The notes beneath the pieces were generated by a model that was not told the DNA's origin, made no database searches, and worked only from the letters and a program-made list of their open reading frames with translations. Below are positions 1 through 64,000 of a DNA stretch of 64,000 nucleotides, one piece after another. Every line of letters begins with the position of its first letter. Position 1 is the stretch's first letter. The stretch comes from Escherichia phage ST2, in sequence record OM982647; one strand, written 5' to 3'. The position numbers were made by a program, and so were the translations under genes.

Positions 1-1461
1 ATAAGCTCTAAGTTAGACAGATTAGCTACATTATTAGAGCAAAAATTACAAACATCTACCGCTATTCAAAATACAGGAGGCACCTCTCTTGAAGTAATTG
101 AGAACGCAATACCTGTTAAAGTGGTTGAGAACGAAACTTCTGATGAGTTGTTTAAAGCATTACCTACACCTGAAAAGATTGATAATAAGCCAGACGAAGA
201 TTTCTTCCCGGTCCCGGTTCAAGAAAGTGCTAATTCTACTTCCGATTCTAAAAGCGGAATTAGCTTTAAATTGAGCGATAAAATTGCAATGCTCACCAAA
301 ACAGTTCAAACCGGGTTTAATAAATCAATATCAATTTCAGACAGAATTGCTGGAATGCTTTTCAAATACACTATAACGGCCGCTATTGAAGCAGCAAAAA
401 TGGCCGCACTTATTCTTGGTATTGTTATCGGTATTGATTTATTGATAGTCCATTTCAAATATTGGACAGACAAGTTCACTTCTGCTTGGGATTTATTTGA
501 TGAAAACTTTACTAAATTCTCCGATGAAGCTAAAGAGTGGGGTAAATTCTTAAGTGATATATTCACTTCTATTGACTCGATAAAACAATTATGGGAAGCT
601 GGAGACTGGGGTGGTTTAACCGTTGCTATTGTCAAAGGTGTAGGAACAGCATTAATGAACTTAGGTGAACTAATTCAATTAGGAATGGCTAAACTCTCCG
701 CGTCTATATTGCGTGCTATAGGTTTTGGTGATACTGCGGACGAAATAGAAGGACGTGCTTTGGAAGGATTCCAAGAAACTACTGGGAACAAATTAAAGAA
801 AGAAGACCAAGAGAAAGTCGCTAAATATCAAATGAAGCGTGACGATGGGGAATTAGGAACCGTTTCTAAAGGTCTTGATATGTTACAGCGCGGCAAAACA
901 TTCGTTACTAACTGGGTTCGTGGTAATGACAATAAAGAAGAGTTTAGTACAAGCGATGAGCGTGCTGCGGAATCAGCAAAATTAAAAGAGTTACCTGAAG
1001 AGGAGCGTAAAGAAGCGTATATAAAAGCTAATGAAACTCGTGCGGCACTTGTTAGATTTGAGGATTATATCGATAAAATCGATATGACTAATCCGGAAAA
1101 TGCTAAAAACGTCGAGAAGTCTTATGCTGATTTAAGTAAACTTATTAAAGACCCTGAACTTAATAAAACTCCTGTTGTTAAAAAGGAATTAGATGCTAGA
1201 TTTGAAAAGCTAAATAATAAAATGGCTGAAGCCAAAAAGGCTCAGACAACAGTTAAGCCTGAATCTTCGTCTAAATCTCCGGAAGCAAAACAAGTTCAGT
1301 CAATAGAGAAAGGACGTGCTTCTGAATCTAAACAACAGCAACCGGTAGCGGCGATTAGTAACACAAATAATGTCGTCAAAAAGAATACCGTAGTCCAGAA
1401 TATGACCCCTGTAACAAGTACAACGGCTCCTGGAATTTTCCATGCCACCGGTGTTAATTAA
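1..1461 (+). CDS. 29: Baseplate hub / tail-length determinator, 3' portion (reading frame open from window edge)
   Basis: Frame open from nt 1 with no stop; hydrophobic segment plus coiled-coil-rich C-terminus; order 29-48-54 as in T4. Confidence 0.55.
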   Translation: MSSKLDRLATLLEQKLQTSTAIQNTGGTSLEVIENAIPVKVVENETSDELFKALPTPEKIDNKPDEDFFPVPVQESANSTSDSKSGISFKLSDKIAMLTKTVQTGFNKSISISDRIAGMLFKYTITAAIEAAKMAALILGIVIGIDLLIVHFKYWTDKFTSAWDLFDENFTKFSDEAKEWGKFLSDIFTSIDSIKQLWEAGDWGGLTVAIVKGVGTALMNLGELIQLGMAKLSASILRAIGFGDTADEIEGRALEGFQETTGNKLKKEDQEKVAKYQMKRDDGELGTVSKGLDMLQRGKTFVTNWVRGNDNKEEFSTSDERAAESAKLKELPEEERKEAYIKANETRAALVRFEDYIDKIDMTNPENAKNVEKSYADLSKLIKDPELNKTPVVKKELDARFEKLNNKMAEAKKAQTTVKPESSSKSPEAKQVQSIEKGRASESKQQQPVAAISNTNNVVKKNTVVQNMTPVTSTTAPGIFHATGVN

Positions 1462-1469
1462 GGATTATT

Positions 1470-2579
1470 ATGATTAGTGTAAAAGAAATAGTAGTAGATG
1501 CAAAGGATTTAAATAAAGCAATCCCAGTCTCAGAAAGTGCTGGGCAAAGCACTAAAACCGAAACAACTACTAAAACTTATGTTGCTCAATTTCCTACAGG
1601 AAGAGCAGCCGGAAATGACTCCACAGGAGACTTCCAGGTAACAGACCTTTATAAGAATGGATTATTATTTACCGCGTACAATATGTCTGCACGCGATTCA
1701 GGATCCCTCAGGAATTTACGTCCGGCATACGCCGGGACTTCATCTAATGGTATCATATCAGATTTAGCTGATAATGTGAAAGATGCAGTGACTAAATTCT
1801 CAAACGGATTGCTTCCTGCTGGAGCTAATAAATCTACTATAAATAAAACTCCTGTTGCCAATATCCTTTTGCCACGTTCCAAATCTGACGTTGATACAAC
1901 TTCACATCGTTTTAATGATATCGGTGATAGTCTTATTACTAAAGGTGGAGGTACTGCTACGGGTGTTTTAAGTAACATTGCTTCTACTGCAGTTTTTGGT
2001 GCATTAGATTCTATTACCCAAGGGCTTATGGCTGATAATAACGAACAGATTTATACGACTTCTCGTAGTATGTATGGTGGTGCCGAGAACCGTACTAAAG
2101 TCTTTACATGGGATTTAACTCCACGTTCAACTGAAGACCTTATGGCTATTATAAACATTTACCAGTATTTTAATTATTTCTCATATGGTGAGACCGGTAA
2201 ATCACAGTACGCCCAAGAGATTAAAAGTTATTTAGACGAATGGTACCGTTCAACGTTTATTGAGCCTATGACACCAGACGATGCTGTAAAAAATAAGACA
2301 TTGTTTGAAAAGATTACTGCGTCGTTAACAAACGTATTAGTTGTAAGCAACCCTACGATTTGGATGGTTAAAAACTTTGGACACACATCTAAATTTGACG
2401 GGTTAACTGATGTATTTGGCCCATGTCAAATTCAAAGCGTACGTTTTGATAAAACTCCAAATGGACAATTTAATGGTCTCGCTGTTGCTCCTAACTTACC
2501 GTCAACATTTACGTTAGAGATAACAATGCGAGAAATTATTACATTAAACCGTTCTTCACTTTATGCGGGGACTTTCTAA
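1470..2579 (+). CDS. 48: Baseplate tail-tube cap protein
   Basis: 369 aa vs 364 aa in T4; position between 29 and 54; SD aggatt upstream. Confidence 0.65.
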   Translation: MISVKEIVVDAKDLNKAIPVSESAGQSTKTETTTKTYVAQFPTGRAAGNDSTGDFQVTDLYKNGLLFTAYNMSARDSGSLRNLRPAYAGTSSNGIISDLADNVKDAVTKFSNGLLPAGANKSTINKTPVANILLPRSKSDVDTTSHRFNDIGDSLITKGGGTATGVLSNIASTAVFGALDSITQGLMADNNEQIYTTSRSMYGGAENRTKVFTWDLTPRSTEDLMAIINIYQYFNYFSYGETGKSQYAQEIKSYLDEWYRSTFIEPMTPDDAVKNKTLFEKITASLTNVLVVSNPTIWMVKNFGHTSKFDGLTDVFGPCQIQSVRFDKTPNGQFNGLAVAPNLPSTFTLEITMREIITLNRSSLYAGTF

Positions 2580-3541
2580 TGTACTCTTTAGAAGAATTTA
2601 ATAACCAAGCTATAAATGCAGATTTCCAACGAAACAATATGTTTAGTTGTGTATTTGCTACTACACCATCAACCAAATCGTCTTCACTAATTTCGTCAAT
2701 TGGTAGTTTTGCTTATAATAACTTAGGGTTGGATTCTGATTGGCTAGGATTGACTCAAGGTGATATCAATCAGGGCGTAACAACCCTGATTACAGCAGGA
2801 ACACAGAAATTAATTCGAAAATCAGGTATAAGTAAATATCTGATTGGAGCAATGAGTCAACGTACGGTACAAAGCTTGTTAGGTGAGTTCACAGTAGGAG
2901 CTTATCTGATAGACTTCTTCAATATGGCATATAATAATACAGGTTTAATGATTTATTCTGTAAAAATGCCTGAGAACCGATTATCTTATGAAACAGATTT
3001 CAACTATAACTCACCGAACATCCGAATTACCGGTCGTGAAATGGACCCGTTAGTAATAAGCTTTAGAATGGATTCTGAAGCATCTAACTTTAGAGCAATG
3101 CAAGACTGGGTAAACTCAGTCCAAGACCCTGTAACAGGTCTTCGTGCTTTACCACAAGACGTCGAAGCAGATATTCAGGTTAATTTACATGCACGAAATG
3201 GTTTACCACATACCGCTGTCATGTTCACCGGATGTATTCCTGTTAGTGTCTCTTCTCCTGAGTTAACGTATGATGGCGATAATCAGATAACAGTTTTTGA
3301 TGTAACATTTGCTTATCGCGTTATGCAATCAGGTGCTGTAAATAGACAGGCTGCTTTAGAATGGTTGGAATCAGGACTTATTAGTAGTGTTTCAGGAATG
3401 TTTGGAAATAATCAGAATGATTCTGGACTAGGAAGTGCCGTATCAAGACTTTCTAGATTAGGTGGGACTGCTGGAGGTGTGTCTAATATAAACACATTGA
3501 CAGGTGTGGTGAATTCTGCGTCAAGAGTTTTAGGACTATAA
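2579..3541 (+). CDS. 54: Baseplate tail-tube initiator
   Basis: 320 aa as in T4; start overlaps gp48 stop (TAATG); followed by terminator hairpin. Confidence 0.65.
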   Translation: MYSLEEFNNQAINADFQRNNMFSCVFATTPSTKSSSLISSIGSFAYNNLGLDSDWLGLTQGDINQGVTTLITAGTQKLIRKSGISKYLIGAMSQRTVQSLLGEFTVGAYLIDFFNMAYNNTGLMIYSVKMPENRLSYETDFNYNSPNIRITGREMDPLVISFRMDSEASNFRAMQDWVNSVQDPVTGLRALPQDVEADIQVNLHARNGLPHTAVMFTGCIPVSVSSPELTYDGDNQITVFDVTFAYRVMQSGAVNRQAALEWLESGLISSVSGMFGNNQNDSGLGSAVSRLSRLGGTAGGVSNINTLTGVVNSASRVLGL

Positions 3542-3548
3542 GAAAAAA

Positions 3549-3565
3549 GGGAGACGTTGTCTCCC
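3549..3565. terminator. Bidirectional hairpin terminator between convergent genes 54 (+) and the minus-strand early block
   Basis: GGGAGAC-GTT-GTCTCCC flanked by A6 on one side and T3 on the other. Confidence 0.6.
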
Positions 3566-3574
3566 TTTAGGGGT

Positions 3575-3868
3575 TTATTTACGGAATGAAAGGAATGCTG
3601 GTGCTCGAAATGGAGTATCATCTTTAGAGTATTTAACTAATACGACCATTGGTACCTCTGTTTCTAAATGACCTGTCAATACACCGATAAAAATTTGATC
3701 AGTGTGCTCAGGGTCACGAAAGTTTTTAAGAGGTTCCATAGCAATATGGAATGCACCTGGGAATACTCGATTCAATTCGTCAATCACAGCTTCGTTAAAA
3801 ACATCATCTGCCGGGATAACATCTTCAACTACTAGTTCTTGACCATTAAAGCGAAGCATAGATTTCAT
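3575..3868 (-). CDS. Hypothetical early protein (alt-downstream ORF); track start trimmed to ATG with SD GAGGAA
   Basis: ORF track 3575..3940 runs through promoter; ATG at 3868 preceded by GAGGAAAACGTT. Confidence 0.5.
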   Translation of the reverse strand: MKSMLRFNGQELVVEDVIPADDVFNEAVIDELNRVFPGAFHIAMEPLKNFRDPEHTDQIFIGVLTGHLETEVPMVVLVKYSKDDTPFRAPAFLSFRK

Positions 3869-3895
3869 AACGTTTTCCTCATGTTGTTGATGAGA

Positions 3896-3930
3896 TGATA
3901 GTATCACACATCCATGTGTTTGTAAACTAT
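3896..3930 (-). promoter_or_regulatory. T4-type early promoter
   Basis: Minus strand GTTTACA, 18-nt spacer, GATACTAT -10. Confidence 0.5.
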
Positions 3931-6014
3931 CCTTGGACAAATTTAAACGGAACTGATTCTAAATCCATTAAAGATGCTAACAATTTCAAACCTTTAGGTG
4001 CACTAGTTTTTTCTACAAATGAGGAGAACGATACCGGCTCATCTGATTCGATTTCACCCGCCATAGCAACCACCTCGCCTGTTTCCATGAGAACATCGCC
4101 GTCGTAAATGACAGCTTCATCCAACTGGTCCGAGGACATGACTTCAGCTTGAATAAATTTAAGGTTGGATTCTAAACCTGCACCGGTGTCAGATGACGCA
4201 TCTGTAATTTTATTTATCTGCAAGAGAATGCCTCTAGGCAAAATAATTTCTTGCTCATTAGGGTGATTACTCAACTGTCCTGGATAAATCACGTTAACTT
4301 TATGGGCGCCATCAATAGCCCATCCAACGTTAACACGGATTTGTTCTGGTGCATGCATAGCTGTTCTTACTTGACTAGGAGAAATGGTAACACCTTCGTC
4401 ATTATTGTCAATGTTAAGCTCTTTGCGAACTTCTTCAGGAGCAAGTCCAAGGGCAACGTTCTCTTTAAACCCGCCGAAAATAATAGGAGCTAGTGAAGTG
4501 GAAACATAGTTTCTGAAGTAGAATACCTTATTTTTAACCATTGCTTCGTAAATAGGCATTCTGATAGACTGAGCTCTATATAACGTTAGTCCTTCAGGTA
4601 AACGGTCTCCATTTAAAAACGCCGAATCAAGACCATCAATAGCGCGTTTAACTTCATCTTCATCCGCAACATCGTAAAAATCTGGTTTATAACGACCTAA
4701 CAACATATTATTGATATCGGTATACGCAGAAGAGGCATATTCACGAATAGCTCGTTTTTCAGCAACAGAGTATTGTTTAGGGTCCCGATTCATTGTTATA
4801 TTAAAGGTGCCTCTAGCCGATTCTCGTGCATAAGTATACATCACATTAGACAAGAACGCTGATTTACGTTGTTTCCAAGTTTTTTCAGATACTTCAGCTA
4901 AAACATCGTCGGCCAGTTGGAAATTATCACGTCTAAAATCTTCAAACCATTCGTCTTTAATAGAGTCTGCAATTTCGTTTGCAGCTTCAACAAAAGCAGC
5001 TAATGCTTTAACAGATGTTGTTTTTTCAGTTTTAATTTTCTTAGCAAACTTTTCTAAAGTTGGCTTAATAACACTACCATAAGAAACTTCATCAGCAAAT
5101 CTAAAGGATTCATCAATACGATTATAAATCTTATTTTCGATATCAGCAACTAAAGTGCCTTTTGCTGTGGATGATGCTTGGGCTAGTACGATTTCATATG
5201 CTTCAGGAAGTAATTCGGCTGTAGCCGGGCCACTAACTTCTTTAGCAGAATTTTCGTATTTCTGGAATAACTCACCTTCTTGGCGGTCAGCTTCTAAAGA
5301 TTGGCTTGCGGCAATAGCGCGCCGAGAAATTTTAGTACGAGCAATAACAGGCTTATCTTTACGTTTTTCTTCTACAGCAGCAATAGAACCAGCGATAGCC
5401 GTTTCTTTGGTGACCTTTTCGCCAGTCTTTTTACTCACATAAACTTCGCCAACATCAGAATCTACTTTCGTGTACAACTCTGTGTTAATGTTAGGGATGC
5501 CTTTAATATCTTCAATGTTGGCATTTTTACGAACCATCATCACATAGGTGTGTTTACCTGTGAATTGATACATTGCCGACAATACTTTAAAACGACCACC
5601 GGTTTTAGTAGAAACTAAACGAGCAAGAAGAGTTTGAAGTTGTTGTCCGCGTCCTTTCAATTTCTTGGTAGGGAATCTGAACAGAACCGCGTCCATACGA
5701 AGAGCTTTAACCTGTTCATATACTGTATTGAAAATGGTGTTGATTGCATCAATAGGAGCAGGACCAAGACCGTTTTTCAATTCAGCGAGATTACCCTTTT
5801 CAGACAGACTCATAATAACGACATGAGCATATTTGTCGCCAAGTTTAACTTGTTTTACAGCATCGCCTTCAGAAAGGTAAGAGAATAAGCGAACTACGAT
5901 GTTTGTATCGATATCACCAATTTTCCAGACTTGTGGAACTTTAGCTTTAGGGTTCAAATTGACGACAGGAAGACTGCCTTCAGATTCAAACACTTCATTT
6001 AATTGTTCAGACAT
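3927..6014 (-). CDS. alt: Alt-like ADP-ribosyltransferase (virion-injected)
   Basis: 695 aa (T4 Alt 682 aa); R-S-EXE motifs LYRAQ / YVSTS / NEQEI; between 54 and 30 as in T4. Confidence 0.75.
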   Translation of the reverse strand: MSEQLNEVFESEGSLPVVNLNPKAKVPQVWKIGDIDTNIVVRLFSYLSEGDAVKQVKLGDKYAHVVIMSLSEKGNLAELKNGLGPAPIDAINTIFNTVYEQVKALRMDAVLFRFPTKKLKGRGQQLQTLLARLVSTKTGGRFKVLSAMYQFTGKHTYVMMVRKNANIEDIKGIPNINTELYTKVDSDVGEVYVSKKTGEKVTKETAIAGSIAAVEEKRKDKPVIARTKISRRAIAASQSLEADRQEGELFQKYENSAKEVSGPATAELLPEAYEIVLAQASSTAKGTLVADIENKIYNRIDESFRFADEVSYGSVIKPTLEKFAKKIKTEKTTSVKALAAFVEAANEIADSIKDEWFEDFRRDNFQLADDVLAEVSEKTWKQRKSAFLSNVMYTYARESARGTFNITMNRDPKQYSVAEKRAIREYASSAYTDINNMLLGRYKPDFYDVADEDEVKRAIDGLDSAFLNGDRLPEGLTLYRAQSIRMPIYEAMVKNKVFYFRNYVSTSLAPIIFGGFKENVALGLAPEEVRKELNIDNNDEGVTISPSQVRTAMHAPEQIRVNVGWAIDGAHKVNVIYPGQLSNHPNEQEIILPRGILLQINKITDASSDTGAGLESNLKFIQAEVMSSDQLDEAVIYDGDVLMETGEVVAMAGEIESDEPVSFSSFVEKTSAPKGLKLLASLMDLESVPFKFVQG

Positions 6015-6054
6015 AGTGTTTTCCTTTTAGTAATAATTTATATTTATGCCAAAA

Positions 6055-6070
6055 AGAGCCCGAAGGCTCT
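6055..6070 (-). terminator. UUCG-tetraloop hairpin
   Basis: AGAGCC-CGAA-GGCTCT on + strand (UUCG loop on transcript), followed by U-run. Confidence 0.5.
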
Positions 6071-6258
6071 TAATCCACAATCGGGAGCAAAGTACGATAA
6101 ACTTCAAAATTAGGGCCTTTTTCGTACCCATTAACGTTATCTACGAAAACCCGATACGAATTTTCATTAGGAAAATCTAATATAATCTGAGAGCAAGAGG
6201 TGGAAACATCTCCACCATCCTTCTTAGCTACAATAACTGTTTCTAAATAAGCTTTCAT
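6070..6258 (-). CDS. Hypothetical small protein, start coupled to ligase stop
   Basis: ATG at 6258 overlaps gene 30 stop (TAATG); 62 aa. Confidence 0.4.
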   Translation of the reverse strand: MKAYLETVIVAKKDGGDVSTSCSQIILDFPNENSYRVFVDNVNGYEKGPNFEVYRTLLPIVD

Positions 6259-7751
6259 TATAAACCTGTCTGGGACCACGGTCCAAATACGTCTTCAAAT
6301 GAATCCGCTTCTGTTTTATCAAAACGGAACCCTTTAATAATTGGAAGGAAAATACCTACAGTACCTTCACGGCCTTTAGAATGAACCCAACCATTACATT
6401 CACAATCAGCGATACGTCCAATTAATTTACCTTCACGAGCTTCGGTCATTAATCGTTCACGGTCTAAATCATGACGCTCGTCTAAAGGAATAAGAACCTT
6501 TACACCATCAACTGTTTTATGAGTTGTATCTTTAAAACCTGAACCACAATCGGTTGTAATACGACGACAACGTGATACGAGTTCGACACCACCTAATTTG
6601 TTAGGGTCTTTAGAGTGTTCATAGTATCCTACAACTTCTAAAGCGATATCAATAACTTCTTTAAATTTAATTAGATTCTTAGAGCGTTTGTTTTCCCAAT
6701 ATGAATCACGGTTTTTAAGGATAATACCTTCAAGACCTTGGTCAACATATTTTTTATAAACCACTTTAGCTTCGTCAAGATTACGAACTAACTGATTTTC
6801 AATTGGCTCAATTCGCTTAAAGCCTTCAGCCATATTTTCAAGAGCAGCAAAACGAACATCGTATTTCTGACCTTTAATTTTGCCGTCAGAATAGACTTCA
6901 TCTAAAGGAACATAGTCCCAGGCTTGAAGAACCATACCTTCCGCTTCTTTAGGAGAAATAGTCCCTTGAAGAGATTTATTTGCTAAACCGTTTGAAGTGC
7001 TACGGTCTGCAACTTGTACTTCTTCGGATTCTTCATTATCACCAAATAAGAACGACAGGTCATTTCCTGAGCTCACAGCCTTTTTAATATCAAATGAATG
7101 ATAAACTAATTCACCGTCGATTAAAACCCCATTAGGGTGTCTTTCACGAGCTTCTTTAGTCATTTCCATTAGTTCATCTGCTAATAGAGTAAGACCATGG
7201 TATTCATTACCGGCACGAGAAAAGAATTGAACACCATCATCGCGAACTTCAGCGAAACAACGAGCACCATCGGCTTTTAATTGAGCAAATGCAGGCCATT
7301 TAATATTTTTAGTAATCAATTTCTCATCATATGCAGATGCTAACATCTGTGGCTGCAATTGAATAAGACCAGGCCACACCTTATTCGCGATAGACACTGA
7401 AGCACCTACTTCAAGGTCGCGCATCATTACACGACGAAGGACTTCTACATCATCAGGTTTACCATCAGCGATATAACCCATGAGCTCTTTAATTGCAGCA
7501 TTACCAGTGAGTTTACGAGTGGCTAATGTGAACTCAATAAAATCCAACATGTCATCTAATTCAAGAAGACCATACGCTTGAGACCTTTCACCTGGTCCTG
7601 GCCATTTCTTAATATAATACTGGATACCACGTGCATATGTTAAACGATACACACGTTCAAGTAATTTGTTGTCCTTATTTTTCTTAAGGATTTCTTGTTT
7701 TGTTTTAGTAGAACCGATCGCAGCTATTTGGTTTAAAATATCTAAAATCAT
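6258..7751 (-). CDS. 30: ATP-dependent DNA ligase
   Basis: 497 aa; N-terminus MILDILNQIAAIGSTKTKQEILKKNKDN and C-terminus ...FEDVFGPWSQTGL match my recollection of T4 ligase nearly residue for residue. Confidence 0.95.
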   Translation of the reverse strand: MILDILNQIAAIGSTKTKQEILKKNKDNKLLERVYRLTYARGIQYYIKKWPGPGERSQAYGLLELDDMLDFIEFTLATRKLTGNAAIKELMGYIADGKPDDVEVLRRVMMRDLEVGASVSIANKVWPGLIQLQPQMLASAYDEKLITKNIKWPAFAQLKADGARCFAEVRDDGVQFFSRAGNEYHGLTLLADELMEMTKEARERHPNGVLIDGELVYHSFDIKKAVSSGNDLSFLFGDNEESEEVQVADRSTSNGLANKSLQGTISPKEAEGMVLQAWDYVPLDEVYSDGKIKGQKYDVRFAALENMAEGFKRIEPIENQLVRNLDEAKVVYKKYVDQGLEGIILKNRDSYWENKRSKNLIKFKEVIDIALEVVGYYEHSKDPNKLGGVELVSRCRRITTDCGSGFKDTTHKTVDGVKVLIPLDERHDLDRERLMTEAREGKLIGRIADCECNGWVHSKGREGTVGIFLPIIKGFRFDKTEADSFEDVFGPWSQTGL

Positions 7752-8017
7752 TTGATGTCCTCGATTTTGGTTACGGTTCTATTATAAGCCACTTCATCTA
7801 GAAGCGATTTCAGCGTTTTCTGATAAGTGGTAATCCGTTTACCGAGTCCTTCAACGTAGTATTCTGAAATGTAGATGAACCCTTGTTCAACACACTCTTT
7901 AAATATTTCTGCGTCTTTTACTGAACGAAACAATGGCCAGTCTCGAAAGAACATGTTAACGTGACCGTAGTCACGCGTTGTGTTTTTACCATCTGTAATA
8001 TCATGAACTACAAACAT
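7748..8017 (-). CDS. Hypothetical protein (30.1 position)
   Basis: 89-aa ORF, ATGA overlap with ligase start. Confidence 0.45.
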   Translation of the reverse strand: MFVVHDITDGKNTTRDYGHVNMFFRDWPLFRSVKDAEIFKECVEQGFIYISEYYVEGLGKRITTYQKTLKSLLDEVAYNRTVTKIEDIK

Positions 8018-8026
8018 AAGTATCCC

Positions 8027-8851
8027 TTAACAATTTATAGACCAAGTCCATTTAGACGAATCTAAAGGAAAGTTTTGAATCGTCCACCACGGCCGCATAT
8101 CGGTTGGTCCTGGGGTTCGCCAGGTATATGGAGTACGTGTTGTCGAGGGGCCACCAATTTGATTAGGCCATGCACCTGGACTTGTTGCACCAGATTCTTT
8201 AAGCAAATCCGCCAATCGTTTTAAAAGGTCTTCACGATCTGAATCTGAATTATGCTCGGGTGGAACCAAACGAGATTCAATATCATCCCACGTGTGTACA
8301 CGTTGTGCAGTGCGAGGAATATCATCACGTTCACCACGAGCCAACCAATAAATCGGTACATTAAGAATTTCTGCCGCATGGTCACAGTGATGAGCTAAAT
8401 CGTCAACGTAACAAATCACGTTATATTTTGTTTTAGCTAGTTCGAATAATTGTTCCTTTGAAGAATCATGACCACACATCATTACTTCAGAGAAAGCGCC
8501 TGGGAACAAAGCGTTCAAATTAAATTGTCTATTCAATCGAGCATCAATTGAATCACCTAGCGCCGTCACGGCTACAAAATTATAGTCTTCTTTTAGTTTA
8601 TTGATAACTCGAAGAGCATCCGAATAAGGCGCTAAGTAACGAATAAAATCAGAGCGATTATATTTTTCTATTAATTGTTTACCAAGGTTATCGTCGGTAT
8701 TGAACAGTTTACCAGGAGAAATAAATTTTTCGTCCTGAATCATTTTTAAAATATGTTCTAATGGAAGATTATATTTTTGGGCAAAATAAGGAAGCCCAGA
8801 TTGCCAGCTTAAACATACACCATCAATATCAGTCAAAATAGTAGGTTTCAT
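8027..8851 (-). CDS. HAD-superfamily hydrolase-like protein (30.2 position) with W/P-rich C-terminal tail
   Basis: Motif I DIDGV near N-terminus, YVDDL motif; C-terminal 60 aa Trp/Pro/Thr-rich and GC-rich. Confidence 0.5.
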   Translation of the reverse strand: MKPTILTDIDGVCLSWQSGLPYFAQKYNLPLEHILKMIQDEKFISPGKLFNTDDNLGKQLIEKYNRSDFIRYLAPYSDALRVINKLKEDYNFVAVTALGDSIDARLNRQFNLNALFPGAFSEVMMCGHDSSKEQLFELAKTKYNVICYVDDLAHHCDHAAEILNVPIYWLARGERDDIPRTAQRVHTWDDIESRLVPPEHNSDSDREDLLKRLADLLKESGATSPGAWPNQIGGPSTTRTPYTWRTPGPTDMRPWWTIQNFPLDSSKWTWSINC

Positions 8852-9300
8852 AAAGAGTCTCTTAATAGGTTTAACACATCAATAAATTCAACTTCGGTTA
8901 GTATTGTATCATCTTTTGTTAGGTGGCTGGCCATGCTGTGCTTCAAAATTTTTCCTTTAGAGGCTTGTAATGCATCACGAAACCCCTTGTTTTGGATCGC
9001 GGCTTCAAAATATGCATTTGTATATAATTCTTTCCACGCTTCGGAGTATCTTGAAAATGGAACTCCTAACCAGAAGAGAGTCCCACGGTCCTGAGCTCTT
9101 GCATAAGACCTTCCAGCTTGCTGTGCAGCCAATCCAGACAACCTGAATATACGTCTTTGTTGTTCAACATTTTTCACCTTACATCCTTGGAGAAATCCTT
9201 CAAGTCCTCCGAATTGAATACCATCCATGACGAAAGGCCATTGGGCGAAGTTACTTAATGCACATGACGGCCATGGAAAATTGCTTCTGATTTCAATCAT
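8848..9300 (-). CDS. NADAR-domain-like protein (30.3 position), candidate ADP-ribose processing enzyme
   Basis: SNFAQWPF ... GLEGFLQGCK ... WKELYTNAYFEAAIQNKGFRDAL pattern resembles NADAR/YbiA family. Confidence 0.45.
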   Translation of the reverse strand: MIEIRSNFPWPSCALSNFAQWPFVMDGIQFGGLEGFLQGCKVKNVEQQRRIFRLSGLAAQQAGRSYARAQDRGTLFWLGVPFSRYSEAWKELYTNAYFEAAIQNKGFRDALQASKGKILKHSMASHLTKDDTILTEVEFIDVLNLLRDSL

Positions 9301-9491
9301 AGTCTTTTAAGGCTTTTGATAACTTCTAATTCAGAACTCATGCGAACGTCTTCAGTTCCATCGACCCATAGGACGGTGTAGGCTTCTTTAATTTGAGTAT
9401 TACCTAATTTAAAAGCAGGTAGAACCTTTGAAATCATTCCAGGAATACCTATGCCTTTTAACTGGACTGTTTGCGATAAAAATAGTTGCAT
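9297..9491 (-). CDS. Hypothetical small protein
   Basis: 64-aa ORF; ATG overlaps upstream stop (TAATG). Confidence 0.4.
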   Translation of the reverse strand: MQLFLSQTVQLKGIGIPGMISKVLPAFKLGNTQIKEAYTVLWVDGTEDVRMSSELEVIKSLKRL

Positions 9492-9778
9492 TAGAACCTC
9501 ATCTGGAACCCGTGTGATTTAACATTACCACCGTAGATGTCAGAGGTATTGACTTCACGGGCGGCACTATGGACGATATTGATATCGTGGTTGAGCTTAG
9601 TGATTGCTAAGGTATCACGGCCGTTAACAGTACGGAATTCTACCGGGCACACAACATCAGCATAAGCCTTAATAGATTCACGAGTAGGTTGTTTGTCGGC
9701 AGGAACGTCTTTACCTGCTTTAGAGAAAACAACTTCACAGAAATTTTTACGAGTATCGAAATAAGTGGTCATAAACAT
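9491..9778 (-). CDS. Hypothetical protein; start trimmed to ATG after hairpin
   Basis: ATG at 9778 with SD GAGGAAAATATT; track start lies inside terminator hairpin. Confidence 0.45.
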   Translation of the reverse strand: MFMTTYFDTRKNFCEVVFSKAGKDVPADKQPTRESIKAYADVVCPVEFRTVNGRDTLAITKLNHDINIVHSAAREVNTSDIYGGNVKSHGFQMRF

Positions 9779-9793
9779 AATATTTTCCTCAAA

Positions 9794-9809
9794 GGAGGCC
9801 GAAGCCTCC
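9794..9809 (-). terminator. UUCG-tetraloop hairpin
   Basis: GGAGGC-CGAA-GCCTCC. Confidence 0.5.
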
Positions 9810-9818
9810 ATTTTAAGA

Positions 9819-10184
9819 TTAGATATCGAATTCGTTAAGAACTACATCAAAGATTGCTTCGAGATGTTCAGGTTTAGCTCGGTTACTCAGGATATGACGA
9901 ATCCAAGTTTTAACCAGAAGTTTACGATTAACACCATTCCAGCAAGGATGAGTACCTAAATCACGTTGACGGAAATCGTCATCTAATGCAATTTTGAAGT
10001 TGGAACCTTCCATCGTGATTGAAACCGTGATGCCGTTTTCAAATCGCATATAAACGTAATTAGGAGTCATGCACTGTTCGATTTCACAAACTGAACCGTT
10101 ATTATGCTTCCATAAGCAAATAACTTCAGAAGAACCAGCGATACCGTTAGAAACATATTTACGTTCGAAGTTGGTGTAGTTCAT
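9819..10184 (-). CDS. Hypothetical protein
   Basis: 121-aa ORF with own early promoter. Confidence 0.45.
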   Translation of the reverse strand: MNYTNFERKYVSNGIAGSSEVICLWKHNNGSVCEIEQCMTPNYVYMRFENGITVSITMEGSNFKIALDDDFRQRDLGTHPCWNGVNRKLLVKTWIRHILSNRAKPEHLEAIFDVVLNEFDI

Positions 10185-10221
10185 TTTATTCTCCAGATGT
10201 TTAAGTTGTTTGTTGGTACAG

Positions 10222-10256
10222 GTCTATAATAACATAACCTGTACCAAAGTAAACAT
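10222..10256 (-). promoter_or_regulatory. T4-type early promoter with 8-bp inverted repeat flanking -10
   Basis: GTTTAC, 17-nt spacer, TATTAT; GGTACAGG/CCTGTACC arms at 10215..10245. Confidence 0.5.
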
Positions 10257-10258
10257 TT

Positions 10259-10630
10259 TTATTTGATTTTTGTCCACTTAGCTGAATCAATAACACCTTT
10301 TGCTTTAATCTTCTCAATTAATGACTCTGCGCGATTTCTGGCGTTTTCGTACCATACAACATCTTCAGAGTAACCAGTTTCTTCATCTTCGTAAGTTTTA
10401 GAACGAATACAGCCGTAAACTGTAGAATTCAGGCGGTAAATTTCACCAGTGAAAAAGTTTTCGATTTCGATATGATAACAAAAATCGTCTGAAGGGCCAT
10501 CAGGAGTTGTACAATAAACCACATCACCTTGAACTGAACGAACCATCCACTGTAACTCGTTAACAACTTGAGATTTATATCCATCATGGTCGCGGCATTT
10601 AATTGTAGCATTTAAATTGATAGTGTTCAT
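10259..10630 (-). CDS. Hypothetical protein
   Basis: 123-aa ORF with own early promoter. Confidence 0.45.
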   Translation of the reverse strand: MNTINLNATIKCRDHDGYKSQVVNELQWMVRSVQGDVVYCTTPDGPSDDFCYHIEIENFFTGEIYRLNSTVYGCIRSKTYEDEETGYSEDVVWYENARNRAESLIEKIKAKGVIDSAKWTKIK

Positions 10631-10664
10631 TTTATTCTCCGGTTGTTTTATTGATTAGGTGGTA

Positions 10665-10702
10665 CAAGTCTATAGTAACACATCCTACAGGAGAGTAAAC
10701 AT
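10665..10702 (-). promoter_or_regulatory. T4-type early promoter
   Basis: GTTTAC (10695..10700 revcomp), -10 TACTATAG. Confidence 0.45.
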
Positions 10703-10736
10703 CTTTTTAAACTTTTTCTGCCCTAAACGCACAAAA

Positions 10737-10754
10737 GGGAGACCGAAGTCTCCC
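10737..10754 (-). terminator. UUCG-tetraloop intrinsic terminator
   Basis: GGGAGAC-CGAA-GTCTCCC, followed by UUUU on transcript. Confidence 0.6.
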
Positions 10755-10759
10755 TAAAA

Positions 10760-10939
10760 TTATGCAACAACCTTTCCAAAACGAGAAGCATCATCTCGAA
10801 GAACTGCACGTGCTCTGCGCATGATCTTCTCAACTGTTTGATTAATACGAGAGTTCGACCCACGCTTGTATCCAGCGCGTTTAGAGGTACCATCAACTTT
10901 CTTTTCAACTGCTTTCTTTGCTTTAGCTTGTTTTGCCAT
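10760..10939 (-). CDS. Small basic protein, 59 aa (MAKQAKAKKAVEKK...), absent from ORF track
   Basis: ATG..TAA ORF translated by hand; lies between long non-coding stretch and strong terminator; track instead lists overlapping TTG-start ORF in another frame. Confidence 0.4.
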   Translation of the reverse strand: MAKQAKAKKAVEKKVDGTSKRAGYKRGSNSRINQTVEKIMRRARAVLRDDASRFGKVVA

Positions 10940-11202
10940 TATAAATTCTCTTTAAATGAAAATGCAGGACTTATTGACATTGCCTGCGCAAGCCCTCAAG
11001 GGGAACATAGGTTTTGAATATTTACCGACAGGATAACCATAAACCCGTCATCATACCAACCACGACTTAGACAGATAACCTTTTTCTGACGCGTGATAGT
11101 ACAAAATACATTCAAGAGGTACACCGTAAAACTGCCGGGGTCTTAAAACTATAATGATTCGCAAATCATTAATCAGACAGTTCGACGGCTCCTCGATTTA
11201 AC

Positions 11203-11451
11203 TTACTTCAGGGTAATAACAAAATGACGTACTGCTTTACGAGCCGCAGAAGCCAAAGGCTTAGCATATTTCAGTTCATCTTTTGCTTCCAGTTCAGAGG
11301 CCAATACAGCTTGGGCAGGGTTCAGATGTTTGAAATAACGCAGGATTTCCAATGCTTCGGCTTCAACATCAATAGATGCACCGTAGTTTTCGTGACCATT
11401 ATTCCATGCGTTTCGTTGCAGTTCAAGAGCGTGTTGTAATTGTTTAATCAT
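11203..11451 (-). CDS. rIII: rIII lysis-inhibition accessory protein
   Basis: 82 aa as in T4; position downstream of gene 31. Confidence 0.75.
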   Translation of the reverse strand: MIKQLQHALELQRNAWNNGHENYGASIDVEAEALEILRYFKHLNPAQAVLASELEAKDELKYAKPLASAARKAVRHFVITLK

Positions 11452-11567
11452 TTTAAATTCTCAATTCGAGATAATATTTAGTAGCCACGTTCGTCTGAAT
11501 TTCACCTTCTTTCGACAAGTCTCTCAGTTGTAGGCTACCGCTTAGAAGAGTGTTCTCTTCATATAGT

Positions 11568-11575
11568 TATTTATA
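11568..11575 (-). promoter_or_regulatory. Late promoter core TATAAATA
   Basis: Exact TATAAATA on minus strand immediately after gene 31 stop, about 115 nt upstream of rIII. Confidence 0.4.
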
Positions 11576-11908
11576 TCACTTATAAAGACACGGAATAGCT
11601 TTATAGTGGCATGTTACGAATTTCTGTTTAATTTCTTTAGGTTGTTTAAGTCCCAAAGCCACAAATGGATGTGGAACATTTCGAATTTGTCCAACTGGTA
11701 GTGGAGTCAAATCACCGACTTCAACAAAACCTTCAGGAACATCAGGACCTACAGAATGAACTACACATAGTTCAGGAACTTCACCTTGAACACGTTTACC
11801 AATCACAAGTCCTGATTCGGTAACTTCTTCATCACCTGCTTGAGCGGGTTCAGAAACCAGAATAACATATTCACCAACAGCACGAATTGGGAGTTGTACT
11901 TCAGACAT
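11576..11908 (-). CDS. 31: GroES-like co-chaperonin for capsid protein folding
   Basis: 110 aa; [34 protein letters not shown]... near-identical to T4 gp31 as I recall it. Confidence 0.9.
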
Positions 11909-11934
11909 CTTATTTCCTTGTTGTTTGACGATAG

Positions 11935-11965
11935 ATTAATAATACCATACTATTCGTAAAGCATA
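11935..11965 (-). promoter_or_regulatory. MotA-dependent middle promoter for gene 31
   Basis: Minus strand TATGCTTTAC (MotA box) then 12 nt then TATTAT. Confidence 0.5.
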
Positions 11966-12274
11966 TTACATAAGAAGCAAACGTTCAACCGGAGTACCAT
12001 CAACCGAAATTACTTTATCAAGGCGGAAAGAACGCCACTGACCTAACTCGGTATCGAATGCTCGAACTGATTCACGAGGTTCATAACGAACTTCTGTTGC
12101 CGGATTGTTATTTTCATATTTGACTTCAAGTTCATCGCGCGAAGCAAACATAGTGCGTACCTCGCCGTTAGCCTTTTCAAATACAACACAATGAACGCCT
12201 ACAGACAGAATAGTTTTAATACGTTCACGAAGAACCATAGTTTCTTGTTCAGTTAAAATCATATTATTCACCAC
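11966..12274 (-). CDS. Hypothetical protein (31.1/31.2 position)
   Basis: 102-aa ORF overlapping cd start region. Confidence 0.45.
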   Translation of the reverse strand: MVNNMILTEQETMVLRERIKTILSVGVHCVVFEKANGEVRTMFASRDELEVKYENNNPATEVRYEPRESVRAFDTELGQWRSFRLDKVISVDGTPVERLLLM

Positions 12275-12845
12275 AAAAGTTTCGAATTTGTTCCCAATTC
12301 AGAGAACGAAGATTATTACGAGAGTACTGAATTACTTCAATACCAGCTTGTTTTAGAATGTCGGCCCAATTTTCAGGAGATCTGTCATATAATTCTGCGT
12401 ATACAACCTTTTTAATACCTGACTGCGTAATAGCTTTAGTGCAATCAGGACACGGAGAAAGCGTAGTATATAACGTAGCACCTTCAATAGAATTACCTTT
12501 ACGAGCTGCAAACAAAATTGCATTCAATTCCGCATGGATTTCATTATTAGCAGACCATGCACTATGAGCGGCCCGATGTTCTTTAGCCAAAACAAAATTA
12601 TCCACCCGTCCAAATGCTGTAGTGCCTTCTTTATGCCCAGCAACGATGACCGGGCTTGGTTTATTCTTCAACCAACCGTTTTCGGATGCATGTTCGCAAC
12701 AGTTTGTACCACCTGAAGGAGAGCCATTATAACCTGTAGAAATAATGCGTCCATCTTTTTCAATGACGGCACCAACTTTCCATGAACAACATTTTGATTC
12801 TTGAGAAATCAGATATGCAATCTGAAGGTATGTGCTAGCTTTCAT
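12264..12845 (-). CDS. cd: dCMP deaminase
   Basis: 193 aa; zinc-binding CxxC / HAE motifs; N-terminus MKASTYLQIAYLISQESKCCSWKVGAVIEK as in T4. Confidence 0.9.
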   Translation of the reverse strand: MKASTYLQIAYLISQESKCCSWKVGAVIEKDGRIISTGYNGSPSGGTNCCEHASENGWLKNKPSPVIVAGHKEGTTAFGRVDNFVLAKEHRAAHSAWSANNEIHAELNAILFAARKGNSIEGATLYTTLSPCPDCTKAITQSGIKKVVYAELYDRSPENWADILKQAGIEVIQYSRNNLRSLNWEQIRNFCGE

Positions 12846-13837
12846 TATTGAACCTTATTAATATAAGTTAACAGCTCTTTAGTTTGTTCCCAACTGATGC
12901 ACGCATCGGTAATGGAAACGCCATAGGACATATTATCAGAAATTTTTTGATTTCCTTCATGTAGGAATGATTCTATCATAATTCCTTTGACCAAATCATT
13001 AGCTGCTAAATTTTTACCAATACCAATTTGATTGCTATAATGCCCATCAGCGTTTGCATGGCTACAGTCAACCATTACATAATGATTCAGACCTACTGCC
13101 CTTGCTTTGTTAGAAGCTTCTTGAATATCAGAAGAATGATAGTTCGGGCCGTTGGTCCCGCCACGCAATACGATATGCGTATTCTGATTACCTTCAGCTT
13201 CAACAATGCCTACAGTACCATCGACGTCCATACCCATATACCGATGAGGCCAGGCGGCACTATACATCGCGTCTGTAGCTACTTTAATAGAACCATTGGT
13301 TGCGTTCTTGAAGCCTACGCACATCGGTAGACCTGAAGCAATTTCACGATGTGTCTGACTTTCAGTCGTACGGGCGCCAATAGCAACCCATGAGAAAATA
13401 CCAGAAAGATACTTAATCGTGAATGGGTCTAATACTTCAGTTGCTAATGGAAGTCCCATACGTAGAAGTTTACGACACAATGTTCGTGCAACTATAAGAC
13501 CGTGGTTCATATCAAAACTTCCGTCAAGATATGGATCATTTACAAGACCTTTCCAACCTACGGTAGTTCGAGGCTTTTCAAAATAAACGCGCATCACTAA
13601 CAGAACATTAGGAAGACGAGTTTGAAGTTCAGCCAGACGTTTGCCGTATTCAACAGCAGCAATAGGGTCATGAATTGAACAAGGACCTACAACAATAAGT
13701 TTGCGTGGGTCTTCACCATTCATAATCGAATTAACTTGTTCGCGATGAGAAGCCACTTGTGATGCGTAAGCTTCCGACAAAGGAATAATCTCAGCCAGTT
13801 CTTTTGGAGAAATAAGTTTTCCGACGACAGGTAACAT
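12845..13837 (-). CDS. Class I DAHP synthase (3-deoxy-7-phosphoheptulonate synthase, AroG/F/H-like)
   Basis: 330 aa; FEKPRTTVGWKG, GARTTESQ, VMVDCSHAN, IMIESFLHEGNQ motifs, alignable by eye along its length to E. coli AroG. Confidence 0.8.
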   Translation of the reverse strand: MLPVVGKLISPKELAEIIPLSEAYASQVASHREQVNSIMNGEDPRKLIVVGPCSIHDPIAAVEYGKRLAELQTRLPNVLLVMRVYFEKPRTTVGWKGLVNDPYLDGSFDMNHGLIVARTLCRKLLRMGLPLATEVLDPFTIKYLSGIFSWVAIGARTTESQTHREIASGLPMCVGFKNATNGSIKVATDAMYSAAWPHRYMGMDVDGTVGIVEAEGNQNTHIVLRGGTNGPNYHSSDIQEASNKARAVGLNHYVMVDCSHANADGHYSNQIGIGKNLAANDLVKGIMIESFLHEGNQKISDNMSYGVSITDACISWEQTKELLTYINKVQ

Positions 13838-13957
13838 AACAATCCTTAGGAGATATAAACAGATTCTGATTCAACAATACCTTTAACCGGATTAGACAGG
13901 CTAAGTTGGTAGTGCTCAGATTTATGACCATTCTCGATAGTAATTAGATAGCTCTCA

Positions 13958-14194
13958 TTATAGTGTTCCATATACTCGAGTTGCTTCAACAAGACCATCA
14001 CTGCCTAATTTAAGATTAGTAATTTGGTCACCATCTTTAGGATTAACGATTATGAGAAAAGAACGTGGAGATTCTTGAATAACTCGTAATGTTGCATCCT
14101 GGAAACGTTCAGATACTTTATTAATCAAAGTCTGAGCGAACTCTTTTACTTTAACATGAAATTCTTGAAGCGTGATAGGTTTTTCACTTAACAT
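13958..14194 (-). CDS. Hypothetical protein
   Basis: 78-aa ORF; ATG with SD GAGGAAAACAGA. Confidence 0.45.
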   Translation of the reverse strand: MLSEKPITLQEFHVKVKEFAQTLINKVSERFQDATLRVIQESPRSFLIIVNPKDGDQITNLKLGSDGLVEATRVYGTL

Positions 14195-14220
14195 TCTGTT
14201 TTCCTCATTGTGTTGGTAGA

Positions 14221-14255
14221 GTCATAGTATCACAACTCCACCATGTTGTAAACTT
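14221..14255 (-). promoter_or_regulatory. T4-type early promoter
   Basis: GTTTACA then GTGATACTATG. Confidence 0.45.
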
Positions 14256-14529
14256 AAATTGCAAAACATTTAATTTCTTGTGAATCGAAATCAACTTCGC
14301 ACTGAATTACTAGTTCAGCATCAAGTCCAAACACAACAATCACATGAGCCGAGCTGGGCAACAGTGTAACAGACACAGAATCCACTTGGTCAGGCACCAG
14401 CGTATTCAAAACGTAGAGTAGTTCAGAGTGGATCTTAAGCTCGGTAGCCGTGTCCAGCTTATCAAAGAAATGATTTGCGATAATCTGACTAAAAACGACC
14501 TTTACAATTTCAGAATATTTAGGGAACAT
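14254..14529 (-). CDS. Hypothetical protein
   Basis: 91-aa ORF, SD GAGGTAATT. Confidence 0.45.
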   Translation of the reverse strand: MFPKYSEIVKVVFSQIIANHFFDKLDTATELKIHSELLYVLNTLVPDQVDSVSVTLLPSSAHVIVVFGLDAELVIQCEVDFDSQEIKCFAI

Positions 14530-14536
14530 AATTACC

Positions 14537-14761
14537 TCAGTGTACAGTATTTACTTTAACTCGAACAACAAATTGCTCGGTCGGTTCGCCTACAGGAACA
14601 AACTCTACATGATATTCGCCTTTGTAACGAGTATTCAGGTCGTTACGAATTTCGGTAAGCTTGTTGATTAATGTAGAACTCATATTAAGTCCCACTAGTT
14701 TACGAAGCATTTTGTATGCTTCATCTTCGATTTCATGATGTTTATCGCACATAGTTTTCAT
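14537..14761 (-). CDS. Hypothetical protein (start uncertain)
   Basis: 74-aa ORF. Confidence 0.4.
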   Translation of the reverse strand: MKTMCDKHHEIEDEAYKMLRKLVGLNMSSTLINKLTEIRNDLNTRYKGEYHVEFVPVGEPTEQFVVRVKVNTVH

Positions 14762-14932
14762 TTAACCATTCAATTGCCTGGTCGACGTTATCAAATATAC
14801 CACCGTCCAAACGTTCTTCATACTCATAGTCCAGCACATCAATACCGAACTGTCCATTTACTAAAGGCCAGGCTACAAACAAATATTCTTTATGCTGTTC
14901 GATGGCCTCAATCACTTCATATAATCGTTTCA

Positions 14933-14933
<1 letters not shown>
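14742..14933 (-). CDS. Hypothetical protein
   Basis: 63-aa ORF; ATG overlaps pseT stop (TAATG). Confidence 0.4.
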
Positions 14934-16019
<1,086 letters not shown>

Positions 16020-16020
<1 letters not shown>

Positions 16021-16319
16021 TATTTTATTCCTAAGAAAGTTTCAAGAATACGAATGTTATGCTCGCGCCGGTCTTTATTAATTTCAGCAACGTTTTTATT
16101 AATTGACGTACTTCTAACGTTTGAAGAAATAAATTTAATCATATGACTTTTGAGTTGTTGCAAATCCAACCCTTTTTCTTTAGCAGCTTTACGAAGAGCT
16201 TTACCTGCTTCATCTAGTGCCTTTGCTGCATCTTTATCATAATTGCCAAGTGACATTCCACGGCAGATATCAATATACTCATCCGACCGTTTGATGTAAT
16301 TCTCTAGTAATGTTTTCAT
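16020..16319 (-). CDS. Hypothetical protein
   Basis: 99-aa ORF, SD GAGGAAATCTAA. Confidence 0.45.
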
Positions 16320-16342
16320 TTAGATTTCCTCAATTATCCATA

Positions 16343-16379
16343 GGAGCATTATACTCTGCTCCCGAGAGTTTGTAAACTA
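16343..16379 (-). promoter_or_regulatory. T4-type early promoter with palindrome GGAGCA/TGCTCC flanking TATAAT
   Basis: GTTTACA, then TATAAT; near-identical copy at 44664..44700. Confidence 0.5.
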
Positions 16380-16601
16380 TTTTACTAAAGATTCAATATA
16401 CTCATGAAGAGCTTTAGTCGCTACTGCCCACTTATTCTGATATTCATTTTTCAGATTAGCACGAGACTGAACTAACAAGCGGTCATTAGTCGGAGGCAAA
16501 GATTCTAATCGTTGAATCTGGCGCCCATAAATCATAGCCGCCATTTCAGATTCATAGATAAGCCCTTTAATGTATTCATGCTGTTCTTTAGTCATTGGCA
16601 T
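16377..16601 (-). CDS. Hypothetical protein
   Basis: 74-aa ORF. Confidence 0.4.
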   Translation of the reverse strand: MPMTKEQHEYIKGLIYESEMAAMIYGRQIQRLESLPPTNDRLLVQSRANLKNEYQNKWAVATKALHEYIESLVK

Positions 16602-16882
16602 TTTTCCTCTTTTAAACCACTACGATAATAACATATCATAGTCTTCTGGTCATGTACATATCTTTTTACGTCATTTAACCAGATACGAAATTCTTGAGAG
16701 TCTTCAAACGGCATTCCAACCCATGGATTACCATCAATAACCTTTACTTGCCATTTCTGGTTATATTCAACAATAGATTCAGGCCATGACGGATGTAAAG
16801 TTTCTTTAGGGCTTAAGGGCACATCCTGGGCACATCCAGCCAAAATGCCAATAGATAATACAACTGCGGTTAATTTAATCAT
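16592..16882 (-). CDS. Outer-membrane spanin subunit (lipoprotein, Rz1-like)
   Basis: Signal peptide with lipobox LAGC; overlaps upstream i-spanin by 4 nt. Confidence 0.6.
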   Translation of the reverse strand: MIKLTAVVLSIGILAGCAQDVPLSPKETLHPSWPESIVEYNQKWQVKVIDGNPWVGMPFEDSQEFRIWLNDVKRYVHDQKTMICYYRSGLKEEKCQ

Positions 16883-17235
16883 TCTGAGAGCTTCCTGAGG
16901 TCTTCTGCAAAGGAATCGAAGGACTTGTTGATTTGTTTTTCGACCAATCCTGGTTTACTTGCCACCACGTTCTTCTTCTTCGAATCCTTACGGAGCTTTT
17001 CATTTTCGGCCTTAAGTTGGTCAACTAAAACACGGTTCTTATAAGTCATTTCTTCGATTGACTGATATTGAACCTTGAAGTCGTCTAATACTTTAGCATT
17101 GTTTTTAGCGGTCTCTTTGACAGAAGCTAATTCAGTATTCAACGAATCAACTTTGTTGTTTAAGACAACTATTGTTACCGTAGAAACTAGAGCAAAAGCT
17201 GCTACTATAGCATAAATCGGATTTACTTTAAGCAT
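16879..17235 (-). CDS. Inner-membrane spanin subunit (Rz-like)
   Basis: N-terminal TM helix then coiled-coil-rich periplasmic domain; paired with lipoprotein. Confidence 0.6.
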   Translation of the reverse strand: MLKVNPIYAIVAAFALVSTVTIVVLNNKVDSLNTELASVKETAKNNAKVLDDFKVQYQSIEEMTYKNRVLVDQLKAENEKLRKDSKKKNVVASKPGLVEKQINKSFDSFAEDLRKLSE

Positions 17236-17723
17236 GTTTTAATAATCTCAATGATTTCATCTCGGGATAATCCATTGATAAGAACGGTTTTCAAACCATC
17301 ACACTGGATTTTGTACGATTCAAACAATACACACAACTCTTCTGCTGTATGATACGGACTTGAAATTCCGAGGCGGTTGAATTTGTCGGTAAGAGGGTCG
17401 CAAATAATGTAGAATTTTATACCTGCGATATGTACGTTTGGTTGACTAATATTAATGAACACATTAGCGTCATATTTAGTCAAATTGTTTTGAAGAAATT
17501 CTACCATGGCATTAACTGCTTCCGGCATTGCTTCACGTTTCTCTTCAGCGTATCGGGTGGAATACTCTTTTTGTTTTACTTTCTTTTTAAGATTTTTGGC
17601 CAGTGTAACACGTAGGTCAGTAAGATAACCAACTGGACGTCCTTTCTTAAAGACCCGGATTCCGTCAGTTGTATCTCCAAAAGCGGTTACGACCATATCG
17701 TTAGTAATCAATTGCATATTCAT
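17223..17723 (-). CDS. alc: Alc-like transcription-termination protein for cytosine-containing DNA
   Basis: 166 aa after trimming to ATG with SD GAGGAG (track start extends through promoter); position between rnlA and pseT as in T4. Confidence 0.55.
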   Translation of the reverse strand: MNMQLITNDMVVTAFGDTTDGIRVFKKGRPVGYLTDLRVTLAKNLKKKVKQKEYSTRYAEEKREAMPEAVNAMVEFLQNNLTKYDANVFINISQPNVHIAGIKFYIICDPLTDKFNRLGISSPYHTAEELCVLFESYKIQCDGLKTVLINGLSRDEIIEIIKTCLK

Positions 17724-17749
17724 AATTTTCTCCTCGTGTTGTTGATAAA

Positions 17750-17784
17750 AGCCATAGTAACACCTTCCTTGGTGTTTGTAAACC
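17750..17784 (-). promoter_or_regulatory. T4-type early promoter
   Basis: GTTTACA then GTGTTACTATGG. Confidence 0.45.
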
Positions 17785-17785
17785 A

Positions 17786-18919
<1,134 letters not shown>

Positions 18920-18924
18920 TCAGT

Positions 18925-18966
18925 TAGTTTTTTTTAAATTGTACCACAATCCTTGTGGTGTGTAAA
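18925..18966 (-). promoter_or_regulatory. T4-type early promoter with CCACAA/TTGTGG inverted repeat in spacer
   Basis: GTTTACA, 17-nt spacer, TACAAT. Confidence 0.5.
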
Positions 18967-19377
18967 CTACTTTTTCTTATGTTGGATATTCCAAGGCGGG
19001 TTGAACTTTTTGATAAAAAGCGGTTCTTCAAGGTCCATTGTTGCGATGGTCATTGAACCAAGTTCGTTGGTGACTGAAAGGTCAAAACATTGGCGGGCCC
19101 AGAATTCAACCTTTTTTCCTTGCATTAAGGCATCCAAAATCATAAGTGATTTTCTTGAATCTGAAGTCTGGTCTTTTCGATTTATGGCTGTTCGATAATA
19201 GTTAATGCGTTTCTTTAAATTCTTGGTTTTACCAATATACACAAGTTCGTCATCTATAGCAATAGCGTATATGACATTTTTCTTATTAGGGACATCAACT
19301 GTTTTAATTGTTGCATCTTCTAATAGCTCCAATTCTGTATATTTAATAAAGGAATATTCGGCGGCAATATCTTTCAT
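18967..19377 (-). CDS. denA: Endonuclease II (GIY-YIG family)
   Basis: 136 aa as in T4; GIY-YIG-like VYIGKTKNLKKRINYY; position after nrdB. Confidence 0.7.
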   Translation of the reverse strand: MKDIAAEYSFIKYTELELLEDATIKTVDVPNKKNVIYAIAIDDELVYIGKTKNLKKRINYYRTAINRKDQTSDSRKSLMILDALMQGKKVEFWARQCFDLSVTNELGSMTIATMDLEEPLFIKKFNPPWNIQHKKK

Positions 19378-19385
19378 AATAAAGT

Positions 19386-19399
19386 GGGACCGAAGTCCC
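19386..19399 (-). terminator. UUCG-tetraloop hairpin
   Basis: GGGAC-CGAA-GTCCC between nrdB and denA. Confidence 0.45.
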
Positions 19400-19403
19400 G
19401 TCC

Positions 19404-20579
19404 TTAGAAATATTTTTTGTATGAATTGATTACATTTTGGTCTACATCATTATCAATTTGTGCGACAAGATAAGAACTGATTTCAACTTCCTGAGGAGCT
19501 GCTTGAACTAAATCAGAGTTCAGATATTCACGAATCCAAGGATACGGATGTTTGGTCGGAGCATCAGTGATTGGGCATGGCAAACCACACTGTTTCATAC
19601 GAGACACAGTCAAGTAATCAACAAAAGCACACATACTCTGCGTATTGATACCCGGACATGTACCATCTTTAAAGAGGTGTGCAGCCCATTCCTTCTCTTG
19701 TCTATTTACTTCCATAAAAATGTCAACTGCTTCTTGTTCACATTCTTTAGCAATTTGAACCCACTCATCACCATCGGTACCGGACTGAAGTTGACGGATA
19801 ATGTACTGAGTACCCTTGAGGTGGAGTTGTTCGTCGCGAGCAATGAACTTCATAATCTTTGCATTACCTTCCATAATTTCCATATTTTTATGGAAGTTGA
19901 AAGTACATGCAAATGATACGTAAAAACGAATAGCTTCTAAGGCGTTGATAACATGCAAACAGAGATAAAGAGACTTCATTAAATCACGCTTGGCGTTAAA
20001 CATTATTTCTTCGTACATCTCAATATCATTCTGCTGGCATGAGCCTATTGAATACTCATAATTTTCCTTAGCATTTTCCCAATGACGAGTCTTGACTAGA
20101 ACATCATCATAATATTTGCCGATTGATTCCGCACGTTTCATAATTGCTTCATCTAATACAATCTCATCAAATACCTTCGATGGATCAGTATAAAGATTTC
20201 GCATGATATGAGTATATGAACGAGAGTGAATGGTTTCACTGAATGTCCATGTAGCAACCCATGTATCTAATGAAGGGTCGGAAAGCAATGCCATAAGTAC
20301 CGCAGATGGTGCCCTGCCTTGGATAGAATCCAATAATGATTGATACTTAAGGTTGTTCGTAAAGATGTTCTGTTGGAACTGTGGAAGCTTATTGAACTGC
20401 GCAGAGTCCAACATCAAGTTTACCTCTTCAGGGCGCCAAAAAAACGACAATTGCTTTTCAATAAGCTCTTCAAAAACTTTATGGCGTTGAATATCGTAAC
20501 GCGCCAGACCAAGACCGGAACCGAAGAACATTGGTTCATTCAAAACATCAACTTTTTGGGTATTAAAAACTGTACTCAT
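19404..20579 (-). CDS. nrdB: Ribonucleotide reductase small subunit (uninterrupted)
   Basis: 391 aa; di-iron/tyrosyl radical family features; contiguous ORF, no intron. Confidence 0.9.
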   Translation of the reverse strand: MSTVFNTQKVDVLNEPMFFGSGLGLARYDIQRHKVFEELIEKQLSFFWRPEEVNLMLDSAQFNKLPQFQQNIFTNNLKYQSLLDSIQGRAPSAVLMALLSDPSLDTWVATWTFSETIHSRSYTHIMRNLYTDPSKVFDEIVLDEAIMKRAESIGKYYDDVLVKTRHWENAKENYEYSIGSCQQNDIEMYEEIMFNAKRDLMKSLYLCLHVINALEAIRFYVSFACTFNFHKNMEIMEGNAKIMKFIARDEQLHLKGTQYIIRQLQSGTDGDEWVQIAKECEQEAVDIFMEVNRQEKEWAAHLFKDGTCPGINTQSMCAFVDYLTVSRMKQCGLPCPITDAPTKHPYPWIREYLNSDLVQAAPQEVEISSYLVAQIDNDVDQNVINSYKKYF

Positions 20580-20629
20580 TATATTCTCTCAATAGTGACT
20601 CATCCATGAGTCAATTATAAACAAAATTC

Positions 20630-22885
20630 TTAAAGCTTACAAGCGGAGCAATCTTCAGCTTTAGGCGTTTCTAACTCATAGTCATCTGTACCAGAACCAT
20701 CTCGAGTGTTATGATAGTAAAGGTTCTTACCACCAAAGTACCAGAAGTAAAGCAAGTCATCAAGCATTACAGACATTGGCACTTTGCCTTTCTCAAAGAC
20801 TGAAGGGTCGTAGTATGTATTAGCAGAAGCAGATTGGCACACCCATTTTAACATGATAACAACTTGTGTCAGATAAGGCTTATTACCTTTCTTAGCGAGT
20901 TTCCACGCATAGTCATAAAGACCCATGTTGTGTTCAATATTAGGAACTACTTGACGGAAATTACCTTCTTTAGATTCTTTAATACTTACTGGGCCACGAG
21001 GTGGTTCAATACCATTTGTGCTATTTGAGACCTGGCTGCTTGATTCGCATGGCATGAGAGCACTGAGTGTACTGTTACGAATCCCGTGTTCTTTAAGTTC
21101 GGCTCGTAGTTCTTCCCAATCACATACATAGTTTGGGGCTGCGATTTGGTCAATCTTTTTATTGTACCAGTCGATAGGTAATTCGCCTCGAGACCATTTA
21201 GTGTCTGAATAATACTCGCAACGTCCTTTTTCTTTGGCAAGTTTGATTGACGCTTTGATAAGGCCATATTGTAATCTCTCAAACAATTCATGAGTCAAAT
21301 CGTTAGCATCTTCATATGAAGCAAAGTTAGAAGCTAACCAGGCTGCATAGTTAGTAACACCAACACCTAGGTTTCGACGCTTTTTAGCTTTTAAAGCTTC
21401 TGGAACCGGATAATCTTGATAGTCTAACAAGTTATCAAGTGCACGTACTTGCACTTCAGCAAGTTCATTAATTTTATCTTGGTCTTGCCAATCAAATTTA
21501 TCAAGAACAAAAGCAGAAAGAGTGCAAAGTCCAATTTCTGCGTCAGGACTATTAACATCATTAGTTGGAATAGCTATTTCACAACATAGATTGCTCTGAC
21601 GAATAGGAGCTTTTTCACGAATAAATGGAGTGTAGTTATTTGTGTTATCAACAAACTGTGGATAAATTCGAGCAGTGCCAGAACGTTCAGTCATGAACAA
21701 TTCAAAGAGTTCTAGTGCTTTGATTCTTTTCTTTCTGATTGTTGGATCTTTTTCAGCTTTCTCATAAAGCTCACGGAATTTATCTTGATCTTCAAAGAAC
21801 GAGTAGTATAGTTCGCCTGACATTTCGTGAGGGCTAAATAAAGTAATATAATCATTTTTACCAAGGCGTTCCATCATAAGGTCATTAATCTGAATTCCGT
21901 AGTCCATATGTCGAATACGGTTTTCATCCACGCCTTTGTTATTTTTCAGAACTAATAGGTTCTCTACTTCTAAGTGCCACATCGGATAATACGCTGTAGC
22001 AGCACCGCCACGAATACCACCTTGAGAACAAGATTTTACTGCAGTTTGGAAATGTTTCCAGAATGGAATAACACCCGTATGTCGAACTTCACCCATACCG
22101 ATCTTAGAACCTTCCGCACGAAGCATACCAACGTTGATACCGATACCAGCTCGTTTAGAAATATATTCGATAATTGATGCTGAAGTTTTGTTAATAGATT
22201 TTAACGAATCACCAGCTTCAATAACTACACAACTAGAGAACTGGCGAGTCGGAGTACGAGCACCTGCCATAATTGGAGTAGGCAATGAAACTTGATGAGT
22301 AGAAACGGCATCATAAAAACGAATAATATGTTTCAAACGGTCACGAGTTTCGTCTTGATGTAAAGCCATGCCAATAGCCATAATAGCAAACTGTGGAGTT
22401 TCATAAATCTTCCCAGTTGTTTTATCTTTAACTAGATATTTTTCTTTAAGCTGCATAGCGCCAGCATAAGTCAGGTCAAAGTCTCGTTCATGTTTAATCT
22501 GTGAATCGAGATAAATGATTTCTTCTGCAGAATATCTAGACAACAACTCAGGGTCGTATTTGCCTTCATTAACACAATAAGAAATATGGTCGATAAAAGC
22601 AGGCGGTTCAAACTGCCCATATACATCTTTACGAAGTGCAAACATTAGCCCTTTGGCGGCGACATACTGATAATCAGGTTCTTCGACAGAAATCGAGTTA
22701 GCTGCAACTTTAATACAAATCTTCTGGATATCTTTGGTGCTCATCCCATCAACAAGATGGGTCTTAATTTCTTCGTACAATTCATATGGGTCAATTTGTG
22801 TTCCTTCACATTGCCAAGTTAATACTTGAATAATTTTCTGTGCATCAAAATTTTGGGATACACCACTGCTCTTAGTTACTTGCAT
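20630..22885 (-). CDS. nrdA: Ribonucleotide reductase large subunit
   Basis: 751 aa; ATP-cone N-terminus, catalytic Cys region NLCCEIA, C-terminal CSACKL. Confidence 0.9.
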   Translation of the reverse strand: MQVTKSSGVSQNFDAQKIIQVLTWQCEGTQIDPYELYEEIKTHLVDGMSTKDIQKICIKVAANSISVEEPDYQYVAAKGLMFALRKDVYGQFEPPAFIDHISYCVNEGKYDPELLSRYSAEEIIYLDSQIKHERDFDLTYAGAMQLKEKYLVKDKTTGKIYETPQFAIMAIGMALHQDETRDRLKHIIRFYDAVSTHQVSLPTPIMAGARTPTRQFSSCVVIEAGDSLKSINKTSASIIEYISKRAGIGINVGMLRAEGSKIGMGEVRHTGVIPFWKHFQTAVKSCSQGGIRGGAATAYYPMWHLEVENLLVLKNNKGVDENRIRHMDYGIQINDLMMERLGKNDYITLFSPHEMSGELYYSFFEDQDKFRELYEKAEKDPTIRKKRIKALELFELFMTERSGTARIYPQFVDNTNNYTPFIREKAPIRQSNLCCEIAIPTNDVNSPDAEIGLCTLSAFVLDKFDWQDQDKINELAEVQVRALDNLLDYQDYPVPEALKAKKRRNLGVGVTNYAAWLASNFASYEDANDLTHELFERLQYGLIKASIKLAKEKGRCEYYSDTKWSRGELPIDWYNKKIDQIAAPNYVCDWEELRAELKEHGIRNSTLSALMPCESSSQVSNSTNGIEPPRGPVSIKESKEGNFRQVVPNIEHNMGLYDYAWKLAKKGNKPYLTQVVIMLKWVCQSASANTYYDPSVFEKGKVPMSVMLDDLLYFWYFGGKNLYYHNTRDGSGTDDYELETPKAEDCSACKL

Positions 22886-22972
22886 ATATTCCTCAGTATA
22901 GGTTGATAGACATTACTCCAAACGGGATAGTATTTATCCCGTTAATTTATTATACACTTTTAAACTGAAGCG

Positions 22973-23227
22973 TTAATTATCCTCAGCAATAATTTCTTTA
23001 TATTCTTTAGGAGTCAAGACCGTGATATCGAAATAAACCAATGGTTCTTTTTCCATACCGTAACCACCACAAAATTCACGATATTCATAAATTCGTTCGT
23101 GTGAATGACAAATGAATCGTTCACCTTTAACTGTGATTTCACTATTCGGTGAAGGGATATCTAGTTCGGTAGGATTTTTCATTTCAAAAATTGTGGTGCC
23201 ATATGAATTAATAAAACGTAAAATCAT
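22973..23227 (-). CDS. Hypothetical protein
   Basis: 84-aa ORF between td and nrdA. Confidence 0.45.
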   Translation of the reverse strand: MILRFINSYGTTIFEMKNPTELDIPSPNSEITVKGERFICHSHERIYEYREFCGGYGMEKEPLVYFDITVLTPKEYKEIIAEDN

Positions 23228-24923
<1,696 letters not shown>

Positions 24924-24947
24924 TTTATTCTCCTTCACTTTTATTTG

Positions 24948-24990
24948 ATAGGGCTACTATAACATAGCCCTATCTTGTTATAAACTACTT
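24948..24990 (-). promoter_or_regulatory. Early promoter with 9-bp palindrome ATAGGGCTA/TAGCCCTAT flanking -10
   Basis: GTTTATA, 17-nt spacer, TATAGT. Confidence 0.45.
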
Positions 24991-25377
24991 TTTAAAAGTT
25001 TTTTGCAAAAGTTCGATGATTTCGTCGACGTTGGTTTCATCTACGATACAATGGATTTTTGTTACACCTAAAGTTATACCTTCGTTAGAAGGTTGAGGCT
25101 TTACTAAATCTACCTCAGTAAAGTATTTGAACTCGTCAGGATAAATCTCAAAATAAGTTTCAATTTCACCACCGGCAGAACATACAGTACCATCTTCCAT
25201 AGTTACACTTACTACGTTTGACGTATCGCTATCATAATCAGGTTCCATTCCGTTTACAACAAAACTAGGCCCGTGGAGTTCAATCAATTTTAACATCTTA
25301 GCGTTATTGTGTGGTGCTTCTTGAACAAAGTCATCTTTAAATAAAGGGTTAATGATATAAGATTTTCCGATTTCCAT
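24985..25377 (-). CDS. Hypothetical protein
   Basis: 130-aa ORF, SD GAGGAAATC. Confidence 0.45.
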   Translation of the reverse strand: MEIGKSYIINPLFKDDFVQEAPHNNAKMLKLIELHGPSFVVNGMEPDYDSDTSNVVSVTMEDGTVCSAGGEIETYFEIYPDEFKYFTEVDLVKPQPSNEGITLGVTKIHCIVDETNVDEIIELLQKTFKK

Positions 25378-25466
25378 TTTGATTTCCTCATGTTGTTGAT
25401 AAGTCTATACTAACACATCCAGGGAAGAAGTAAACAACTTTTTAGGCAATTTACAGATACTCAAAA

Positions 25467-25484
25467 GGGAGACCGAAGTCTCCC
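25467..25484 (-). terminator. UUCG-tetraloop intrinsic terminator after gene 32
   Basis: GGGAGAC-CGAA-GTCTCCC then U-run on transcript. Confidence 0.6.
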
Positions 25485-25490
25485 GATTTA

Positions 25491-26390
25491 TTATAGACCA
25501 GCTAACAGGTCATCGAGGTCGCCATCATCAGAGGATGAGGTAGAGCTCATGAAGTCGTCTTCAGTTTTTGCAGAACTAAAGGCTTCCATGTCTTTATCAA
25601 AATCGTCAAGGTCAGAAGCAACTTTATCTGCAACAGAAGCTGCGGCTGCTGCACCACCAAGAGCGGCAGTACCAAGAACCTTAGCGAAAGATTCATTTAA
25701 TTTTTCAAAGGATTTAAACTGGTCTTTAGCCGTCAAAGTAGTAAGATCTACCATCTGGTCATATAGTTCTTTCTGGAATGCTTCATCATTAATACGAGGA
25801 ATTTCAGATTGACCCAAGAATTTAGATTCATCATAGTTGCTAAAACCGGAAACCTGCTTAGCTTTCAGAACGAAGTTAGCACCTTCAAACGGACAAGTAA
25901 CATCAACTGGAGTTTCACCCATTTCGGTATCAACTGCAATCATTGCATTGATTTTGTCCCAAATCTTTTTACCGAAACGATATTTAAATACTTTACCTTC
26001 GTTATCTGGAGCTTGAGGGTCTTTAACAACCAGAATATTAGCCCAATAAGAAGTTTTACGTTTCAGTTGAGAATATTCATTTTTGTTGGTATTGTACAGG
26101 TCATTTTTACTAATGTACTGACATACAGGACAAGAGTCGTAATCACCGTGTGTAGAAGAGCAATTTTCAATATACCATTTACCATTTTTCTTGAAACCAT
26201 GGTTAACAAGAATTGCAAATGGTAGTGCATCATCAGTTTTTGCTGGCAAGAAACGAATTACCGCTTGACCATTACCTGATGCATCTAGCTTCAGCTTCCA
26301 TTCGCCTTTATCTTCTGAAGAGAAACCTTTGTTACCGTTCAGTTTAGCCATTTGAGCAGCGAGGTCAGCAGTAGATTTACGTTTAAACAT
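25491..26390 (-). CDS. 32: Single-stranded DNA-binding protein
   Basis: 299 aa; [36 protein letters not shown]... near-identical to T4 gp32; acidic C-terminus. Confidence 0.95.
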
Positions 26391-26506
26391 TATATTTACC
26401 TTTATTTAGATTATTTAATTTATTTACAGTTGGTTGCTACGACACTTATACCTCGTAGCTGGTACGATTTATTTATAAAGTAATTTTAACACACAAGAAA
26501 TAAAGC
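26391..26506 (-). promoter_or_regulatory. Gene 32 leader: late promoter TATAAATA (26470..26477) plus structured AU-rich translational operator region
   Basis: 116-nt leader with 7-bp stem GCTACGA/TCGTAGC and AU-rich repeats upstream of start. Confidence 0.5.
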
Positions 26507-27160
26507 TTAATACTTACACGATTTGATTGTTTCTATGAACAATTTCTTAGCAGCATTTCCATCGATTTGAAGTATTTTTCGATATGCCTTTAATTTGGTA
26601 GAATAATTTTGCCAGACTAAGTTATCGGTGAGTTCGTCGTGCTTATCTATAATATTCAAGAATGAATCCAACAACAAGAAGGTTTCAAACGAAATTATAT
26701 TGCTTTGTAGCAATTTAAATATGTAGCTCGACTGAACTTTATTATTATAATCAAATATCTCTTGAAGCGCACTAACTTCAACTTTCTTACTGAAATAGTA
26801 GATGTTACGTACATCTTCAGCAAACGTCTCCTTGGCTTGTTTGAGACGTCCAATATATTCCCTATAGAAAACTAATGCATCAGCGTCTGATATCTCACCA
26901 ATCCATGCATCTTGGTTAGCAACTAAGTTACTGATGAATATCAAAGTGAGTTCCTTTAACTTATATTTCTCTGCTAGTTTCTCAAAGAAATATTTATCTC
27001 GGCGTTTTTGATACGCATTATCCGAAACACGCATGCACCAGTTATATTTGATTACGTCATACCGACCATTAAAATGTTGTTTGCACATCAAGTATAGTTT
27101 GTATACCGATTTTCCGTTAATATAACGTTCTCCATCAGGAGGCATGCGTATTTTAATCAT
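26507..27160 (-). CDS. 59: Helicase loader
   Basis: 217 aa; MIKIRMPPDGERYINGKSVYKLYLM... as T4 gp59. Confidence 0.85.
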   Translation of the reverse strand: MIKIRMPPDGERYINGKSVYKLYLMCKQHFNGRYDVIKYNWCMRVSDNAYQKRRDKYFFEKLAEKYKLKELTLIFISNLVANQDAWIGEISDADALVFYREYIGRLKQAKETFAEDVRNIYYFSKKVEVSALQEIFDYNNKVQSSYIFKLLQSNIISFETFLLLDSFLNIIDKHDELTDNLVWQNYSTKLKAYRKILQIDGNAAKKLFIETIKSCKY

Positions 27161-27495
27161 AATAAGAAATCTAACGTATTAGTTTTTTCACCACGAGCAA
27201 CTGATGGGCGAAGCATGTTTTCGTCAATTGCTTCGCTTGTAATTTTTTCAACAATTCCTGTAGGAATAAATTTAGCAAATTGTGTTTCTGGAATAGAATT
27301 TTCTTCCAAGAAAGCAGTTGTTGCTTCTAAATAAGACATACCAAATTTTTCAACCATGGATTCGATAATGAATCCGTTTTCTTGTCGGTCAAGCAATTTA
27401 GCGATATCATCTTTATCGTGTTTTACTGCTAATTCTTGTTCAGATAAACCGGCCTCATCAACCGGTTTAATATCACTTAGTGAAAACTGTGTCAT
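27157..27495 (-). CDS. 33: Late transcription co-activator
   Basis: 112 aa as in T4; position between dsbA and 59. Confidence 0.65.
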   Translation of the reverse strand: MTQFSLSDIKPVDEAGLSEQELAVKHDKDDIAKLLDRQENGFIIESMVEKFGMSYLEATTAFLEENSIPETQFAKFIPTGIVEKITSEAIDENMLRPSVARGEKTNTLDFLL

Positions 27496-27760
27496 AAAGC
27501 TCGACTACCTCTTCGTTTTCAGCTTCAAATTGGTCACGAGCGTCTTTATGATAAAGAGCTAACAAACGATTAAACATTTTTCCATCGACACCAAGCTCTT
27601 CTTTAGCACGAGTACGAATGTCTTTAATCAGTTCGTTATAACCAGAAATTTTAAGTTTGTTATCGGAAGCTTCCTTGACTAGTTTAGCCAGTTCTTCACC
27701 ATGCACATCTTGATTAAATTCAACTGCTTCTTTCTTAGCCATGTTTACCTCAGAATTCAT
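27473..27760 (-). CDS. dsbA: dsDNA-binding protein DsbA-like
   Basis: 95-aa ORF between rnh and 33. Confidence 0.55.
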   Translation of the reverse strand: MNSEVNMAKKEAVEFNQDVHGEELAKLVKEASDNKLKISGYNELIKDIRTRAKEELGVDGKMFNRLLALYHKDARDQFEAENEEVVELYDTVFTK

Positions 27761-28667
27761 TAATTACACTTGTTAATTTAGAAAGACCAGATTTTACAAA
27801 GTATGAATAAATCTTGCCTTTAGGTTGTTGTTTATATGAGTTATAATACTCTATAATGGTTGAAGCAATATTATCAGGGATATAATCAAAATCAATGAGA
27901 ACCAAATTTTCTTGGTACCGTTTATATTCTTCTGCACTTAATAATACTTCAGCTTGAGAACGATCATTGGCAATTGCTTCAATGATCGTTGTTTTCATGC
28001 TTGGAGTTCGTTCGCCTTCAACTCGAGTAAACCAGAAATCACCACGAACTCGAACAGACGCAACACCATCTTTACGGTCGCCTTTAAGAATTTTAGTCAT
28101 GCAATCAATTTCGGCAGAACCATTCTTAATTTTAACCCATTTTTTCTGCGGTGGTGACCACTGTTTAACGTTAGGGTATTTGTGTAATTGTGTAAAGTCA
28201 CCATCTGATGCAACAATACATACCTTATGACCAGCTAATGACAAATATTTAGTTAATACACCGATATGGTCATCCGCTTCATACTTGTCAATATCCATTA
28301 CAACGTATGGCATGTATTTCTTAATCTCATCAACAACTTGACGGAGCGCAGTAAAATATCCTTCCCAATCCCACTTTGAAGCTTCACGATCGGTTTTACG
28401 ATTTTTCTTGTAATAGTAAGCAAAGTCACGACGCCAATAACCTGAAGTAGCATTATCCATACACAATACAAATTTTGTATAGCCTTGCTTACGGAACATC
28501 ACTACGTTTTTACGAATTGAATTCAAGATTACATGGCGAACCATCGGAACAGTAATTTTATCGCCGTCTTCAAAGTTGTTTAATGCAGCTGCCAATGCAA
28601 TGTTACTAAAGTCGGCAAGTGCAATACCTTCTTTGTAATCTTCATCCAACATCATTTCTAAATCCAT
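27750..28667 (-). CDS. rnh: RNase H / 5'-3' exonuclease
   Basis: 305 aa as in T4; FEN-family acidic motifs (VVMDIDKYEADD, SDGDFTQL). Confidence 0.9.
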   Translation of the reverse strand: MDLEMMLDEDYKEGIALADFSNIALAAALNNFEDGDKITVPMVRHVILNSIRKNVVMFRKQGYTKFVLCMDNATSGYWRRDFAYYYKKNRKTDREASKWDWEGYFTALRQVVDEIKKYMPYVVMDIDKYEADDHIGVLTKYLSLAGHKVCIVASDGDFTQLHKYPNVKQWSPPQKKWVKIKNGSAEIDCMTKILKGDRKDGVASVRVRGDFWFTRVEGERTPSMKTTIIEAIANDRSQAEVLLSAEEYKRYQENLVLIDFDYIPDNIASTIIEYYNSYKQQPKGKIYSYFVKSGLSKLTSVINEF

Positions 28668-28745
28668 ATGAACCTCTTGTTCAGTTAGTCAACTTGGACT
28701 ATAGTAACATACTAGTTCGAAAGCGTAAATAGTCTTTTACTCATT

Positions 28746-28753
28746 TATAAATA
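28746..28753 (+). promoter_or_regulatory. Late promoter TATAAATA for gene 34
   Basis: Exact TATAAATA 35 nt upstream of ATG, SD AAGAGGA. Confidence 0.6.
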
Positions 28754-28787
28754 GTAAAATAGAACACATAATGATAAGAGGACTACC

Positions 28788-31700
28788 ATGGTTGACATCA
28801 AACGTAAGTTCAGGGCCGAAGATGGTCTTGACGCAGGCGGTGATAAGATAGTTAACGTTGCGCTTGCTGACCGCACAGTTGGCACCGATGGCGTGAACGT
28901 TGACTTTTTGGTGCAAGAAAACACCGTACAGAATTATGACGATACGCGCGCGTATACAAAAGATTTTATTGTTCTTTATGATAATCGTTTTTATCAAGCT
29001 TTAAGCGATATTCCAGCTCCGGCAGGCCCTTTCTCTTTGGCTAAATGGAAGGCAACTCGTACAGATGCAGAATGGATTACAGTTCAAGGCGGAGATTTCC
29101 AATTATCAGTAGGTAACTCTATTGCGGTTGATACTTCAGCTGGCACTGATATTAATTTCACTTTGCCTCAAAATCCTTTAGATGGCGATACAGTTATTTT
29201 GTCTGATATTGGCGGTAGAGTAGGCTATGTAAAAGTTCAAATTACTGCAGCGGCTCAAAGTATTGTAGACTTTAGAGGACAACAGGTTCGTTCAGTTTTA
29301 ATGACGCACCCAAAATCTAAAATGGTCTTCATTTTTAGCAACCGCCTATGGCAAATGTATGTTTCTGATTACGAACGTAATGCAGTCACAGTAACTCCTG
29401 CCACGCCATATCAAGCGCAACCTAATGATTTTATCATTCGACGTTTTACATCAGCCGCTCCTATTAATATTACATTGCCTCGTAATGCTAATAATGGCGA
29501 TATTATTAATTTAGTGGATTTAGACAAATTAAACCCATTATATCACACAATTGTCAAAACTTACGATGAAACAACTTCTATACGAGAAGCTGGTGTTCAT
29601 GTAGCAGAAGGACGTAATACTGCGGAAGCATTCTTTGTTTATGATTCTGCCAATAGTTTATGGCGTGTTTGGGAAGGTGACCAGAAATCTCGTTTACGTA
29701 TAGTTCGTAATGATACTGATTTACGCCCTAATGAAGAAGTTCTTGTTTTTGGAACTAATAATGATACAATCTCGACGGTAAATCTTACTTTGCCTACAGA
29801 TATTTTGTCTGGCGATACTGTTAAAATATCGTTGAATTATATGCGTAAAGGGCAAACTGTAAAAATTAAAGCTGCTGAAGGCGATACAATTGCTAGCAGT
29901 ATTTCTTTATTACAGTTCCCAAAACGTTCGGAGTATCCACCTGATGCACAATGGGTTTCTGTTAGTGAGCTGGAATTTAATGGTGATACTTCGTATGTAC
30001 CTGTACTTGAGTTATCTTATATAGAAGATTATTCATCTGAAACAAAATATTGGGTAGTTCAACAAAACACCGTAACCGTCGAACGAGTCGATGCATCGAG
30101 CAATACCACTCGAGCTCGTTTAGGTGTTATTGCTCTTGCTTCTCAAGCGCAAGCAAATGTCGATTTAGAAAATGCTCCTGGTAAAGAACTGGCTATTACT
30201 CCGGAAACATTAGCAAATCGTACAGCAACTGAAACTCGTCGTGGTATTGCTCGTATTGCAACAACTGCACAAGTTAACCAGAATACCGATTTTGCATTCC
30301 AAGACGACTTGATTATTTCTCCTAAGAAATTGAACGAACGTACAGCAACCGAAACCCGTAGAGGTGTTGCTGAAGTTGCAACTCAGGCTGAAACTAATGC
30401 CGGAACAGATGACACCACTATTATTACTCCTAAGAAATTGGATGCCCGTCAAGGTTCTGAAGTTTTATCTGGTATTGTAAAATACACATCTACGACTGGT
30501 ACTACAGCTGCTACTATTCGTGGTAATGCTGGGACTAACGTTTATAACAAAGCCGTAGATAATTTAACTATTTCTCCAAAGGCCCTTGACCAATATAAAG
30601 CTACCCCTACTCAGCAGGGTGCAGTAATTCTTGCTATTGAAAGTGAAGTTATCGCTGGCGAATCACAGGCCGGTTGGGCTAATGCTGTAGTGACCCCTGA
30701 AACTCTGCATAAGAAAACTTCTACTGATGGACGTATTGGTTTAATTGAAATTGCTACGCAAGCAGAAACTAACACTGGAACTGATTATACTAGAGCAGTA
30801 ACGCCTAAGACGTTAAACGATAGGAAAGCTACGGAAGGATTATCTGGCATAGCCGAAATTGCTACGCAAGTTGAATTTGATACTGGAACTGATGATACTC
30901 GTATCTCGACTCCACTGAAAATTAAAACTCATTTTGATTCTTCTGACCGTACCAGTGTTAATTCTGATTCCGGACTTATTGAAGAAGGAACCTTGTGGAA
31001 CCATTATACTCTTGATATTTCTAAAGCAAATGAAACACAACGTGGTACACTTCGCGTAGCGACCCAGGCAGAATCTAATGCAGGAACTTTAGATGATGTT
31101 CTTATTACTCCTAAAAAGCTTTTAGGGACTAAGTCCACTGAAACGTCTGAAGGCGTAATTAAGGTTGCTACTCAGGCTGAAACTGTAACAGGAACTTCTG
31201 CTAATACTGCTGTATCACCTAAGAATTTAAAATGGATTGTTCAATCAGAACCATCATGGACTGCTACTACGGCAATTCGTGGATTCGTTAAAACTTCATC
31301 TGGTTCTATTACATTTGTTGGTAATGATACAGTTGGTTCAACACAATCTTTAGAATCATATGAGAAAAATAGCTATGCGGTATCACCATATGAATTAAAC
31401 CGTGTACTTGCTAACTACTTACCGTTGAAAGCTAAAGCAGCTGATAGTAATTTGTTAGATGGTCTAGATTCTCTTCAGTTCATCCGTAGAGACATCGACC
31501 AGACGGTTAATGGTTCTTTAAGTCTTACTAAACAGACCAACCTGAGTGCTCCTTTAGTATCTACAAGCACTGCTTCTTTTGGTTCCGAAGCATCTGTTAC
31601 TCGTAGATTAACTCTTAATGATTCTAGCGGTTCTGAAATAATTTTCACTAAAGGAACCCAATCTCTTAGTAATAAAGAGAATTTCGTTGTTAGAGCATGG

Positions 31701-32621
31701 GGTAATAGCGCTACAGATGGTGCCCGTGATACAGTATTTGAAGCGGGTGATGAAACCGGATACCATTTCTATTCTCAGCGCGCTGCTGATAATAGAGTAT
31801 CATTTAATATTAATGGAACACTTTATTCAACAGGTATTGTTTCTACAAATGGATTAAATGTTACAGGTGTTTCTACCTTTACAGGGCCTATTAGTGCTAC
31901 AGGCGAAATTGTTTCTAGTTCTCCTATTGCATTCAGAGCTATTAACGGTAACTATGGTGTTATGCTTTATAATGCTGGTAACAGTTCTTATATTGCATTA
32001 ACTAACTCAGGTGACCAGACCGGGACGTTTAATAACTTACGCCCGATCACGATTAACAACGCCACAGGCTTAGTTCGTCTTGACAATGGTGTTCAAATCA
32101 CGAGTGGTGCAACAATAACTACCGGTGGATTAACTGTAAATAACAGAATTATTTCTAACGGCGTTAAAACTGCCACTGTTTATACCGATAAACCAACAGC
32201 TTCTACTGTAGGTTTTTGGTCTATTGACATTAACGATTCTGCTGTATATAGCCAATTCCCTGGATACTGGACGCGTGATAACAAAGGTAACCGTGACCAA
32301 GAAATTAAATATCCTGGTACTTTGACTCAATTCGGTAATAGCTTAGATTCACTTTATCAGGATTGGATTTGTTATCCTACAGGTGCAAATGGTGGTAGCA
32401 TTCGATATACTCGTACCTGGCAGAAAAATAAAGATGCTTGGACTTCATTTGCAATGGTATTTGATAGTGGCAACCCACCTTCACCTAGCGATGTTGGTGC
32501 TATACCATCTGATAATGCTGTTATTGGAAACCTTACTATTCGAGACTTCTTACAATTAGGAAATGTGAGAATTGTTCCAGACCCGGTTAACAAAACAGTT
32601 AAATTTATATGGGTTGAATAA
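28788..32621 (+). CDS. 34: Long tail fiber proximal subunit
   Basis: 1277 aa (T4 1289); internal repeat motifs; first gene of 34-35-36-37 late cluster. Confidence 0.85.
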   Translation: MVDIKRKFRAEDGLDAGGDKIVNVALADRTVGTDGVNVDFLVQENTVQNYDDTRAYTKDFIVLYDNRFYQALSDIPAPAGPFSLAKWKATRTDAEWITVQGGDFQLSVGNSIAVDTSAGTDINFTLPQNPLDGDTVILSDIGGRVGYVKVQITAAAQSIVDFRGQQVRSVLMTHPKSKMVFIFSNRLWQMYVSDYERNAVTVTPATPYQAQPNDFIIRRFTSAAPINITLPRNANNGDIINLVDLDKLNPLYHTIVKTYDETTSIREAGVHVAEGRNTAEAFFVYDSANSLWRVWEGDQKSRLRIVRNDTDLRPNEEVLVFGTNNDTISTVNLTLPTDILSGDTVKISLNYMRKGQTVKIKAAEGDTIASSISLLQFPKRSEYPPDAQWVSVSELEFNGDTSYVPVLELSYIEDYSSETKYWVVQQNTVTVERVDASSNTTRARLGVIALASQAQANVDLENAPGKELAITPETLANRTATETRRGIARIATTAQVNQNTDFAFQDDLIISPKKLNERTATETRRGVAEVATQAETNAGTDDTTIITPKKLDARQGSEVLSGIVKYTSTTGTTAATIRGNAGTNVYNKAVDNLTISPKALDQYKATPTQQGAVILAIESEVIAGESQAGWANAVVTPETLHKKTSTDGRIGLIEIATQAETNTGTDYTRAVTPKTLNDRKATEGLSGIAEIATQVEFDTGTDDTRISTPLKIKTHFDSSDRTSVNSDSGLIEEGTLWNHYTLDISKANETQRGTLRVATQAESNAGTLDDVLITPKKLLGTKSTETSEGVIKVATQAETVTGTSANTAVSPKNLKWIVQSEPSWTATTAIRGFVKTSSGSITFVGNDTVGSTQSLESYEKNSYAVSPYELNRVLANYLPLKAKAADSNLLDGLDSLQFIRRDIDQTVNGSLSLTKQTNLSAPLVSTSTASFGSEASVTRRLTLNDSSGSEIIFTKGTQSLSNKENFVVRAWGNSATDGARDTVFEAGDETGYHFYSQRAADNRVSFNINGTLYSTGIVSTNGLNVTGVSTFTGPISATGEIVSSSPIAFRAINGNYGVMLYNAGNSSYIALTNSGDQTGTFNNLRPITINNATGLVRLDNGVQITSGATITTGGLTVNNRIISNGVKTATVYTDKPTASTVGFWSIDINDSAVYSQFPGYWTRDNKGNRDQEIKYPGTLTQFGNSLDSLYQDWICYPTGANGGSIRYTRTWQKNKDAWTSFAMVFDSGNPPSPSDVGAIPSDNAVIGNLTIRDFLQLGNVRIVPDPVNKTVKFIWVE
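30200..31230 (+). repeat. Imperfect in-frame tandem repeats inside gene 34
   Basis: Repeated peptide modules (T/A)ATETRRG(I/V)A..ATQA..N.GTD...I(T/S)PKKL at least 6 times. Confidence 0.5.
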
Positions 32622-32629
32622 GAGGTTAT

Positions 32630-33754
32630 ATGGAAAAATTTATGGCAAGGTTTGGACAGGGATACGTCCAAACGCCGTTTTTATCGGAAAGCAATTCAGT
32701 TAGATTTAAGCTAAGTATAGCGGGTTCATGCCCGCTTTCAACAACTAATCCGTATATTTTGTTCCAAAACGAGCCTTTAGGGTTGCAGTCTTTTGGTATT
32801 GGACTAAATGTTAGGGTGATAAATCCGGAAAATGGAACTATAGTTGATAGTAAATTATACAATTTTGCGCCTACAAATAATGCAACTTCGGCCGCGTTTA
32901 TTTCGTTTGTTAATACATACGCGGATAATTTCATTTTCGCATTTATTTCTAATAACAAATTTAATTTGCCGCCAGAAATAATTGAATGGTTTAAAGCTGC
33001 TGGGAGTTCAGTTATACCGTCAATTGAAGTTGCTAGTCTTGTTGATATTTCATATTCAGCGTTTTATGTTTCAGGTAAAAATACTATTGCATTAGAACAC
33101 ATAAAATACAGTAATAAGAAAACAATTTCTGATTACGCAACTCCATTAGATATTGTATATGACTCTATTGCTGATATAGGTGCTACCGGCTATCCTAGAC
33201 GTACATATGAAGCTTTAGAAACGTTTTTATCTCCTATTGGAGAAACTAACAATGAAATAAAAAGGATGCCTACATCATCCCTTGTTACTCCTATCGCAAA
33301 CTATGGATTAAAGCCTACAGATTTTCTTTATTTGAAATTTCAATTAATGGCTGATGAAGAATTATTAGAGGAAGGAACCACAAGACTTTCAATTCGTTTC
33401 TTTAAGTCTCCATCTAGCTCTCCTATATCATCTAAAGATATAAACTTTGATGGAACTGCCGGGGAGTGGAAGCTATATGAAGAATACGTTGAAATACCAG
33501 CTGAAGCTGATGGCTTTACAGTATATTGTTACCGTACGGCCTCAGTCGGTCAAGGTGGACTAAGAAATGTTATTTTCACTGAAGTATCATGTAACGGAAG
33601 TATAGCAAAACCCGCCGAGTTTGGTATAAACGGTATTCGTGTTAATTACATTGATGAATCATTAACCGGTAATGATATAATGGACTTGCCTACTCAGTTA
33701 TCTAACGACACAGGTAAGGTATTTGGGCAGGAATTTAAAGAGTACACAGAATAA
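32630..33754 (+). CDS. 35: Long tail fiber hinge connector
   Basis: 374 aa (T4 372); position. Confidence 0.75.
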   Translation: MEKFMARFGQGYVQTPFLSESNSVRFKLSIAGSCPLSTTNPYILFQNEPLGLQSFGIGLNVRVINPENGTIVDSKLYNFAPTNNATSAAFISFVNTYADNFIFAFISNNKFNLPPEIIEWFKAAGSSVIPSIEVASLVDISYSAFYVSGKNTIALEHIKYSNKKTISDYATPLDIVYDSIADIGATGYPRRTYEALETFLSPIGETNNEIKRMPTSSLVTPIANYGLKPTDFLYLKFQLMADEELLEEGTTRLSIRFFKSPSSSPISSKDINFDGTAGEWKLYEEYVEIPAEADGFTVYCYRTASVGQGGLRNVIFTEVSCNGSIAKPAEFGINGIRVNYIDESLTGNDIMDLPTQLSNDTGKVFGQEFKEYTE

Positions 33755-33755
33755 A

Positions 33756-33771
33756 GGAGACTTCGGTCTCC
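33756..33771 (+). terminator. UUCG-tetraloop intrinsic terminator
   Basis: GGAGAC-TTCG-GTCTCC followed by TTTT. Confidence 0.6.
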
Positions 33772-33779
33772 TTTTCGCG

Positions 33780-33787
33780 TATAAATA
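33780..33787 (+). promoter_or_regulatory. Late promoter TATAAATA for gene 36
   Basis: Exact TATAAATA 27 nt upstream of ATG, SD AAGGAGA. Confidence 0.6.
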
Positions 33788-33813
33788 CTTTAATATTAAT
33801 AAGGAGACACGAA

Positions 33814-34470
33814 ATGGCCGATTTAAAAGCCGGAAGTACAGTTGGTGGTTCCGTCATATGGCATCAAGGCAATTTTCCTTTAATGCCAGCTGGCGATGAC
33901 ATCCTATATAAAACATTTAAATTATACACCGAATATAACAAGCCAAAAGCGGCTGATAATGATTTCGTATCTAAAGCAAATGGTGGGACATATCTCAAAA
34001 AGGTAATCTTTAACGAAGGTATTGCAGTCAAAACAGCAGATGACCAAACGAATGGTATTTTTTCTGGTGGTGGTGACGCCGCGACATTCGACCAAACAAA
34101 CATGGATATTGTTTCGTGGTATGGTATTGGGTTTAAATCATCTCAAGGTACAGGTGAAAGAACTGTTGTAATTGATACTCGCACCGGTAATATAAGTTCT
34201 AAAGGTGTTATTGAAGCATCTCAATTCAGAGCCACAACGTTAGCACCTTTAAATAATTACGACCTTACTCGCAAAGATTATGTTGATAGTCAAATAAATA
34301 CAGTTAATGCTAATGCAAACAGTCGTGTACTCCGTTCAGGAGATACGATGACCGGCGCGCTAACAGCCCCAAACTTTTTCTCACAGAATCCTGCATCTCA
34401 ACCCTCGCATGTTCCACGATTTGACCAAATTGTTATTAAGGATTCTGTTCAAGATTTCGGCTATTATTAA
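33814..34470 (+). CDS. 36: Long tail fiber distal connector
   Basis: 218 aa (T4 221); position. Confidence 0.75.
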   Translation: MADLKAGSTVGGSVIWHQGNFPLMPAGDDILYKTFKLYTEYNKPKAADNDFVSKANGGTYLKKVIFNEGIAVKTADDQTNGIFSGGGDAATFDQTNMDIVSWYGIGFKSSQGTGERTVVIDTRTGNISSKGVIEASQFRATTLAPLNNYDLTRKDYVDSQINTVNANANSRVLRSGDTMTGALTAPNFFSQNPASQPSHVPRFDQIVIKDSVQDFGYY

Positions 34471-34478
34471 GAGGACTT

Positions 34479-37400
34479 ATGGCTACTTTAAAACAAATAC
34501 AATTTAAAAGAAGCAAAACTGCAGGAGCACGTCCTGCCGCTTCAGTATTAGCCGAAGGTGAATTGGCTATAAACTTAAAAGACCGTGTACTTTTTACTAA
34601 AGATGACCAAGGAAATATTATTGATCTGGGTTTTGCTAAAGGCGGTAGTATTGACGGGAATGTTATTCATACAGGCAATTATAACCAAACTGGCGATTAT
34701 ACTTTAAATGGGGTCTTCACTCAGACTGGTAATTTTAATTTAACCGGTATTGCTCGAGTAACTCGTGATATTATTGCCGCTGGGCAGATTATGACTGAAG
34801 GCGGAGAACTTATTACAAAAAGTTCGGGTACAGCGCATGTTCGTTTTTTCGATGGCAATAGTCGCGAACGTGGAATCATTTATGCCCCGGCTAATGATGG
34901 ATTAACTACACAAGTACTTAATATCAGGGTTCAAGACTACGCCGCTGGTAGCGAAAGCACTTATGCATTTTCAGGCAGTGGCCTATTTACTTCACCTGAA
35001 GTATCAGCATGGAAATCTATGTCAACTCCTCAGATTTTGACTGACAAAGTCATTACAGACGGGAAGAAGACAGGCGATTATGATATCTATTCATTATCAA
35101 ATAACACTCCAATGGCAGAAGGCGAAACGGCTATTAACCACCTCCGTGTTATGCGAAATGCTGTAGGAGCAGGTATTTTCCACGAAGTTAATGTTAATGA
35201 CGGAATAACCTGGTATTCCGGAGATGGACTTGACACTTATCTTTGGTCGTTTAACTGGGCCGGTGGATTGAAAGCCGGTCATTCTATTTCTGTAGGTCTT
35301 CCAGGCGGCCCCAAAGGATATTCTGAATTAGGAACGGCCTCAATTGTTCTTGGGGATAATGATACCGGGCTAAAATGGCATCAGGACGGATATTTCTATA
35401 CAGTAAACAACGGAACAAAAACTTTCATCTATGGTCCAGGAGAAACGCAAAGCCTTAGAAAAATGGTTATGGCTTATTCTCCAGATGGGCTTCTTATGAC
35501 AACGCCGCCGACAGAAAACTATGCTTTGGCTACTGTTGTTACTTACCATGATAATAATGCGTATGGTGACGGTCAAACTCTTTTAGGATATTATCAAGGT
35601 GGTAATTATCATCATTATTTCCGCGGCAAGGGTACCACAAACATTAATACTCATGGCGGTTTGTTAGTTACTCCAGGTAATATTGATGTTATTGGCGGTT
35701 CTGTTAATATAGATGGTAGAAATAATTCTTCTACACTAATGTTTAGAGGCAACACAACAGGATACAGCTCGGTTGATAATATGGATATTAAAGTTTGGGG
35801 TAATACGTTTGTTGATCCAAGCGGAGGTATCCGTAAAAACATTATGGAAATTTCTGATGCAACTAGCTGGATGAGCTATATTCAAAGACTTACTACTGGC
35901 GAAGTAGAAATGAACGTTAATGGTTCATTTGAATCATCTGGTGTTACTGCTGGAGATAGAGGAGTTCACACAACAGGTGAAATTTCATCTGGAGCAGTGA
36001 ATGCTCTTCGTATTTGGAACGCAGATTATGGAGCCATTTTTAGACGTTCAGAAGGAAGTCTTCATATTATTCCAACTGCTTATGGCGAAGGCAAAGATGG
36101 CGATATCGGTCCACTTCGCCCGTTTAGTATGGCTTTAGATACCGGTAAAGTTACTATTCCAGATTTACAATCAAGTTACAATACGTTCGCTGCGAACGGC
36201 TATATTAAATTTGTTGGCCATGGTGCAGGCGCAGGTGGATATGATATTCAATATGCCCAAGCGGCTCCTATTTTCCAAGAAATTGATGATGCTGAGGTAA
36301 GCAAATATTATCCTATTGTTAAGCAGAAATTTTTACAAGGAAAAGCAGTTTGGTCTTTAGGTACTGAAATTAATTCAGGTACATTCGTGATACACCATAT
36401 CAAAGAAGACGGGACTCAAGCTCATACATCAAGATTTAATGCTGACGGTACAGTTAATTTCCCTGATAATGTTCAGGTTGGTGGCGGTGAAGCTACTATT
36501 GCTCGAAATGGTAATATCTTCTCCAACATTTGGAACGTATTTACCTCTGCTGGTGATATAACCAACATTCATGATGCCATTGCCTCCCGTGTGGCTAAAG
36601 AAGGCGACACGATGACAGGTAAGTTGAGTATTAATGCCCCAGACGATGCTTTAGTATTAAATGCTCCTAGTGCAACTAACTCATCTCATATTCGTTCGAC
36701 TGTCGCTGGAGCAAATAGCTGGTTCATAGGTAAAGGTGGAGTGTCAGACACCGTATCTTTTTATAACTATAAGTCCCAGACAGGTATAGATATATCAGCA
36801 GAAGGTAATATTTCATTTAACCCACAATCGGGTAACCTGGTCAGCATGAGCCAGAACCGTATGTATGTTAACGGCGAAAGATGGGTGGCCACAAACCAAG
36901 GTGCAATTAATGTGCAATACGGCGTTGAAGCTCCAGTATTTGTTAACTTAGGCGAGTTAAATGGTAACGTATACTATCCATTGATAAAGGGTCGAAGCTC
37001 TTCCACCGGATATGGTTACCTAAGTAGTGTTGAGCTTGGCCAATTACGTACAGGTGACAATAACTGGGGTATTGGTTGTATAATTGTTCGCTCGGCTGAA
37101 AATACACCAGAACAAGGACATCCGGCAGCAGTATACCAGTTTGACGCTAGAGGTAACTTTAGTGCTCCAGCCGGGGTTTATTCGAACGTTAATATGGGCA
37201 TTGGCACTATTCCTGTATGGGGTGGTCCATCTCTTGCAATCGGCGACAATGATACTGGATTTGTATGGGAAGCAGACGGTATTTTCAACGCATATGCAAA
37301 CGGCCAAGGTGTGTTTAGTTTTAGACCTGGTTTAGCTCAGACATTCGGTAATGTTAACTTCCACTGTAATGCAGGTATGTATGTTCGTGATAACATTGAT

Positions 37401-37742
37401 GTTAACGACGTTTATATTCGTTCTGATATTCGTTGTAAGTCGGAAATTAAGCTTATTAAGAACGCTCAAGAGAAATCTAAACTATTGGGCGGTTATACTT
37501 ATCTGCTTAAAAACTCTGTTACAGACGAAGTTAAACCGTCCGCAGGTTTAATTGCTCAGGAAGTTCAAGAAGTATTACCTGAACTTGTTTCTGAAGATAA
37601 AGAGACCGGACTGCTTCGTTTGAACTATAACGGTATTATTGGTTTAAATACAGCTGCAATAAACGAGCATACAGATGAAATCAAGGAATTGAAATCTGAA
37701 ATTACCGAATTGAAAGCATTAATTAAATCATTGATAAAATAA
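34479..37742 (+). CDS. 37: Long tail fiber distal subunit with C-terminal intramolecular-chaperone-like domain
   Basis: 1087 aa; C-terminal ~105 aa carries SDIRCK and GLIAQEVQEVLPELV motifs typical of auto-cleaving chaperone domains. Confidence 0.8.
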   Translation: MATLKQIQFKRSKTAGARPAASVLAEGELAINLKDRVLFTKDDQGNIIDLGFAKGGSIDGNVIHTGNYNQTGDYTLNGVFTQTGNFNLTGIARVTRDIIAAGQIMTEGGELITKSSGTAHVRFFDGNSRERGIIYAPANDGLTTQVLNIRVQDYAAGSESTYAFSGSGLFTSPEVSAWKSMSTPQILTDKVITDGKKTGDYDIYSLSNNTPMAEGETAINHLRVMRNAVGAGIFHEVNVNDGITWYSGDGLDTYLWSFNWAGGLKAGHSISVGLPGGPKGYSELGTASIVLGDNDTGLKWHQDGYFYTVNNGTKTFIYGPGETQSLRKMVMAYSPDGLLMTTPPTENYALATVVTYHDNNAYGDGQTLLGYYQGGNYHHYFRGKGTTNINTHGGLLVTPGNIDVIGGSVNIDGRNNSSTLMFRGNTTGYSSVDNMDIKVWGNTFVDPSGGIRKNIMEISDATSWMSYIQRLTTGEVEMNVNGSFESSGVTAGDRGVHTTGEISSGAVNALRIWNADYGAIFRRSEGSLHIIPTAYGEGKDGDIGPLRPFSMALDTGKVTIPDLQSSYNTFAANGYIKFVGHGAGAGGYDIQYAQAAPIFQEIDDAEVSKYYPIVKQKFLQGKAVWSLGTEINSGTFVIHHIKEDGTQAHTSRFNADGTVNFPDNVQVGGGEATIARNGNIFSNIWNVFTSAGDITNIHDAIASRVAKEGDTMTGKLSINAPDDALVLNAPSATNSSHIRSTVAGANSWFIGKGGVSDTVSFYNYKSQTGIDISAEGNISFNPQSGNLVSMSQNRMYVNGERWVATNQGAINVQYGVEAPVFVNLGELNGNVYYPLIKGRSSSTGYGYLSSVELGQLRTGDNNWGIGCIIVRSAENTPEQGHPAAVYQFDARGNFSAPAGVYSNVNMGIGTIPVWGGPSLAIGDNDTGFVWEADGIFNAYANGQGVFSFRPGLAQTFGNVNFHCNAGMYVRDNIDVNDVYIRSDIRCKSEIKLIKNAQEKSKLLGGYTYLLKNSVTDEVKPSAGLIAQEVQEVLPELVSEDKETGLLRLNYNGIIGLNTAAINEHTDEIKELKSEITELKALIKSLIK

Positions 37743-37747
37743 TAAAA

Positions 37748-37761
37748 GGGCCTTCGGGCCC
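37748..37761 (+). terminator. UUCG hairpin (no U-run; likely mRNA-stabilising stem-loop)
   Basis: GGGCC-TTCG-GGCCC immediately after gene 37 stop. Confidence 0.4.
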
Positions 37762-37772
37762 TGGAGGTTTAT

Positions 37773-38552
37773 ATGGCAGTAGTAGGAATCCCTGGTTGGA
37801 TTGGGACCTCAGCCGTTGCTGAAACGGGTCAAAGATGGATGACGGCTGCTTCAAGGGAACTTCGTTTAGGAAACCCTTCATGGATGTCCCAATTCGCGGG
37901 CCGTTCAAGAGAAATAATTCATACACTTGGTGCAGACCATAACTTTAACGGACAATGGTTCCGAGATAGATGTTTTGAGGCAGGTAGTACACCTATAGTG
38001 TTTAATATCACTGGAGATTTAGTATCATATTCTAAAGATGTTCCTTTATTCTTCATGTACGGAGATACACCGAATGAATATGTTCAGTTGAATATACACG
38101 GCGTAACGATGTATGGACGTGGGGGTAATGGCGGTAGCAATAGTCCTGGCTCAGCTGGAGGTCATTGTATTCAAAACGATATTGGTGGGAGACTAAGAAT
38201 TAATAATGGTGGAGCTATTGCAGGCGGCGGTGGCGGCGGTGGCGGCGGTATATATGGCAGACTATCATTTGGTGGTGGCGGTGGTCGTCCATTTGGTGCT
38301 GGTGGGTCTTCCTCTCATATGGGTGCTGGTGCAACCGCTGGCACCATTTCCGCTCCGGGTGCAGGATCTGTCGGTGAGGGGTCTCTTTGGGTATATACAG
38401 GCGGGAATGGCGGCGAAGTTGGCTCTGCAGGAGGAAGATGTAATATTCATGGTAACGGCACAGAATATAACGGCGGCGGTGCTGGTTATGCTGTTATAGG
38501 GTCTGCTCCAACGTGGATAAATGTTGGAGCAATATATGGTCCAAGAGTATAA
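37773..38552 (+). CDS. 38: T2-type receptor-recognising adhesin gp38
   Basis: 259 aa; N-terminus [15 protein letters not shown]...; C-terminal poly-Gly motifs separated by variable segments. Confidence 0.8.
38223..38249 (+). repeat. Perfect (GGCGGCGGT)x3 tandem repeat encoding Gly9 within gene 38
   Basis: 27 bp exact triplication. Confidence 0.8.
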
Positions 38553-38582
38553 TTTGAATAAATATCCTTAAAAGGAGGTATT

Positions 38583-39242
38583 ATGGCAACACCAAAAGTG
38601 TCATTTTCGCCTAGTGATATTCTATTTGGGTTGCTAGATCGTATTTTCAAAGATAACGCTACTGGAAAGGTTTTAATGTCTCGAGTAGCGGTAATTATTC
38701 TTTTGTTCCTAATGGCACTAATATGGTACAAAGGAAGTATTTTGCTGGATTATTATGTAAGAGCTAAGTATGATACTTATACTGAAATAATCCAAAAAGA
38801 ACGAGCTTTACGTTTTGAATCTGCGGCTCTAGAACAACTGCAAATAGTTCATATCTCATCTGGTGCAGATTTTAGTGCTGTGTATTCTTTCAGACCTAAA
38901 AACTTAAATTATTTCGTCGACCTTATAGCTTATGAAGGCAAACTACCTAGCACAATTTCTGAAAAGTCCCTTGGCGGATTCCCGGTGGATAAAACGGCTA
39001 ATGAATATATAATTCATTTAAGTGGCCGTCATTTCTCATCTAAATCAGAATTTGCATTTTTGCCTACAAAATCTAAGACCGCCGAACTTTCTTATATGTA
39101 TAGTTGCCCATACTTTAATTTGGATAACATCTACGCTGGAACTGTGACGATGTATTGGTATAAGGGGAATAATATACTTGAGGAGGAACGCTTAGCGGCT
39201 ATATGCAACCAAGCGGTCCGAATACTAGGAAGGGCTAAATAA
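38583..39242 (+). CDS. t: Holin
   Basis: 219 aa; MATPKVSFSPSDILFGLLDRIFKDNATGKVLMSRVAVIILLF... as T4 T; single TM then periplasmic domain. Confidence 0.9.
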   Translation: MATPKVSFSPSDILFGLLDRIFKDNATGKVLMSRVAVIILLFLMALIWYKGSILLDYYVRAKYDTYTEIIQKERALRFESAALEQLQIVHISSGADFSAVYSFRPKNLNYFVDLIAYEGKLPSTISEKSLGGFPVDKTANEYIIHLSGRHFSSKSEFAFLPTKSKTAELSYMYSCPYFNLDNIYAGTVTMYWYKGNNILEEERLAAICNQAVRILGRAK

Positions 39243-39515
39243 TTAGTTGTTAGAATACATCGCTAAATGACGATAAATATTTTCAAAACCTTCATTGAAT
39301 TCACTAATCAGTGTTTTCTTTTCTTCGGCAGTTAAATTTGTAATTAGTTTTCTGAACGAATTCTGATTTAGCTGCCGACCATCTTTTTTAATTCCAATCT
39401 CATTCAAGAATCCGATGAAACTTGCTCGGTCTTCAACAATATCTTCCCTAGAGAATTTAATCAAAATAGAAGCAATAGTAATAATTTCACGTACGATTTC
39501 AATGTCTTTATTCAT
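39243..39515 (-). CDS. asiA: Anti-sigma70 factor
   Basis: 90 aa; MNKDIEIVREIITIASILIKFSREDIVEDRASFIGFLNEIG... as T4 AsiA. Confidence 0.9.
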   Translation of the reverse strand: MNKDIEIVREIITIASILIKFSREDIVEDRASFIGFLNEIGIKKDGRQLNQNSFRKLITNLTAEEKKTLISEFNEGFENIYRHLAMYSNN

Positions 39516-39547
39516 AACGTTTTATTCATTCCACTTAGTTGATATGG

Positions 39548-39580
39548 ATATAGTACCATTATCAGTGTTGATTGTAAACA
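39548..39580 (-). promoter_or_regulatory. T4-type early promoter for asiA
   Basis: GTTTACA, 18-nt spacer, TACTATAT. Confidence 0.5.
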
Positions 39581-39723
39581 GCTTTTTCTACGCTTTTAAC
39601 GTAATTGGTATAGTCTTCCTGTTCATACGAGTGTAAGGCCAAGAATGTGGCTAATAGTTCATTATAAACTAAAGCCTCACGCTCACGTTCGGCCTCTACT
39701 ACGTTCTGAAGATTATGACTCAT
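39562..39723 (-). CDS. Hypothetical small protein (start trimmed to ATG)
   Basis: 53 aa from internal ATG; track start 39777 non-ATG. Confidence 0.35.
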   Translation of the reverse strand: MSHNLQNVVEAEREREALVYNELLATFLALHSYEQEDYTNYVKSVEKAVYNQH

Positions 39724-40012
39724 ATCGTTCCTTATAACTATCAATGTAGTCCTGTATGTCAAAGAATGACATTTCATATTCTAGGACATTAAGAGCCTGT
39801 TCTTCAGTGTAGTCAGAACCAAATACGATAGTGATTTCACCTGGTTTAGAATGACTGAAATCAACACTAAACTCAATTCGAGAGCAGACTTCATCTTCCA
39901 TATCTATGACAACACTACGATACACTTCTCGGTTAACCTGATAAAGCTCTGCAAGTTCTTCACATTGAATAACAAGTTCAGTGGCAGGATTTTCTTTGAT
40001 TTTAGTAAGCAT
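39713..40012 (-). CDS. Hypothetical protein (start trimmed to ATG with SD AAGGG)
   Basis: 99 aa. Confidence 0.4.
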   Translation of the reverse strand: MLTKIKENPATELVIQCEELAELYQVNREVYRSVVIDMEDEVCSRIEFSVDFSHSKPGEITIVFGSDYTEEQALNVLEYEMSFFDIQDYIDSYKERYES

Positions 40013-40095
40013 AGTCTTTACCCTTATGTTTTTGTTTGCGTTTAGATTGAAGTTCTGATTTCTTTTTGTCCTTATGGACGGAAGCCTTATTGAAA

Positions 40096-40314
40096 TCATG
40101 TTTTGCTACAAGATTGTTCATAATGATTTATAACCTCATTTAAACATTTATCGGTAAAAGAAAACTTTTTAGCCACAGAACATTCGATAATGTGCTCTTT
40201 CAAATCTTTAGAGTCGGTATAACCCATCTCAGTAATAAAGTGGCGAATTAAAGCTTTATTCTTATCATTAACAGAATTAAAATAATCTGCTTTAGAATCA
40301 ATTATTCTCATCAT
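40096..40314 (-). CDS. Hypothetical protein
   Basis: 72-aa ORF. Confidence 0.4.
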   Translation of the reverse strand: MMRIIDSKADYFNSVNDKNKALIRHFITEMGYTDSKDLKEHIIECSVAKKFSFTDKCLNEVINHYEQSCSKT

Positions 40315-40579
40315 CTAATTTCCTTAATTGATATTGCAACGAGCTAATAATTTCTTCATTCATTTTAATATACATGTCGCGCAAGAAAGGTTTTAACCCA
40401 TCACGAATAATTGCTAACGTATCACCTTTACATAGATTGACCAAATAAGGATGATCTAAAGCATCCCAACCAGGCTGATTAGCATACATACCATAGTTTT
40501 CTTCCATCATATGATTAAGGCGTTTGATATCTTGGATACGTGATTCAATAGCATCTTTCTGGAGTTGTTTAATATTCAT
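40298..40579 (-). CDS. Hypothetical protein
   Basis: 93-aa ORF. Confidence 0.4.
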   Translation of the reverse strand: MNIKQLQKDAIESRIQDIKRLNHMMEENYGMYANQPGWDALDHPYLVNLCKGDTLAIIRDGLKPFLRDMYIKMNEEIISSLQYQLRKLDDENN

Positions 40580-41040
40580 TAATAAAGGTCCTCTGAATAA
40601 AGTTCTTTCTCACTTCCGCCACGTTCAATACGTACCTGTCCAGCATATGTTGCAATAATCATTGCTTCTTCACGAGTCCAGTAATTAGAGTATTGGTCGA
40701 TAAAGCCTTGGTCGTCACCACAAACCTGTTGCGAGACTAATTGAGGACCAACTATATCAAGTACTTCAGCCATATCTTTAGAGTAATGACGAACTCCAGG
40801 AATAACCAGAGTTCCACCGCTCTTCAATTTAAACCTATTAGCTGCACATACTATAACACGTTGAACTTTTTGGTCATTATTCCAATAGCACGTTTGCCAA
40901 CAGATTTCAGGAACTTCATTCGTTACATCATCAGCAGAATAATTATAACCGTAGGACTGGAATTTTTCTGCTAGACTTTCAGGAGTCTCACGAGACAAGG
41001 CCAGATCTAATAGCTCTAAACGTTCTTTAAATGATTTCAT
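40579..41040 (-). CDS. Hypothetical protein
   Basis: 153-aa ORF, TAATG-type coupling. Confidence 0.45.
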
Positions 41041-41366
41041 TTAAACCATTCCTTAATACGTTGCCAAATAGATTTTTGTGCTTGTTTATTTACACCAATC
41101 GAACGAATAACCGGTTGTGACTGCTGATATTCTTTATAATCTTCTTTATAGATTTCGTAAGCTACATCAACAAATGAACTGATCGCTGCCATGTAGTTTT
41201 TACGAAGGCCAAATGGCGCGTCATTATTTTCACGAATAACCGTATATTGACCTGCTTTAATCTTTACAATTGTCCCTAAATAAGCCCCGTGGTACCAAAT
41301 ATCCCATCCTTCCTGAGTAGGTTCTGCACATTTACGAAGTTCGTTAATAATATTCAGCTTATTCAT
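41037..41366 (-). CDS. Hypothetical protein
   Basis: 109-aa ORF, ATGA overlap. Confidence 0.45.
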
Positions 41367-41376
41367 TATGTATTCC

Positions 41377-42009
41377 TCACAGTACGTTAGTTACAAGGGT
41401 AATGATTTCTTTGGACACATTAGGGAAGTCAATGTAAGTATATTTACCACCGATCTTAATCTTAACATCATTTTCAAGAGAAGTAAACAGCTTTGATTCA
41501 GTTTCTGACATGTTGTATGCAAAGATTCTAAGAGAACCATCTCGACGAATTTCGATCTGACGAATACCTAGAACTCGTTTTGCAAATCGAACTTCTAAGT
41601 TACTACGGTTTTCGCCAATTTCTTTAACTTCAACTTTATCTTTAATATTTTCAAAAACAAAGTTTGCTAATTCATGCATTTCAGGAGTAACTCCACGTGC
41701 TTTTCTAGTGTTACGTTTCTGAAGAAGTTCTGGAGCATTTTCTTGGGCAAAGAGGTCTGCAGCTTTTTGGATAATATCCATTGCTTCGCCTGTTGCTACA
41801 AGTCCATCACCGGATTTTTCGACTAAACCTTTCTTAATCAATACACCAATGTTAGAGTTAACAACCGATGCATTGTATTCCGCTTCTAGAGCTTCACGGA
41901 CATTGGCAGCAGTGGTGAAGTTGTTCTTAATGATATAAACCATTATTGCAGCAGTTTTTTCATTCAGAGCGTTTTCAGAAGCTTTGATGATGTAAGTAAC
42001 TTTAGACAT
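41377..42009 (-). CDS. motA: Middle-transcription activator
   Basis: 210 aa (T4 211); MSKVTYIIKAS...NIGVLIKKGLVEKSGDGL as T4 MotA. Confidence 0.85.
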   Translation of the reverse strand: MSKVTYIIKASENALNEKTAAIMVYIIKNNFTTAANVREALEAEYNASVVNSNIGVLIKKGLVEKSGDGLVATGEAMDIIQKAADLFAQENAPELLQKRNTRKARGVTPEMHELANFVFENIKDKVEVKEIGENRSNLEVRFAKRVLGIRQIEIRRDGSLRIFAYNMSETESKLFTSLENDVKIKIGGKYTYIDFPNVSKEIITLVTNVL

Positions 42010-42066
42010 TTTATTTCTCCAAATTAGTATTTGTTTTGATAGGTCTATAATATCATGTTTGAAGCA
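42001..42066 (-). repeat. Promoter-leader module copy A (66 bp identical to 42320..42385)
   Basis: Exact 66-bp direct repeat spanning start codon, SD and early promoter -10. Confidence 0.8.
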
Positions 42067-42076
42067 AAAGTAAACT
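42045..42076 (-). promoter_or_regulatory. T4-type early promoter for motA
   Basis: GTTTAC, 17-nt spacer, TATTAT. Confidence 0.5.
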
Positions 42077-42112
42077 TTATTTTGGGCTCTTTTTCAAAAG
42101 CCCTGGTAAAAT

Positions 42113-42328
42113 TTACAAACTCATTTCTTTAATAAGGCTAATAAGTTTTGCCTTTTTAGAACGAAGCTTTTCTAAATGATGACCATTCGAACCGCGAACC
42201 ACTAAAGAATTGATTTCAACTTCTAAGAAATTTAATTCTTCAACAAGTGCTTTACGGAGAGCATTCATACCAGGTTTGACTTTACCGAAACGAGTAGTTG
42301 TGTTTTGGGTTAATTTCATTTTAGACAT
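42113..42328 (-). CDS. Hypothetical basic protein, 71 aa (start trimmed to ATG)
   Basis: ATG at 42328 with same leader as motA; track start runs through promoter. Confidence 0.45.
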   Translation of the reverse strand: MSKMKLTQNTTTRFGKVKPGMNALRKALVEELNFLEVEINSLVVRGSNGHHLEKLRSKKAKLISLIKEMSL

Positions 42329-42385
42329 TTTATTTCTCCAAATTAGTATTTGTTTTGATAGGTCTATAATATCATGTTTGAAGCA
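42320..42385 (-). repeat. Promoter-leader module copy B
   Basis: Exact 66-bp direct repeat of 42001..42066. Confidence 0.8.
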
Positions 42386-42420
42386 CATGTAAACTGTTTT
42401 GTGAGAAAAAATGCACAAAA

Positions 42421-42436
42421 GGGAGCCGAAGCTCCC
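42421..42436 (-). terminator. UUCG-tetraloop intrinsic terminator
   Basis: GGGAGC-CGAA-GCTCCC then U-run. Confidence 0.55.
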
Positions 42437-42512
42437 TAATCATGTTTGTCCAACCAATACAGCCAAATCACTAGTGCAGCTATTGCACCGAGAAATCCTA
42501 AGGCTAGGGCAC

Positions 42513-43838
42513 TCAAAGTGCCTCCAAGTCTTTAGTGTACTCTGTCACAACATCAGTAGACTTCCAATACTCATTTTCTTCTTTCTTAGCTTTAGCTTCT
42601 TCTGCTAGTTTACGTGCTTCGTCGGAAGTGATATGGAAGATGTTAAGACCTACCAGTTTATCGACATGTTCTTTATACATTTCGATTTGTGCTAGCTCTT
42701 CAGTCAAAGCTTTACGAGTCTTGCCCTGAATCACAATTTCGCCACTGATAACTTTTTTGATGAAGTGTGCCTTAGCAAAAGCAAGTTTAAATGCTTTTTC
42801 AGATTCAAGGATTTTGTTATCAATACGTTTCTGAACGTAAGTCTTACGGACTTCAACAAAATCTTTGATTAAGTCCACTACGTTATCGTAGACCGCTAAT
42901 TTACCCTTTTCATTAATCACTGTGATGTTTTGTGAACGACGTTCGATGAGACTAAAATCTTTCATGATTTTTTCATGACGTAGCTCTTCATCATCAGGAA
43001 GCGAGTACTCTTTACGGAACTTCACCTTAAACCCAAAGCCATGTTCACCACAATCATCTTCCCATGAGATTAGACCTTTGTCTTCCAACGGGTCAAGAAC
43101 CTTACTCACATACGTTTCACGGTCGAATTTATATGGGATTTCAGTTATCTGCATTTGAGTGCGAGATGTGAACTTATATGTTCCGTGAATCTCATAACGC
43201 CCATCAACTTCATGTACTTCACCACGGAATTCTGGGAATTCAACTTTTGGCTTAGTGACATTTTTACCTTGAAGAGCTTGTAATACGGCCTTTTTGACTG
43301 ATTTAAAACTATGAGGCAGAATATTTGTTGCGTAACCGGTTGCAATACCAGAGACGCCATTCAAAAGAACTGTCGGAATAATAGGAAGATAGAATTTTGG
43401 TGGAATATGTTCTTTATCTTCATGAGCTGGAGCATATTCAGTATCTTTATATACGTTATAGAAATTTTTACTTACACGAGCAAAAATATAACGAGATGCT
43501 GCAGCTTTTTGGACTGTTCGAGAACCAAAGTTGCCTTGGCCATCTAACAGTGGATAGTTGTTGTTCCATGTGTTAGCCATCAATGCACCTGCATCTTGTG
43601 CAGAAGATTCACCATGGTGATAACCTAAATCTGCAACACCTCCTGCAATTGACGCAAGTTTATGAAATTTTTCTTTATTACCACGAGCCAAATCTAACGC
43701 ACGATGAACCACAAAACGTTGAACCGGCTTAAATCCATCAATCATGTTTGGGATTGCACGGTTTTCAACGGTGTACATCGCATATGCTAAGGCTTCGTTA
43801 TCAATAATACTTTTTAGATTACGAGAATTCAATTGCAT
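42513..43838 (-). CDS. 52: DNA topoisomerase II medium subunit (GyrA-like)
   Basis: 441 aa (T4 442); MQLNSRNLKSIIDNEALAYAMYTVENRAIPNMIDGFKPVQRF... Confidence 0.95.
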   Translation of the reverse strand: MQLNSRNLKSIIDNEALAYAMYTVENRAIPNMIDGFKPVQRFVVHRALDLARGNKEKFHKLASIAGGVADLGYHHGESSAQDAGALMANTWNNNYPLLDGQGNFGSRTVQKAAASRYIFARVSKNFYNVYKDTEYAPAHEDKEHIPPKFYLPIIPTVLLNGVSGIATGYATNILPHSFKSVKKAVLQALQGKNVTKPKVEFPEFRGEVHEVDGRYEIHGTYKFTSRTQMQITEIPYKFDRETYVSKVLDPLEDKGLISWEDDCGEHGFGFKVKFRKEYSLPDDEELRHEKIMKDFSLIERRSQNITVINEKGKLAVYDNVVDLIKDFVEVRKTYVQKRIDNKILESEKAFKLAFAKAHFIKKVISGEIVIQGKTRKALTEELAQIEMYKEHVDKLVGLNIFHITSDEARKLAEEAKAKKEENEYWKSTDVVTEYTKDLEAL

Positions 43839-43842
43839 ATTT

Positions 43843-43983
43843 TCACCATATTAATGAACGAATAACCATTATAACATCTGAAATGAAAAGCACTACTTGG
43901 ATTAGTCCAAACATCACACCGTAGTACAGAACCGTAAGCAACAACAAGAGCCCGAAGGCTCCTGCTAAGATTTTCTTAATCAT
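43843..43983 (-). CDS. Small hydrophobic membrane protein, 46 aa (not in ORF track)
   Basis: ATG overlaps upstream stop (TAATG); single predicted TM. Confidence 0.4.
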   Translation of the reverse strand: MIKKILAGAFGLLLLLTVLYYGVMFGLIQVVLFISDVIMVIRSLIW

Positions 43984-44129
43984 TACTCGCCTTTTAACAC
44001 GTTAACAAGAGCTAAGACCGCTAAGGTGCCTTGTGATACGGCCTGTTGAAATACCGTTGTTTCGCCTGTAACTAAAGTGCTAACGAATAAAAACGACCAA
44101 CACAGCAATGCAATAATCCATGCCACCAT
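43983..44129 (-). CDS. Small hydrophobic membrane protein, 48 aa (not in ORF track)
   Basis: ATG with SD GAGGTAATTAAA; single predicted TM. Confidence 0.45.
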   Translation of the reverse strand: MVAWIIALLCWSFLFVSTLVTGETTVFQQAVSQGTLAVLALVNVLKGE

Positions 44130-44181
44130 TTTAATTACCTCAAAAATAAATTAAAGGCCCAACTTAATAGGCCCGTATAAA

Positions 44182-44628
44182 TTAGTAACTCTGCAGAATG
44201 AATTTGAAATTATCTGCCAGAAGACGGTTCATTTCAGTGAGTGTTTGATATTCTGATGTATGGTTGCGAGTGAATGCCAGAGCCAATTGTCCTTTACCAT
44301 AACCAGTAGTCAGTGGTTTCATGTTCTTAGCTGCAACAAAGATTACATCATATTCAATATTGTTAGTGCCCATAGTGCGAGCTAGTTGCGAACGGCCTTG
44401 ACGAATGTGAGAAAGAATTGCATCCAACCCTTGTTTAGAACGTTGACGTCCTACAAAGAATCGTGCTGCTACTTGTCGCCAATCAGATGAACCTTTAACA
44501 AAGAAGTAAAAACCTTCACGAGAACGAAACTCTTTAGAAACTTCAGAACCGTATTCGCCATTGCGAACTACTGCAACAACTTCACCGCCAACTGCCAGAA
44601 GGTCTTTACGAGTTAAATATTTAGACAT
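44182..44628 (-). CDS. ndd: Nucleoid disruption protein
   Basis: 148 aa; ...[25 protein letters not shown]...[20 protein letters not shown]...[12 protein letters not shown] as T4 Ndd. Confidence 0.85.
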
Positions 44629-44666
44629 GCTAATTTCCTCAATTGATTAATGTTTTTGTAATCCAT

Positions 44667-44700
44667 GAGAGCATTATACTCTGCTCTCAAGAGTTTGTAC
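44667..44700 (-). promoter_or_regulatory. Early promoter for ndd; near-identical to module at 16343..16379
   Basis: GAGAGCATTATACTCTGCTCTC palindrome around TATAAT, -35 GTACAA variant. Confidence 0.45.
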
Positions 44701-44704
44701 AATT

Positions 44705-44905
44705 TTATTCGGTCATATCAGAACGTTCAAAAAGCTCTTCAACGGTTAAACATTCGGTGTCATCCTCAATAAAGAATCGGGTCCAACACGTTGGGGCGAT
44801 GCAGTTATGAGTTTGTCCGGCTATAGAAGCTACACGAATAAGCTGCTGACCATTATTCAGGACAAATTTTTCACCAATTTCAACATCTTTAAAAAGCTTA
44901 GCCAT
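44705..44905 (-). CDS. Hypothetical protein
   Basis: 66-aa ORF, SD GAGGAACACAAA. Confidence 0.45.
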   Translation of the reverse strand: MAKLFKDVEIGEKFVLNNGQQLIRVASIAGQTHNCIAPTCWTRFFIEDDTECLTVEELFERSDMTE

Positions 44906-44965
44906 TTTGTGTTCCTCATATTTTGATAGGACTACTATACCATAATCCTACCTTGATGTAAACAA

Positions 44966-45076
44966 TTAAATTACATTAAAATATGTTAAAGCCAACCATG
45001 TTCCAGTGAACGAACATGCGATGTAAAAACCCGTATCACAAATTGTTCTTAGTACAATAAGAAGTGCATTTTTCAT
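44966..45076 (-). CDS. Small hydrophobic peptide, 36 aa (not in ORF track)
   Basis: ATGA-coupled to upstream peptide; hydrophobic. Confidence 0.3.
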   Translation of the reverse strand: MKNALLIVLRTICDTGFYIACSFTGTWLALTYFNVI

Positions 45077-45159
45077 AAGTACCTCAATACAATTGAAAAT
45101 ATTATACAAATCATAGGGATACTAAGCAACCATATTCCGATCCACATTTTAGAGCTCAT
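45073..45159 (-). CDS. Small hydrophobic peptide, 28 aa (not in ORF track)
   Basis: ATG overlaps stop of 45156..45419 ORF (ATGA). Confidence 0.3.
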   Translation of the reverse strand: MSSKMWIGIWLLSIPMICIIFSIVLRYL

Positions 45160-45419
45160 ATCTCAACTTCCGCGAGTTCCATATATCCTTTGTTGATAAC
45201 CTCTTTAAGGTCTTTAGAAAGAATGACATTAAAATGGTCGTTCATATGTCCATTAACTAAACGAGTTATTTCGGCTTCAGATGACATATAAGGCACGTCT
45301 GAGTCCCAATGAGATAGACCTAAATGGGTATAAATCATCCCTTCGTCGTCTGCAGTGTTGTACATTGAAACAAATTCGCCTGTTACTTTATGTTTTGCGT
45401 AGAAAAATTTAAATTTCAT
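45156..45419 (-). CDS. Hypothetical protein
   Basis: 87-aa ORF, SD GAGGATAACATC. Confidence 0.45.
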   Translation of the reverse strand: MKFKFFYAKHKVTGEFVSMYNTADDEGMIYTHLGLSHWDSDVPYMSSEAEITRLVNGHMNDHFNVILSKDLKEVINKGYMELAEVEI

Positions 45420-45438
45420 GATGTTATCCTCTTTTAGA

Positions 45439-45478
45439 TAGGACTACTATATCATAGTCCTACTTAGTTGTAAACACT
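45439..45478 (-). promoter_or_regulatory. Early promoter with 8-bp palindrome TAGGACTA/TAGTCCTA flanking -10
   Basis: GTTTACA, 17-nt spacer, TATAGT. Confidence 0.5.
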
Positions 45479-45487
45479 TTTATGAAA

Positions 45488-46045
45488 TTAAAGATGAAGA
45501 TACCACCCGTTGTAGTTGCTCTTGCGGACGATTTTCTTTAGGTCTTCATGGTCTCCCACGAACTTTATAGAATAGGAGAAGACGTCAGGTGAGGTTTCTT
45601 TGACATCTAATATAATAATGCAATCTGCGACTCGATGGTTCAAGAAGGGCCCTATATTGATTCCATTACCACCAGGATAATCACCACTGTATCCTGTGGT
45701 AACCGAAATCCATTTAGAATCTATCTGGTGCGTCTTGACTTCGACACGCAACCCGCAATATTTAGGATGAGCTAACACGTCCCATGCATACGTGTACGGG
45801 TCTTCGACGTCTTCAATACCTTTATTAACATATCCGTCTAGCCAATTTGCTACTACATACTCTGCAAAGACTGCAACCTTACAACGTCGAACAACGTCTT
45901 CTTTTATTTGACCTGGATCTTGTTTCAACGAATACCGAGCAGTATCAGCGATCTTAACCTTCATTTCGCTAGTCAAAAACTCATTCGACAGGATAAATGT
46001 CGGAAGACTCTTCAGCCTCAACAGTCCCAAGTTCGTCTTTACCAT
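45488..46045 (-). CDS. denB: Endonuclease IV-like (start uncertain; 185 aa from internal ATG)
   Basis: Position between ndd and rIIB and length 185 aa as T4 DenB; track start 46096 overlaps upstream ORF. Confidence 0.45.
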   Translation of the reverse strand: MVKTNLGLLRLKSLPTFILSNEFLTSEMKVKIADTARYSLKQDPGQIKEDVVRRCKVAVFAEYVVANWLDGYVNKGIEDVEDPYTYAWDVLAHPKYCGLRVEVKTHQIDSKWISVTTGYSGDYPGGNGINIGPFLNHRVADCIIILDVKETSPDVFSYSIKFVGDHEDLKKIVRKSNYNGWYLHL

Positions 46046-46268
46046 AGATACCTCTGATGTGTAGTTCACCAAAATAAATGCGGTCACCTTCTTCAAGATA
46101 TTCTGCGTCTACAGGCGGAATTTCAATAACAACTTCGTCGCATTCTAACCAGCCGTAGTGTGCATCACCAGGATGTTTTACCAATTTAGCACAATAAACT
46201 GATTTACACTTATGATGACCACGAAGATTAGCAATTTTGGATTCTGATACGTCAAATGGATGAATCAT
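45981..46268 (-). CDS. Hypothetical protein
   Basis: 95-aa ORF. Confidence 0.4.
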   Translation of the reverse strand: MIHPFDVSESKIANLRGHHKCKSVYCAKLVKHPGDAHYGWLECDEVVIEIPPVDAEYLEEGDRIYFGELHIRGIYGKDELGTVEAEESSDIYPVE

Positions 46269-46288
46269 AATTACCCCTAAAGAAAAAA

Positions 46289-46304
46289 GGGGACCGAAGT
46301 CCCC
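46289..46304 (-). terminator. UUCG-tetraloop intrinsic terminator after rIIB
   Basis: GGGGAC-CGAA-GTCCCC then U6. Confidence 0.6.
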
Positions 46305-46309
46305 AATTA

Positions 46310-47257
46310 TTATTCTGCAAATAATTCAGTAACGTCTGAAATTACTTCATAACGACAAGTACGCATCTTAGCATCACCATAGTCAACTGGGATGGATACA
46401 ACATCACGTGGATGAACTTTAACCTTAACAACTTTATCTGAGCTAGAACCAAAGTAACGAATATATGATTTAGCACAAACATGTAGACCGCTGGAGCAGG
46501 TTTGAGTATCATCATCGTTAACACGAGTACGAGGCATTGAAACAACTTTACCAGGCGAGTTATCAAATGTACCACTATAACAGTCTAAATAGTCCTTACG
46601 AACTACTTTCCATGCATAGAAATGTCCGTCTTCAGTGATTTCAATATCATTTGCAACCAAGAAGTCGAATAAACGTTGTACAGCTTTTTCGCTTGGGTTT
46701 TCTAACAGGTTTTCAAGGAACGGCAGATAGAATTTAAAGTCTTCGCCTTTTTCCATGGAATCAATAATACGGTTAACCAGCCCTGAACGAATCTCTATAC
46801 CTTGATAAAATAAACTACCACCTTCAATAGTAACATTACCATCAACAAACTTAGTAATAGCTTTCTTGATGTTAATAAGTTCGACAGCTTTACTAAGGTT
46901 TCCTGCGACCAGATTAGCTTTAATTTCTTCAAAATTTGCATGACTTGATGGAGTCGCATTGTATGCTACGCGTCCTTCAATAATTGAAATAAATTTAGAT
47001 GACGCGTTCCATATGATTTCAGGACGATGTCCGCCGATAATAGGTTCATTATTTTCTGGAACTTCTTCGATTACATAAGAGGCATCGTTTGCTTCAGGGA
47101 CAACGCCTTCTGCTTTAAAATTCTTAACAATCTTACGAAGAGTATCTGTTGAAATGTCAAAGTAATCGGCAATTTCTTTACGGGTCCATTGACCTGATTT
47201 AACCAGGCCATAAGCTTCTAACTGTTCTTCTTGGGACAAGCATTTGATATTGTACAT
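46310..47257 (-). CDS. rIIB: rIIB
   Basis: 315 aa (T4 312); MYNIKCL... and C-terminal half recalled from T4. Confidence 0.85.
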   Translation of the reverse strand: MYNIKCLSQEEQLEAYGLVKSGQWTRKEIADYFDISTDTLRKIVKNFKAEGVVPEANDASYVIEEVPENNEPIIGGHRPEIIWNASSKFISIIEGRVAYNATPSSHANFEEIKANLVAGNLSKAVELINIKKAITKFVDGNVTIEGGSLFYQGIEIRSGLVNRIIDSMEKGEDFKFYLPFLENLLENPSEKAVQRLFDFLVANDIEITEDGHFYAWKVVRKDYLDCYSGTFDNSPGKVVSMPRTRVNDDDTQTCSSGLHVCAKSYIRYFGSSSDKVVKVKVHPRDVVSIPVDYGDAKMRTCRYEVISDVTELFAE

Positions 47258-47266
47258 AATGTTTCC

Positions 47267-49480
47267 TTATTTGGCCGCTTCCACGGCCTTCATGAATTTA
47301 ACGATTTGAGCGACCTGTTCTTTGGAAAGAGTACCACGTCGTCCCATGTATTCTGACACAATATGATAATTGGTTTCGAATTCAATAACCATTTTATCAT
47401 CATTATCGTAAGCATTATCTTTAAGCTTATCGAAAATTTTGGCACACAATTCTAACTTCCTGTTCAGGTCTCTGTTATCAGCGCCTGCGAATCGATTCCA
47501 TCCCCAACGATTATTTACTGTTGAAAGTTTTGCGAAATCTTTACTGATTTCTTTGTTCTTAGAGCTAAAATACTTACTAAGGAAGTTAAGTTCTTCATTA
47601 CGAGTAATATGATTCAAATAAGGCTGTGCTCTACGACTTGGTGATACATACTCATCATAATCCACTTTATCAATTAGCGTAATATAGTCGTTAATTGATT
47701 TTTCAAACAAGCATTCTACTTCACCAAGTTTACGAACTTTCTTAGCAATCTGTGGGCGAACTACAGTGAACTCTTTAATACCTGACAAATCAGCAATACG
47801 GGTCAAAAAATTGGAGTCATAGTTCAACCAACCTTTATCTGCGTCAAGACATTCAGCGTTAGAACGATTACGAATTACAACATAACCTTGAATCTCATCA
47901 GCTTTACTGGCCGGAATAAAAAGGTCTTCTGATACCCAAACATCTTTTTCGTTCTTGAAGAAACGATGGGCACTCGGTGATTTAGGGCGAGGCTGCGATG
48001 AACGTTCTTTAACTTCAATCCACGGTTTAACTAATGCAAGAATTTCAGAGGTCTTATAAAATTTAAGGCTATCACCAGCGAAAATAACCTTTAATCGTTC
48101 CAGAAGTTTCATTGCAACTTCATCTTCTGGGTTAATGAATAATACGCTACTACCCCATCCGGAAGGAACCTTATCAACGAGTGTTGATGCATCTGTGGAA
48201 GTCAAAGCATCGTTCAGAGCACGCATCATTGGTACGCGGCCTTTCACATCGTCAATAACAATATCAATATGCTTACGACTAATACCTAGCAGGCTATTAA
48301 TTGAAATAGTTGCAGACGAGCTTCCGCTTTCACGAATACGACGAAGTCGTGGGTCTGAAACGATATCATATACAACACCAAGGTTGCACCATTCGGGACC
48401 CATTTTAAAACGTTTGTACAACTCGGAATAAGTTAGTTGTTCTTTAGAGTATTTCAGTGATTCAATATTAGAACCGGCTTTTTCCATGTATTTACGAGCA
48501 GAGTAACCAAGAGAATCGATTTCACGGAATACATGACGTGGATATTCACAATCAATCCATTTCTTAGAATCTTCAGCAAATAATTTTGCATCGATTTCTG
48601 CAACACGTTTATGGATATTTGCTACTGTGCGTTTATCAAATGACAATGCTTCACGAGACGGGGCTACATCTAGTTCACCCATAGGGAATTTAATATAAGC
48701 TGTAGTGCATCGCGTCATCATCCATGTTTGTTCTTTAATAACACTTCCGATTGGATATACAATACCACCATAAACAGCCATGATATTACCACGTTCACCC
48801 CATGGAGCTTCCTTGGCCAAATATACATCGTCAAATTCAGGAAAGTATTTAATATCTTTAACACCGCGAACTTCTGCAATATCACCTAGAGGACGCATAA
48901 CATATGCAATTTCAGATGCGAACTTTTCAAAATCTTCTGGGTTAACCGGCACAACTACTTCTACACCCGTACGGTCATCAGGACCCATCTTATCTACAAA
49001 GGTTGGCTTAATTTGTGGACCCGTGTCATCTTGGTAGATTACGTAACCACGAACTTCACCGTTGTGATAAGACGTAAGGTTAAACGTATCGGTATATGCT
49101 AGTGGAGCTTTAGAGCCGAGTCCGAATCCACCAATGAAATCATTACTCGATGTTTTAGTTGAAGCAAAATATGAGTTATAGATTCCTGGCTCTTCGTCAT
49201 TACCTCGAATGGTGAAATCACTCATACCAGGACCAAAGTCTCGAACTACAAAACGTGGGTCTAAACGACCTGGAGCCTGAACAATAAACTTATCAGTGCA
49301 ACCATTAAGAATTTGACCATCGATACAGTTTGTGATTAATTCACGTACACAAGCCAATTCTTTGTTTGTATAAAGGTCATTAGACAAAATCTTATAAACT
49401 TTGCTATTGCCTTGAATAGTGAATGCTGTGCTCTTACCGCCTGAACCAATAATCGTTTCTTTAGCCGTTTCAATAATCAT
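47267..49480 (-). CDS. rIIA: rIIA
   Basis: 737 aa (T4 725); MIIETAKETIIGSGGKSTAFTIQG... Confidence 0.9.
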   Translation of the reverse strand: MIIETAKETIIGSGGKSTAFTIQGNSKVYKILSNDLYTNKELACVRELITNCIDGQILNGCTDKFIVQAPGRLDPRFVVRDFGPGMSDFTIRGNDEEPGIYNSYFASTKTSSNDFIGGFGLGSKAPLAYTDTFNLTSYHNGEVRGYVIYQDDTGPQIKPTFVDKMGPDDRTGVEVVVPVNPEDFEKFASEIAYVMRPLGDIAEVRGVKDIKYFPEFDDVYLAKEAPWGERGNIMAVYGGIVYPIGSVIKEQTWMMTRCTTAYIKFPMGELDVAPSREALSFDKRTVANIHKRVAEIDAKLFAEDSKKWIDCEYPRHVFREIDSLGYSARKYMEKAGSNIESLKYSKEQLTYSELYKRFKMGPEWCNLGVVYDIVSDPRLRRIRESGSSSATISINSLLGISRKHIDIVIDDVKGRVPMMRALNDALTSTDASTLVDKVPSGWGSSVLFINPEDEVAMKLLERLKVIFAGDSLKFYKTSEILALVKPWIEVKERSSQPRPKSPSAHRFFKNEKDVWVSEDLFIPASKADEIQGYVVIRNRSNAECLDADKGWLNYDSNFLTRIADLSGIKEFTVVRPQIAKKVRKLGEVECLFEKSINDYITLIDKVDYDEYVSPSRRAQPYLNHITRNEELNFLSKYFSSKNKEISKDFAKLSTVNNRWGWNRFAGADNRDLNRKLELCAKIFDKLKDNAYDNDDKMVIEFETNYHIVSEYMGRRGTLSKEQVAQIVKFMKAVEAAK

Positions 49481-49492
49481 ATTTTTCTCTCA

Positions 49493-49693
49493 TCACAAGT
49501 TACGTTTAAAAATTTCTGCTACTTCAAGAAGTTCTTCTTTAGTAGCTGTATCGGTTTGTATTTTATATCGAATTTCTTTAAAGCGTTCTTTAAAGGCTTC
49601 AGCTGATTCGATATCAAAAAATCTTTGGATAAGACGGAATTCCCGGAGCACTGCTTTATCAAAAAGTTCCAAGTCCACGTTATATGTTCTCAT
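49493..49693 (-). CDS. Hypothetical protein (rIIA.1 position)
   Basis: 66-aa ORF. Confidence 0.45.
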   Translation of the reverse strand: MRTYNVDLELFDKAVLREFRLIQRFFDIESAEAFKERFKEIRYKIQTDTATKEELLEVAEIFKRNL

Positions 49694-49785
49694 AATATTC
49701 TCTTCAGTAGATTGCTAGGGCACTATTACTAAAGACCATATAATTTATCATCTTATATGTAATAGTGCCTCAGGCTATTCAGGAT

Positions 49786-50886
49786 TTACGCTGTGAAGAT
49801 TTTATCCCACATCGCAACAACTGCATCTCGATTATACTTCTTCCATACTGCTTCAGCACGTTTAACTCGAGCTTCGTATGTGTCAGTGAATTCTAATACA
49901 GCTTTTGTGTAAAGCGCAACTACTTCTTTCTTAGGAGTAGAGGAATCAATTTCTACACGCACAGTATCTGGGTCGTATTCGAATGTCGCATGAGGATAAT
50001 CCTTAAAAACTAACTGGATTACAGGGACACCTTTAGAGATGGCTTCAATAGAACTATTCTCTACCGTACCTGTGTCAGGACACGTATTAATAAGTGCTTT
50101 AGCTGTTTTAAGACGTTCCATGATTTCACTGTGTGGAGCATCAATAATAACAGGATATTTAGCTGGTGGTGCCCATTTGCTTGGACAATAACCAATACCA
50201 TTTTCGCCTAGTGCTTTAATCGCTTCGAGAGCAACATCAGTACGACGCATTTTAGTGTCATAACGTTGTGCACTAATAATCAGATCAGTCGCCGGAAGAA
50301 CTTCAGGTTTCTCATTCAAACAAATAACCGGATAATCTTCGGCTTCAAACAACGGATTTGCTCGCCAATAATCATAATCAATTTTGTCAGTCAGACCTGA
50401 AGTCATATAACAATATTTGCGTTCAAATTCACGGAAGGCTTTAGTAGGAGCATAACTCTTACCACCATTCTTATGAATTTGAATAGTCTGGTCCCAAATT
50501 TGAACAATGCCACGAGATACCGGTTCAAATGGTGTTGCCATAAAATTCTTATGAACTTTAGAGAGACCTGCGTCTTTAATTGCCTGAACGGTTAGTTTAG
50601 TCGGTTCCATAGTAACAACAAAATCGTATTCATGGATGCCGGCTAGTTCAACAATCTTACGAGCCATAGTATAACTCATACCTAGACTGAATTTTGTCAG
50701 ATGACCAACAGGATGGTGTGTAACTTTCCAATCACCAAACGTGTCATTATCAAAGCCGATATAATCAATATCAGCACCGATGGATACAAGATATTTCAAC
50801 ACATTTAAATGTACTGCTTCAAGACCACCTTGTACACGGTCAGGGTTAAATGGGACTGCACGAGATGGGATAAACATAACTTTCAT
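49786..50886 (-). CDS. GT-B fold glycosyltransferase-like protein (GT4-like signature)
   Basis: 366 aa; N-terminal ...RVQGGLEAVHLNVLKYL... and C-terminal ...ENSSIEAISKGVPVIQ... resemble GT-B donor-binding motifs. Confidence 0.5.
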   Translation of the reverse strand: MKVMFIPSRAVPFNPDRVQGGLEAVHLNVLKYLVSIGADIDYIGFDNDTFGDWKVTHHPVGHLTKFSLGMSYTMARKIVELAGIHEYDFVVTMEPTKLTVQAIKDAGLSKVHKNFMATPFEPVSRGIVQIWDQTIQIHKNGGKSYAPTKAFREFERKYCYMTSGLTDKIDYDYWRANPLFEAEDYPVICLNEKPEVLPATDLIISAQRYDTKMRRTDVALEAIKALGENGIGYCPSKWAPPAKYPVIIDAPHSEIMERLKTAKALINTCPDTGTVENSSIEAISKGVPVIQLVFKDYPHATFEYDPDTVRVEIDSSTPKKEVVALYTKAVLEFTDTYEARVKRAEAVWKKYNRDAVVAMWDKIFTA

Positions 50887-50912
50887 AATTAAGCCTTATT
50901 AAAATTAAAATG

Positions 50913-50930
50913 AAGCTCCCGAAGGAGCTT
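50913..50930 (-). terminator. UUCG hairpin immediately after gene 39 stop
   Basis: AAGCTCC-CGAA-GGAGCTT. Confidence 0.4.
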
Positions 50931-52746
50931 AGGACATCCATTCTTTACGAAGTTCTGAATCATCACCCATCAACATTTCAAAGAGTTCTTTCCAATTTTC
51001 AGGAAGTTTAACTACGTCGTACACAGGGTTCTGAATCATTTCACGATATTCTGACTTTTCAAGGGAGCCTAATCCCTTGATGTATCGAATACTATGCTTA
51101 GGCAGTGTATCTTTAACTTCTTCATACTCAGCTACAGTATAAAACCATTTTTGAGTTTTGCCAATTTGTGCAATAATTACAGGCGTTTTAACAAAGCGAA
51201 TACGTCCTTGTTCAAACAATTCAGGCCAATTACTAAAGAAAGCAAGCAAAGCCGGATAGATACTTCCAAGACCGTCATGATCGGCATCGGTCATAATTGC
51301 AATATTACGATAGTTCGTATTCTCTGCCTTTTCACCAAGAATAAGACCTGTGATAGCACAGATATCAAAGAGCTCTTTGTTCTTCATCATATCGGCATAT
51401 GACATACCCCAGCTATTCATCACCTTACCACGTAATGGGAATCCGCCATGTAGTTCACGGTCACGAACATCAATGAGATAACCAATTGCCGAATCACCTT
51501 CTGTTAAGAACAATGTCGTATCTGCATCTTTACCACATTGGTTAGCTTTAATATGCTTATGAACCTTAGCTTTAGTTGCCTTTTTAGCTGCTTTAGTTTC
51601 TGCAGCCTTTTCTGCTGCCAATTTACGAGCTAATGCTGCTTCAACAATAGGCATAATCAAGGCTTCGTTTTTAAGAAGTGCCTGAGCAATTTTCTTAGCA
51701 TCTAATTGGATATGATTACGAATATCACCGTACGTTGACGTTAAACGTTCTTTAGTCTGAGAATCAAAACGCATGTTGCTCATGTCTCTAATAAACATCA
51801 ACATTGTGAGGCATTCTTTAACACGAGCTTTAGTGACTTCAATACCCTTATATTTCTTTTTAATACCGGGCAAAAGATGTTCGCAGATATCATCCATTAC
51901 GCATTCAACATGATGACCACCATTTTTAGTATGGATGTTATTCACATAAGTTAAATGTCGGAAGCCATCTGGTGATGTTGTGAATGCTATAGAGACTTTA
52001 TCATTTTCTTGAATGATGTTATCTTCGCCAAATTGTTTAGCAAATCGTTTAAAATTACCATCAACCTTTTTACCATTAAATGTGAACTTGATATCAGGAT
52101 AAACGACTGCCAATGTTTGAAGTCGGTCTAAAGTAATATCTAAATAAACTTGAGATAAATTATGCTCTTCAAATGAAGAGAAATCAGGAGTGAAGATTAC
52201 TTTAGTGCCTTTACCTTTAGATTTCTTAGAAGACCATGATTTGTTTTCCATTCCATTTGAACAGTTAACAGTGATTTCATTTTCGCCATCTGACGTGATG
52301 CCTGTAAACAACGTAGAGAAGATATTAGTTAAACTACTCCCGACGCCATTCATACCACCAGTCTTGCGTTCAGAGTCATCACCAAAGTTACCACCTGCCT
52401 TTGGAATAGTCCAGGCTGCTACAGGCCCAGGAATTTGTTCACCTGTTTGGTCGGTAACTAAACCTTGAGGAATACCACGTCCGTTATCTTCCACCGAAAC
52501 TTGATTATTTTTAATTTGCACATCAATTTTATTTGCAAACTTAAATGATGTACGAATAGCTTCATCAACCGAGTTGTCAATAATCTCATCGATTAATTTA
52601 ACCAGACCAGGAACATATTCAACTTGTTGATATTTACCAAACAAAAAACGCTCGTGGGCTTCTTTAGCCGAAGAACCAATATACATACCACTACGTTTCT
52701 TAATATGTTCTACATCTGACAATACCTTAATTTCATTTTTAATCAT
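50929..52746 (-). CDS. 39: DNA topoisomerase II large subunit, unsplit (GyrB-like ATPase plus Toprim in one ORF)
   Basis: 605 aa single ORF; GHKL ATPase N-terminus; length as T2-type fused 39+60. Confidence 0.85.
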   Translation of the reverse strand: MIKNEIKVLSDVEHIKKRSGMYIGSSAKEAHERFLFGKYQQVEYVPGLVKLIDEIIDNSVDEAIRTSFKFANKIDVQIKNNQVSVEDNGRGIPQGLVTDQTGEQIPGPVAAWTIPKAGGNFGDDSERKTGGMNGVGSSLTNIFSTLFTGITSDGENEITVNCSNGMENKSWSSKKSKGKGTKVIFTPDFSSFEEHNLSQVYLDITLDRLQTLAVVYPDIKFTFNGKKVDGNFKRFAKQFGEDNIIQENDKVSIAFTTSPDGFRHLTYVNNIHTKNGGHHVECVMDDICEHLLPGIKKKYKGIEVTKARVKECLTMLMFIRDMSNMRFDSQTKERLTSTYGDIRNHIQLDAKKIAQALLKNEALIMPIVEAALARKLAAEKAAETKAAKKATKAKVHKHIKANQCGKDADTTLFLTEGDSAIGYLIDVRDRELHGGFPLRGKVMNSWGMSYADMMKNKELFDICAITGLILGEKAENTNYRNIAIMTDADHDGLGSIYPALLAFFSNWPELFEQGRIRFVKTPVIIAQIGKTQKWFYTVAEYEEVKDTLPKHSIRYIKGLGSLEKSEYREMIQNPVYDVVKLPENWKELFEMLMGDDSELRKEWMS

Positions 52747-52797
52747 GTTGTCTCCTCGTTATGAAGGTATTCTATCATCCGAAATCTAAAGCAAAAA

Positions 52798-52809
52798 GGG
52801 CCGAAGCCC
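52798..52809 (-). terminator. UUCG hairpin
   Basis: GGGC-CGAA-GCCC with flanking A/T pairs. Confidence 0.45.
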
Positions 52810-53247
52810 TTATTTAAATTTAATTTTCTGAAGTGTATCAATTGCAGCTAAACGCCCTTGTTCACTTTTAACTGTAATGACCACATCGCCTGATACAATC
52901 ACCGAACCATCAACAAATTCTATAGAGCCTTTTTTGAAATCGACAGCTGTATCTGGTTCCGGAACTTCTTCAAAGAATTTGAATTCTGCACCATAAATCA
53001 GAATATCACCTTGCATACTATGAATAGTTCGGCCATAATCGCCTACGGCTTCTACAGCAATCACTGAAACACCATAACCAATCATCTCTTCCACAATAAA
53101 ATCTTTGGACAATAAAGTAGTATGCAGATTAGTATTAAGACGTTTACCAGTCGTATTAAGAATTCTCAAGAAATTATCTTCTTGTCCTTTGATAATACGA
53201 TATTTCTTACCAACTTCAAAACCTTTAAAAGCCGTATTAAAAGCCAT
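52810..53247 (-). CDS. Hypothetical protein
   Basis: 145-aa ORF. Confidence 0.45.
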   Translation of the reverse strand: MAFNTAFKGFEVGKKYRIIKGQEDNFLRILNTTGKRLNTNLHTTLLSKDFIVEEMIGYGVSVIAVEAVGDYGRTIHSMQGDILIYGAEFKFFEEVPEPDTAVDFKKGSIEFVDGSVIVSGDVVITVKSEQGRLAAIDTLQKIKFK

Positions 53248-53249
53248 AA

Positions 53250-53429
53250 TTAACCCTTCTTAAGTAAGTCGTAAAAACCACCGTTCACATGTTTAGGAGC
53301 AGAAACCCGACGAGTAGACAGGCGATGACATTCAGGGCAAACATCGTTTTCTCGTTCAGAAATTCTTTTAATTTTTTCGTATTCATGGCCACAATCTTCA
53401 GATTGGCATTTATAGTCGTATAACGGCAT
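53250..53429 (-). CDS. Small zinc-ribbon protein (CxxC...CPxC), 59 aa (not in ORF track)
   Basis: Hand translation MPLYDYKCQSEDCGHEYEKIKRISERENDVCPECHRL... Confidence 0.45.
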   Translation of the reverse strand: MPLYDYKCQSEDCGHEYEKIKRISERENDVCPECHRLSTRRVSAPKHVNGGFYDLLKKG

Positions 53430-53431
53430 TA

Positions 53432-53842
53432 TTATTCCTTAAAATGTGCTTTCAACATTTGATACAAAGACCATGCCTGGTCATTATTTTCGATAGTAAT
53501 CGTCATCACAGGAAATTCAGTCAATTCATCAAGTTCACCAGAATCTTGCTCTTCAGACGCTTGATACGGATTTCCAACTTCGTCAAAGAACTCTGCTTCA
53601 TTCGTGGAGAGCCAGATAAAGTTTTCATCAAGGATATCACCGCCTGTTGCGTATCCAACCATGCCAGTAGATGTCACAATTTTAGTAGGACGACCAAGAT
53701 GGTCAACATCTAATACTTTAAATGGTTCCATGCCAAGACGTCGTGCATAAATCCCATTATCAGTGTGGTTTTTAATAAACTCTTCTTGGACACGTTTATC
53801 TTTAAATTGGTACCATGAGTTAACGCGGAATTTATTAGCCAT
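53432..53842 (-). CDS. Hypothetical protein (start trimmed to ATG with SD AAGGAA)
   Basis: 136 aa; track start is TTG. Confidence 0.45.
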
Positions 53843-54069
53843 TAGTAAGTTTCCTTCCAATAAGTTGTACCATTTTCAGTGATTTCACGGAAGATACCAT
53901 AGATAGGCATTTCATCACCGAGTTTTTCGTAAACGTAAACCACTTCAGTGTAGCATAAAAATTCAGTCCAGTTTTTCTGTACAACAACTAAATCAGGATT
54001 AAACAGAACATCTTCAAACTCATCGATGTTTGAATCAGTAGTTACGTTTTTAATGATTTGACGTTTCAT
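53842..54069 (-). CDS. Hypothetical protein (start trimmed to ATG with SD GAGGAG)
   Basis: 75 aa; track start runs through promoter. Confidence 0.45.
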
Positions 54070-54084
54070 AATATTCTCCTCTTG

Positions 54085-54125
54085 TTTTGATAGGTCTATA
54101 GTATCATAAACCAGAGGAGAAGTAA
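54085..54125 (-). promoter_or_regulatory. T4-type early promoter
   Basis: GTTTAC then GATACTATAGACC. Confidence 0.45.
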
Positions 54126-54131
54126 ACAACT

Positions 54132-54551
54132 TTATGCAAAAGATGCTGGACAATATTTTTTGATTTGGAACTCAGGAACTACCATGAACTGTCCAGCAAA
54201 AACAATGTTATAAAGCTTGACGCCATCTTCAACCCATTGGTCCGAAATAAAACCAGCAACTTTATTCGTTGTCCATGGAGACCCGTCAGTTGCAGCAGCA
54301 ATAGTAAATTCATGGTCTTTTACAACTAAAACAGATCTGCACAGTTTCCATTTGAACGCACGTTCTTCTGGCTCAATGAACTGGCTTGAGACGTAGCCAA
54401 TGTTGCCATCAGCATCACGAACTTTAACTTGATGTGGACTAAAGAGTCCACAACTTACAGAAAGAACTTCAACCAACTTCCCGGCAACTTTAGAGCGAGA
54501 AGCAACAGATACATATACGTAATCACCTGTAGAGAGATTTACAATATTCAT
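54132..54551 (-). CDS. Hypothetical protein, paralog 1 of tandem pair
   Basis: 139 aa; shares SRSK.AG.LVEV and GFISDQWVEDG.KLYNIVF.G.F.VV motifs with 54561..55016. Confidence 0.5.
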   Translation of the reverse strand: MNIVNLSTGDYVYVSVASRSKVAGKLVEVLSVSCGLFSPHQVKVRDADGNIGYVSSQFIEPEERAFKWKLCRSVLVVKDHEFTIAAATDGSPWTTNKVAGFISDQWVEDGVKLYNIVFAGQFMVVPEFQIKKYCPASFA

Positions 54552-54560
54552 AATAATTCC

Positions 54561-55016
54561 TTAAGCTTTAAGAGGAGACACATAGCGAGTGATTTCAGAT
54601 TCTTTAACAACTCGGAAGTCACCTAAGAATACGATATTGTATAACTTTTCACCATCTTCAACCCATTGGTCACTAATGAAGCCACACATAGTATCAGTTT
54701 TGCTTGGATAACCGTGTTCGTCGATGTAATCAAATTCTTTATCGGTTATAAATTCAACGCCTTTGCAAAGGGCCCATTTGAACTGTACATTAGGTTTGGT
54801 AGAAGCAAAATGAGCGCTCACAGGAGTTTCCAAGAATTTAGGACTTACATAAGCGAACTGAACATCTTTTTGCCCAAAGTTATGAATGATTCGAACTTTA
54901 ACTTCTTTAATGCGTCCCATGCCATTTGTGCGAAGTCCCACCACTTCAACCAATCGTCCTGCAGCTTTAGAACGAGATACAGGCGATACATACTTAATTT
55001 CACCAATAGTAATCAT
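54561..55016 (-). CDS. Hypothetical protein, paralog 2 of tandem pair
   Basis: 151 aa; see paralog 1. Confidence 0.5.
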   Translation of the reverse strand: MITIGEIKYVSPVSRSKAAGRLVEVVGLRTNGMGRIKEVKVRIIHNFGQKDVQFAYVSPKFLETPVSAHFASTKPNVQFKWALCKGVEFITDKEFDYIDEHGYPSKTDTMCGFISDQWVEDGEKLYNIVFLGDFRVVKESEITRYVSPLKA

Positions 55017-55034
55017 AATTTCTCTCTCTCTTTG

Positions 55035-55075
55035 TTTAAATTTAATTCATTATACTCCAACCATCCTTGGTTGTA
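55035..55075 (-). promoter_or_regulatory. T4-type early promoter (consensus GTTTACA-17-TATAAT)
   Basis: Spacer contains AACCA/TGGTT inverted repeat; (CT)n tract in leader. Confidence 0.55.
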
Positions 55076-55083
55076 AACTGGTT

Positions 55084-55761
55084 TTATCGCTGTTTTACAC
55101 TTAACGGGTCAGGATTCTCAGGGACATCTTCAAGGCCAAGCGCATAACGCTGAGCATATTTTAACATCAAAATATCTTTAGCACAATCATGAATACTATC
55201 ATGGGCAACGAATCCTTTTAGCGTACCCATCGGTAATGGACACATACTTAATCCTCGTGTCAACGAGTAAGCTTCGATTGCCGTACGAATATCGCGTTGA
55301 GCCCAGAATTTAACCGGTTCTAATTTATCAGTATCAATATCTGGTTCAAGAACACCTTCATCACGATAGAGGTCACGAATCAAATCGACCAAGATCGGGA
55401 AGTCAAAGCTCATACCACGGCACCACATCTGTGATTTCCATTGGTCAACTTTATTATCTCGGCAATAGTCTAAAAAGATTTTAATGCCTTCAAGCGTAGT
55501 GACATCGTCTTCAGACGGGGCCAAGTTTTTACGCGCTTCAGCCGATTGTTCTTTCCACCATTTCATAGTGGATTTAGCGAAAACTCTCTTCCCTTTCTGA
55601 GAAGCTAAATTAAATTTAATTCGCTTACCACGTTGAACAAGTTCTTCAAATGATTCAACAACTTCAGGGTCGGAATTATATGCAATAACCGCAAGGTCAA
55701 TAACGGCCGCTTTTGATGTATTGCCGAATGTTTCAAAATCTATAATAACATCAGTGCTCAT
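55084..55761 (-). CDS. dexA: Exonuclease A (DEDD 3'-5' exonuclease)
   Basis: 225 aa (T4 227); IIDFETFG motif. Confidence 0.8.
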   Translation of the reverse strand: MSTDVIIDFETFGNTSKAAVIDLAVIAYNSDPEVVESFEELVQRGKRIKFNLASQKGKRVFAKSTMKWWKEQSAEARKNLAPSEDDVTTLEGIKIFLDYCRDNKVDQWKSQMWCRGMSFDFPILVDLIRDLYRDEGVLEPDIDTDKLEPVKFWAQRDIRTAIEAYSLTRGLSMCPLPMGTLKGFVAHDSIHDCAKDILMLKYAQRYALGLEDVPENPDPLSVKQR

Positions 55762-55770
55762 AATTTTCTC

Positions 55771-57084
55771 TCAAATAAAATGGACGTCAAAACGACCACG
55801 AGTCGTGCCGACATACAATAACTGTTTAGCTAATTCTGAATCGGCATAATGGATACACGGTGTATAAACAAAGGCCGTGTCAACAGACATACCCTGGGCC
55901 TTATGGAAGGTTGATACTGGTAGCGCCTTCACCTTAGTGAACATACGTTTAGCATCCCAGAATTCGCTCCATGGAGCTTTACCACCTTTATTCCAGAATT
56001 TATATGTTTCTGCGGCCTTAGCCAAAAACAAATTGAATTTATAAAGCTCTTCTTCAGAAGAAATAACCTTTATATCTTCTCGGATGTATTCTTCATCATC
56101 CCCATATGTTTCTACTGTAAGATTCCAGTATCGTATCATATATTCGCCTGAAACGCCACGTGCTTTAACGAATGTAGACGTTTCTACAGCATCTCGAATA
56201 CGAACGAATTGCCCATTATTGAAAAGCATTTCGGTCATATTTTTACCATCTAGCTTGTACGTCTTAGTAAACGGCTCTTGTAGAACAATGACTTCGTCTT
56301 TAATAAATGGTTTTTCTGTTTCAAGAAGTTTTCGGCGAATAATTGAATTTAACTTGTCCACCGACTTATTTGTGAATGCCATCATTCGATTTTCGAAAAG
56401 GTCTTCAGGAGTTTTAACGACGTTAAAATAGTTCATCATATACGATTTAAGGTCTGTATATCCGTGAACACCGTGTCCATCAACTACTTTATCGTAAATC
56501 CATTTGCCATTACGAATATCAGTCGCAACATCAATAATTGGTGCATTGCTACGTTTAACTTCTGTAAGGTTGCATTGCACGAAGTCTTTGTGAGTGAAGA
56601 AAGGACTTAGATACGCAGTTGATTCGCCTGGGTCTACCGGACGAATCTGGCATCGGTCGCCGATTCCAATTACTGTACACCATTTAGGGATACTAGCTAA
56701 CATTATTTTAAACAGAGAACGGTCGCACATTGACGCTTCATCAAATAACAGTACACGACACAAGGCTAAGTCGGGAACCTTTTTCTGTTCAAACAATACG
56801 TTTTCTTCGTATGTAGTTGGGTTGATTTTAAGAATGCTATGAATAGTCGATGCTTCTTGGCCCGCAAGTTTGCTTAGAACCTTTTTAGCAGCATGTGTAG
56901 GGGCTGCTAAAATAATACCTGATTCTCCAGAAGAAATAAGGGCTTCAACGATGAATCTAGTAAGGGTTGTTTTACCTGTACCAGCAGGCCCATTAATAGT
57001 TACGTGATGTTTCTTTTCTTTAATAGCTTTCATAACAACGTTGAAGGCGTTTTTCTGGCCTTCAGTCAAATCATCAAATGTCAT
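55771..57084 (-). CDS. dda: Dda DNA helicase (SF1B)
   Basis: 437 aa; MTFDDLTEGQKNAFNVVMKAIKEKKHHVTINGPAGTGKTTL... near-identical to T4 Dda. Confidence 0.95.
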   Translation of the reverse strand: MTFDDLTEGQKNAFNVVMKAIKEKKHHVTINGPAGTGKTTLTRFIVEALISSGESGIILAAPTHAAKKVLSKLAGQEASTIHSILKINPTTYEENVLFEQKKVPDLALCRVLLFDEASMCDRSLFKIMLASIPKWCTVIGIGDRCQIRPVDPGESTAYLSPFFTHKDFVQCNLTEVKRSNAPIIDVATDIRNGKWIYDKVVDGHGVHGYTDLKSYMMNYFNVVKTPEDLFENRMMAFTNKSVDKLNSIIRRKLLETEKPFIKDEVIVLQEPFTKTYKLDGKNMTEMLFNNGQFVRIRDAVETSTFVKARGVSGEYMIRYWNLTVETYGDDEEYIREDIKVISSEEELYKFNLFLAKAAETYKFWNKGGKAPWSEFWDAKRMFTKVKALPVSTFHKAQGMSVDTAFVYTPCIHYADSELAKQLLYVGTTRGRFDVHFI

Positions 57085-57392
57085 CGTAAAGTCCCTGCAA
57101 TTGGAATACTAACAATACGGCCTGTGTCCAGGATTCGTTGATACAATCTTTGCGTCTCCGCATCTAGTTTAATGTGTTTCATTTCGAGCTTATTAAACCA
57201 GAACTTACGCGGAGTTTCGACCATTCTTAGAACTCCCATTTTTAAATCTGTTTTATACTGTGTTTTCAAAGTATCGAAAACTTTATCTGCAATATCCTTT
57301 CTAAAAAATACTGCAGGACGATGCTCATCAAGTGGAACCGGGACAGTAAATCCTTCCATATCTCGATAAACTATTGCATATACATAAACCAT
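57081..57392 (-). CDS. Hypothetical protein (dda.1 position)
   Basis: 103-aa ORF. Confidence 0.45.
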   Translation of the reverse strand: MVYVYAIVYRDMEGFTVPVPLDEHRPAVFFRKDIADKVFDTLKTQYKTDLKMGVLRMVETPRKFWFNKLEMKHIKLDAETQRLYQRILDTGRIVSIPIAGTLR

Positions 57393-57394
57393 AA

Positions 57395-58141
57395 TTAACC
57401 TTTAATCAGTTGGAATAATGATGCGCTAAGTGGTAAGCCACGTTTCAATTTTAATTTACCAATGAAACCAATCTTTTCAAAACGTTGCAGACCTTGGATA
57501 ACTTTATCATATGTATCGAAAAGCGATTCAGCGTCAGTTAATTTAGTTTTAGTTTTCCAGTCAGAGCCTTTAAGAAGAACGTTGAGTTTAGTAAGTTCAT
57601 GGCCTTCTGCTTGATGTGAGCCATTAATGCGTGCTTTCAAAGCAACAATTCTAAGTTTAGATTCGTTAGATAAAGGTTGATTTTTCATCATGTTTGCCAT
57701 ATGCTTAACACGATTTTCACGTTTTGCTCGGATTTTTAAAATAGTACCATAAACCTTTTTAATTTGGGCCCATTTCTTCTCGTCGAGATTAAGTTTCTCT
57801 ACTTTACGGGCAGAAGGATTAGCGATACGTCTTGCAACGGCATCACGTTTCTCAATAAGTTCTTCTAATGTTAAATCAGAACGAGCCGTGTTATATTTTT
57901 TCTTAACTGGGATGACATTACCTTTAATGTAGCCTATATCATTATTAAAACGTTCTAAGGATAATTTCTCACCTTCAACAGAGTTATTAAAAGATTCACC
58001 TGAGTAAGCGCAGACCTTTTGATCAAGAATGTTTTTAAGGTAATTAAAGTCTAAGTTAAAATCCTTAGAGCGTCTCTTCGCAGAAGCTCTGGTGTGATCA
58101 AGACGACGATTAATTTTGTTAATTTTATTATTTGATAACAT
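57395..58141 (-). CDS. Highly basic protein, possibly Srd-like
   Basis: 248 aa, K/R-rich; position between dda and mod genes as T4 srd. Confidence 0.35.
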   Translation of the reverse strand: MLSNNKINKINRRLDHTRASAKRRSKDFNLDFNYLKNILDQKVCAYSGESFNNSVEGEKLSLERFNNDIGYIKGNVIPVKKKYNTARSDLTLEELIEKRDAVARRIANPSARKVEKLNLDEKKWAQIKKVYGTILKIRAKRENRVKHMANMMKNQPLSNESKLRIVALKARINGSHQAEGHELTKLNVLLKGSDWKTKTKLTDAESLFDTYDKVIQGLQRFEKIGFIGKLKLKRGLPLSASLFQLIKG

Positions 58142-58294
58142 AATATTTTCCTCTGTCTTACGGACGTTAAGGTCATTTAGCTGATAAGCTTATAATATCA
58201 TGCCCTCAGGTAGTGTACACTCTTTTTTCATAAAATGCTTTAATTTTTTATGTGTTATAATGGTTCTGAGTTCCATCCGGTTATTCCAATTCAG

Positions 58295-58903
58295 TCAGTA
58301 ACTGACAATAGTCAGATTCCAGATTGTATAACGTCCATCTTGAATAATAGAATCTACACGCAGTGTAGTCCCTATAGGGAGCATAAATTCACATTCGTCA
58401 GATATAAGTCTAGCATTAGACCGTCTTGTCGCTTCAGGGAAAGCTCCATTGAACTCACAAGATGGCGCAGCCAGAATCATGTTAAGCATATGTTCACGGA
58501 AGTTGAAAGCAAATGGTGCATCTTTGATGCAGAACATATTAAATGTTCCGTAAAAATTATACGAAGCAAAGTTACGTGCTACACCGAACACTGGGCTGAA
58601 GCTCATTACTCTGTCAAATTTAATAATACTACCAATGCCTTTATCATCGAGTGTGGCCATAGTTTTCTTAGAGATTCCACGATACATTGTCTCAGGAACA
58701 GAAGACGACCAATTTCTACGAACAATTGCACTTAAATCTTGTTGGATGCTATCGGGCTTGTTTTCCATACACTGCCATAGTACACTTTGTTCAATGTCGC
58801 TGAATTGCTCATCGATTTTGTACTGAAGCATATCTTGATAATCCGGGCATTGAGCACGACGAACCATTTCCTCAATTTCACATTCATTATACGGCATAAA
58901 CAT
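58295..58903 (-). CDS. ModA/ModB-like ADP-ribosyltransferase, paralog 1
   Basis: 202 aa; R-S-EXE-like motifs MYRG / SFSPVFG / SDECEF; SD GGAG. Confidence 0.6.
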   Translation of the reverse strand: MFMPYNECEIEEMVRRAQCPDYQDMLQYKIDEQFSDIEQSVLWQCMENKPDSIQQDLSAIVRRNWSSSVPETMYRGISKKTMATLDDKGIGSIIKFDRVMSFSPVFGVARNFASYNFYGTFNMFCIKDAPFAFNFREHMLNMILAAPSCEFNGAFPEATRRSNARLISDECEFMLPIGTTLRVDSIIQDGRYTIWNLTIVSY

Positions 58904-58960
58904 TTATGTTTCTCCTGTGGTTGATAAAGATATAGTATCATCATCGGAAGAGTTTGTACA

Positions 58961-59542
58961 CTAAAAATTCAACATTTTCAAATGAATGATTTTGTATAAT
59001 CGAGATAAAGGGTCATATTCTAAGTCTTCAATTTCCACAATCTCAAATCTAGAGATACCTGAGACCATGTACTCTTGTTCAGATTCAATCATATCTAGGA
59101 CGTCAACACGCTTTTCTTCCATAACATGCTTAGGGTTCTTTCCGGCGAGTACAATGTTAACCATGTTTTGGTAGTAATCAAAAATGAATGGAGCATTCCT
59201 GAGACTAAGAATAGTGTACGTCTGATATTCCCATATCCCGGAGAATTGACGAGCTGTACTGAAATCAGTTGTGAACGATGTTACTCGTCCAGGAGACCAA
59301 TGGCATCCAACAGAAAGAAGGGAAAGACGTTCTGCTTCTTCTGGAGTTACACCACGGTAGAGTTCTACTGGTACTGTAGAAGTCATATGCTTACGAACAA
59401 GATGGTCTAATTCATAGTGGAAATCCGGGTCTTCCTTAGAATCGGTGCAAGCCCAGAGAATGTTTTGTTCTTGGCGGGTGAATTTGCTATCAATCAGATT
59501 TGTTAGGTATTCACGTTCTTGAAGTTCAGATTGACATGTCAT
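58961..59542 (-). CDS. ModA/ModB-like ADP-ribosyltransferase, paralog 2
   Basis: 193 aa; LYRG / SFTTDFS / ESEQEY; SD GGAGG. Confidence 0.6.
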   Translation of the reverse strand: MTCQSELQEREYLTNLIDSKFTRQEQNILWACTDSKEDPDFHYELDHLVRKHMTSTVPVELYRGVTPEEAERLSLLSVGCHWSPGRVTSFTTDFSTARQFSGIWEYQTYTILSLRNAPFIFDYYQNMVNIVLAGKNPKHVMEEKRVDVLDMIESEQEYMVSGISRFEIVEIEDLEYDPLSRLYKIIHLKMLNF

Positions 59543-59746
59543 GATAGACCTCCATTTAAAGATAAGCCTATCATAACACGAGAGGAGGGAATGTAAACTA
59601 CTTTTTAAGCTTTCCTACTAAAGGTCCATCAGGACCAGGTTGTTCTAACATGAATAAGGATGCTTTAAAAAGCAATGTCAACCCTTTCACCATTCGATAC
59701 CATGTCTCAAAGTCTTTTTCCTTGATTTCTAGTAAGAATTTCTCTT

Positions 59747-59935
59747 TCATTTCCAAGGACTCCATGGTGGTGGGTCGTCATAATAAGAGGCAAGGTCTTT
59801 CAGGGCTTCGACAGGTAAACTAAAGCCGTGTCGTTGTATAATACTATCTAGTTCATCAACAAGTTCACTACGATGCACTTTAGGAGCCTTGACTTCAGGC
59901 TCATCAAACATACTCATCAAGTCCATATTATTCAC
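59747..59935 (-). CDS. Hypothetical protein
   Basis: 62-aa ORF. Confidence 0.4.
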   Translation of the reverse strand: MNNMDLMSMFDEPEVKAPKVHRSELVDELDSIIQRHGFSLPVEALKDLASYYDDPPPWSPWK

Positions 59936-60392
59936 CGAGATAAAAACTAGCAGGTTCAGAGAACGTTTCTAGTGCTACACCTTTTGTCTTAAAAAATTTC
60001 CAAATAGCTCGTTGCAAATGGATTAAATCTGCTAATGATGTAATAAAGTATTTTTTGGCAAAATACTTGTGGTCTCGCTTTTCAAACAAGTCTAAACGCT
60101 TTTCAGGATTCACATAAACGGCATTTTCCGTAGATTCATAACCTAAGTCCTTTATGCCTTCTTCAAGACTAAACGGAGAATTTTTAGAACGAGTAATAGC
60201 TCCAACTCGCTCTACACGAATTTTGTAACCTTTAGGAATCTGTAATTTGCAGAATTCTTCTACGATATATTGCGGATTATTTAGACTTTTGTTAATGAGA
60301 ATAGCTATTTCTAGTGGAGTCTTATCTTCCACTGGTATATGTTTAAATGACTTGGCTTCAAGCAAATACATTTTAAATAGCATAGCATCCAT
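59928..60392 (-). CDS. Hypothetical protein
   Basis: 154-aa ORF. Confidence 0.45.
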   Translation of the reverse strand: MDAMLFKMYLLEAKSFKHIPVEDKTPLEIAILINKSLNNPQYIVEEFCKLQIPKGYKIRVERVGAITRSKNSPFSLEEGIKDLGYESTENAVYVNPEKRLDLFEKRDHKYFAKKYFITSLADLIHLQRAIWKFFKTKGVALETFSEPASFYLGE

Positions 60393-60567
60393 TATAATTT
60401 CCTCGATGGTTCACCCATATAAAGTTTTACAATACGTTCGCCTTCATCTTCGACGAGCTTTTCTTCATGTTTCTGGAATTCTTTAGCCATATTCTCTTCA
60501 AGAACATCCAGCCAATCTTCTGGACCGACGCCATCATTCCAGCTTTTAAACCATTTTACTATTCTGT

Positions 60568-60768
60568 TCATTCACAGCTCCCTGAGCTTGAACCACAATC
60601 AGAATAACTTGACCCAGAATCACCAGGCCAAGACGATACGTATGAATGATTATAACTTGAAGAGTTTGAAGCATTAACATGTTTTGTTTTTGGACGAACA
60701 ACTTCTTCCATCATGCCGTCACCAATGTATTCCCAACTTTTTTCGTGTGTATCAGGAATAGGCATCAT
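60568..60768 (-). CDS. Hypothetical protein with Ser-rich C-terminus (start trimmed to ATG with SD GAAGGT)
   Basis: 66 aa. Confidence 0.4.
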   Translation of the reverse strand: MMPIPDTHEKSWEYIGDGMMEEVVRPKTKHVNASNSSSYNHSYVSSWPGDSGSSYSDCGSSSGSCE

Positions 60769-60781
60769 ACCTTCGCCAGGT

Positions 60782-61078
60782 TTAGCAGCAAACAACTTCT
60801 TCAGCATCGTAAGCATTAATTGTTCCTCGAACAAAACGAACATCGCCATCATCCCAACGAATTTCGGCATTAAATTTGACGTCTTCACCATCCATCATGA
60901 ATGAGTGTACGACTACATCATCATAATATCCAAGACCGTATTTCAACGAAACTTCTTGAGCAATCAAAGCACCTAATGTGTTATTAGGTTTAATCCAACG
61001 ATTTAACATATTGTTCTCCTCTTGAGTAAGTAAGAATATCTTAACACAGTTTTTAGTGGTTGTAAACTGTAGAAACAA
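60782..61078 (-). CDS. Hypothetical protein
   Basis: 98-aa ORF. Confidence 0.45.
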   Translation of the reverse strand: MFLQFTTTKNCVKIFLLTQEENNMLNRWIKPNNTLGALIAQEVSLKYGLGYYDDVVVHSFMMDGEDVKFNAEIRWDDGDVRFVRGTINAYDAEEVVCC

Positions 61079-61084
61079 AAAAAA

Positions 61085-61104
61085 AGGAATCCCGAAGGAT
61101 TCCT
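61085..61104 (-). terminator. UUCG-tetraloop intrinsic terminator after soc
   Basis: AGGAATCC-CGAA-GGATTCCT then U10. Confidence 0.65.
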
Positions 61105-61112
61105 TAAATTAT

Positions 61113-61349
61113 TTAACCGCTTACTGGTGTAGGGGTAAACATTGCAGCATTCTTAGTTTTCCAAGTTGCTGCATCAGAAACGACATCAGAATAAGCTGCC
61201 TTTTCTGACGGAAAGATTTGATAATGAGAATCTGCAATCCGATGTTCGTTTGAATAAATCTCAAACGGTACAGAAACTTCCATACCTTTAACTTCTTTGC
61301 CTTCACCAGCCGGACGTGTAAAGGTTTTGATATTAACGTAACCACCCAT
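61113..61349 (-). CDS. soc: Small outer capsid protein
   Basis: 78 aa; GYVNIKTF...HYQIFPSEKAAYS as T4 Soc. Confidence 0.85.
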   Translation of the reverse strand: MGGYVNIKTFTRPAGEGKEVKGMEVSVPFEIYSNEHRIADSHYQIFPSEKAAYSDVVSDAATWKTKNAAMFTPTPVSG

Positions 61350-61380
61350 AATTAACTCCTTTGTTGTTTAATTACAGGTG

Positions 61381-61388
61381 TATTTATA
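61381..61388 (-). promoter_or_regulatory. Late promoter TATAAATA for soc
   Basis: Exact TATAAATA on minus strand 32 nt upstream of soc ATG. Confidence 0.6.
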
Positions 61389-61394
61389 ACTTAA

Positions 61395-61916
61395 TCAGTA
61401 ACCATTATCCTGACGTTCAAAGTTGTGTTGGTTTTTCAAGTAGTAAAGTTTAAAGATTTCTTCAGCAGAAAGACCCAGACCTTGGAACATATTTAGAACG
61501 AAATGCAGAATATCAATCATTTCAAATTTAATTTCAAGTTGGTCTTCAGGAGACAGTTCATCGATACGACGATTTCGATATTCAGCATGTTGTGCTTTCC
61601 ATGGCTTCCAAACACTGCTAGCGGCTTTCTCACCATTGCTCATACCGCCAAGTGAAGTCAACAGTTCACGGAATTCATCATCAATATAATCTTTCTGATT
61701 ACGCAGCCAATCAACAACATCGCCAGCAGTGGCCAATTCATCAGGATGTTTGTTATGTTCAGGCTTGTCATTTGCCAGACGAACCTGTAAAGATTTCTGC
61801 ATATCAAGCATTACCTGCAGTGGGTCTTTATCTTCGTGAATCAGAGCATTAAAATAAGCTTCTTCTGCTTTATCAACACCAGAAATAAGTTGTGAACATT
61901 CGTTAAAGTGTGCCAT
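61395..61916 (-). CDS. 56: dCTPase / dCTP pyrophosphatase
   Basis: MAHFNEC... start with SD AAGGA; ...PLQVMLDMQ...IDDEFRELLTSLG...EIFKLYYLKN as T4 gp56. Confidence 0.85.
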   Translation of the reverse strand: MAHFNECSQLISGVDKAEEAYFNALIHEDKDPLQVMLDMQKSLQVRLANDKPEHNKHPDELATAGDVVDWLRNQKDYIDDEFRELLTSLGGMSNGEKAASSVWKPWKAQHAEYRNRRIDELSPEDQLEIKFEMIDILHFVLNMFQGLGLSAEEIFKLYYLKNQHNFERQDNGY

Positions 61917-62005
61917 TATTTTTCCTTTCAATTCAGTATAAGAGAGTTAATTCTAACATTAATTTTATAAAGCGTAATAAATAATAAGGTAACTAAGGAG
62001 ATATT

Positions 62006-62203
62006 ATGTTTAAACTTCCATCGTTAATCAACGCTATTAAAGGCAATAAAAAGAAAACTGCTATCGCCGCAATAGTTGTAGGTGGCATTATTTCATGGAA
62101 CTTCGGTATCGCACCATTATTAGTTGCTAATGGTATTATAGTTCCTTCTGTTCCATTGGATACTGTAGTTGATTTGGCCTTTGCTTTAGTTGGGCTTGTT
62201 TAA
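62006..62203 (+). CDS. Small hydrophobic protein on opposite strand, 65 aa
   Basis: Strong SD AAGGAG 7 nt before ATG; two hydrophobic segments; stop overlaps gene 61 stop. Confidence 0.45.
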   Translation: MFKLPSLINAIKGNKKKTAIAAIVVGGIISWNFGIAPLLVANGIIVPSVPLDTVVDLAFALVGLV

Positions 62204-63222
62204 ATCTTAGAATAATGAGATAATCTCATTTTAGCATGCAACCCACTTGAAATATTCTGTTTCATATATTCTAAAATTTCTTGTGGTGTTGCATTTTCTT
62301 TCATTACCATATCATTCACATCCTTTGATCTCCATGGAGCTCGATCCCAGAACATGACACGTTCGCCTGCATCAACTAATCGCTTCATACGAGCTATAGT
62401 ATCCGGATGCCTAGGTTCATTATCCATTACCCATACCCGACGTTCTTTAAATGGTACCACATCTAAATCTATTGAGCCGCCTGTAATAGCGATTGCGTTT
62501 GGTATGAATAAACTATCAATAGGACCTTCCATTACCCAGACGTCCCCTTCCTTAACACGTTCAACACCATAAATTTTTGTTGCAGACTCAAACGCTTTAA
62601 TAGTGATATATTTCTGAGGAGCATCTTTACGAAGTGCACGTCCTTGGAACGACTCGGCCTTCCCATCTTTATTAAAAATAGGAATCACTAAACGCGGTTC
62701 AGGAATCTCTTTCTTATACGTACCCGGTTGAATCTTGTTGACCAATTTGGGCCATTCTAATGTGAACCATAATCTGTTCCATGATTCTTTAGGAATACAC
62801 CGAGACTTAACATATTTCACAATAGGATGCTCTTCAGGCAACTTGTCTAGACGAGAACAAGACGGCAAAGAATTTATAGTCTTTTTCTCTGGCTCCGGTT
62901 TAGCTTCAGGAACCTTTTCAATCTTTGGTTCCATTCTAGCTTTTTCTTTACGAACTTCCATTAGATATTCGCGATAAAGCTCTTCATCATACTCTTTTAA
63001 GTATCCGGAAATTGTATTGTGGTATTGACAGTTATAGCAATGCACATTACCAGGAGTACCGCCATAATACCATCCGCGAGCTTTCATTGCATCTGTCTGG
63101 GAGTCGCCACAAACTGGACATCGAAATGTTAATTTAAATGTGCTTGAATTATTGATTTGTCTAAAACGAGGTAGGTGAGAAAACGCACGATAAGCAAATT
63201 CATTATCTATCCATTCAGCCAT
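62200..63222 (-). CDS. 61: DNA primase
   Basis: 340 aa from ATG with SD GGAGAA; WIDNEFAYRA...FRCPVCGDSQTD...HCYNCQYH zinc-binding domain as T4 gp61. Confidence 0.9.
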   Translation of the reverse strand: MAEWIDNEFAYRAFSHLPRFRQINNSSTFKLTFRCPVCGDSQTDAMKARGWYYGGTPGNVHCYNCQYHNTISGYLKEYDEELYREYLMEVRKEKARMEPKIEKVPEAKPEPEKKTINSLPSCSRLDKLPEEHPIVKYVKSRCIPKESWNRLWFTLEWPKLVNKIQPGTYKKEIPEPRLVIPIFNKDGKAESFQGRALRKDAPQKYITIKAFESATKIYGVERVKEGDVWVMEGPIDSLFIPNAIAITGGSIDLDVVPFKERRVWVMDNEPRHPDTIARMKRLVDAGERVMFWDRAPWRSKDVNDMVMKENATPQEILEYMKQNISSGLHAKMRLSHYSKI

Positions 63223-63262
63223 AGTATTCTCCAGAGGCCTTAAATTAATAAGGCCCATCTTA

Positions 63263-63757
63263 TCACAACTTATTAATATTTACTTTAATTCGCTTTCTTT
63301 TCTTGGAAGGAATTTGTTCGGGACCTTTATTTACGACTGCACCTGTAGTTGTTCCTGATGCAATAGCTTGAGGGCTGCCACCTGAATCGCCAGCAACCAT
63401 ATCCTCAAATAAAGGGAGCTCTTTAAATATTTCTTTCTGTTGTTCTTCCGTAATGTTATAGCGTGAAGCTACAGCACTCCAGGCAGACATCATTGAGGCC
63501 ATTCCATTAAGACCCGGAACAGTGCTCATCATTCGCTTCATTGAACGAACTGAAGCATGAAAAGGTGTATACGCCGCTTTTTCTTCGGGAGTAGAAGGAC
63601 GTTTAAGAACACTTCCACGTTCATCGATGATTTTGGCGTCGTATGCTTTCCATTCGGTAAAAGGTTTTTGCATTAGTCGAATAAACTTATATGCGTAAAC
63701 AGAATCTATTGCAGTGTTAATAATACCCATAGGTACCTCCTGAGTATATTTAATCAA
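63263..63757 (-). CDS. Hypothetical protein (61.1 position)
   Basis: 164-aa ORF. Confidence 0.45.
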   Translation of the reverse strand: MIKYTQEVPMGIINTAIDSVYAYKFIRLMQKPFTEWKAYDAKIIDERGSVLKRPSTPEEKAAYTPFHASVRSMKRMMSTVPGLNGMASMMSAWSAVASRYNITEEQQKEIFKELPLFEDMVAGDSGGSPQAIASGTTTGAVVNKGPEQIPSKKRKRIKVNINKL

Positions 63758-63947
63758 TTACAAAGATTGCTTTGTCACCATTTATATCTGTGACTTCATA
63801 CGTAGTGCCTTCATACTGTGGAATATTCCAAATTACACCATCATTAGCTTTTACGCTAATATGGCATTGGTGTTTTGAAACAACTTCATAATCTTCAAAA
63901 CTTGTAAAAACACTAATTTTAGAACCAGTGCAAATTGCAGTAGTCAT
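63750..63947 (-). CDS. Hypothetical protein
   Basis: 65-aa ORF. Confidence 0.4.
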   Translation of the reverse strand: MTTAICTGSKISVFTSFEDYEVVSKHQCHISVKANDGVIWNIPQYEGTTYEVTDINGDKAIFVID

Positions 63948-64000
63948 TTTAACCTCGATTCATAAATGCATTAAATATTTGGTCATCAACAGAAATTTCT

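Follow-up and report, generated by a model that had tools for sequence, protein, structure and literature searches.

A T4 gene 30.3 ortholog of Escherichia phage ST2 very probably encodes the anti-DarT factor AdfN

Which role does a small protein with NADAR-like motifs play in a phage that also encodes several ADP-ribosyltransferases? This question is raised by an open reading frame (ORF) on the minus strand of Escherichia phage ST2 (sequence record OM982647), which was analysed within a window of 64,000 nucleotides. The original prediction had taken its product for a NADAR protein that could remove ADP-ribose from guanine in DNA, counter DarT-type toxins and form a writer/eraser toolkit with the ADP-ribosyltransferases of the phage. 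The ORF is real, and all motifs quoted in support of that reading are present in its 150-residue product. The gene and its immediate surroundings are the following, the overlaps being read directly in the DNA:

8848..9300, minus strand: adfN, the ortholog of T4 gene 30.3, running from ATG to stop and encoding a predicted single-domain, phage-type NADAR ADP-ribosylglycohydrolase of 150 aa.
9297..9491, minus strand: 30.5 ortholog, the upstream neighbour, encoding a 64-aa protein 66% identical to T4 30.5.
9297..9300, minus strand: ATGA overlap of the stop of the 30.5 ortholog with the start of adfN.
8848..8851, minus strand: ATGA overlap of the adfN stop with the start of gene 30.2.
8027..8851, minus strand: gene 30.2, encoding a HAD-superfamily phosphatase with a disordered C-terminal tail, 69% identical to T4 30.2.

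adfN is placed within a densely packed run of minus-strand genes, and its neighbours stand in T4 order (orthologs of the ligase gene, 30.1, 30.2, 30.5, 30.6, 30.7, 30.8, 30.9 and rIII); the order 30, 30.1, 30.2, 30.3, 30.5 through 30.9, rIII is that of the T4-type 30.x block minus 30.4. A megablast search with the region matched 749 phage records, mostly named Escherichia or Shigella phages and with a top identity of about 95%, indicating that the window belongs to a T4-like phage. A scan of positions 6000..12500 for promoters and terminators yielded no more sites than shuffled sequence.

The adfN product matches Pfam family PF08010 (Phage_30_3, 'Bacteriophage protein GP30.3') with E=9.1e-69 and 230.1 bits, the curated cut-off being 36 bits, in an alignment that spans model positions 2-138 of 138. 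It is 95% identical to T4 gp30.3 over 149 residues, with 8 substitutions relative to AdfN-T4 and an N-terminus two residues shorter (MIEIR versus MSELEIR); the codon changes between the two genes are 31 synonymous and 8 nonsynonymous. By tblastn the gene was detected in 1510 of 50,697 phage records, with at least 80% query cover in 1503 of them, and the hosts of these phages include Escherichia, Klebsiella, Aeromonas, Acinetobacter and Vibrio. When 1.84 billion cluster representatives were searched with a profile, 1385 clusters were matched at E<=0.001. Some tblastn matches stop at residue 142. That they represent C-terminal truncations was considered and dropped; in L007, the one locus checked, the HMM match spans the whole ORF, and the shortened matches are read as alignment artefacts. 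A search of NCBIfam with the adfN product gave no match, PHROGs placed it in a family of 'unknown function' only, and PADLOC matched it to no defence model or DarG-type protein beyond a noise match at E=0.035. Distant proteins of the gp30.3 family (P0024, P0026, P0029, P0039, P0113, P0076, P0097, P0138 and P0141) include tandem double-NADARs of about 290 aa, and further fusions join NT5C or HAD, BspA-type leucine-rich repeat, LGT, GDSL-lipase or FtsW-like domains.

Does this phage family belong to the NADAR proteins? A direct search of the adfN product against PF08719 (NADAR) gave no match at E<=1, and the relationship was therefore tested separately. For the single-sequence query, E. coli YbiA was the sole PDB sequence at E<10 (E=0.29); with a 10-sequence family profile this match improved to E=8.8e-4, and hhalign of a 46-sequence family profile against YbiA gave a probability of 94.7% and E=6.1e-8 over 133 columns, which cover nearly all of YbiA. 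Moreover, 5 of 50 distant gp30.3-family members matched both PF08010 and PF08719 (best E=1.2e-6). The adfN product has the YbiA fold, a helical core with small beta-sheets on its flanks, and carries the NADAR motif, that is the catalytic Glu and Lys of E-x6-K and a His in the last strand. Fold and profile tests thus bear out the assignment to NADAR. The positions of interest are:

9199..9201, minus strand: codon of E34 (ttc on the plus strand, GAA on the minus strand), the counterpart of E36, a catalytic residue of AdfN-T4, and of E43 in PnNADAR.
9178..9180, minus strand: codon of K41, corresponding in AdfN-T4 to K43 and in PnNADAR to K50 (phosphate coordination).
8938..8940, minus strand: codon of H121, the phage-NADAR His in the last strand.
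8854..8895, minus strand: C-terminal helix, residues 136-149, complete in the structure prediction.

Among 46 divergent family members E34 is invariant and position 41 is Lys in 41 and Arg in 3, and both residues align with the Glu and Lys of YbiA. H121, which lies inside the predicted strand 119-121, is likewise found in 46 of 46, next to a variable position 120. A His in the last strand is the hallmark of phage NADARs, where it replaces the Glu of YbiA-type and the Asp of DarG1-type proteins (PMC11125620). Since hhalign puts H121 one residue past the YbiA Glu, the two are taken as exact structural equivalents on the strength of the published alignments. At the C-terminus, T135 and E138 show little or no variation across the family, and the alignment with T4 gp30.3 extends to the final residue. 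The altered N-terminus falls into residues 1-20, the part of the predicted model with low confidence (pLDDT 51-56).

As YbiA is the top match in the PDB by structure and by sequence, it could be imagined that the phage protein is itself a housekeeping N-glycosidase of the YbiA kind, with riboflavin-pathway intermediates as its substrates. YbiA (PDB 2b3w) is the founding member of the NADAR/YbiA fold, is annotated as 'N-glycosidase YbiA' and adjoins dinG and ybiB, and YbiA-like proteins have been placed in a housekeeping branch linked to riboflavin metabolism (Johannesman et al., PMC11825919). However, the two proteins share only about 20-26% identity, the family-defining Glu of YbiA is replaced by the invariant H121, and the T4 ortholog has a DarTG1 phenotype; YbiA gives no protection from DarT1 in vivo (PMC11125620). 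A YbiA-like role is hardly credible.

What is known about the T4 protein? In vitro the T4 NADAR cleaves guanine-ADP-ribose and not thymine-ADP-ribose, and it failed to protect cells from DarT1 (Cihlova et al., Toxins 2024; PMC11125620). The construct used in that study is given as residues 1-208, as compared to an annotated ORF of 152 aa (L001:10308-10766). According to later work the T4 NADAR is also active on guanine-ADP-ribose in RNA and inactive on cytosine-ADP-ribose. The resistance of T-even phages to DarTG1 was mapped to gene 30.3, which was renamed adfN (Johannesman et al., Nat Commun 2025; PMC11825919). In this study deletion of adfN made T4 sensitive to DarTG1, and purified AdfN-T4 stripped ADP-ribose off DNA modified by DarT1; a two-hybrid assay indicated that it does not bind DarT1. 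E36A, K43A and a C-terminal truncation like that of RB69 impaired AdfN-T4, and loss of the last 15 residues lowered its activity. Phage RB69, which is sensitive to DarTG1, has lost the C-terminal helix through a frameshift, and its allele is non-protective (PMC11825919). The alleles demonstrated to protect against DarTG1 during infection are those of T4 and T2. In addition, a transposon screen of T4 under DarTG1 yielded two significant genes only, 30.3 with a log2FC of -7.25 and 30.4 with a log2FC of -1.79 (adjusted p=0.014; HIDEN-SEQ preprint).

The ORF of Escherichia phage ST2 very probably encodes AdfN (anti-DarT factor NADAR, T4 gp30.3) and would thus reverse the guanine ADP-ribosylation by DarT1. 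The protein encoded here is an ortholog with the NADAR fold, its catalytic residues conserved and its C-terminus intact. The retained catalytic residues, the complete C-terminal helix and the ratio of 31 synonymous to 8 nonsynonymous changes allow the function to be transferred with high confidence; the biochemistry and the phenotype are results obtained with T4, and we infer that they carry over to Escherichia phage ST2. Against such a transfer stand the 8 aligned differences and the shorter N-terminus, and the absence of 30.4, owing to which the expression context differs from that of T4. Could adfN then be a decaying or inactive allele like the truncated copy of RB69? Truncated and fused gp30.3 fragments are frequent among database proteins, and the N-terminus differs from that of T4 precisely at a deletion junction. 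However, the ORF is full-length, with its C-terminal helix and all catalytic residues in place, and the predominance of synonymous over nonsynonymous changes given above also speaks against decay, making an inactive allele very improbable.

How would AdfN act? Synteny of the locus with the T4 genes 30.9 to 30 and the overlap of the ORF with its neighbours on both sides suggest that the gene is expressed ahead of late infection. In a host carrying DarTG1, the toxin DarT1 would ADP-ribosylate guanine in the phage DNA and thereby block replication. AdfN would then cut the N-glycosidic bond between ADP-ribose and guanine, restoring unmodified DNA so that replication could continue. AdfN would hence be an 'orphan antitoxin' that the phage has borrowed, working by enzymatic reversal and not by binding of the toxin. 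It would be specific for guanine-linked ADP-ribose and therefore offer no protection from the thymine-modifying DarTG2. The removal of ADP-ribose from DNA guanine, as originally proposed, is supported for this protein by the experiments on its close T4 ortholog (PMC11825919, PMC11125620). The broader proposal that the protein counters DarT-type toxins holds for DarTG1, again through the T4 ortholog (PMC11825919, HIDEN-SEQ preprint), and does not extend to DarTG2.

This account of AdfN action in vivo is incomplete, as AdfN-T4 fails to neutralise DarT1 in the absence of infection and offers phages T5 and Bas25 hardly any rescue (PMC11125620, PMC11825919), being fully effective only during T-even infection (PMC11825919). 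It has been suggested on contextual grounds, before any biochemistry was available, that phage NADARs mainly degrade soluble ADP-ribose-derived immune signals or by-products and not DNA adducts (Iyer et al. 2022; PMC9503650). The nucleotidase-like HAD phosphatase that adjoins adfN and a few NADAR-NT5C fusions would fit the processing of small-molecule nucleotides. The direct experiments, on the other hand, show that AdfN-T4 acts on DNA adducts and that its phenotype is specific to DarTG1 (PMC11825919, HIDEN-SEQ preprint), and the phage enzyme is without a demonstrated small-molecule substrate; a mainly soluble substrate appears improbable.

How does AdfN compare with other enzymes of this kind? 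The closest is AdfN-T4, with which it shares its place in the 30.x block, flanked by 30.2 on one side and by the upstream genes on the other, the Glu, Lys and His and the full-length C-terminal helix, whereas 30.4 is present in T4 and deleted here and the flanking genes are 58-69% identical. DarG1, the antitoxin of DarTG1 (the NADAR of G. lovleyi, PDB 8bat, and that of E. coli C7), is encoded beside DarT1. adfN has no adjacent DarT toxin gene; its neighbours are T4 30.x orthologs encoding the HAD phosphatase and the 64-aa protein, and the nearest ADP-ribosyltransferase, Alt, matches the exoenzyme-type family PF03496 and not a DarT family. In DarG1, furthermore, the last strand carries an Asp and an N-terminal extension builds a DNA-binding channel, whereas the adfN product has the His and the core domain only, as phage NADARs are described in the literature. 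In uninfected cells AdfN-T4 cannot substitute for DarG1 (PMC11125620, PMC11825919). AdfN-Bas32 of a T5-like phage and AdfN-Bas60 of a member of the Vequintavirinae are also phage NADARs that undo the ADP-ribosylation of guanine and overcome DarTG1, but they were acquired independently from other NADAR branches (PMC11825919). They neutralise DarT1 without infection and rescue unrelated phages, in contrast to the T4-type enzyme with its dependence on T-even infection. AdfM (T4 Tk.4) resembles AdfN in being a phage-encoded, orphan antitoxin-like hydrolase directed against a DarT toxin (HIDEN-SEQ preprint), but it has a macrodomain fold, targets thymine-linked ADP-ribose and DarTG2, and is encoded at another locus.

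Is AdfN also linked to the ADP-ribosyltransferases of the phage itself? Three such genes are present in the window, where the original prediction had located them:

3927..6014, minus strand: Alt-like ADP-ribosyltransferase (PF03496, E=6e-28), 41% identical to T4 Alt.
58295..58903 and 58961..59542, minus strand: tandem genes for ModA/ModB-like ADP-ribosyltransferases (phrog_832, E~1e-38), 32-38% identical to T4 ModA/ModB.

In BLAST comparisons both Mod-like ORFs match T4 ModB (E=5e-34 and 5e-27) better than ModA; the one at the ModA position also matches T4 ModA (E=4e-20), and for the other no ModA match was reported. The two share 31% identity, and by eye the E-x-E motif is apparently kept in both. 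The NADAR protein could be thought to reverse or tune ADP-ribosylation or RNAylation laid down by Alt, ModA and ModB. All four genes occur together in the window, T4-like NADARs were noted to be expressed early alongside ADP-ribosyltransferases (Iyer et al. 2022; PMC9503650), and no published report was found of AdfN being assayed on Alt or Mod products. However, the annotations of Alt, ModA and ModB name host proteins as their targets, whereas all activities shown for the T4 NADAR concern guanine-linked ADP-ribose in DNA or RNA. Moreover, the genes are not adjacent, Alt lying 2.8 kb off with three genes between and the Mod pair about 49 kb off. The identity to T4 is 95% for adfN and 32-41% for Alt and the Mod pair, showing that adfN and the ADP-ribosyltransferases do not travel together. 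In T4, insertions in alt, modA and modB were unaffected under DarTG1 (log2FC -0.01, +0.11 and +0.13, respectively; HIDEN-SEQ preprint), and on plain K-12 the phage can do without gene 30.3, in which 27 of 28 sites were hit. The toolkit idea is unsupported, as it lacks a functional link between the ADP-ribosyltransferases and adfN, and an eraser of the phage's own marks seems improbable.

A partner closer at hand could be gp30.2. Its fold resembles that of 5'(3')-deoxyribonucleotidases, and its conserved residues agree with the HAD catalytic motifs, D8, D10, K132 and D150-D151 being invariant and T96 almost invariant; the model has a mean pLDDT of 82, with residues 223-274 disordered. hhalign of gp30.2 against the NT5C half of the fusion protein P0076 was marginal (E=5e-4, probability 30%), and phmmer with gp30.2 against all collected proteins found nothing. 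As a T-even co-factor of AdfN in DarTG1 defence gp30.2 was rejected: insertions in T4 30.2 are not depleted (log2FC -0.12, p=0.61), showing that gp30.2 is not needed for this defence in T4. Gene 30.2 is an attractive candidate partner, yet dispensable in T4. Could NADAR and gp30.2 constitute a two-enzyme module acting on a substrate other than that of DarT1, or could AdfN act also on the products of Alt, ModA and ModB? For the module such a substrate might be ADP-ribosylated guanine nucleotides of the salvaged nucleotide pool. The two ORFs share an ATGA overlap. Of 80 viral loci, 26 have a 30.2-like gene no more than 4 kb from that for the NADAR, and 25 of these 26 carry it downstream on the same strand. 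P0076, a metagenomic gp30.3 relative, is a clear NADAR-NT5C fusion, and P0097 has a weaker HAD match. The restriction of full AdfN-T4 activity to T-even infection also leaves room for such a role. On the other side, the remaining 54 of the 80 loci are without a 30.2-like neighbour, and neither 30.2 nor alt, modA or modB insertions have a DarTG1 phenotype in T4. Either extension of AdfN function is possible, if unlikely.

What does the absence of 30.4 tell about the locus? tblastn with T4 30.4 found no match within the window; adfN abuts the 30.5 ortholog directly, 30.4 being missing at the junction 9297-9300, which coincides with the changed N-terminus of AdfN. In each of the 12 close viral loci (L003-L014), 30.4 is found between 30.5 and 30.3. 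As 30.4 was the second significant gene of the T4 screen, its product was considered as a co-factor of AdfN and set aside; the gene is absent from the window and in T4 overlaps the start of 30.3. For the same two reasons the weaker signal of 30.4 in the T4 screen probably reflects a polar effect. Escherichia phage ST2 is thus a phage in which the second, weaker gene of the T4 DarTG1 screen is missing naturally. The counterpart of the out-of-frame internal ORF 30.3' annotated in T4 (window positions 8946..9170, minus strand) is broken by a stop at codon 35, which argues against 30.3' as a conserved gene.

The locus as a whole is mosaic relative to T4 (window positions 3927..11451 and 58295..59542 compared with L001 and L083). 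Identity to T4 is high for AdfN (95%), 30.9 (96%), 30.7 (93%) and rIII (93%), lower for 30.2 (69%), 30.5 (66%), ligase (64%) and 30.1 (58%), and lowest for Alt (41%), 30.8 (39%) and the Mod pair (32-38%). The ligase ORF comprises 497 aa here and 487 aa in T4.

The reading of the ORF as a NADAR protein directed against DarT is correct, yet already published (2024-2025) for a protein 95% identical to it; adfN is an ordinary, well-explained gene, and its recognition here is an annotation gained rather than a discovery. AdfN is a clear instance of a phage co-opting an antitoxin-like enzyme, thereby undoing a chemical mark that a bacterial defence places on the phage DNA. The intact adfN predicts that Escherichia phage ST2 would plate on E. 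coli carrying DarTG1, and such a prediction may help in choosing or engineering therapeutic T4-like phages.

Follow-up and report, generated by a model that had tools for sequence, protein, structure and literature searches.

Why an AT-rich phage genome should carry a sharp GC-rich patch at the 3′ end of one gene, and what the tryptophan- and proline-rich peptide encoded there does, is the question raised by this locus in the 64,000-nt stretch of Escherichia phage ST2 DNA analysed here (the window). The GC content of the interval 8027–8210 was 46.2%, compared with 38.0% for the window as a whole; within the patch, the highest value over 184 nt was 47.8%, a level equalled by ~1% of 184-nt windows. 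At its peak the patch reached 58% against 38% (z ~4), a value attained by 0.19% of 100-nt windows, which bears out an earlier note describing it as more GC-rich than its surroundings. The patch is one of ~16 local peaks of at least 0.48 GC in the 64 kb. It is a real but fairly ordinary finding. It lies in a gene 30.2 homologue, with the following neighbours.

8848–9300, minus strand: gene 30.3 (Phage_30_3; Pfam PF08010, E = 9e-69)
8027–8851, minus strand: gene 30.2 homologue, 274 codons plus a TAA stop at 8027–8029 (ORF list)
8080–8179, no strand: GC peak of the patch, 58% GC (sliding-window statistics)
7748–8017, minus strand: gene 30.1 (DUF3045; Pfam PF11243, E = 1e-26)

The sliding-window and codon-usage check proposed in the earlier note confirmed the peak and also accounted for it. 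When the GC content of the tail was predicted from its amino acids and from codon usage across the genome, the observed values at codon positions 1, 2 and 3 (0.385/0.712/0.346) matched the expected ones (0.385/0.712/0.358), as did total GC (0.481 observed, 0.485 expected), which leaves no foreign-DNA signature. The excess was located at codon position 2 (0.71–0.83), with GC3 at 0.35–0.40, near the expected 0.35–0.36; GC3 was also low (0.25–0.37) in the tails at every other locus examined. Relative to the ORFs of the window, residues 223–274 were enriched in Trp (11.5% vs 1.4%), Pro (15.4% vs 3.6%) and Thr (17.3% vs 6.1%), and the long open frames of the window held no other 35-aa stretch with at least four Trp and four Pro. 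The patch arises because such a peptide needs Pro (CCN), Trp (TGG), Thr (ACN), Gly (GGN) and Arg (CGN) codons in an AT-rich genome; it is ordinary coding sequence, its high GC a passive by-product of peptide composition.

The label 30.2 given to the gene in the earlier note is correct, as the protein matched PHROG 420 (E = 2e-78 over residues 1–259) and the gene occupied the conserved position, in the order 30.3 / 30.2 / 30.1 / ligase as in RB32. Gene 30.3 lies upstream and overlaps the 30.2 start by 4 nt, and 30.1 starts 9 nt downstream of the 30.2 stop, an order unchanged in every relative examined; 30.2 was also found between 30.3 and 30.1/DNA ligase in RB14, slur02, Mosigvirus records and metagenomic relatives. 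Mosigvirus DNA 97% identical to the window gene is annotated as 30.2 or HAD-like, and the genome carrying it is a Mosigvirus (RB69-like). By core sequence (70–74% identity to Tequatrovirus 30.2) and by position, the gene is the orthologue of T4 gene 30.2, whose product (P32275) is listed as an 'uncharacterized 32.4 kDa protein'. In the supplement to a time-resolved omics study (PMC9697503), T4 30.2 is classed as 'early RNA, middle protein', together with ligase and 30.1. Literature searches by the name gp30.2 and for HAD with T4 returned no papers and nothing on gene 30.2, respectively. This is a conserved and so far unstudied early/middle gene of T-even phages, of which a clearer picture can now be drawn.

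The bulk of the protein is formed by one folded domain.

8267–8851, minus strand: HAD-superfamily phosphatase core with a helical C1-type cap, residues 1–195 (AlphaFold2, Foldseek, conserved residues)

AlphaFold2 modelled residues 1–195 with pLDDT values of 83–98 and a helical insertion at residues 16–86. HAD motif I was present (T7-D8-I-D10-G-V), D8, D10, K132, D150 and D151 were invariant in 78 homologues and T96 nearly so, and our own reading of the alignment and model suggests that T96, K132 and D150/D151 represent motifs II, III and IV, respectively. A Foldseek search retrieved 122 PDB chains at E ≤ 1e-3, the best 50 of 122 all being HAD-fold enzymes; the matches belonged to HAD subfamily I and included cytosolic 5′(3′)-deoxyribonucleotidase, with E-values of 1e-7 to 1e-8 against 2jao, 2i7d and 3bwv. 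The HAD phosphatase-like core proposed in the earlier note is thereby upheld by fold, with a sub-threshold match to Pfam HAD_2 (15.4 bits, gathering score 23.8). No curated HAD sequence model reached its cut-off with the 30.2 homologue, NCBIfam TIGR01428 scoring 12.7 against a cut-off of 125.4, and PF00702 was matched at E < 0.01 by just 9 of the 78 homologues.

The model resembles the cdN/mdN enzymes (Pfam NT5C) in its Rossmann-like core, helical C1 cap and catalytic DxD, T, K and DD residues, and the 30.2 protein may accordingly in fold terms work like a 5′(3′)-deoxyribonucleotidase. By contrast, cdN/mdN-type HAD enzymes lack the Trp/Pro tail and show marginal sequence similarity to the 30.2 protein: the best deoxyribonucleotidase match in a PDB profile search was 2jao at E = 0.4, and PF06941 (NT5C) was matched weakly by 4 of the 78 family members (best E = 0.003). 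The sequence test for membership in the NT5C/cdN-mdN family was thus negative, although the fold is similar. The 30.2 protein is a divergent HAD branch recognisable through fold and motifs, a HAD phosphatase that is probably active, and its core is strongly constrained (dN/dS 0.016–0.034).

Beyond the core, the 274-aa ORF ended exactly in the W/P/T/G-rich, low-complexity peptide quoted in the earlier note, with SPGAWPNQIGGPSTTRTPYTWRTPGPTDMRPWWTIQNFPLDSSKWTWSINC at its C-terminus, and could be divided as follows.

8186–8266, minus strand: acidic linker and amphipathic helix, residues 196–222 (AlphaFold2; also in the T4-type and most tailed homologues)
8195–8245, minus strand: the helix itself, residues 203–219, REDLLKRLADLLKES (AlphaFold2)
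8030–8185, minus strand: Trp/Pro/Thr/Gly-rich disordered tail, residues 223–274, source of the GC patch (AlphaFold2, composition, dN/dS)
8135–8143, minus strand: 9-nt in-frame indel encoding T237-T238-R239, missing from RB69-type alleles (Mosigvirus allele alignment)
8105–8122, minus strand: W244-R-T-P-G-P, the most conserved tail motif (tail alignment)
8030–8092, minus strand: distal 21 codons, P254–C274, PWWTIQNFPLDSSKWTWSINC, swapped in the HX01/AV114 allele

Residues 201–220 had block-mean pLDDT values of ~74–85, and an equivalent helix was found in the T4-type homologue and most tailed homologues; residues 223–274 were modelled at pLDDT 40–52 with no secondary structure. The model of the T4-type homologue gave the same picture, so that T4 30.2 shares the architecture of a core, a helix and a disordered aromatic tail anchored on W-R-T-P-G. 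In an alignment of 18 diverse tails, the Trp of W-R-T-P-G-P was the sole invariant column. Of 54 long tails, 11 contained the pattern W-x(1,2)-P-G, compared with 1.5 predicted by composition shuffles; this count is not a probability, the sequences being related, and the excess of motifs over shuffles is not independent evidence, given how short the motifs are and that the sequences are linked by phylogeny. Tryptic peptides of the tail include TPYTWR, TPGPTDMR, PWWTIQNFPLDSSK and WTWSINC.

The tail was found at the same locus in all ~149 Mosigvirus records, including RB69 30.2. Its DNA and peptide matched 149–151 phage records, at one place per record, from Escherichia and Shigella (Mosigvirus-type) phages save for two weak matches to Enterobacter phages, and among the matches listed every annotated one fell in a 30.2 or HAD-like gene. 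Alignable tails were present in T4-like, Gaprivervirus, Klebsiella-phage and Enterobacter-phage homologues, sharing the helix, the invariant Trp in W-x-x-P-G and a (R/K)PW(W/Y) motif. Because an IMG/VR scan gave just 10 loci, GenBank phage records were used for this comparison. Among 99 homologue clusters, 59 had tails of at least 45 aa, and many family members consist of the ~200-aa core alone. In a neighbour-joining tree of the core, the enterobacterial T-even clade was tailed, and the tail-less members were outgroups plus a few nested losses. Relatives with 73–78% identical cores stopped at 199–202 aa and directly abutted 30.1, with no separate tail ORF; since such close relatives lack it, the tail must be dispensable for the fold, and its clean loss in several lineages indicates that it is not essential.

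The tail is nonetheless taken to be translated and is under purifying selection in the 30.2 frame, with dN/dS values of 0.158 in Mosigvirus, 0.165 in Tequatrovirus and 0.043 in Gaprivervirus, 5–10 times the core value in two of the three genera, yet indels, swapped segments and, now and then, clean loss remodel it quickly. All tail indels seen were multiples of three. The 174-nt and 165-nt tail alleles were each represented by dozens of records, the window allele differing from RB69-type alleles such as AV118 by the inserted TTR. In the HX01/AV114 allele, confined to 7 Mosigvirus records, the last ~20 residues were unrelated in sequence and again W/Y/P/G-rich. Unlike the window tail, the T4-type tail is Y/N/H/F-rich and for this reason not GC-rich (GC 0.36), and it contains a G-G-I-E-Y-L-Y-N-R-P-T motif that the window tail lacks. 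A second motif, G-T-G-I-E-Y-L-x-N/R-Q-P-T, is widely kept in other genera; given its absence from the window tail, the tail of Mosigvirus could have partly degenerated.

These comparisons show the tail to be an old accessory of the 30.2 family in enterobacterial T-even phages. The suggestion of an added module therefore holds in the evolutionary sense, many members being core-only, and fails as to recency. The earlier note had set homologues with the same tail and a similar composition as evidence against a new acquisition; presence and motifs were indeed shared, and composition was shared in part, the T4-type tail being Y/N/H-rich rather than GC-rich.

To explain these features, we propose that the C-terminal extension, predicted to run from an acidic linker through an amphipathic helix into ~50 disordered residues, would play no part in catalysis and would serve the phosphatase as a flexible arm for docking or tethering. 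Its short aromatic motifs, W-x-x-P-G and (R/K)-P-W-W/Y, would bind a partner, a phage or host protein, and this binding would place or regulate the phosphatase in early-to-middle infection. The full account, in which a passive GC patch, an old disordered tail and a docking arm are combined, is the best explanation overall, and on balance we lean towards it. We are highly confident of its descriptive part, that a disordered, selected and old tail causes the GC patch, and advance the docking role itself tentatively. Natural tail-less and swapped-tail alleles offer an experimental handle on the partner and role of the enzyme.

A works-like analogy, with no sequence relationship, is provided by the E. 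coli SSB linker/tip and the C-termini of T4 gp32 and T7 gp2.5, which the 30.2 tail resembles as a P/G/Q/W-rich disordered segment on a folded domain, with a fast-changing sequence, a kept composition and short motifs. The tails of SSB, gp32 and gp2.5 terminate in acidic tips whose partners are known, whereas the motifs of the 30.2 tail are aromatic and proline-based.

Trp-rich peptides that act at membrane interfaces are an established class, exemplified by the HIV gp41 MPER and by indolicidin and tritrpticin, and the distal tail might likewise partition to the inner-membrane interface, so that the phosphatase would meet a substrate or complex associated with the membrane. Like these peptides, its last ~20 residues are dense in Trp, contain Pro and score favourably for interfacial partitioning: the Wimley-White interfacial energy minimum of the protein fell in the distal stretch (−4.95 kcal/mol over the last 19 aa, WWTIQNFPLDSSKWTWSIN), among the lowest 0.36% of 19-aa windows in the ORFs of the window, and the T4-type tail scored −4.4. 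However, there is no homology to these peptides, and the score was not conserved among homologous 30.2 tails, those of Klebsiella, Enterobacter and other phages scoring −1 to +1. An equally favourable segment occurred in 16% of the ORFs of the window, AlphaFold2 predicted neither an amphipathic nor a transmembrane helix in the distal part, and exactly the favourable segment is swapped in the HX01/AV114 allele. We thus regard a membrane anchor as unlikely.

Rather than binding a partner, the tail might fold onto the cap or active site for autoinhibition or gating, or promote oligomerisation or condensates through aromatic 'stickers'. The spacing of aromatics by P/G/T/N/Q in all tail types, the survival of this composition through a sequence swap, and the amphipathic helix ahead of the tail in most homologues are all consistent with such contacts. 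AlphaFold2 runs with 68–78 homologues, however, placed the tail of neither the Mosigvirus nor the T4 protein confidently against its core (pLDDT < 55), and this possibility likewise appears unlikely, if anything a little more so.

There is a smaller chance that the fast-diversifying tail forms an arms-race interface, either recruiting the 30.2 phosphatase to a target, of host or phage origin, that varies, or being recognised by a host sensor. The target could lie in a nucleotide-based defence or repair pathway, with 30.2 acting together with 30.3 and 30.1; if true, either version would account for the swapped alleles, the indels that keep the frame, the recurrent losses and the tail types particular to each genus.

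The same clean losses in close relatives, the fast turnover of tail length and sequence, and a tail dN/dS above that of the core would also be expected of a functionless or nearly neutral extension, a drifting relic without which the enzyme works. Against this, dN/dS of 0.04–0.17 is far under 1 in three genera, the frame has stayed open over 50–90 codons in dozens of lineages with in-frame indels only, and the invariant Trp and recurrent motifs persist across genera, making a relic improbable.

A further possibility is that the patch hides an RNA or DNA element or a cryptic gene overlapping 30.2, given that alternative frames of 42–52 aa were open on both strands and a TATAAAT late-promoter-like string lay at the extreme 3′ end.

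8075–8224, plus strand: antisense open frame, 49 aa, TTG start, a compositional by-product and not a gene
8062–8190, minus strand: same-strand +1-frame open run, 42 aa, GTG start, a compositional by-product

The antisense frame, in phase with the 30.2 codons, is open because the sense strand lacks TTA, CTA and TCA codons; its peptide differed between near-identical phages, as did alternative-frame peptides generally, and it showed no excess of synonymous changes. In Gaprivervirus tails, the 30.2 frame had 76 synonymous and 22 non-synonymous codon changes, compared with 4/89 and 9/78 when the two remaining sense frames were scored. A high synonymous score was also obtained for one out-of-phase antisense frame, which we attribute to shared degenerate positions. 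A dual-coding gene was rejected, there being no purifying selection in the other sense frames and no conservation of the in-phase antisense peptide in close relatives. The cryptic second reading frame suggested in the earlier note thus finds no support: among the sense and in-phase antisense frames, substitutions were mainly synonymous only in that of 30.2, and the alternative peptides were unstable. Nor did a nucleic-acid element emerge from an Rfam scan of 7700–8500 (E up to 1), Tandem Repeats Finder on 7900–8400 (no repeats), RNA folding of the patch (z = −0.32) or a scan for sigma-70 promoters and terminators, which placed no site within the tail and gave counts at shuffle level. The TATAAAT string, in the S-I-N-C codons (8033–8041), was discarded as a late promoter, since it differs from the canonical TATAAATA and is not conserved, the NHEP29 and Ec2 alleles having TGTAAAT instead. 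Both the cryptic gene and the element are very improbable.

Equally improbable is a recently acquired foreign module from a GC-richer source or a fusion with another gene, to which the local GC peak and the many tail-less family members might point, as GC3 and total GC are those that the amino acids predict, homologous tails occur in other genera and at the same locus throughout Mosigvirus, tail-less relatives have no separate tail ORF, and the tail was found nowhere else in phage genomes or among 1.8 billion representative proteins, leaving no other protein family or locus as a fusion source. In the latter search, a tail-only profile, short and weak, retrieved two proteins only, a fragment of 30.2 and a spurious one of low complexity, and an NCBIfam search with the tail gave no match; its absence from other proteins is suggestive of a tail limited to this gene. 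A horizontally acquired island was likewise rejected at a tail GC3 of 0.346 (0.358 expected) with no atypical codon usage. A false lead is thereby removed, as neither foreign DNA nor a hidden gene need lie behind a sharp peak of GC in an AT-rich phage genome.

The strongest GC peak of the window (38084–38551, 62%) lay inside a glycine-run region of a 259-aa ORF (37773–38552) just downstream of a long tail-fibre-like ORF. ARAGORN found no tRNA in the 36.5–39.5 kb region around it. From its position, the ORF would encode a gp38-type adhesin, and this peak, judged by eye from the translation, also appears to be driven by amino-acid composition.

The phage belongs to the RB69 group of T-even phages (Mosigvirus), and the 1.6 kb around the GC-rich patch is 97% identical to phi25-307, PhAPEC2, APCEc01 and ~130 other Escherichia/Shigella phages. 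The features of the locus are:

8027..8851, minus: 30.2, 274 aa, matching PHROG 420 (E=2e-78); the GC-rich patch is its 3′ end
8848-9300, minus: 30.3, upstream of 30.2, Pfam Phage_30_3 (PF08010), E=9e-69
downstream of 30.2: 30.1, DUF3045, E=1e-26
downstream of 30.2, alongside 30.1: DNA ligase
8062..8190, minus: alternative open frame in the patch, same strand as 30.2
8075..8224, plus: alternative open frame in the patch, antisense

The order 30.3, 30.2, 30.1 and DNA ligase is that annotated in RB32 and RB14, and at the sequence level ORF 8027..8851 is the 30.2 orthologue. The earlier note had taken the gene for a HAD-like 30.2, which the PHROG match, the gene order and a Foldseek placement in HAD subfamily I corroborate, and the W/P-rich peptide it quoted is the exact product of this ORF. 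30.3 overlaps the start of 30.2 by 4 nt, suggesting translational coupling and possibly a common pathway. For this region, GenBank record 348Ecol098PP lists a 'ybiA-like protein' beside a 'HAD-like protein'; the two are presumably 30.3 and 30.2. Literature searches on the gene found no published function for 30.2.

The patch codes for the tail (residues 223-274), a disordered C-terminal extension rich in aromatic residues and proline, and we hold this descriptive account with high confidence. As the earlier note remarked, the 3′ end is more GC-rich than its surroundings: sliding-window GC is 46.2% over 8027-8210 against a window mean of 38.0%, peaking at 58% over the 100 nt of 8080-8179 (z ~4; equally high in 0.19% of 100-nt windows). 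The tail contains 11.5% W, 15.4% P and 17.3% T, against averages of 1.4%, 3.6% and 6.1% for the ORFs of the window, and no second comparable W/P-rich stretch was found among the other long open frames of the 64 kb. Split by codon position, tail GC1/2/3 was 0.385/0.712/0.346 (0.49/0.83/0.40 in the hottest 35 codons), while the encoded residues, given the codon usage of the window itself, predict 0.385/0.712/0.358, with a total of 0.485 expected and 0.481 observed. The excess therefore lies wholly in the second codon position, where the amino acids dictate high GC (Pro CCN, Thr ACN, Trp TGG, Gly GGN, Arg CGN, Ser TCN/AGY), so that the GC content of the patch follows from its amino acids. Tail synonymous sites resemble the rest of the phage and thus carry no compositional sign of foreign origin, and searches of the patch for DNA- or RNA-level elements turned up none. 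The GC peak is lineage-specific, with tails of 46-53% GC in Mosigvirus and Gaprivervirus and 36-39% in T4-type phages, which use Tyr/Asn/His/Phe where the former use Trp/Pro/Thr.

The strongest GC peak of the window (38084-38551, 62%) is the glycine-run part of a 259-aa ORF (37773-38552, plus) and contains no tRNA gene; it offers an informal parallel to the patch, judged by reading the translation. This ORF has a 1087-aa tail-fibre-like ORF (34479-37742) before it and a 219-aa ORF (38583-39242) after it; by position and composition only, the three are taken to be a gp38-type adhesin, gp37 and a holin, respectively.

The tail is under selection in the 30.2 frame. Substitutions were counted by frame at 7 Mosigvirus, 7 Tequatrovirus and 4 Gaprivervirus 30.2 loci; in Gaprivervirus tails, synonymous/non-synonymous codon differences were 76/22 in the 30.2 frame and 4/89 and 9/78 in the two remaining sense frames. 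A high score (60/27) was also seen for one out-of-phase antisense frame, and this we attribute to shared degenerate positions, not a second gene. Tail dN/dS (Nei-Gojobori, residue 223 to the end) was 0.158 in Mosigvirus (computed without the AV114 allele), 0.165 in Tequatrovirus and 0.043 in Gaprivervirus, with core values (residues 1-195) of 0.034, 0.016 and 0.030, and all tail length differences seen were multiples of three. Both alternative frames are open because the sense strand is poor in A/T-rich codons; the in-phase antisense frame stops only opposite TTA, CTA or TCA, of which codons 211-274 hold one (TTA, codon 263). Peptides from the alternative frames vary between phages near-identical in DNA. 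In a time-resolved omics study, the supplement (PMC9697503) classes T4 30.2, like ligase and 30.1, as 'early RNA, middle protein'; the protein is therefore made, a class that says nothing specific on tail peptides. Within the terminal S-I-N-C codons, shortly before 30.1, TATAAATTG at 8033-8041 (minus) resembles the T4 late-promoter consensus TATAAATA; the likeness is probably fortuitous, since the NHEP29 and Ec2 alleles have TGTAAAT there.

Tail DNA matched 149 records by blastn and the tail peptide 151 by tblastn, all from Escherichia/Shigella (Mosigvirus-type) phages bar two weak Enterobacter-phage peptide matches, at a single place per record and, in the listed annotated ones, always in the 30.2/HAD-like gene. 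Run against 1.8 billion representative proteins, an HMM of the tail alone returned just a single 30.2 fragment and a spurious repetitive protein. DNA ligase residues ~49-53 (7593-7607, minus) read K-K-W-P-G-P-G, superficially like W-R-T-P-G-P; among long ORFs close to the patch this was the one other instance of W-x(1,2)-P-G, most likely a coincidence.

The tail is an old and quickly remodelled feature of the 30.2 family alone, and the fold does not depend on it. Across 98 homologue clusters plus the query, the sequence after the core spans at least 45 aa in 59 and fewer than 30 aa in 36. In a neighbour-joining tree of cores, the outgroups (Acinetobacter, Serratia, Pectobacterium and other phages) are tail-less and the enterobacterial T-even clade is tailed, bar a few nested tail-less lineages. 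Three metagenomic relatives (L020, L021 and L022) have cores 73-78% identical to the window's and a 30.2 ending at 199-202 aa, with 30.1 beginning at its stop or within 2 nt and no tail ORF left over. In L021 and L022, 30.3 is missing as well, so 30.2 and 30.3 need not occur as a pair. Tails fall into several types: W-x-x-P-G plus G-(T)-G-I-E-Y-L-x-(N/R)-Q-P-T in T4-like, Gaprivervirus and many Klebsiella and Enterobacter phages; W-R-T-P-G-P plus P-W-W, but not the second motif, in Mosigvirus including the window; and endings in L-R-A-Y-Y or L-L-N-x-x-A-N-D in other lineages. When aligned, 18 diverse tails have in common an amphipathic helix, (F/N)-W-P, a Trp that never varies (W244 here) with P-G after it, and (R/K)-P-W-(W/Y). 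Tail motifs are far commoner than in composition-preserving shuffles (W-x(1,2)-P-G in 11 of 54 tails, 1.5 expected), an excess that is not a probability because the sequences are related.

Within Mosigvirus the tail has three alleles: the window's own 174-nt form, a 165-nt form without T237-T238-R239 found in RB69 itself, and the HX01/AV114 form (7 records), whose final ~20 residues are swapped for an unrelated, again W/Y/P/G-rich sequence. The swap breakpoints lie right after the W-R-T-P-G-P-T-D-M motif and in the 30.1 ribosome-binding region. This alternative 3′ end (…QPHWRYTNVGEHPVPPYWAVPQGYGTTKG) occurs at 2255-2345 of the Escherichia phage AV114 locus (L012) and in six further Mosigvirus records, and no donor was found elsewhere in the phage collection.

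An AlphaFold2 model of 30.2 with 78 homologues as input predicted a confident core (residues 1-195, pLDDT 83-98), a helix at residues 203-219 (block-mean pLDDT ~74-85 across 201-220) and unstructured residues 223-274 (pLDDT 40-52); the T4-type protein gave a like picture, its disorder extending over the G-G-I-E-Y-L motif. In Foldseek the core grouped with helically capped enzymes of HAD subfamily I, resembling mouse and human cytosolic 5′(3′)-deoxyribonucleotidase and a staphylococcal deoxyribonucleotidase-like protein (E ~1e-7 to 1e-8), with phage proteins labelled 5′-nucleotidase among the BFVD matches. The catalytic residues D8, D10, T96, K132, D150 and D151 are invariant or nearly so, yet no curated sequence model reaches its cut-off and a PDB profile search retrieved cdN at E=0.4 only. 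We therefore file 30.2 as a predicted divergent HAD phosphatase, deoxyribonucleotidase-like in fold, rather than as an established member of NT5C.

Kept composition with changing sequence, a few invariant aromatics in a proline-rich context and a helix linking them to a folded enzyme are what would be expected of a flexible docking arm. We tentatively prefer a mechanism in which the tail, as a flexible arm with short docking motifs, would tether or target the phosphatase to a partner in early-to-middle infection, and give it somewhat less than an even chance; that the tail is an arms-race docking interface seems improbable. It might instead anchor the enzyme at a membrane interface, the last 19 residues scoring −4.95 kcal/mol on the Wimley-White scale, but this favourable score is not conserved. 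An intramolecular or self-association role sits poorly with the lack of confident tail docking in the AlphaFold2 models of the window's and T4-type proteins, and a near-neutral relic with the dN/dS values and frame conservation. The recently acquired module, gene fusion or cryptic second frame of the earlier note are contradicted by tail GC3 and the tails of homologues in related phages, by tail matches confined to the 30.2 gene, and by the substitution counts and unstable alternative peptides. The earlier note had named such a tail, of similar composition, in related phages as refuting evidence, and homologues there do carry one, though T4-type tails are not GC-rich. What the patch encodes is an ordinary disordered tail, not described before, in a phage gene family that is known but uncharacterised, and more exciting interpretations of the patch are unsupported.

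Two further homologues bear mention. In the metagenomic protein P0016 (302 aa), a tail-less 30.2 core is fused in frame with a 30.1/DUF3045 homologue (PF11243), which could hint, Rosetta-stone fashion, at cooperation between 30.2 and 30.1 or, coming from a single 1.4-kb contig, could be an assembly or stop-codon artefact. In Erwinia phage Cronus and relatives (P0031-P0056), tails end in ...LLNKVTANDSD, ...KAANDDSNSL and similar, resembling the portion of the ssrA degradation tag (AANDENYALAA) that binds SspB, an apparent likeness that could point to regulated proteolysis of the enzyme in those phages.

What the first reader, a model, noticed from the sequence alone, without database searches (positions are those of the whole stretch)
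10760..10939. Unannotated 59-aa highly basic protein gene (MAKQAKAKKAVEKK...) with its own terminator
Hand translation gives an ATG-to-TAA ORF of 59 aa, rich in Lys/Arg, followed immediately by a GGGAGAC-UUCG-GUCUCCC terminator. The ORF track missed it (length cutoff) and lists an overlapping TTG-start ORF in another frame instead. Its composition suggests nucleic-acid binding.
Basis: seen in the sequence. Interest (0 to 1): 0.45.

Follow-up and report, generated by a model that had tools for sequence, protein, structure and literature searches.

The report
Phage T4 gene 30.9 ortholog
The 59-residue basic ORF is a real, conserved gene: the RB69-type copy of phage T4 gene 30.9, already annotated as a hypothetical protein in over a thousand T4-like phage genomes, so it is a correct catch but not a new one, and its function is still unknown.

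Summary
On the minus strand, 10939..10760 is an ATG-to-TAA ORF of 59 aa. A GGGAGAC-UUCG-GUCUCCC hairpin with a U-tract starts 5 nt after the stop codon. Codon usage, substitution pattern and stop codons in relatives all favour this frame over the overlapping TTG ORF.

The gene is not new. The window is an RB69-like Mosigvirus. The protein is 100% identical to RB69 gp30.9 (NP_861910.1) and about 92% identical to T4 gp30.9 (NP_049823.1). It lies in the conserved order rIII, 30.9, 30.8. tblastn finds it in 1006 phage records. It belongs to PHROG 1427 (unknown function) and has no Pfam, NCBIfam, PADLOC or PDB relative.

The terminator stem covaries across relatives. It is followed by a T4-type early promoter for gene 30.8, an arrangement that resembles a PeSL cassette.

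Published T4 omics class the 30.9 transcript as early; the protein was not detected.

The protein has pI 11.4. It has a low-confidence Lys/Ala-rich tail, a nearly invariant SKRAGYKRxSNxRI motif and a confident amphipathic helix. My best inference, at about 40%, is a nucleic-acid-binding early protein, more likely RNA than DNA.

In passing: the rIII-30.9 spacer carries a covarying hairpin motif (window 11005-11059). In many relatives, but not here, it also carries a ~140-nt seven-helix RNA that matches no Rfam family.

The parts
10760..10939 (-). CDS, ortholog of T4 gene 30.9 (59 aa, ATG..TAA); small basic protein of unknown function
   Evidence: ORF list. Identical to RB69 gp30.9. PHROG 1427, E 2.4e-31. 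Codon usage +0.47 bits/codon. pN below pS and excess third-position variation.
10947..10953 (-). Shine-Dalgarno-like AAAGAGA, 7 nt before the ATG; contains no GGAG (RegB) motif
   Evidence: Read from the sequence. The upstream 45 nt are conserved in Tequatrovirus and Mosigvirus relatives. RegB consensus taken from PMC1702504.
10952..10954 (-). In-frame TAA 15 nt upstream of the ATG; fixes the start at MAKQ. In T4 a 1-nt indel opens this frame, which produced the 97-aa UniProt model
   Evidence: Sequence. P0005, the 97-aa T4 entry, and the alignment showing that N-terminal extensions are not conserved.
10730..10755 (-). Intrinsic-terminator-like hairpin (A)GGGAGAC-UUCG-GUCUCCC(U) plus U-tract UUUUGUG; presumed 3' end of the rIII-30.9 transcription unit
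   Evidence: Fold. A hairpin with a different but complementary stem sequence sits at the same place in nearly all relatives. Annotated as a terminator in phage PhAPEC2.
10672..10699 (-). T4-type early promoter TTTACT-N16-TACTAT for the next gene, 30.8; with the terminator it forms a PeSL-like stem-loop/early-promoter pair
   Evidence: The pattern TTTACW-N15-18-TAYWAT matches 14 times in the window against 1.06 expected, 13 of them on the minus strand. Consensus from PMC4122927.
10940..11202 (-). 263-nt non-coding spacer between rIII and 30.9; probable 5' leader of 30.9 on transcripts that start upstream of rIII
   Evidence: A gap of about 90-420 nt lies upstream of 30.9 in all 40 relatives with upstream sequence, T4 included; the upstream ORF is rIII in about 33 of them. 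No T4-type early promoter match inside it. No Rfam match.
11005..11059 (-). Conserved hairpin motif UAUGAUG-[stem]-GUUnnnGGUUAUC-[stem]-CGUWAAA inside the spacer
   Evidence: Covariation: pair 13-35 is UA 12, AU 9, GC 1; pair 14-34 is CG 16, GC 6; 0 of 500 shuffles reach the observed score. The covariance model finds exactly one copy per locus in 40 of 42 sources, always in the sense orientation, and it is unique in the 64-kb window.
11203..11451 (-). rIII (82 aa), the upstream cistron; 30.9 is probably co-transcribed with it
   Evidence: Annotation of the orthologous region in RB69, PhAPEC2 and T4. Conserved synteny. An early-like promoter (11499..11471) and a late TATAAATA (11575..11568) lie upstream of rIII.

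Best explanation
SHOWN: the feature is the RB69-type ortholog of bacteriophage T4 gene 30.9 (old name 31.-2). It is a genuine gene under purifying selection and encodes a 59-aa, 6.6-kDa protein of pI 11.4. It sits in the conserved order gene 31, rIII, spacer, 30.9, terminator, early promoter, 30.8, all on the minus strand. INFERRED (expression): no recognisable T4-type promoter lies in the 263-nt spacer. The gene is therefore most likely read from the promoters upstream of rIII, as the distal cistron of an rIII-30.9 mRNA that ends at the GGGAGAC-UUCG-GUCUCCC hairpin. Gene 30.8 then restarts from its own early promoter. The 30.9 ribosome-binding site lacks GGAG, whereas the 30.8 site is a perfect RegB target (GGAGAAUAAAA). 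So 30.9 should escape the RegB-mediated shut-off that hits its neighbour. INFERRED (mechanism, about 40%): gp30.9 is a nucleic-acid-binding early protein, more likely binding RNA or the ribosome than DNA. In this reading the low-confidence Lys/Ala-rich N-terminus and the nearly invariant SKRAGYKRxSNxRI segment contact the phosphate backbone and fold on binding. The C-terminal amphipathic helix (residues 30-54) presents an Arg/Lys face, and its hydrophobic face is buried by self-association or docking on a partner. The biochemical function has never been established.
For: Identity: 96.8-97.7% DNA identity to RB69-like phages. RB69 and T4 annotate the ortholog as gp30.9. The protein is identical to the RB69 one. 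PHROG 1427, E 2.4e-31. Real gene. It is as conserved as rIII and the gene 31 co-chaperonin across genera. Distribution: 1006 phage records; 65 clusters among 5.8 billion proteins; only 18 representatives among 1.84 billion, and apart from two fragments and one 617-aa repetitive protein taken as a false positive, all are small basic proteins that share the SKRAGYKR motif or a close variant. Expression: the T4 30.9 transcript is classed 'early' and the protein was not detected by MS (PMC9697503, Table S2). This is expected for a K/R-rich 58-mer cut by trypsin. A 2003 study examined rIII and 30.9 expression in vivo (cited in PMC9409239). Terminator and promoter. RegB consensus. Mechanism: pI 11.35, net charge +12.5, hydrophobic moment up to 0.77 for residues 31-48. 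AF2 gives a confident helix at 30-54 (pLDDT 85-90) and a low-confidence basic N-terminal half. Invariant residues are S19, K20, A22, K25, R26, N29, R42 and V46. A covarying RNA hairpin always accompanies the gene in its leader.
Against: No homology or fold evidence links the protein to any nucleic-acid-binding family. Pfam, NCBIfam, PADLOC, PDB sequence search and PDB Foldseek are all empty or non-significant. High positive charge is also typical of membrane-active peptides and of inhibitors that bind acidic protein surfaces. Co-transcription with rIII is inferred only from the absence of a promoter match. A weak early-like site in the spacer (GTGTAC-N16-TACTAT, about 11093-11120, read by eye) cannot be excluded, although T4 lacks it. 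The U-tract is short (4 U), and the simple scanner did not call a terminator.
Confidence: 0.8

Rival explanations
1. gp30.9 is a small protein-binding early effector (host take-over or anti-defence). Its amphipathic helix docks on a host protein and its basic tail binds an acidic surface, as several small T4 early proteins do (AsiA, Dmd and Arn are analogies from general knowledge).
For: Early transcript class in T4. Location among small early genes of unknown function (30.1-30.9) that are separated by stem-loop/early-promoter cassettes typical of adaptive regions. A strongly amphipathic helix whose hydrophobic face must be buried. Conservation across phages of many Enterobacterales hosts, which fits a conserved host target.
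Against: No match to any PADLOC model. No known partner. The most conserved segment, SKRAGYKRxSNxRI, is polar, basic and predicted with low confidence, which looks more like an RNA- or DNA-contacting arm than a protein interface.
Confidence: 0.3
2. gp30.9 is a membrane-active cationic amphipathic peptide that acts with its neighbour rIII in lysis timing or envelope events.
For: It is always adjacent to rIII and probably co-transcribed with it. Net charge +12.5 and helix hydrophobic moment 0.66-0.77.
Against: Mean hydrophobicity is low (-0.35 to -0.5), so the helix falls just below the surface-seeking region of an Eisenberg plot (my calculation). There is no transmembrane segment or signal sequence. 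The invariant motif lies outside the helix. T4-type phages already encode holin, antiholins and spanins (general knowledge).
Confidence: 0.1
3. gp30.9 is a packaged internal head protein that neutralises DNA charge in the capsid.
For: It is very basic. The T4 internal-protein genes ipII and ipIII are also classed as early transcripts.
Against: No late promoter (TATAAATA) lies directly upstream. There is no conserved capsid-targeting N-terminus or L/I-x-E prohead-protease site (the region AVEKK is variable). The protein was not detected in the T4 proteome.
Confidence: 0.03
4. The 59-aa ORF is a chance ORF, and the overlapping TTG ORF (10723..10908) or the plus-strand ORF (10838..11017) is the real gene.
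For: Both alternative ORFs are open in this window and in the closest relatives.
Against: Codon-usage scores are -0.37 and -0.19 bits/codon, typical of off-frames, against +0.47 for the 59-aa frame. Stops interrupt the TTG frame in 29 of 37 relatives and the antisense frame in 18 of 37. Neither matches any PHROG family, and their only Pfam hit is non-significant.
Confidence: 0.01

Closest known systems
RB69 gp30.9 (NP_861910.1, RB69p220) and T4 gp30.9 (NP_049823.1, T4p212; synonym 31.-2; listed under UniProt P17310 in PMC9697503 Table S2)
   Same: Protein 100% identical to RB69 gp30.9 and about 92% identical to T4 gp30.9. Same length (59 and 58 aa). Same position between rIII and 30.8. Same terminator hairpin position.
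   Different: Against T4: a one-residue indel (KKVDGTS against KKVGDS) and the C-terminal tripeptide (VVA against QKA). The T4 spacer is 244 nt and lacks a 51-nt block. A UniProt-derived T4 entry carries a 97-aa N-terminally extended form ('uncharacterized 11.1 kDa protein in Gp30-rIII intergenic region'). An in-frame stop in this window shows that this extension is not conserved.
PHROG 1427 (phage protein family, unknown function)
   Same: Full-length match, E 2.4e-31, residues 1-57 on profile positions 11-66 of 75.
   Different: None; the family carries no functional annotation.
PeSL cassettes (promoter-early stem-loops) of T4-type phages (Arbiol et al. 2010; Comeau et al. 2014, PMC4122927)
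   Same: A GC-rich stem-loop immediately followed by an early promoter that fits the T4/PST consensus TTTACW...TAYWAT. It lies between small genes of a plastic region.
   Different: The spacer is 16 nt rather than the nominal 17. I did not test whether this cassette marks an indel or recombination boundary. The stem here (GGGAGAC/GTCTCCC) is one of several variants seen in relatives.
Arginine-rich-motif RNA-binding peptides such as lambda N with boxB (analogy recalled from general knowledge, not tested)
   Same: A small, very basic, largely unstructured early phage protein encoded next to a conserved RNA hairpin with an invariant loop.
   Different: No sequence similarity. No evidence that gp30.9 binds the hairpin. 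No antitermination context is known in T4.

Membership tests
T4 gp30.9 / PHROG 1427 | Significant full-length sequence similarity to the family | tested here: met
   PHROG 1427 E 2.4e-31; 100% identity to RB69 gp30.9 and about 92% to T4 gp30.9.
T4 gp30.9 / PHROG 1427 | Conserved genomic position downstream of rIII and upstream of 30.8, on the same strand | tested here: met
   Window order 31, rIII, 30.9, 30.8. Same order in RB69, PhAPEC2 and T4. rIII is the upstream ORF in most of the 40 metagenomic loci.
T4 gp30.9 / PHROG 1427 | Core motif SKRAGYKRxSNxRI followed by the helix (V/I)EKIMRRARAVLRDD | tested here: met
   Alignment A1; invariant S19, K20, A22, K25, R26, N29, R42 and V46 are all present.
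Intrinsic (Rho-independent) terminator | GC-rich hairpin directly followed by a U-tract, at the 3' end of a gene | tested here: inconclusive
   An 8-bp stem (5 G-C pairs) with a UUCG loop; centroid -14.1 kcal/mol. The U-tract is only UUUU then GUGCGUUU, and the consensus scanner did not call it. The equivalent element is annotated as a terminator in PhAPEC2.
Intrinsic (Rho-independent) terminator | Structure conserved through compensatory changes in relatives | tested here: met
   Stems GGGAGAC/GTCTCCC, GGACTCC/GGAGTCC, GGGAACC/GGTTCCC and GGGGCTCC/GGAGCCCC, each followed by T-runs, at the same position.
Intrinsic (Rho-independent) terminator | Transcripts actually end there | not testable with these tools
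   Needs Term-seq, Northern blots or in vitro transcription.
PeSL (promoter-early stem-loop) cassette | Stem-loop followed within a few tens of nt by an early promoter TTTACW-N17-TAYWAT | tested here: met
   Hairpin at 10755..10736. TTTACT-N16-TACTAT at 10699..10672. The pattern is 13-fold enriched in the window (14 matches against 1.06 expected). Consensus.
PeSL (promoter-early stem-loop) cassette | Association with indel or shuffling boundaries between close relatives | not tested
   Downstream genes differ among relatives (30.8 is absent or replaced in some loci), but boundaries were not mapped.
Known nucleic-acid-binding protein families (Pfam, PDB) | Sequence or fold match to a characterised DNA- or RNA-binding domain | tested here: not met
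   No Pfam hit above threshold. Best PDB sequence hit is SlmA at E 0.13, not significant. Foldseek against PDB gives 0 hits. Nothing significant in NCBIfam.

The most novel reading that the evidence does not exclude
gp30.9 is the protein partner of the conserved structured RNA in its own leader. That RNA is the covarying hairpin motif present in 40 of 42 sources searched (the window and 41 related loci) and, in about half of the relatives, a ~140-nt seven-helix RNA with no Rfam family. Together they would form a previously undescribed phage RNA-protein regulatory module, for example autoregulation, mRNA stabilisation, or a ribosome- or RNA-targeting complex.
Probability: 0.1. Interest if true: 0.6.

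Novelty: already known. Interest (0 to 1): 0.15.

Why it matters
As a discovery it matters little, because the gene has been in the T4 and RB69 annotations for decades. It does show that an ORF-length cutoff of about 60 aa drops real, strongly conserved phage genes and can substitute a spurious overlapping ORF. gp30.9 also remains one of the conserved 'dark matter' genes of T4-type phages. It is present in more than 1000 sequenced genomes, including many therapy candidates, and is as conserved as rIII and the gene 31 co-chaperonin, yet has no known function. The structured RNA elements next to it give a concrete starting point for experiments.

Tried and rejected
1. Alternative frames (TTG ORF 10723..10908 on the minus strand; plus-strand ORF 10838..11017): rejected on codon usage, stops in relatives and the absence of family hits.

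2. Longer N-terminus, as in the 97-aa T4 UniProt entry or the 68-aa Klebsiella-phage models: rejected. An in-frame TAA lies 15 nt upstream here, and the extensions are not conserved.

3. Remote homology led nowhere. Pfam, NCBIfam, PADLOC, a PDB profile search, Foldseek against PDB and a profile search of 1.84 billion representatives gave nothing beyond small phage homologs. The 617-aa hit P0072 is a low-complexity repeat protein and a false positive. The SlmA similarity (E 0.13) is not significant.

4. Rfam on the whole window and on the locus: nothing real.

5. A promoter for 30.9 inside the spacer: no T4-type early, MotA-box or late consensus was found (and reading). There is only a weak GTGTAC-N16-TACTAT that T4 lacks.

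6. A short peptide starting at the conserved UAUGAUG of the spacer hairpin: rejected. The reading frame ends after 3-10 codons at different places, and the ATG is missing in some relatives.

7. Literature: ten full-text searches found no functional study of gp30.9. They gave only gene lists, an omics table, and references to Driukas & Nivinskas 2003 and Truncaite et al. 2006, neither of which is held in the library. The T4 genome review (PMC150520) is not held.

8. The ~140-nt RNA of relatives was searched for in the window with a covariance model and is absent.

Full report
OBSERVATION

It runs from ATG (10939..10937) to TAA (10762..10760) and encodes 59 aa, MAKQAKAKKAVEKKVDGTSKRAGYKRGSNSRINQTVEKIMRRARAVLRDDASRFGKVVA. 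An in-frame TAA 15 nt upstream (10954..10952) excludes a longer N-terminus. An AAAGAGA Shine-Dalgarno-like element lies 7 nt before the ATG.

Five nucleotides after the stop codon comes GGGAGAC-UUCG-GUCUCCC (10754..10737, extendable by one A-U pair), followed by UUUUGUGCGUUU. The centroid structure of the 61-nt stretch is this hairpin alone, and the fold is better than shuffles (z = -3.07). The simple terminator scanner did not report it. The likely reason is that the extra A-U pair uses up one U of an already short U-tract (my inference).

IS IT A GENE, AND IN WHICH FRAME?

Three independent tests agree.

- Codon usage. The model was trained on the 32 long ORFs of the window. The 59-aa frame scores +0.47 bits/codon. 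Real genes read in frame give 0.36 +/- 0.13, and off-frames about -0.30. The TTG ORF scores -0.37 and a plus-strand 59-aa ORF -0.19.
- Substitution pattern. In a codon alignment of 35 distinct homologous sequences (the two most divergent left out), 47 of 51 third positions vary, against 31 first and 26 second positions. pN is below pS in all but one near-identical comparison; against a T4-type copy, for example, pS is 0.23 and pN 0.08.
- Stop codons. The TTG frame is interrupted by stops in 29 of 37 relatives. Three other frames are interrupted in all 37 and the remaining antisense frame in 18 of 37.

The alternative ORFs match no PHROG family, and their only Pfam hit is non-significant. The opposite is true.

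WHAT IT IS

A 1.2-kb query around the ORF matches 756 phage records. The best are RB69-like phages at 96.8-97.7% identity, so the window comes from a Mosigvirus (T4-type, Straboviridae).

In RB69 the orthologous CDS is annotated 'gp30.9 conserved hypothetical protein' (NP_861910.1; T4 synonym 31.-2). In T4 it is gene 30.9 (NP_049823.1, 58 aa). In PhAPEC2 both the CDS and the terminator are annotated. The window protein is identical to the RB69 protein and about 92% identical to the T4 protein. It matches PHROG 1427 (unknown function) at E 2.4e-31.

tblastn finds it in 1006 of 50,697 phage records, from phages of Escherichia, Klebsiella, Shigella, Enterobacter, Yersinia, Salmonella, Serratia, Citrobacter and others. 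In the 5.8-billion-protein collection there are 65 clusters. A profile search of 1.84 billion representatives returns only 18 sequences. One is a 617-aa repetitive protein taken as a false positive, and two are fragments. The rest are small basic proteins that share the SKRAGYKR motif or a close variant. The family is thus confined to T4-type phages.

Some records name it '1,4-alpha-glucan branching enzyme'. For a 59-aa protein this is plainly an annotation error. A UniProt-derived T4 entry is 97 aa long. A 1-nt indel opens the upstream frame in T4, but that extension is closed by a stop here and is not conserved, so MAKQ is the true start.

CONTEXT AND EXPRESSION

All genes here are on the minus strand, in the order gene 31 (11576-11908), rIII (11203-11451), a 263-nt spacer, 30.9, the hairpin, and 30.8 (10259-10630).

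Upstream of rIII there is a late-promoter consensus TATAAATA (11575..11568) and a sigma-70/early-like site at 11499..11471. This agrees with the published statement that T4 rIII is served by early, middle and late promoters (PMC9409239).

Inside the spacer I found no match to the T4-type early pattern, although that pattern is 13-fold enriched in the window (14 matches against 1.06 expected; 13 on the minus strand). I therefore infer that 30.9 is the distal cistron of an rIII-30.9 mRNA that ends at the hairpin.

The hairpin recurs at the same place in nearly all relatives with different but complementary stems: GGACTCC/GGAGTCC, GGGAACC/GGTTCCC and GGGGCTCC/GGAGCCCC, each followed by T-runs. 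That is good comparative evidence for function.

About 36 nt further on lies TTTACT-N16-TACTAT (10699..10672). This fits the T4/PST PeSL promoter consensus TTTACW-N17-TAYWAT (PMC4122927). The '30.9 terminator' is therefore the stem-loop half of an arrangement that resembles a PeSL cassette, and the cassette restarts transcription for 30.8.

The 30.8 ribosome-binding site is GGAGAAUAAAA (10640..10630), identical to the consensus RegB/S1 target (PMC1702504). The 30.9 site has no GGAG. I infer that 30.9 escapes RegB inactivation.

In T4, time-resolved omics class the 30.9 transcript as early, and the protein was not detected (PMC9697503 Table S2). Non-detection is unsurprising for a K/R-rich 58-mer digested with trypsin. 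Two papers that appear to deal with this region are not in the library: Driukas & Nivinskas 2003 on rIII and 30.9 expression, and Truncaite et al. 2006 on transcription and RNA processing upstream of gene 30. I know them only from reference lists.

THE PROTEIN AND ITS LIKELY MECHANISM

gp30.9 has pI 11.35 and net charge about +12.5 (10 K, 8 R, 5 D/E). The alignment shows three parts.

- A variable Lys/Ala-rich N-terminus (residues 1-16).
- A nearly invariant polar and basic segment, S19-K-R-A-G-Y-K-R-x-S-N-x-R-I32.
- A conserved helix, residues 30-54.

AlphaFold2 with the family alignment gives mean pLDDT 68. The helix at 30-54 is confident (85-90) and the N-terminal half is not (51-57). The helix is strongly amphipathic, with hydrophobic moment up to 0.77. 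I32, V36, I39, M40, A43, V46, L47 and F54 lie on one face; R31, K38, R41, R42, R44, R48 and R53 lie on the other.

No sequence or fold relative exists in Pfam, NCBIfam, PADLOC or the PDB. Across genera the protein is about as conserved as rIII and the essential-type co-chaperonin gp31.

From these facts I commit to the following reading, at about 40%. gp30.9 is an early nucleic-acid-binding protein, more probably binding RNA or the ribosome than DNA. Its basic arm orders on binding, and its helix either self-associates or docks on a partner.

The main rival, at about 30%, is a protein-binding host take-over or anti-defence effector. A membrane-active peptide acting with rIII (about 10%) and a packaged internal protein (about 3%) are less likely, for the reasons given in the rivals section. 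None of these is shown. The function of gp30.9 is experimentally unknown.

THINGS FOUND ON THE WAY

The rIII-30.9 spacer is long (about 90-420 nt) in all relatives with upstream sequence, and it is not featureless.

First, a roughly 55-nt motif, UAUGAUG-[stem]-GUUnnnGGUUAUC-[stem]-CGUWAAA, sits at window 11005-11059 (minus strand). Its stem covaries: pair 13-35 is UA 12, AU 9, GC 1, and pair 14-34 is CG 16, GC 6. None of 500 shuffles reaches the observed covariation score, and slid controls are far lower. A covariance model finds exactly one copy in 40 of 42 sources, always upstream of 30.9 and in the sense orientation. The copy in the window is the only one in 64 kb.

Second, 20 of the 41 related loci, but not this window and not T4, carry a ~140-nt element in the same spacer. 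It has seven helices, 98% of cells are paired, and 22 of 43 pairs show compensatory changes. Shuffles give 8.6 +/- 2.0 such pairs and slid controls at most 6. Its G-U pairs fit the sense strand. It is 90-100% identical across 386 of 407 phage records of different genera, is mostly unannotated, and matches no Rfam 15 family at E <= 1.

What either element does is unknown. Their constant association with 30.9 and rIII is the basis of the 'novel case'.

VERDICT

The gene, however, is the long-known T4 gene 30.9 ortholog, so the novelty class is 'already known'. Interest is low (0.15). The residual value lies in the still-unknown function of a widely conserved small protein and in the neighbouring structured RNAs.

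Noticed in passing
window 11005-11059 (minus strand): A conserved hairpin motif lies in the rIII-30.9 spacer, with an invariant loop (GUUnnnGGUUAUC), invariant flanks and a covarying stem. There is one copy per locus in 40 of 42 sources, always in the sense orientation and upstream of 30.9, and it is unique in the 64-kb window. No Rfam match. Function unknown.
   Followed up: partly
relatives only, e.g. L008:1250-1390, L021:1236-1376, L012:1204-1353 (absent from the window and from T4): A ~140-nt seven-helix structured RNA lies in the rIII-30.9 spacer of Klebsiella, Enterobacter, Serratia and Yersinia phages and of some Escherichia T4-type phages. 98% of cells are paired and 22 of 43 pairs carry compensatory changes. 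It occurs in 407 phage records, mostly at 90-100% identity, is mostly unannotated, and has no Rfam 15 hit at E <= 1. It is a candidate new RNA family.
   Followed up: partly
window 10630-10640 (minus strand): The ribosome-binding site of gene 30.8 is GGAGAAUAAAA, identical to the published consensus RegB/S1 cleavage target (PMC1702504). The 30.9 site (AAAGAGA) has no GGAG, which suggests different post-transcriptional fates for the two neighbours.
   Followed up: no
window, 14 sites (e.g. 3898-3926, 10226-10253, 10672-10699, 14224-14252, 17754-17782): The T4-type early promoter pattern TTTACW-N15-18-TAYWAT occurs 14 times against 1.06 expected, 13 of them on the minus strand. This fits a block of leftward early transcription units.
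   Followed up: no
window 11110-11200 (minus strand), just after the rIII stop codon: A block shared with T4, RB69 and JS98-type phages folds into a long-range stem that encloses the perfect hairpin AATGATT-TGCG-AATCATT. The relatives are too close to test covariation. The whole-spacer fold is not better than shuffles (z = -0.71).
   Followed up: no
window 11568-11575 (minus strand): The late-promoter consensus TATAAATA lies directly after the gene 31 stop codon. It is followed by the hairpin GAAGAG-AACA-CTCTTC and an early-like -35/-10 pair (11499..11471) upstream of rIII.
   Followed up: no
window 12845-13837 (minus strand): A 330-aa ORF lies next to cd. The syntenic gene in phage PhAPEC2 is annotated phospho-2-dehydro-3-deoxyheptonate aldolase (DAHP synthase), and RB69 has cd.2 at that position instead. 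This would be an auxiliary metabolic gene that varies among Mosigviruses. Homology of the window ORF was not tested.
   Followed up: no
public records of 30.9 homologs (e.g. PHB12, AV112, AV116, PMBT63): Several GenBank and UniProt entries name this 59-68-aa protein '1,4-alpha-glucan (glycogen) branching enzyme', an evident propagated mis-annotation. Others use N-terminally extended starts of 68-102 aa that are not conserved.
   Followed up: partly

Follow-up and report, generated by a model that had tools for sequence, protein, structure and literature searches.

The rIII–30.9 Gap of a T-Even-Type Escherichia Phage Holds an Array of Conserved RNA Structures, One of Which Is Shared with Unrelated Phages

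The window, a 64,000-nucleotide stretch of Escherichia phage ST2 (OM982647), comes from a T-even-type phage. Over the 801 bases around the gap described here, it shared 99.6% identity with Escherichia phage vB_EcoM_PhAPEC2 (Mosigvirus), and this region matched 756 phage records, T4 among them. Gene 31, the rIII homolog, and the gp30.9 homolog all lie on the minus strand (Table 1). The rIII homolog shared 93% amino acid identity with T4 rIII, and the gp30.9 homolog matched phrog_1427, a family annotated as unknown function, and no Pfam family. Homologs of gp30.9 were found in 1006 records, and all 30 of those sampled were T4-type genomes. With the rIII homolog at 11203–11451 and the gp30.9 homolog at 10760–10939, the gap between them spans 10940–11202 (263 bp), exactly as a first-pass annotation made from the letters had delimited it. 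That annotation had called the gap unusually long, and in the annotation of PhAPEC2, which is collinear with the window here, none of the 68 annotated intergenic gaps is indeed longer (their median is 18 bp). With the next largest measuring 250, 199, and 185 bp, it is the extreme of the gap-length distribution and not a lone outlier. The equivalent gap of T4 is 244 bp long, and those of 36 relatives, collected via the rIII protein, ranged from 120 to 416 bp.

Table 1. Positions of genes, signals, and RNA modules at the rIII–30.9 locus (window coordinates unless an accession is given).
Feature	Position	Strand	Basis
Gene 31	11576–11908	minus	
Late-promoter box TATAAATA, nearest to the gap, upstream of rIII	11568–11575	minus	scan
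Sigma70-like TTCAGA-17-TATTAT upstream of rIII	11471–11499	minus	scan
rIII homolog, 82 aa, upstream gene of the transcription unit	11203–11451	minus	ORF; annotated rIII in PhAPEC2 and T4
Module B, 79-nt extended four-helix hairpin	11116–11194	minus	MFE structure equals comparative structure
P4, tip of module B (AATGATT-TGCG-AATCATT hairpin)	11152–11171	minus	8 pairs
T4 counterpart of module B	NC_000866.4 complement(130669..130747)		matches window 11116–11194
Module X, two-tier hairpin (outer 6 bp, inner 4 bp, loop AAAAAGGUUA)	11059–11097	minus	alignment A4
Module D, hairpin with conserved flanks	11009–11056	minus	alignment A2
E1, small G+C hairpin CCCCUUGAGGG	10993–11003	minus	read from sequence
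E2, GCAGG...CCTGC hairpin (5 bp, 14-nt loop)	10964–10987	minus	alignment and fold
Shine-Dalgarno-like AAAGAG, 8 nt upstream of the 30.9 ATG	10948–10953	minus	read from sequence
gp30.9 homolog, 59 aa, basic, downstream gene	10760–10939	minus	ORF; PhAPEC2/T4 annotation
Strong intrinsic terminator after 30.9, GGGAGACUUCGGUCUCCC plus U-run	10731–10754	minus	annotated in PhAPEC2

The first-pass annotation had also stated that the gap contains no ORF over about 20 aa. This was true for sense-strand ATG starts, but mechanical ORF calling gave sense frames of 42 aa (GTG) and 37 aa (TTG) and an antisense frame of 26 aa (ATG). None of the ORFs was alike in frame, strand, or length among the 36 relatives, whose longest ORFs varied in strand, start codon, and length (16–72 aa). 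A protein-coding gene was therefore rejected, and so was the decayed ORF that the first pass had named as a finding that would speak against an RNA. The Shine-Dalgarno-like AAAGAG, as judged from the gap alignment, is kept in T4-type relatives.

The gap was then examined for transcription signals. A generic scan detected no sigma70-like site in it, and a terminator scan of 10600–11600 returned no site. The T4/PST-type early promoter pattern TTTACW-N16-18-TAYWAT, taken from PMC4122927, matched the window 14 times where 0.84 matches were expected, and 13 of the 14 were on the minus strand; it marked the next two downstream intergenic regions (10672–10699 and 10226–10253) and had no match within 10940–11202. 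The window scan found no late-promoter box in the gap either, by eye the gap had no MotA box TGCTT about 12 bp upstream of a correctly spaced −10, and none of the mapped T4 middle promoters is listed between T4 130541 and 130784, that is, between rIII and 30.9 (PMC2988021). Late and middle promoters of the T4 type were thus not found in the gap. T4 rIII itself has early, middle, and late promoters (PMC9409239). Since the gap lacks a conserved ORF, a T4-type early or late promoter, and a credible terminator, it is most likely transcribed on the minus strand together with rIII and 30.9. We infer that polymerase reads into it from the promoters that precede rIII and that the shared transcript ends at the terminator after 30.9 (10731–10754; −14.1 kcal/mol), which is likely the end of the rIII–30.9 transcription unit.

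When the homologous gaps of the 36 relatives were aligned with MAFFT, the gap proved modular, with blocks gained, lost, and re-ordered. Reading from rIII, the window carries modules B, X, D, E1, and E2, and the gap holds at least four separately conserved RNA structures. T4-type phages have a 30-nt block, module A, after rIII, and the window is without it. The slot after B occurs in three alleles: empty in T4, filled by module X in the window, and filled by module C (about 140 nt) in JS98, VR5, and Klebsiella-, Enterobacter-, and Serratia-type relatives.

Module B begins 8 nt past the rIII stop codon and consists of helices P1 (4 bp), P2 (5 bp), P3 (8 bp), and P4 (8 bp with a UGCG loop), interrupted by an asymmetric internal loop of 4 nt on one strand and 20 nt on the other; the P1–P3 stack makes a near-continuous helix of roughly 17–19 bp. 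P4 contains the AU-rich hairpin that the first pass had placed right after rIII. This hairpin is present (11153–11170), and TTTT begins 3 nt past its stem, but it starts about 32 nt past the stop codon, and in the regional MFE fold it caps a long irregular hairpin. RNAalifold independently gave P1 of 4 bp, P2 of 5 bp, P3 of 8–10 bp, the 4/20-nt internal loop, and P4 of 8 bp with its tetraloop. Folded alone, module B reached −24.5 kcal/mol (z = −3.5), and 1 of 500 shuffles was equally stable; the stability of the entire 286-nt region was unremarkable (z = −1.05).

Compensatory changes were counted in two alignments. Alignment A1 comprised 16 sequences, namely 12 Tevenvirinae variants and 4 copies from other phage groups; 98.5% of its cells held standard pairs, and 12 of the 27 pairs were compensatory (28 compensatory cells). 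Alignment A5 comprised 29 distinct copies fitted to the covariance model and therefore leans towards the structure; it gave 98.5% of cells with standard pairs and compensatory changes at 13 of 25 pairs (69 cells). Slid controls yielded at most two compensatory pairs in either alignment. When the columns of A1 were shuffled 500 times, no shuffle matched the observed numbers of paired cells, compensatory pairs, and compensatory cells or the covariation score, and only the count of further pair types lay within the shuffled range. The covariation came from few independent lineages, about five sequence types. P4, the tip helix, was 100% paired in the 29 sequences and compensatory at four of its eight pairs.

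Two G·U pairs, one closing the base of P2 and the other that of P3, were the same in every one of the 29 copies. Of the 408 cells of A1, 52 were G·U, which would become A·C mismatches on the opposite strand. Because of these G·U pairs, the sequence comparison points to module B being selected as an RNA on the rIII strand. Furthermore, the unpaired loop strands UCUGAUUA and UAUAGUUUUA...CCNC were invariant in module B copies, and a GGAG sequence, a RegB-type motif (PMC3014915), is buried in P1/P2. The covariance model of module B (R1) matched the window once, with 119.7 bits.

The comparison among related phages that the first pass had proposed bore out the conservation of this element: module B was 95–100% identical to the window in nine of the ten relatives compared and 82% identical in the L020-type variant. 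The same comparison gave 84–93% for the rIII coding sequence and 59–100% for that of 30.9. Module B was present in about 660 phage records of Tequatrovirus, Mosigvirus, Dhakavirus, and Gaprivervirus, with an identity of at least 95% in nearly all of them. In sampled records, it is almost always unannotated or lies under small hypothetical ORFs, and none of the phage records examined annotates it as RNA; the gap as a whole was blank or filled with spurious small ORFs. A 37-aa ORF annotated in WFbE185 overlaps module B and is not conserved in T4.

Module B also occurs in other phage groups. In the Vequintavirinae W70 and A73, a TTGACA-17-TAAGAT promoter precedes it by about 140 nt, and a tRNA-like sequence, tRNA-Met, and an rnaD homolog of the T4 kind come directly after it. 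The Phapecoctavirus phiWec190 has it between tRNA-Gln and tRNA-Pro, where diverged modules A and X flank it in the order seen in Tevenvirinae. PD06-type phages carry it between tRNA-Gly and tRNA-Gln as an insertion flanked by a 13-bp direct repeat. A recent transfer brought the whole gap into a Phapecoctavirus tRNA cluster. Thus, in three myophage genomes examined, module B adjoins or lies inside a tRNA array on the tRNA strand. Among Kuravirus podophages, about 28 records contain it; at the two loci examined, it starts about 15–80 nt after a CDS stop, and an intrinsic terminator follows about 25 nt downstream, ahead of packaging/portal genes. Two further myophages of about 140 kb, A5-4 and LTH01, also have module B. 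Its orientation was always that of the surrounding genes or tRNAs, and the hosts of the phages bearing it were Escherichia, Shigella, Yersinia, and Salmonella.

Searches with R1 found no module B in the T4 tRNA/rnaC/rnaD locus or in Klebsiella-type relatives, in which another structured module fills the same gap. When genome and metagenome collections were scanned with sequence patterns, most matches were due to chance, and only Kuravirus-like and T-even-type contigs were confirmed by R1, further Kuravirus-like copies in metagenome contigs among them. A host origin was not supported, as neither the 5,426 complete E. coli genomes searched nor the PLSDB plasmids gave a match. PP01-type Tequatrovirus keep just the stem base of B, and several Tevenvirinae are without it; module B is thus dispensable. 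A literature search covering T4 rIII/30.9, phage sRNAs, rnaC/rnaD, and Kuravirus, including exact sequence strings, retrieved no description of module B, and rIII and 30.9 were absent from the main text of a T4 omics paper (PMC9697503). Module B is apparently a member of an RNA family not described before.

Among the smaller modules, D, X, and E2 also kept helices through compensatory changes. The hairpin of module D (11027–11049) pairs GACGGG with CCUGUC around the loop UUUAUGGUUAU, and its flanks, UAUGAUG on the 5′ side and the tail GUAAAUAUUCAAAACC on the 3′ side, are conserved. Among the 13 variants of alignment A2, which span E. coli-type and Klebsiella-type relatives, four of the six pairs were compensatory (15 cells), with at most one pair in slid controls. 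Covariance model R2 of module D matched the window once, with 66.7 bits, and gave a weak D-like match just upstream of B in Kuravirus O18-011. In module X (alignment A4, seven variants including phiWec190), 95.8% of cells were paired and three pairs were compensatory; in phiWec190, module X is followed by U6, a terminator-like arrangement, before tRNA-Pro. The inner hairpin of module X resembles a D-arm and the start of module A resembles tRNA-Gln; both likenesses are anecdotal.

E1 and E2 lie directly upstream of the 30.9 ribosome-binding site. The E1 motif GTACCCYTNGRGG recurs elsewhere in the gap in relatives. E2 is the further stem GCAGG...CCTGC that the first pass had noted; it is present at 10964–10987 and followed by AUUUUCAUUU at 10954–10963. 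Its stem reads ACTGG/CCAGT in two relatives (L019 and L032), amounting to two compensatory pairs, and GCGGG/CCTGC in a third (L017); its folding energy was −5.4 kcal/mol. Both hairpins singled out in the first pass therefore exceed chance, since each belongs to a helix kept by compensatory changes. Modules D, X, E1, and E2 showed 87–98% identity among T-even-type relatives and occurred outside Tevenvirinae only where a T4-type block had recently been acquired. Taken together, the data show a gap made up of arrayed RNA structures that purifying selection maintains on the rIII strand.

Several established classes were compared with these elements. The covariance-model search proposed in the first pass, a permissive E-value scan of 10600–11600 with Rfam 15, found no match in the gap and nearby only chance-level matches far below gathering score; Rfam run on the relatives and on the non-Tevenvirinae loci reported tRNAs only, and module B was never matched by the tRNA model. 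A tRNA gene was rejected with ARAGORN, which found none in the window and none in the relatives' gaps, and with the silent Rfam tRNA model. The first pass had implied a terminator in the AU-rich hairpin and its U-run, which did not hold up: this hairpin is the tip of the 79-nt structure, reaches −3.9 kcal/mol with one G-C pair in eight, has its U4 3 nt past the stem, and gave no call in the scan. E2 was rejected as an intrinsic terminator too, owing to its 14-nt loop and its folding energy, far from that of the terminator after 30.9, and the scan did not call it. A repeated cassette was not supported either, as blastn-short of the gap against the window returned only chance words of 13 nt or less and R1 and R2 each had a single match. 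The hammerhead-like core CUGAUGA reads CUGAUUA in the element, so that the catalytic G is missing, and Rfam did not match it; the AUGAUGA of module D, suggestive of a C/D box or K-turn, is not kept in two relatives (L023 and L024). Both readings were rejected. The rnaC/rnaD-type class is marked by a position on the tRNA strand within a tRNA operon, as found for the W70, phiWec190, and PD06-type copies and not for the window copy, which follows rIII.

These data establish the structure, conservation, strand, and distribution of module B, and we hold it to be, with high confidence, a structured RNA element under selection. It is portable, and its conservation is independent of rIII, 30.9, or any particular neighbour. 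The first-pass suggestion of a small or structured RNA is thus upheld for structure by covariation, by conservation above that of the flanking genes, and by reuse in unrelated phages and tRNA arrays; a discrete stable RNA would be a further step. We read module B as a horizontally shared structured RNA, and probably as a stable RNA that stands alone. In the explanation that we favour, the gap would be the untranslated middle of a minus-strand rIII-to-30.9 transcript, and B would be made by read-through from promoters upstream of rIII. Because it is found in tRNA operons and without a promoter of its own, and because its loop and G·U pairs are invariant, B may work as an RNA in its own right, independently of its neighbours. 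Most likely it would be freed from a longer transcript and persist as a small stable RNA, like tRNAs and T4 species 1 and 2, and could be recognised through the invariant loop and the G·U pairs by a factor common to the infections of these E. coli phages, probably a host protein.

The explanation as a whole, a chain of modules in the untranslated middle of rIII–30.9 with B as a self-standing and most likely released stable RNA, strikes us as evenly poised between right and wrong; its more specific component, that B is a specifically processed, trans-acting stable RNA, is tentative and falls a little short of that. Counting against a stable RNA are the missing promoter of B in every context, with a close downstream terminator in Kuravirus alone, and its dispensability in PP01-type phages and several Tevenvirinae. 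The ordinary stability of the 286-nt region, the origin of the covariation in some five sequence types, and the model-fitted nature of A5 weigh in the same direction. A bolder extension, which we consider possible yet rather unlikely, is that B, and perhaps X, D, and C, form a horizontally mobile toolkit of trans-acting small RNAs, exchanged by at least four unrelated virulent enterobacterial phage lineages, partly via tRNA clusters, and binding and manipulating a specific host factor; such RNAs might, for instance, serve as decoys for an RNA-targeting defence, or they might modulate RNA polymerase, the ribosome, or an RNase.

The modules might instead be cis-acting parts of the mRNA, with B serving as a 3′-end stabiliser or as an RNase III/E site that splits the cistrons, and with D, E1, and E2 forming a structured leader that tunes 30.9 translation or decay. 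The placement of B close behind the stop codon of rIII and of the CDS at two Kuravirus loci is consistent with this, and so are the burial of the GGAG motif, the E2 hairpin with its U-rich tail directly upstream of the 30.9 Shine-Dalgarno site, and the length of the P1–P3 helix, which is in the size range of RNase III substrates as known from the T7 RNase III sites. However, B also occurs inside tRNA arrays without an adjacent CDS, and no 30.9 homolog was found in the phage groups that carry it there. Moreover, the unpaired loop nucleotides are invariant in four lineages, suggesting more than a generic helix; a plain stabiliser is disfavoured, because a stabilising hairpin would not need conservation of its loop sequence. 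We therefore regard the cis-acting reading as unlikely. For 30.9 in particular, the regulatory signals proposed in the first pass are possible for E1, E2, and the Shine-Dalgarno site but are not the conserved role of B, since B occurs in groups in which no 30.9 homolog was found. A link of B to the 30.9 protein was rejected likewise, the homologs of that protein being T4-type only (30 sampled of 1006) and without a Pfam domain.

By analogy with HK022 put, B could also be an RNA for processive antitermination or against Rho, which would carry polymerase past terminators further downstream or across long untranslated sequence. B does lie mostly upstream of untranslated or terminator-like sequence: the Kuravirus terminator 25 nt downstream, ahead of packaging/portal genes; the X hairpin with U6 ahead of tRNA-Pro in phiWec190; and about 175 nt of untranslated RNA with E2 and its U-run in the window. 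In W70, it is near the start of a tRNA operon, shortly after the promoter, and an element bound to polymerase would work in any context, as observed. Nevertheless, B has no likeness to put in sequence or architecture and no boxA-like match, the reading comes from position alone, and no clear terminator follows B in PD06-type phages or T4, which makes this role improbable. Still less probable is a cassette acting at the DNA level, in which the gap would supply an rIII terminator and a 30.9 promoter as a T4-type PeSL element, the model implied by the first pass. Its layout is indeed PeSL-like, with stem-loops followed by AAAGAG and ATG and an association with indels and shuffling among the 36 relatives, as in PeSLs (PMC4122927), and two weak promoter-like strings, TTTACG-N16-TATTTT and TGTACC-N16-TACTAT, are present in or after B. 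Yet the strict early promoter that defines the T4/PST type, TTTACW-N17-TAYWAT, is missing from 10940–11202 but present in the two intergenic regions that follow; scans of the gap for sigma70 and terminator sites came back empty; the weak strings are disrupted in T4 and missing from the Kuravirus copies; the tip hairpin is weak; and the unvarying G·U pairs speak for selection at the level of RNA and not of DNA. Least credible of all is a neutral fossil, in which decayed ORFs or remains of a tRNA cluster would persist only because divergence is low and recombination takes place. In T4-type phages, module A does start with TGGAGATT, the start of tRNA-Gln in PD06-type phages, A-B-X lies inside the tRNA array of phiWec190, and B has been lost in some relatives. 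Against it, compensatory changes keep the helices across lineages that differ by 15–25% in sequence, B is more conserved than the neighbouring CDS in nine of ten relatives, and there is neither a conserved ORF nor a tRNA by ARAGORN or Rfam; the covariation already refutes most of the fossil reading.

The favoured explanation, a structured RNA acting on its own, concerns some of the best-studied viruses, T4 and its relatives. About 660 T-even-type records with a structured RNA more conserved than the neighbouring genes constitute a candidate non-coding RNA gene in a model system whose sole known non-tRNA stable RNAs, species 1 and 2, are still without a function. Because T4 genetics is easy, module B is directly testable. 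The presence of B in tRNA arrays, together with the recent transfer of the gap into a Phapecoctavirus tRNA cluster, suggests that phage tRNA clusters are exchange points for small-RNA genes.

Among known systems, module B resembles T4 species 1 (rnaC) and species 2 (rnaD), phage-encoded structured RNAs of about 80–140 nt with unknown function that are co-transcribed with tRNA genes. The W70 tRNA operon even combines an rnaD homolog with module B, and rnaC and rnaD, like B, are without an Rfam family. However, they have no homology to B in sequence or structure, as R1 found nothing in the T4 tRNA/rnaC/rnaD locus, and B of T-even-type phages lies far from the tRNA cluster, in the rIII 3′ UTR, and is a candidate stable RNA. 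The gap shares with PeSL cassettes (Arbiol 2010; Comeau 2014, PMC4122927) an intergenic, modular, stem-loop-rich makeup and the character of a hot spot for indels and replacements, and the PD06-type insertion looks like the mini-circle integration proposed for PeSLs (PMC4122927). It differs from them in that it has no early promoter, its helices are conserved as RNA with G·U pairs, and its modules are single-copy and not dispersed repeats.

Module B also resembles small RNAs derived from 3′ UTRs and tRNA spacers, such as CpxQ, SroC, and 3′ETS-leuZ (PMC9438474), in that it follows a stop codon or lies between tRNAs; it would need to be released by processing, because it has no promoter of its own. 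Such sRNAs usually end in a Rho-independent terminator, carry a short single-stranded seed, and use Hfq. Unlike them, B is almost fully paired and, in T-even-type phages, lacks a terminator. As an intercistronic structured phage RNA with internal loops, B further resembles the RNase III hairpins of the T7 early region and HK022 put, which are 60–90 nt long. Their targets in cis are the transcript itself or RNA polymerase; T7 RNase III sites have small loops, and put consists of two adjacent stem-loops. B is not known to share sequence similarity with either and differs by its 4 × 20-nt asymmetric internal loop. By analogy, B would work most like T4 species 1 and 2 or the small RNAs derived from 3′ UTRs and spacers, and we rate it a new family within a known general kind, the small structured RNAs encoded by phages.

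The slot that follows module B, the 79-nt structured RNA of the gap between the rIII and gp30.9 homologs, differs among relatives. In place of module X, which occupies this slot in the window (~11059-11100), 407 phage records hold module C, an RNA-like, multi-helix element of ~140 nt that is absent from the window. Its carriers include Klebsiella JD18-type, Enterobacter, Citrobacter Moon/Merlin, Serratia PS2 and Edwardsiella PEi26 phages, JS98, VR5 and some Tequatrovirus. Module C occurs as a single copy, with two matches in one record; it is unannotated in most records, and no Rfam match was obtained at E<=1. RNAalifold predicted 44 pairs, including a closing stem and a GNRA-capped hairpin, and compensatory changes were found in 17 of them.

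Small ORFs over the gap and its modules were also considered. A 26-aa antisense ORF (MKMQDLL...) starts at an ATG within the complement of hairpin E2. Given that it has no Shine-Dalgarno sequence and varies from 24 to 49 aa in T4-type relatives, it is probably not a gene. In some GenBank records, module B or C is overlaid by annotated ORFs of 37-50 aa, such as WFbE185_00218, and other matching records carry a "hypothetical protein" entry beneath the module match. These 37-50 aa ORFs showed no conservation, and they are probably annotation artefacts on top of structured RNA.

As for transcription, the T4/PST early-promoter pattern TTTACW-N16-18-TAYWAT was strongly enriched in the window, with 14 matches versus 0.84 expected, and all but one lay on the minus strand. 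These matches provide a quick map of probable early promoters in this phage.

Coordinates of the features compared
Feature	Source	Position (strand)
Antisense ORF	window	10956-11036 (+)
Early-promoter pattern matches	window	3898-3926, 10226-10253, 10672-10699, 14224-14252, 16348-16376, 17754-17782, 18938-18966, 29836-29863, 39550-39578, 42047-42074, 42366-42393, 54098-54126, 55049-55077 (-)
Annotated ORF over module (WFbE185_00218)	L003	1369-1482
Module C	L021	1863-2008
Module C	JS98 (L011)	1845-1990
Module C	VR5 (L015)	1881-2026
D-like hairpin	O18-011 (L049)	1107-1157
rnaD homolog	W70 (L045)	~785-880
T4-type gap insert	PD06-type contig (L043/L044)	1293-1636

Related elements were found in other phage groups. 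In Kuravirus O18-011, the module D covariance model (R2) matched a D-like hairpin (22 bits, E about 0.005) that partly covers the end of the preceding ORF, with module B ~50 nt further on; this match hints that module D is also mobile beyond Tevenvirinae. Escherichia phage W70 (Vequintavirinae) carries a homolog of T4 rnaD (species 2 RNA), 70% identical across 117 nt and nearly unchanged in its 5′ and 3′ blocks. This homolog follows tRNA-Met in the operon that also contains module B, indicating that an unrelated myophage group shares T4-type small stable RNAs.

Furthermore, the entire T4-type rIII-30.9 gap (A, B, D, E, SD and ATG) lies within a 12-tRNA cluster of a 149,506-bp PD06-type IMG/VR contig, between tRNA-Gly and tRNA-Gln, at ~95% identity to T4. 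Its ATG is joined to the final 27 codons of rIII, which match T4 at 99% identity. The insert is bounded by a 13-bp direct repeat, TTTATTGGAGATT, the second copy extending into the tRNA-Gln 5′ end. This arrangement looks like an integrated circularised T4-like segment with its junction at a GG/AAAA microhomology. Such an integration would be the same kind of event as in the mini-circle model of PeSL, the promoter-early stem-loop cassette of T4-like phages.
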